Shown here: in pieces, positions 1 to 11,912 of the stretch
Position numbering within the stretch: the stretch's first letter is position 1
Layout: each line of letters starts with the position of its first letter
Origin: Candidatus Thorarchaeota archaeon
GTDB lineage: Archaea > Asgardarchaeota > Thorarchaeia > Thorarchaeales > Thorarchaeaceae
Assembly (NCBI GenBank): GCA_011364905.1
Contig: RDNZ01000063.1
Location: 1 to 11,912 of the forward strand
Reading direction: 5' to 3'
Length of the DNA: 11,912 nucleotides
Notes under the pieces: generated by a model
Databases searched by the model: none
Told to the model about the DNA's origin: nothing
What the model saw: the letters and a program-made list of their open reading frames with translations, nothing else
Program-made: the position numbers and the translations under genes

Positions 1-125
1 TGAGAATGGCAAGAGCAATGAGAGGAAACTCTTCAGTGCCCACATGGGTTGTTATCAAGACAGGCGGTACGTTGAGAAGGACACCTTCACAGCGAAATTG
101 GCGTCAAAGCAAGTTAAAACCATAG
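1..125 (+). CDS. rpl39e: 50S ribosomal protein eL39 (L39e), 5'-truncated by the window edge
   Basis: Not in the ORF track. My translation from nt 3 is RMARAMRGNSSVPTWVVIKTGGTLRRTPSQRNWRQSKLKP*, with TAG at 123-125. It matches the L39e pattern (N..VP.WV..KT, R.WR..KLK) and lies directly upstream of rpl31e, the usual position. Confidence 0.93.
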   Translation, partial: RMARAMRGNSSVPTWVVIKTGGTLRRTPSQRNWRQSKLKP

Positions 126-139
126 TCAGGTGGACTTAG

Positions 140-585
140 ATGTCAAAGAAAAAGAAGAAAGAATCCAAAGCTGAGGCCTCGAAGAAAGAGCCTGAAATCG
201 AAGAGATTGAGGAGATTGAAGAGGTCGAAGAGGTGAGGAAGTTGAGGAAGAAACACCTGTCAAGGCTAAGGAGGCAAAAGCGCCAGCAGCAGAAGTGGTG
301 TCTGAAGAAGAAGAGGAGGAGGAGGAGATCATTGATGAACGAATCTATACCGTGCCACTCAGGAAAGCTTACTGGACAGGGAGCCGACTTCGTAGGTCCA
401 ACAGAGCAGTCAGGATTCTCAGTCGCTTTGTGGAAAGGCACATGAAGCCTGAGGAACTTCTAATCCAACCTGAGGTCAACGAAAGAATCTGGGCAAGAGG
501 GATTCAAAAACCTCCACGCAGAGTTCGAATTCGAGCAACCAAGAATTCAGACAATCTTGTACGCGTCTATCTTGCGGAGGGATAG
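140..585 (+). CDS. rpl31e: 50S ribosomal protein eL31 (L31e) with a long charged N-terminal extension; apparent 1-nt frameshift at ~234
   Basis: The L31e core (ERIYTVPLR, RAVRIL, VNERIWARGIQKPPRRVRIRA) lies in the 295..585 frame. The SD-like AGGTGG (128-133) precedes ATG140 in a different frame. Adding one base at 234/235 joins the two frames into a 148-aa protein. Confidence 0.9.
200..249 (+). repeat. Degenerate 9-nt tandem repeat encoding (EE[I/V])n in rpl31e
   Basis: Units are gaagagatt, gaggagatt, gaagaggtc, gaagaggt (8 nt, one base short), gaggaagtt and gaggaa. Confidence 0.85.
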
Positions 586-591
586 TCCGGC

Positions 592-1257
592 TTGATCGCC
601 CGAACCGATTTCGAGGGCGATTCGAATATCGGAGCCTATGGAATCGCCACAGACCGTTTTGTATTTGTCAGCTCAAACATGTCAGAGAAGGGACTAGATG
701 TCATTGAGAGAACATTCAATCTCCCACTGGTACAGACGACAGTTGCAACACTGGATGCGATAGGTCTTGTTTCTGTGGCCACATCTAACGGTATACTTGT
801 ACCATATACAATCTCCGATGAGGAACTAATGCAGCTCAAGAGTGCCTCAGAGGTCCCAGTTGACTGGTTAGATGACAAGATGACCGCACTAGGCAATATC
901 ATCATTGCCAATGATAATGGCGCTATGTGTCATCCGGATTTTAACTTCAAGGCAAAGCAAAAGATTTCGGACATACTAGGAGTCGAGGTTGTATCAGGTA
1001 GTCTTGCGAAACTACCTATCGTTGGCGCAAACGCCATAGCGACCAACCAGGGGGCCATAGTCCACCCACTGGCAACAAGTGGCGAGATTGAACTCCTAGC
1101 GCAGCTGTTAAAAGTGCAGGTAGAAGTGGGAACTGTAAACAGAGGAAGTCCTTACACAAGTCTGGGTGTAATGGCCAATGCCGATGGAATGATTGCAGGA
1201 TCGGACACCACTGGTGTAGAGCTAGCACACATCAGTCAGGTCCTGGGATTTGTATAA
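592..1257 (+). CDS. eif6: Translation initiation factor aIF6/eIF6 (ribosome anti-association factor)
   Basis: 221 aa with IF6 motifs NIGAY, ALGNIIIANDNGA, ATNQGAIVHP, GTVNRGSPY and TTGVEL. TTG start after GGAGG (576-580); conserved position after rpl31e. Confidence 0.96.
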   Translation: MIARTDFEGDSNIGAYGIATDRFVFVSSNMSEKGLDVIERTFNLPLVQTTVATLDAIGLVSVATSNGILVPYTISDEELMQLKSASEVPVDWLDDKMTALGNIIIANDNGAMCHPDFNFKAKQKISDILGVEVVSGSLAKLPIVGANAIATNQGAIVHPLATSGEIELLAQLLKVQVEVGTVNRGSPYTSLGVMANADGMIAGSDTTGVELAHISQVLGFV

Positions 1258-1273
1258 ATGAGGTGATACTTGG

Positions 1274-1516
1274 ATGAGTTCAAAGATTTGGCGTGTAACT
1301 GGCGCCTACAAAAAGGGGAAGAGGTCCTTCAGATTCACAAAGGAGCTTCTTGCTGACAAAGAGTCACATGTTAGAGAGAGAATCCTGTCTGAGGTTGGCA
1401 GTCGACACAGAGTGAAACGAAAAGCCATAGACTTCCATGAGATAAAGGAAATCAAACCTGAAGAAATCACGAACTTGGATCTTCGAAAATTACTAGGACT
1501 GGAGACCGAGTTCTAA
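1274..1516 (+). CDS. rpl18a: 50S ribosomal protein eL20 (L18Ae/LX)
   Basis: 80 aa: KIWRVTG, FTKEL, ERILSEVGSRHRVKR..I, EIKEIKPEE. SD GAGGTGA at 1260-1266; lies between aIF6 and pfdA. Confidence 0.93.
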   Translation: MSSKIWRVTGAYKKGKRSFRFTKELLADKESHVRERILSEVGSRHRVKRKAIDFHEIKEIKPEEITNLDLRKLLGLETEF

Positions 1517-1965
1517 TGACAGAAGAACAACAAAAACTGCTTGGGAAGATCTACAACGAGCAACAGTTGGCTGAGTCGAATCTCACGCTTCTCCAGCAAC
1601 GCATCGAGGTAGTCCAAGTCTACATCACAAACTATAGCTCTGGTATTGCTGTCTTGGAAGAGATTGAGAAGCGGAAGGAGGGTGAAACGATGTTGATGAA
1701 TGTTGGAGGAAGTATCTTCGTGGAAGCAAAACTGGCGAATCCGGACAAGGTAACACGAGGGATTGGCAATGCAGTCCGCATTGAGCAGAGTATTTCTGAA
1801 GCAAAAGCAGCTGTTCTTGAATCTTTGAAAAGCCTTGAGAAACAACGCGACGCGCTGACGCAGGAGTATGAACGATTGCTAGCACACGCTTCCAACTTAA
1901 ACACACAATTCCAACAACTGGCAACTCAGATTCAAGGTGGAGCACCCCCTGATCAGGAGGAGTAA
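1516..1965 (+). CDS. pfdA: Prefoldin subunit alpha
   Basis: Coiled coil / beta-hairpins (ETMLMNVGGSIFVEAK, DKVTRGIGNAVRIEQSISEA) / coiled coil. TAATG stop-start overlap with rpl18a; canonical position before ftsY. Confidence 0.92.
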   Translation: MTEEQQKLLGKIYNEQQLAESNLTLLQQRIEVVQVYITNYSSGIAVLEEIEKRKEGETMLMNVGGSIFVEAKLANPDKVTRGIGNAVRIEQSISEAKAAVLESLKSLEKQRDALTQEYERLLAHASNLNTQFQQLATQIQGGAPPDQEE

Positions 1966-1969
1966 GTGA

Positions 1970-2881
1970 TTGTTTGAGAAGCTCAGGGGAGCGCTCGATA
2001 CAGCTGTCACAAAGGCCACAACTAAAGAGCTCAATGAGAAGAACCTCAAAGATGCAGTCTGGGAACTCCAGATGGTCCTTATTCAAAATGATGTGGCAGT
2101 CGAGGTCGCTGAGCACATATGCGAATTGACAAAGGAGAAGGTGCTTGGAACAAGAACCGGGAGACTGGAGAATGTCAGCAAGCTGTTCAAATCAGCAATA
2201 TACGAGGCAATACTTGAGGTTCTGACTCCTGAACATCCACTTGACCTCCTTGACTTTGCGAAGGAGCATAGTGAGAAAGGAGAAACAACCACTATACTCT
2301 TTGTGGGAGTAAATGGAACAGGAAAAACGACGACACTAGCTAAACTTGCAGATGTATTCAAAAAACGTGGATTTTCATTAGTGATAGCGGCATGTGACAC
2401 GTTTCGTGCTGGAAGTATTGAACAGCTCGAAAAGCATGCTGAACGATTAGGCATCCGAGTGATAAAGCAGGACTACGGCGCGGATGCTGCAGCAATCGCG
2501 TATGATGCCGTAGCCCATGCCAAGGCAAGGCATATTGACATTGTCTTGATAGACTCTGCTGGCAGAATGCAGAGCAATAAGAATCTCCTTGAAGAGATGA
2601 GAAAGATTGTAAGAGTAGCGGGACCAGACCTGAAAATCTTCGTCGGAGATGCTCTAGCGGGGAACGATGCATTATCTCAAGCCAAGGAGTTCCATAATGC
2701 TATAGGCATCGATGGTGCAATACTCACAAAAGTAGACGCTGACCCGTCCGGGGGAGCAGCCCTTTCAATAGCATTCGTGACAGGAAGACCAGTGGTCTAT
2801 GTTGGAGTGGGACAGAACTATGACGATCTCAAACGCTTTGACCCTGAATGGTTTGCCAAGAGATTGATTGCTGAGAATTGA
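1970..2881 (+). CDS. ftsY: Signal recognition particle receptor FtsY (NG domain, no long acidic domain)
   Basis: SRP GTPase motifs GVNGTGKTTT, DTFRAGS..QL, DSAGR, TKVD, GGAALS and GVGQ.Y.DL..FDP. No M domain. TTG start. Confidence 0.96.
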   Translation: MFEKLRGALDTAVTKATTKELNEKNLKDAVWELQMVLIQNDVAVEVAEHICELTKEKVLGTRTGRLENVSKLFKSAIYEAILEVLTPEHPLDLLDFAKEHSEKGETTTILFVGVNGTGKTTTLAKLADVFKKRGFSLVIAACDTFRAGSIEQLEKHAERLGIRVIKQDYGADAAAIAYDAVAHAKARHIDIVLIDSAGRMQSNKNLLEEMRKIVRVAGPDLKIFVGDALAGNDALSQAKEFHNAIGIDGAILTKVDADPSGGAALSIAFVTGRPVVYVGVGQNYDDLKRFDPEWFAKRLIAEN

Positions 2882-2890
2882 ACAAGTGGG

Positions 2891-2903
2891 CAGTTTTTTA
2901 TAC
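2891..2903 (+). promoter_or_regulatory. T-tract / TATA-like element (ftsY terminator and/or argF promoter)
   Basis: TTTTTTATA at 2894-2902, about 45 nt upstream of the argF start; SD GAGGTG at 2936-2941. Confidence 0.45.
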
Positions 2904-2947
2904 GACTCAACACTGACTGCGCTATAGAAAGCCCTGAGGTGTAAAGA

Positions 2948-3871
2948 TTGAGCCTGAAAGGTAGAAACTTTGTCGATCTTGCAGATTTTGAGAGATTCGA
3001 GCTAAGGCAGGTATTGGACACAGCACATGATTTGAAGCGCAAACAGAAACGGGAAGAGCCCCACGAGGTTCTGAAAGGCAAATCGCTGGCTATGATTTTC
3101 ATGAAGTCCTCCACCAGAACAAGAGTGTCCTTTGAAGTGGGAATGACACAACTCGGCGGTCATGCACTCTATCTTGAACCAGGAGGGACACAGCTCGGAA
3201 GAGGCGAAACCATCGGAGACACCGCTCAGGTCTTGAGTAGGTACTGCGATGTGATTATGGCAAGAGTCTATGGACATGATGAGGTTGTTGACTTGGCAAA
3301 ACATGCTTCTGTGCCGGTTATCAACGGCCTCTCGGACTTTCTGCATCCATGTCAGATAATGGCAGACATGCAGACGATTGAAGAGCACAAGGGAAATCTT
3401 GAGGGGCTCAAAATCTCATATGTTGGCGACTCTAACAATGTCAGTAACTCAATCATGCAAGGTTGTACCATCATGGGTATGGAAGTTACCATTGGGTCTC
3501 CAAAGGGATACACACCTTCAGACAGTATCATGAAAAGGGCAACCGCACTAAGTAAAAGGTACAAGACCAAGCTGAAGGTTGTAAATGATCCTGTTGAAGC
3601 AGTAAAAGATGCTGATGTGATTTACACTGACACATTCTTCAGCATGGGGCAAGAGAAATCAAAGGAGAAAGAGGATGCGCTCATGCCTTTTCAAGTGAAC
3701 AAGACTCTTGTTGAAAAAGCGAAGAGTGATGTCATCGTTATGCACTGTCTGCCTGCACATCGTGATGAGGAGCTGACCTCAGAGGTTATGGATGGCCCAC
3801 ACTCTGTTGTGTTTGACCAGGCCGAAAATCGATTGCATGCTCAAAAAGCAATCCTTGCACTCATAGTATAA
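2948..3871 (+). CDS. argF: Ornithine carbamoyltransferase
   Basis: Carbamoyl-phosphate motif STRTR and HPCQ; ornithine-site DxxxSMG loop (DTFFSMG) and HCLP; C-terminal DQAENRLH. Confidence 0.96.
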   Translation: MSLKGRNFVDLADFERFELRQVLDTAHDLKRKQKREEPHEVLKGKSLAMIFMKSSTRTRVSFEVGMTQLGGHALYLEPGGTQLGRGETIGDTAQVLSRYCDVIMARVYGHDEVVDLAKHASVPVINGLSDFLHPCQIMADMQTIEEHKGNLEGLKISYVGDSNNVSNSIMQGCTIMGMEVTIGSPKGYTPSDSIMKRATALSKRYKTKLKVVNDPVEAVKDADVIYTDTFFSMGQEKSKEKEDALMPFQVNKTLVEKAKSDVIVMHCLPAHRDEELTSEVMDGPHSVVFDQAENRLHAQKAILALIV

Positions 3872-3883
3872 GAGGCGAATGCT

Positions 3884-4894
3884 TTGCCCGGTGAAGTAGT
3901 GGCAATTGGGAGAATCAATGTAGATATTGATATGCAGGTTGGCAAACTGCCAAACGTGAATGAACATATAATAAGTGAACATGGTCGAATTGCTTTTGGT
4001 GGGTCAGCTTCTAATTTCGCCACTCAAAGTTCACGCCTAGGTGTCAAGACCATGCTTGTCAGTTGCGTGGGAGACGACGCTTATGGACAGCTTGCAGTGA
4101 AGAGTCTTACCCAGGCGGGCGTAGATACGAGTTGCCTTTTGGTGCTGGAGAACCAACCGACAGGGATTTTCGTTCATACACACGACGCAAACGGAAACCG
4201 GATGGATGTGGTGGAACCTGGAGCCAACCGGTTCCTTGAGAAACGGGTTTTCGAAGAGGAAAAGCTTCTTGATGCAAAATTAGTGCATGTAGCAGGTTCA
4301 TTTCCGATGTTGTTCGATAGGGTCGCTGAGATCACCACATCATATGGAATGGTCCTATCACTGGATCCGGGCAGAGCTGGACTACAACTGGACTATGAAA
4401 ACATTCTGAAACGGATTGACCTTTTGTTTGTCAATCAAGCTGAGCTAAAGGAGTACTTCAAGGTCAATCCCACCGAAACCTCATTACGAAACTTTGCAAA
4501 GACATTCCCAGGCATTGTTATTGTAAAATTGGGAGAGAAAGGAGCTATTGCCACTGATGGTTTTGATTATTGCACCTCAGAAGTCTTTGAAGTTCCTGTG
4601 ACCGATACACTTGGAGCAGGAGATGCTTTCGCTGCAGGGTTTGTCACTGCTTGGATGAGATCCGAAAGAATAGAACAAGCCCTACATGTTGCCAATGCTG
4701 TTGCTGCACTTACAATCACAAAAGAGGGAGCTCAAAACGGACAGCCATCCCTCGAAGAAACGGCCCGTCTTCTTCGACGACATCAAATTGCGATTGACCC
4801 CGTATTAAAGACCTTCAAAGGCAGGAGTAAGGCCAAAGGGAGGTCCAAGGTCAAGAAAAGCTCAAAACTAAAGAAGAAACGTCGTAGTAACTGA
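3884..4894 (+). CDS. PfkB/ribokinase-family carbohydrate kinase with a basic C-terminal tail
   Basis: GxxNxD start (GRINVD), GGSASN, VGDD.YG, NxxE (NQAE), VKLGEKGA and the anion-hole motif DTLGAGDAF. TTG start after GAGGCG. Substrate cannot be assigned. Confidence 0.92.
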   Translation: MPGEVVAIGRINVDIDMQVGKLPNVNEHIISEHGRIAFGGSASNFATQSSRLGVKTMLVSCVGDDAYGQLAVKSLTQAGVDTSCLLVLENQPTGIFVHTHDANGNRMDVVEPGANRFLEKRVFEEEKLLDAKLVHVAGSFPMLFDRVAEITTSYGMVLSLDPGRAGLQLDYENILKRIDLLFVNQAELKEYFKVNPTETSLRNFAKTFPGIVIVKLGEKGAIATDGFDYCTSEVFEVPVTDTLGAGDAFAAGFVTAWMRSERIEQALHVANAVAALTITKEGAQNGQPSLEETARLLRRHQIAIDPVLKTFKGRSKAKGRSKVKKSSKLKKKRRSN

Positions 4895-4896
4895 GT

Positions 4897-4960
4897 AATA
4901 TCTGGGTAGTATTCCACTTTTTGTTACAACAATATCTGGGTAATAACATCATCTAGATGT
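4897..4960. promoter_or_regulatory. Direct repeat and dyad cluster upstream of ftsZ (candidate operator)
   Basis: AATATCTGGGTA occurs exactly at 4897-4908 and 4931-4942; TTGT-T-ACAA at 4921-4929; perfect palindrome CATCTAGATG at 4950-4959. Confidence 0.5.
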
Positions 4961-4973
4961 GAGTGGAAATATT

Positions 4974-6101
4974 ATGCACCCATTACTGGAAGAGGTCCTA
5001 AAATCGTCAGGTGGAAAGCGTGAGTCACCTGCTAAGAAACCCAATAGAACTCCAAAATCATCTACAACTGATGAAGAACTTGCAAGTCTGCTTGAGTCAG
5101 TTAACGCAAGAATACTTGTTGTTGGTGTCGGAGGGGCTGGGAACAATGCAATAACTCGTTTGATGGAAGTAGGTATTGAGGGGGCTGAAACCCTTGCAGC
5201 AAACACTGATGCTCAGGATCTATACTTCTGTAACTCACATCACAAACTCCTCCTAGGAAGGGAAACTTGTGGGGGGCTAGGAGCAGGAAACAACCCTGAC
5301 ATTGGAGAGGCTGCGGCTATTGAGTCCTATGGGGACATCAAGGATGCCGTGCGCGGAGACCTTGTGTTTATCACAGCCGGGATGGGAGGAGGAACCGGAA
5401 CAGGTGCTGCGGCTCATATTGCAAAGGCTGCCAAAGAGAATGGCGCACTGACAGTTGCCATAGTCTGTTTACCATTCGAAGTAGAGGGGGCCACACGAAA
5501 GAAAAACGCAACTCGTGGTCTCAACGCTTTGATGGAACATGTGGACACGCTTATTGCTATTCCAAATGAAAAACTGTTGGAGATAGCTCCAGACCTATCT
5601 CTTCCCGAAGCGTTCATGGTTGCCGATGAGGTCCTAGTACGTGCAGTGAAAGGCATTGCAGAACTAATCTCAAAGCCAGGTTTGGTCAACCTTGACTTCG
5701 CTGATGTTCGGACAACAATGAAAAATGGCGGTGTGTCAATCATAGCACTTGGCGAGGCCGAGGGTGAGGACCGAGCAGAAAATGCAGTCATCAACGCTCT
5801 ACGCAACCCGCTCATTGATGTGTCTATAGAGAACTCCAGAAATATCCTAGTGAATGTGAGTGGAAATGCAGACCTGCAGCTTTCTGAAGCAAAACGTGTG
5901 ATTGAGATTGTCACAGAACAGGTCAATCCAGGAGCTGAGATCATCTACGGAGCACTCATTGTCCCAGAGCTAGAAGACCGATTGCGAGTGACCATAATTG
6001 CTTCAGGAGTGAACTCTCCCTATGTCTTTGACAAGACTGAGCCTTTCACGCCCCTCGTAGATGACCTGAAGAGCGACCTTGGTATTCCCAAGCTCACATA
6101 A
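4974..6101 (+). CDS. ftsZ: Cell division protein FtsZ (probably FtsZ1-type)
   Basis: GVGGAGNN, ANTDAQDL, GLGAG, tubulin signature GGGTGTG, PF..EG..R, T7 loop GLVNLDFADV. Position upstream of secE-spt5-rpl11 is typical of archaeal ftsZ1. Start is ATG4974, or GTG4959 as an alternative. Confidence 0.97.
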   Translation: MHPLLEEVLKSSGGKRESPAKKPNRTPKSSTTDEELASLLESVNARILVVGVGGAGNNAITRLMEVGIEGAETLAANTDAQDLYFCNSHHKLLLGRETCGGLGAGNNPDIGEAAAIESYGDIKDAVRGDLVFITAGMGGGTGTGAAAHIAKAAKENGALTVAIVCLPFEVEGATRKKNATRGLNALMEHVDTLIAIPNEKLLEIAPDLSLPEAFMVADEVLVRAVKGIAELISKPGLVNLDFADVRTTMKNGGVSIIALGEAEGEDRAENAVINALRNPLIDVSIENSRNILVNVSGNADLQLSEAKRVIEIVTEQVNPGAEIIYGALIVPELEDRLRVTIIASGVNSPYVFDKTEPFTPLVDDLKSDLGIPKLT

Positions 6102-6115
6102 TGAGATTTGGATAC

Positions 6116-6177
6116 TCAGCAAATGTTAAAAGTGAACCATTGCTGACTGCAACCGGCTCCTAAACTGCTGGAGCAGT
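6116..6177 (+). promoter_or_regulatory. Putative secE-spt5 promoter with flanking dyads
   Basis: TATA-like TTAAAA (6126-6131) lies inside TCAGCAA-N17-TTGCTGA (6116-6146). ACTGCT-GG-AGCAGT dyad at 6164-6177. Confidence 0.4.
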
Positions 6178-6199
6178 ATGACTCAAGGACGTGAATGAT

Positions 6200-6391
6200 A
6201 TGGGTGTTGGTGAATTCATCAACGAAAGTAGACGCATTCTGAAACTGGCAACCAAGCCTACCCGAAAAGAACTCTGGTTGAGCCTCAGAGTCAGTCTACT
6301 CGGTTTGGTCCTTGTAGGAGTTCTCAGCTTCATAATTCAGATTATCATGACCCTGATAACAGGCAACTGGGGTGTCACCACCTCATCATAG
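6200..6391 (+). CDS. secE: Protein translocase subunit SecE / Sec61-gamma
   Basis: EFINESRRILKLATKPTRKEL followed by one TM helix with G...G..SFII; lies between ftsZ and spt5. Start is ATG6200 or GTG6191. Confidence 0.93.
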   Translation: MGVGEFINESRRILKLATKPTRKELWLSLRVSLLGLVLVGVLSFIIQIIMTLITGNWGVTTSS

Positions 6392-6437
6392 TCTGCCTAT
6401 GGACCAATGAAGATTCTAACATTTGGAGGGTTTCCCC

Positions 6438-7136
6438 TTGGAAACAGGAACAAGTATCTATGCAGTGCGTACGACTATCGGACAGGAACGTAGTGTCACA
6501 GACTTGATCACCACAGCGGTGGTTGGCGAAACAGATGTCTGGCGATGTCCGTTCTGCCGTGAGGAATTCTCAACCGAGAAAGCAACCAAAGAGCACATGA
6601 GTAGTTGTAAGAAGAAGAAAAAGAAGAAGGGGAAGCCAGAGTTAGTGTCCAAAAACCAGTTACTTGGTCGTGTAAAAGCAATCCTTGTTCCTGAAACACT
6701 CAGAGGCTATGTCTTCATTGAAACTACAGAGTTCAGAGATGTTGAGATAGCAATCTCTGGTGTTCCTCATGTAAGAGGTCGGGTTGGAGGAAAAGTCAGT
6801 CTGGAGGAAATCGACAAATTCCTTGCACCACCTCCTGCTGCCGAAGGCATCTCAATTGATGACGTAGTCGAGATCATCTCTGGACCATTCAAGGGCGAAC
6901 GTGCAAAGGTTGTGCGTGTGGACGCTGGAAAGGAGGAACTTATCCTAGAACTGCTGGATAGTCCATATACCATTCCGGTCAGAGTACATGCGGACTTTGC
7001 GAAAATCGTAGAGCGCGCAGAGAAGAAAGAGGAGCCAGCCGAAGTAGTTGGAGAGAAGGCTGAGGGAGCGGACACAGATGCCTTTGATGATGATGACTCT
7101 TTCTGGGCTCATGAGGAAGAAGAGGAAGAGGAATAG
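6438..7136 (+). CDS. spt5: Transcription elongation factor Spt5 (NusG family) with an inserted zinc finger and acidic tail
   Basis: NGN motifs IYAVRTTIGQE and AILVPETLRGYVFIE; KOW motif DDVVEIISGPFKGERAKVVRVD. TTG6438 lies 8 nt after GGAGG (6425-6429), so it is preferred over 6423. Confidence 0.95.
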   Translation: METGTSIYAVRTTIGQERSVTDLITTAVVGETDVWRCPFCREEFSTEKATKEHMSSCKKKKKKKGKPELVSKNQLLGRVKAILVPETLRGYVFIETTEFRDVEIAISGVPHVRGRVGGKVSLEEIDKFLAPPPAAEGISIDDVVEIISGPFKGERAKVVRVDAGKEELILELLDSPYTIPVRVHADFAKIVERAEKKEEPAEVVGEKAEGADTDAFDDDDSFWAHEEEEEEE

Positions 7137-7170
7137 ACTCCGCAGACATTTTGATTCTCTTGACGCTGTC

Positions 7171-7185
7171 GCAATCCTTAAAACC
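7171..7185 (+). promoter_or_regulatory. Putative TATA box for the rpl11-rpl1-rpl10-rpl12 transcript
   Basis: CCTTAAAA at 7176-7183 in the 236-nt spt5-rpl11 gap. It would imply a leader of roughly 165 nt. Confidence 0.4.
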
Positions 7186-7266
7186 AAACCCATCAGAGCG
7201 AGTTCATCCTCTTAATCTGACATAGACACATAGATGTCATGTCTGGGGTGACAAAAGTGACAAAGA

Positions 7267-7355
7267 ATGCAGTAGACCTCACAGGATATACGACGAGTTC
7301 TGTCCTGCTGGTCGATCCCATCGGATGTGTTGCGTACGCACCGAGTGTACTGCAT
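7267..7355 (+). ncRNA. Candidate structured cis-regulatory leader RNA (three-way junction) upstream of rpl11
   Basis: Folded by hand. P1: ATGCAGTA 7267-74 with TACTGCAT 7348-55. P2: GACC 7275-78 with GGTC 7310-13, plus CAGGATA 7282-88 with TGTCCTG 7301-07. P3: TCGG 7321-24 with CCGA 7341-44, plus TGTGT 7326-30 with ACGCA 7336-40. Confidence 0.45.
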
Positions 7356-7372
7356 CAGGAGTCGTGCTAGAA

Positions 7373-7873
7373 TTGAGCGAAAAAGACGTTATTGTAGACG
7401 CGATGGTTGAGGGAGGGAAGGCTAGCGGTGGTCCTCCTATTGGTCCCGCTTTAGGACCCACTGGTGTCAACATCTTCCAAGTCGTGACAAAAATCAATGA
7501 GATTACACAGCCCTTTGCAGGATTGAAGGTGCCGGTAAAGATAATCGTTAACCCGAATGACAAAAGTTTCGAGGTTGAGGTTGGAACACCACCAACAAGC
7601 GCATTGATCCTGAAGGAAGTTGGAGTGGCAAAGGGTTCTGGAGAGCCTAGTACGAATATTGTTGGAAATCTCACTCTAGACCAAATCAAAAATATCGCAA
7701 AGGGAAAGGCGAGTGACCTCTCTGCTCTTTCTATGAAGTCAGCGGTCTTGATAATCTCAGGCACCTGTGGTCAGATGGGTGTGACAATTGAAGGCAAGCG
7801 TGCTAAGGAGTTCCAGGCAGAGGTTCAAGAGGGCACATGGGATGCTCAGCTGGACGAGCCACTTAGGGAGTGA
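7373..7873 (+). CDS. rpl11: 50S ribosomal protein uL11
   Basis: VEGGKASGGPPIGPALGP, VPVKI, VGTPPTSALI, VGNLT and GTC..MGVTIEG. Start set to TTG7373 after AGGAG (7357-7361); the ORF-track extension to 7325 is not L11-like. Confidence 0.96.
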   Translation: MSEKDVIVDAMVEGGKASGGPPIGPALGPTGVNIFQVVTKINEITQPFAGLKVPVKIIVNPNDKSFEVEVGTPPTSALILKEVGVAKGSGEPSTNIVGNLTLDQIKNIAKGKASDLSALSMKSAVLIISGTCGQMGVTIEGKRAKEFQAEVQEGTWDAQLDEPLRE

Positions 7874-7879
7874 TGATGA

Positions 7880-8536
7880 GTGTCACTATCAGTTGATAAG
7901 GTCGAAAAAGCAGTTGCTGATGCCCGTGCAAAAGGTACTGAGAGAGGAATCAAGTTCGAACAGAGTTTTGATGTTGCTGTAAACTTCAGGAAGAAGGAGC
8001 TGGATGTGTCAAAACCTGAGAATAGGCTAAATCAAGAACTGGTCTTGCCAAATCCGCTTTACCCGCCCCCCAAAGTGTGCGCTTTTGGAGATGGCGAGTT
8101 TGCTGATAAGGCCACCGAAGCTGGAGCAGAACGTGTCGTCCCGAAGGATGATATCCCTAGACTTGGTGAAGAGAAGAAAGAACGAAAGACGTTGGCTAAG
8201 AGCTATGATTTCTTCATCGCATCTGTCGATGCAATGCCCCTCATTGGTCGATATCTGGGTCAAGCTTTGGGATCAAGAGGTAAGATGCCAAAACCATTTC
8301 CACCCCAAGCCGATCTCAGTGCTATAATAAATCAGTATCATCGAACAGTCCGTGTCAGAATGAGAAACACACCCACATTCCATGTGAAAGTGGGACATGT
8401 CAAGATGAGCGATAGAGAAGTAGCAGACAACATCATTGCAGTCCTCAACTTTGTGGAGAGTAAAGGCTTCTCTGCAAGAGTGAGCAATGTTCTGGTCAAG
8501 ACAACCATGGGACCAGCCATTGAAGTTTCTGCTTAG
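7880..8536 (+). CDS. rpl1: 50S ribosomal protein uL1
   Basis: KFEQSFDVAVN, LPN, YDFFIA, MPLIGRYLG..LG.RGKMP and VKTTMGPA. GTG start. Confidence 0.96.
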   Translation: MSLSVDKVEKAVADARAKGTERGIKFEQSFDVAVNFRKKELDVSKPENRLNQELVLPNPLYPPPKVCAFGDGEFADKATEAGAERVVPKDDIPRLGEEKKERKTLAKSYDFFIASVDAMPLIGRYLGQALGSRGKMPKPFPPQADLSAIINQYHRTVRVRMRNTPTFHVKVGHVKMSDREVADNIIAVLNFVESKGFSARVSNVLVKTTMGPAIEVSA

Positions 8537-8551
8537 AGTTGGTGATGAAAG

Positions 8552-9580
8552 ATGTCAGTATATGAAAAAACGATCCCACAATGGAAACAGGACATGGTCG
8601 AGAAACTGACAGAAACCATCAGTGAAAGCGAGATGGTCGGTCTTGTTAACGTTGAAGGAGTAGGAGCAAAGCAACTTCAAGGAATCAGGGAGAATCTGAG
8701 AGGGTCAGCAGTCATTAAGATGGCTAGGAATACTCTCATGATAAGAGCGTTAGAGAAGTCCAATAAGAAGGGGATAAAGGACCTGATTCAATACGTGGAA
8801 GGACCTGTTTCTTTTGTGTTCAGCGACCAAGACCCATTCACAATGAGCAAATTCCTTAGTGAGAATAAGACTGCTGCTCCAGCAAAGGGAGGCCAGATTG
8901 CACCAAAGGACATCATTGTTCCCGCGATGAACACTGGTGTGGCCCCTGGCCCGTTCATTAGTGAGCTGGCAGGTCTTAAGATTCCATCACGTGTGAAAGG
9001 TGGTGTGATTCACATCACTGAGGATACTGTCGCCGTGAAAGCAGGATCTGTCATCTCAAACGCCATGGCGTTGATGCTCTCACGTTTAGGAATTGAACCG
9101 ATGGAGCTACAGCTCAAACTGATAGCTGCATACAGTGATGGAGCTGTTCTCACTGCAGACAGCTTCGAGGTCGACATTGAGTCACTATTCAATCAAGTCA
9201 TCGCTGGTCACCAATATGCAGTGAATCTCTCAGTGAATCTTGGGATACCCACTGAGGAAACAATGCCGCTCATTATTGCTAAGGCCAACATGGAGGCCAG
9301 GAGTTTGGCATTATACGTTGGATTCTTCGTGCCAGAGATGGTCGAGGAGTTTCTGTCAAAGGCGAACTCGGAGGCATATGCGCTCATCGCGGCTATTGCT
9401 GAGAAGGATCCTGAAGCAATACCCTCCAATATCCTTAGTCAGGTTCAGACAGCTGCTGCGGCAGCATCATCAGCGGCTGCACCCGCCTCAGACGCGGCTC
9501 AGCAGCAGGAACCTGAAGAACCTGAGGAAGACGAGGAAGAAGAAGAAGAAGTAGCAGGCATGGGAAGCCTGTTTGGATAA
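8552..9580 (+). CDS. rpl10: 50S ribosomal protein uL10 (P0)
   Basis: IPQWK, LQ.IR..LRG, RNTL, APAKGG.IAP.DI.VP..TG..PGP, Ala-rich hinge and acidic tail ending AGMGSLFG. SD GGTGA. Confidence 0.97.
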   Translation: MSVYEKTIPQWKQDMVEKLTETISESEMVGLVNVEGVGAKQLQGIRENLRGSAVIKMARNTLMIRALEKSNKKGIKDLIQYVEGPVSFVFSDQDPFTMSKFLSENKTAAPAKGGQIAPKDIIVPAMNTGVAPGPFISELAGLKIPSRVKGGVIHITEDTVAVKAGSVISNAMALMLSRLGIEPMELQLKLIAAYSDGAVLTADSFEVDIESLFNQVIAGHQYAVNLSVNLGIPTEETMPLIIAKANMEARSLALYVGFFVPEMVEEFLSKANSEAYALIAAIAEKDPEAIPSNILSQVQTAAAAASSAAAPASDAAQQQEPEEPEEDEEEEEEVAGMGSLFG

Positions 9581-9601
9581 GTAATACAAGAGGTAACAAC
9601 A

Positions 9602-9916
9602 ATGGAGTACGTATACGCAGCACTTCTGCTCCACAAGGCGGGTCAGAAGCTCACAGCCAAGGCGATGGAGGACACTCTAACCGCTGCTGGTGTGACACCA
9701 GATAAGGGTAGGGTCAAAGCACTGTTAGCAGCTCTGAAAGATGTTGACATTGATGAAGCCCTCAAGAGCGCCGCAGCAATGCCAATGGCCGCTGCTCCAG
9801 CAGCAGCAGCTGGTGGTGCAGGCCCGGCTGAGGAGAAGAAGGAAGCAAAGAAGGAAGAAAAAGAGGAAGAGAAGGAAGAAGAGTTCACTGCAGGACTCGG
9901 TAGCCTTTTCGGTTAA
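9602..9916 (+). CDS. rpl12: 50S ribosomal stalk protein P1 (archaeal L12)
   Basis: [26 protein letters not shown], Ala hinge, E/K-rich linker, [15 protein letters not shown]. Confidence 0.97.
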
Positions 9917-9956
9917 ATTGGGCATTACGTCCCGTTCAACCAAGTCCTCTAACATA

Positions 9957-10004
9957 AGTGGGCGGATAGGTCGCAAGCCTGTCTGCCCGTTAAATCCTTT
10001 TTTT
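9957..10004 (+). terminator. Hairpin plus T7 tract after rpl12 (putative terminator)
   Basis: GGGCGGATAGG (9960-70) pairs with CCTGTCTGCCC (9978-88) around a GCAA loop; T7 at 9998-10004. Confidence 0.6.
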
Positions 10005-10072
10005 CATTTGGATTTTAAGGCAGATCCTCTGAACCCAAGAACACAAATCTTGGATAGCTGTCTGAAAACAGT

Positions 10073-10855
10073 GTGAAAATCGTTTATCATCCGTTAATGC
10101 AGGAGCATTATGACCAGACTCCAGCTGGAGCGCCTGGAAGACTGGATACAGCGGTCGAGATTTTGGGAAGCCATCCGGACTATGAGTTTGTGGAAGCGCG
10201 ACCTGCTACTGAAGAGGAGATACTCCGTGCTCATGGCACTCGTACGTTAGAATCAGTAAAACGTGACTTTGACTCTACTAGAGCTGGATTACTCTACAAA
10301 ATGGCGGTGTTGGCAGCGGGAGGTGCAATTATGACTGCCGAAATTGCAGTTCAGGGGGAACCAGCATTTGGGCTCATCAGACCGCCGGGGCATCATGCAT
10401 CAAGCAACTCCCATTGGGGATTCTGCTATTTCAACAACATCGCAGTGTCACTACTGCATCTTCGAGCTGAGGGGTTAATTGAATCTGCATACATCTTGGA
10501 TTTCGATCTTCATACCGGAGACGGAAATATCAACATCCTGGGACAAGATCCGAAATTCACTATCCATAATCCCAGTGGAAACGGTGATGAGGAATACCTG
10601 AGGGAGGTCAAACAATCACTTGAGTCTGCTCCAGATGTTGACATTATAGTTGCCTCAGCTGGGTTCGATCAATATGTGGATGACTGGGGCGGCAATCTCA
10701 CTATGGAAGCGTTTCACCATATAGGCAGACTAATGCGTGAGTTCGCGGAAGAGAGGTGTGAGGGACGCAGGTATGGCCTCCTTGAGGGAGGCTATAATTT
10801 TGCAGACCTAGGAAAAAATGTTCTTGCGTTCTGCGATGGACTACGAGGCGTTTAG
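10073..10855 (+). CDS. Zn-dependent histone deacetylase/AcuC-family deacetylase (compact)
   Basis: RPPGHHA, GFCYFNN, DFDLHTGDG, SAGFD and LEGGY. The catalytic His dyad, D/H/D metal ligands and Tyr are all present. GTG start. Confidence 0.93.
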   Translation: MKIVYHPLMQEHYDQTPAGAPGRLDTAVEILGSHPDYEFVEARPATEEEILRAHGTRTLESVKRDFDSTRAGLLYKMAVLAAGGAIMTAEIAVQGEPAFGLIRPPGHHASSNSHWGFCYFNNIAVSLLHLRAEGLIESAYILDFDLHTGDGNINILGQDPKFTIHNPSGNGDEEYLREVKQSLESAPDVDIIVASAGFDQYVDDWGGNLTMEAFHHIGRLMREFAEERCEGRRYGLLEGGYNFADLGKNVLAFCDGLRGV

Positions 10856-10857
10856 GC

Positions 10858-11313
10858 ATGATGTATGAGTTACTCAGGGATGCGGTTAGGCGTCACTTAG
10901 ATGAGACATTACTAATAATCGGTCAGCTAGCGGAGCTGGACATCATGGATAAACCAGTTTCGGGGGGGAGAGGGATTGGGGAGATAGTTCTTCATATGAT
11001 ACGCTCTCTGGAGTACTATATGCGGGGGATTGTTGAGAATTTTTGGGAGCCTCTTCCCTACACGCTTGAAACACACAGCACTTCTGAAGCAATCATTGAG
11101 CTTGCGGAACAGGTCTTCAAAAGGGTCAGTGAATACATGTACTTCGTACGACTGATGAATCTTGATGAGAAGATTGACTCCTTCAGCCGTCCAACGACAA
11201 TTGCCGAGCTTATTTTGGAGATGCTCGAGCACAGTGTCCACCATAGAGGACAGATTGTTGTGTACTACAGGCTTCTTGGGATAACTCCGAAGCAGATATC
11301 ATATATCGTGTAA
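10858..11313 (+). CDS. DinB/YfiT-family four-helix metalloprotein
   Basis: 151 aa, helical, with IGEIVLH and EHSVHHRGQI..Y.RLLG..P motifs giving the His triad. Starts 2 nt after the deacetylase stop. Confidence 0.88.
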   Translation: MMYELLRDAVRRHLDETLLIIGQLAELDIMDKPVSGGRGIGEIVLHMIRSLEYYMRGIVENFWEPLPYTLETHSTSEAIIELAEQVFKRVSEYMYFVRLMNLDEKIDSFSRPTTIAELILEMLEHSVHHRGQIVVYYRLLGITPKQISYIV

Positions 11314-11345
11314 AAGAAAAAGGATGTGGGAGTTGCCCTCCCACA
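11312..11345 (-). terminator. Hairpin terminator between convergent genes
   Basis: TGTGGGAG (11325-32), 5-nt loop, CTCCCACA (11338-45). On the minus strand it is followed by TCCTTTTTCTTTT. Confidence 0.7.
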
Positions 11346-11346
11346 A

Positions 11347-11661
11347 TTAGTCAGGCAAATCTTTGAAGACTTGACCTATAGCTTTGCGATACTCGGTAAA
11401 GGCGTCTTGCCCTTTTTGAGTCAATTTCAAGATGGTATGAGGCTTCTTATCCAGAAACTCCTTCCGAACCTCGATATATCCAGCCTCCTCAAGTTTACTC
11501 ATGTGTGAGGAGAGGTTCCCCCACGTGAGACCAGTCTTATGCATTAGGAAGATGAAGTCAGCCTCTTCAACTACATAGAGCTGTGCCATGATCACAAGTC
11601 TTGCAGGCTCATGAATGAGCTTGTCAATATCGATTGTTGGTCCACGATCTTCAGTGCTCAC
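11347..11661 (-). CDS. Winged helix-turn-helix transcriptional regulator (ArsR/MarR-like, HTH_34 type)
   Basis: IDKLIHEPARLVIM, F..L...TGLTWGNLSSHMSKLEEAGYIEVRKEF, T..KLT.KG..AF..Y. GTG11661 is 9 nt after GGAGG and is preferred over ATG11670, which abuts the SD. Confidence 0.9.
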   Translation of the reverse strand: MSTEDRGPTIDIDKLIHEPARLVIMAQLYVVEEADFIFLMHKTGLTWGNLSSHMSKLEEAGYIEVRKEFLDKKPHTILKLTQKGQDAFTEYRKAIGQVFKDLPD

Positions 11662-11912
11662 TAGAACCATCCTCCGGTATATCTACTATAGGATATTTCC
11701 GGACGAATAGAGTAAACCTGATGATGCCTAGGACTACAAAAGCGAGACCCCAAGAGAGCATGTAAATCGTCAGAGCATATGTTGCAGGGATGAACATTGC
11801 AAGGGTGACCGCTAGACCAGTGACTGTCATCACGGTACCAAGTAGGTAATACCGTTCCTGACCGGTCTGGTCCTGCAAAGATAGACATGGCCCCCACATA
11901 AGACATCCACAG
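11651..11912 (-). CDS. Hypothetical multi-pass membrane protein, C-terminal part (5'-truncated; possible frameshift near 11870)
   Basis: Two hydrophobic helices (YYLLGTVMTVTGLAVTLAMFI; IYMLSWGLAFVVLGIIRFTLFVRKYP). The gene overlaps the start of the wHTH gene. Confidence 0.7.
   Translation of the reverse strand, partial: CGCLMWGPCLSLQDQTGQERYYLLGTVMTVTGLAVTLAMFIPATYALTIYMLSWGLAFVVLGIIRFTLFVRKYPIVDIPEDGSSEH

Follow-up and report, generated by a model that had tools for sequence, protein, structure and literature searches.

Spt5/NusG is, to our knowledge, the only transcription factor that is conserved in all life, and the Asgard lineage, to which the genome analyzed here belongs, is close to the root of the eukaryotes. 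The topologies of the NGN and KOW domains of this factor are very alike across life, the eukaryotic KOW1 insertion excepted (review, PMC7819879). An accessory domain within the NGN fold has been described for NusG of Thermotoga maritima and Aquifex aeolicus, in which this domain, DII, is reported to support recruitment to and stabilization of the elongation complex (PMC7819879). According to a recent survey, the zinc-finger insertion in the S1 domain of metazoan Spt6 (SID) and the KOW1 insertion of eukaryotic Spt5 are also lineage-specific modules in a conserved elongation-factor domain (PMC13289920).

The Thorarchaeal Spt5 described here shares with canonical archaeal Spt4/5 (TIGR00405; P. 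furiosus 3P8B, M. jannaschii 3LPE/4ZN1/4ZN3, T. kodakarensis 9BCT) the NGN and KOW domains, the clamp-binding and Spt4-contact residues (AVRT, and GYVFIE with its invariant Glu), a separate Spt4 of the C4 zinc-ribbon type, the secE-spt5-L11 context, and the presence of a single copy. It differs from them in three features of its family: a finger module, a loop of 8 residues in Spt4, and a long acidic tail with a DSFW motif. When compared at the level of architecture, DII is likewise an accessory domain within the NGN fold, but it is a bacterial domain of much larger size, which is no zinc finger and has no Spt4 partner. The SID and the KOW1 insertion belong to other proteins, domains, and lineages than the Thorarchaeal finger, and no homology is implied. 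The original prediction, made from the nucleotide sequence alone, knew of no described zinc-finger Spt5, and no description of the Thorarchaeal Spt5 finger or of the Spt4 loop was found in the literature that we searched. The feature is not mentioned in those passages of the 2026 elongation-factor survey, which includes 218 Asgard proteomes, that deal with Asgard archaea, zinc fingers, and insertions (PMC13289920), and databases record these proteins as NGN plus KOW only, under the name Spt5 or NusG. A conserved and selected domain insertion in the core of Spt5, paired with a change in Spt4, shows that this factor is elaborated in archaea, too. The Spt5 finger is not ancestral to the features of eukaryotic Spt5.

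The spt5 gene and its insert

The window, that is, the whole stretch of DNA that was analyzed (11,912 nucleotides), holds an archaeal ribosomal and transcription gene cluster encoding eL31, eIF6, prefoldin alpha, FtsY, ornithine carbamoyltransferase, a sugar kinase, FtsZ, SecE, Spt5, L11, L1, L10/P0, and L12/P1, among which eIF6, FtsZ, SecE, Spt5, and L11 were confirmed by Pfam and the remaining names were read from translations. The gene order ftsZ-secE-spt5-L11-L1-L10-L12 includes two segments, ftsZ-secE-spt5 and L11-L1-L10-L12, whose arrangement is known from Asgard archaea (PMC10833476). The longest frame for L11 (7325-7873) begins 25 residues ahead of the Pfam L11 N-terminal domain, and the true start may be an internal Met near position 7400, which matters for reading the spt5-L11 spacer as a leader.

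The spt5 gene (6423-7136, + strand) encodes 237 amino acids, with a TTG start and a stop codon at 7134-7136, as given by the list of open reading frames and the translation. Its product is a canonical, single-copy archaeal Spt5: it matched TIGR00405, the Spt5 equivalog of NCBIfam, with 139.7 bits (E 6.7e-41; cutoff 69.95), the Spt5 NGN family PF03439 with 63.7 bits (cutoff 22.4), and the KOW family PF00467 with 32.4 bits (cutoff 22.3), and it was the single Spt5 match in the genome, whose completeness is 80.8%. A model of the whole protein was obtained with AlphaFold2 (AF2) from an alignment of 42 Spt5 sequences (mean pLDDT 76.5), and the top Foldseek match of this model was P. furiosus 3p8b_B (E 1.5e-15), followed by T. 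kodakarensis 9bct_G and M. jannaschii 4zn3_A and 4zn1_A; the rows to 1m1g, 1npp, 2xhc, and 2lq8 in the same search arose through the shared NGN and KOW parts. The Pfam match to Spt5-NGN was split into two stretches, the best at residues 75-134 (with KOW at 146-171), and the TIGR00405 alignment was confined to residues 83-200, because an insert interrupts the NGN domain.

This insert comprises 47 to 48 residues (6525-6668) between helix 1 and strand 2 of the NGN domain, and a gap of 47 columns stands opposite it when the protein is aligned to insert-less Asgard Spt5. The original prediction had located such an insert correctly and had put its size at about 40 extra residues, which is slightly low; the insert peptide that it quoted, the coordinates of the ligands, and the position of the seven lysines agree exactly with the translation of 6423-7136 on the + strand. 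On the N-terminal side of the insert, the first part of the NGN domain (6453-6524, + strand; residues 11-34) contains strand 1 (SIYAVRTT) and helix 1 (QERSVTDLITTAVV), as assigned from AF2 and an alignment of Asgard Spt5, with the strand at model residues 4-10, the helix at model residues 15-28, and a pLDDT of 86-92 for the block.

The insert itself consists of three parts. The finger core (6525-6608, + strand; residues 35-62) is predicted to form a beta-hairpin, with a short strand W-R-C and a bridge E-F, followed by a helix (EKATKEHMSS), and the putative ligands are C42, C45, H58, and C62. The codon of G35 starts at 6525, and those of the four ligands at 6546, 6555, 6594, and 6606, respectively. 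The motif W-x-C-x2-C-x3-F-x8-H-x3-C is read directly from the translation, which bears out the earlier claim of a classical finger spacing (C-x2-C-x12-H-x3-C for the ligands) within the NGN domain of the sole Spt5, and its aromatic positions are a W two residues ahead of the first Cys and an F four residues past the second. The motif is followed by the second part, a run of seven lysines (K63-K69; 6609-6629, + strand) that is encoded by AAG and AAA codons and forms a loop joining the finger helix to an extra strand. This run is a 21-base purine tract, which varies from K5 to K9 among species of the genus, and a tract that is prone to slippage, and whose frame is maintained by selection, is expected to vary in length in this way. 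The third part is the conserved return segment KPELVSKNQLLG (6633-6668, + strand; residues 71-82, with the codon of L81 ending at 6665), which is predicted to run as an extra beta-strand (ELVS or LVSK) into NGN strand 2, and this strand was placed at model residues 66-69 in the model of the whole protein and at 44-47 in the model of the insert only. When the 2,770 open frames of at least 150 amino acids in this genome (966,805 residues) were searched, a loose form of the finger pattern occurred twice and the pattern with both aromatic positions occurred once, in Spt5.

Downstream of the insert, the second part of the NGN domain (6669-6830, + strand; residues 83-136; Pfam NGN at 75-134) comprises strands 2-4 along with helices 2-3. 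Within it lies E100, a Glu that is invariant in Spt5 alignment A1 and is the counterpart of Glu46 of M. jannaschii Spt5, which is a contact to Spt4 (Hirtreiter 2010, PMC2896526). The linker and the KOW domain follow (6831-7022, + strand; residues 137-200; PF00467 at 146-171; five strands in the AF2 model), and the protein ends in an acidic C-terminal tail (about 7020-7133, + strand) with the DSFW motif at its end, which is predicted to be disordered (model residues 194-215 and 224-230 have pLDDT values under 50). The DSFW (or GFW) motif was found in the Spt5 sequences read from the family, and Spt5 of the neighboring family stops soon after the KOW domain, without a DSFW/GFW tail motif.

When the insert was folded alone with AF2, the same secondary-structure elements were obtained as in the whole protein, with pLDDT values of 87-88 alone and about 80-85 in the whole protein (79-88 overall). 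The top Foldseek rows for the insert-only model were the BCL11A, Tramtrack, and MYST C2HC fingers, with an rmsd of about 1 A over 24-30 columns and E values of 0.7 or worse, and there was no match at E 0.001 or better in this search. All matches to the zinc-finger families of Pfam were likewise below threshold, namely zf-C2H2_jaz (18.6 bits, cutoff 22.6), zf-C2H2_4 (18.8 bits, cutoff 27), zf-C2H2_2, and zf-MYST, and a phmmer search of the PDB with the finger gave a best E value of 0.044, with matches to B-129 of a Sulfolobus virus, a designed finger, and INSM1. The profile of the module summed to significance only on proteins with many C2H2 fingers. When it was compared with 1.84 billion representatives, two single-stretch matches of full length were obtained, both to clusters of Thorarchaeal Spt5 (P0125 and P0126); the rest of the best 150 rows listed were multi-finger proteins, which were matched through the finger part only. 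The module has the same spacing, the two aromatic positions, and the predicted strand-strand-helix order of classical C2H2/C2HC fingers (the zf-C2H2 group, the MYST finger, SSV B-129 2WBT, and AFV1p06 2LVH). In contrast to these, it is single, embedded in another domain, uses Cys as the fourth ligand, has an acidic core and an extra conserved strand, and scores below threshold. On the basis of the models, the description that suits it best is that of a single classical beta-beta-alpha finger, in which Cys is the fourth ligand, plus a conserved return strand, and the Cys2-His-Cys site would be expected to bind zinc.

Distribution and conservation of the insert

The comparison set consisted of the species representatives of 85 other species from 16 genera of the same GTDB family. 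An Spt5 match was found in 84 of them, and the match spanned the insert in 83, with all 16 genera covered; the two exceptions were the genome without an Spt5 match and a genome in which the gene is split over two contig ends. Furthermore, hundreds of metagenome proteins with 78-97% identity covered 80-100% of the query, insert included. Among the matches listed from 400 Asgard species, every one from outside the family started at query residue 76 or beyond, so that the original prediction of a lineage-specific module is upheld, with insert-spanning matches throughout the family and none listed outside it. The order has only one other family, whose sole genome (L048) is without the insert and has the short loop TTV-NTDKIAG-VKAILVPE at this place, and a short loop was also found instead of the insert in twelve other Asgard genomes whose genes were read. 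As judged from this distribution, the ancestor of one Thorarchaeal family gained a module of 47 to 48 residues in the loop between helix 1 and strand 2. The neighboring families with and without the module thus provide a compact natural experiment on an extra surface on the Spt4 side.

The first three ligands (Cys, Cys, His) were invariant in all 50 family sequences read, and the fourth Cys was present in 47 of the 50, one of which has H-x4-C spacing. The remaining three represent all species of a single genus (L035, L050, and L116), which have a Glu at the fourth position (HMKKE) and keep the rest of the module. Conservation of the ligands in relatives, on which the zinc-finger reading depended, therefore held completely for three of them and for the fourth outside this genus. 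In the genus with Glu, the zinc site is either completed by Glu or water, or left incomplete in a finger that folds nonetheless. This substitution and the co-occurring Spt4 loop described below go beyond the original prediction. In Spt5 alignment A2, the invariant positions include the C, P, C, F, and H of the finger and the P, N, L, and G of the return segment, and the fourth Cys comes close to invariance.

The substitution rates point in the same direction. Within the genus, the dN/dS of the insert (0.04) lay between that of the NGN and KOW cores (0.01) and that of the C-terminal tail (0.12) (pooled Nei-Gojobori, 13 species), and these ratios are rough, as the within-genus dS is high (about 1.8). 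Between genera, at which distance synonymous sites are saturated, pN was 0.26 for the finger, 0.18 for the return segment, and 0.09-0.13 for the core, and the pN/pS of the return segment (0.21) was below that of the finger. By these measures of codon change, the insert is under purifying selection.

The Spt4 partner

Whether spt4 is intact had been raised as a point to be checked, and an intact Spt4 is indeed encoded on another contig of the same genome, outside the window (contig 7, L063:957-1160). It is a C4 ribbon of 67 amino acids, located after rpoE', and it matched PF06093 with 36.4 bits (cutoff 25). Of the 85 family genomes, 79 yielded an Spt4, and none of the 24 high-quality genomes in the order lacked it. 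With Spt4 present and intact, the finger was ruled out as a substitute for it.

Spt4 of the family contains 8 extra residues between its last strand and its C-terminal helix (pattern LPGRxxxEDPRxxSY), and this was the case in 15 of 15 aligned sequences from 11 genera. The insertion is absent from five outgroup genomes, those of the neighboring family and of four other Asgard archaea, in which DP-E-x-S is found instead. It has been shown for M. jannaschii that the sheets of Spt4 and Spt5 join edge to edge, that the C-terminal helix of Spt4 packs on helices 1 and 3 of the NGN domain, and that Ser39 of Spt4 bonds Glu46 of Spt5 (PMC2896526). In the Thorarchaeal protein, E100 is located at the end of strand 3, adjoining the start of strand 2. 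Because the insert exits from helix 1 and re-enters at strand 2, near this Glu-Ser contact, we infer from the topology of the published structures that the Spt5 insert and the Spt4 loop share one corner of the heterodimer. The charges of the two loops co-vary, with a rho of 0.86 over 14 genomes, which are related by descent and not independent of each other. This is suggestive of one surface of tuned charge, as far as sequences can indicate it, rather than of a salt-bridged pair. An uncontrolled complex prediction for Spt4 and the isolated finger module (residues 6-52 of alignment A2) gave an ipSAE of 0.00 in both runs, which speaks neither for a contact nor against one.

Possible roles and origin of the module

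The original prediction proposed that the module is a nucleic-acid- or protein-binding element, an interpretation that was supported in part. The idea of a nucleic-acid module is qualified by the charges read from the family sequences: nearly all of them have an acidic finger core (mean charge -2.9), and the charge of the loop after the finger ranges from +7 to -3 across genera, being basic in most and acidic in one. In one genus the whole insert has a charge of -3 to -10. The length and charge of the Lys-run loop differ among genera, from K5-K9 through to an acidic loop. Thus, K7 has the look of an electrostatic addition that is derived in this genome, and the conserved part looks like a scaffold or a protein-contact element beside Spt4. 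Because the core is acidic and one genus has an acidic loop, a role in binding nucleic acid fits this genome and not the whole family. What is conserved family-wide is the scaffold and not basicity, and therefore a docking role or a purely structural role is a serious rival.

The best explanation, which we put forward tentatively and by analogy with known complexes, is that the finger may act as a rigid scaffold on the Spt4 side that offers its loop to upstream DNA or the non-template strand. By the topology of published structures, the finger would sit on the Spt4 side of the heterodimer, and together with the Spt4 loop it would add to the surface that upstream DNA follows on leaving the polymerase. 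The rigid finger could then hold out the loop that follows it, which is K7 in this genome, toward the backbone of upstream DNA or of the non-template strand. Such a role would resemble those of the basic NGN residues of Pyrococcus, of DII of Thermotoga NusG, and of the eukaryotic KOW1 insertion. It has been reported that upstream DNA and the non-template strand run along a basic surface of Spt4/5 in published models and structures (PMC3094117), and that four NGN residues that are important for activity in Pyrococcus contact the upstream duplex (bioRxiv 10.1101/2024.01.05.574147). Upstream DNA in the eukaryotic complex is encircled by Spt4, NGN, and the enlarged KOW1, and these close a DNA-exit tunnel, which is predicted to be open in archaea because their KOW1 is without the insertion (PMC6150629). 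Since upstream DNA could be within reach of a K7 loop that a rigid finger holds out at the Spt4 corner, scaffolding of a DNA-directed loop is the reading that we prefer for this genome.

Alternatively, the finger and the Spt4 loop could form a composite surface that recruits a protein partner to the elongating polymerase, with the Lys run being secondary, a possibility that we regard as real if somewhat doubtful. Candidates for such a partner include a termination factor (FttA/aCPSF1), a chromatin protein, the ribosome, and a lineage-specific factor. Conservation within the module is highest in the residues that determine the fold and in the return strand, and not in the basic loop, which argues for docking, as does the acidic finger core, which would be unusual for a finger that reads DNA. 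Furthermore, both partners of the heterodimer are altered at neighboring positions (PMC2896526 for the geometry), and Spt4 faces away from the polymerase and is hence accessible (PMC3094117). However, both loops drift from basic to acidic across genera, which would be odd for a fixed protein interface, and no candidate partner was identified, nor any gene specifically tied to the locus. The more specific proposal, that the finger and the Spt4 loop are a dedicated recruitment site that couples transcription to termination, chromatin handling, or translation, is rather doubtful; if true, the decoration of Spt5 with recruitment modules, as known from eukaryotes, would have a precedent in prokaryotes.

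It is also conceivable, and in our opinion unlikely, that the module is a structural brace only, which would pack together with the Spt4 loop and strengthen or reshape the heterodimer without an external ligand. No such brace is needed for stability by other archaeal Spt4/5, those of hyperthermophiles included (PMC2896526), and an exposed loop of seven lysines within an insert under purifying selection, with the within-genus dN/dS given above, is hard to explain as packing. On the other hand, both insertions are family-wide and lie at adjacent points of a known interface, and the appearance of the extra strand in the insert-only model also suggests a compact, self-contained domain. A role as a ubiquitin-binding finger that reads a ubiquitin-like mark is very improbable. 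The Cys2-His-Cys spacing of the module is that of fingers of the NEMO/UBZ4 type, and an SLX4 chain was among the weak sequence matches (E 0.57), but the neighbors in sequence and fold are general classical and MYST fingers and not UBZ domains, and the genome (80.8% complete) gave no match to the ubiquitin family PF00240. Finally, that the insert is an assembly chimera, which the original prediction had itself raised, or a neutral, decaying passenger is hardly credible, since nothing speaks for it except that one genus has lost the fourth Cys, and it is excluded by the in-frame insert in the independent assemblies of 83 other species, the many metagenome proteins, and the strong purifying selection.

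As to where a module of this kind may have come from, an HMM of the finger searched against the 54,526 six-frame open reading frames of this genome found Spt5 alone, the next best having an E value of 0.43, and a donor gene or paralog within the same genome was thereby ruled out. Some of the proteins matched by the profile look prokaryotic, and their tandem C2HC fingers share the pattern CPYC...HM..CP.K with the Spt5 finger. Among these, P0265 is a protein of 173 amino acids with two tandem C2HC fingers that are 35-41% identical to the Spt5 finger over 26-27 residues. Its gene (L118:4001-4522 and L119:1455-1976) is located in a block of small unknown genes on one strand, beside genes for a resolvase and a DUF5131 protein, and this block is probably a mobile element or a virus. 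Classical fingers of archaeal viruses were also among the nearest solved structures to the module. Capture of the finger from a mobile element, with P0265 as a possible type of donor, is offered here as a lead rather than a result.
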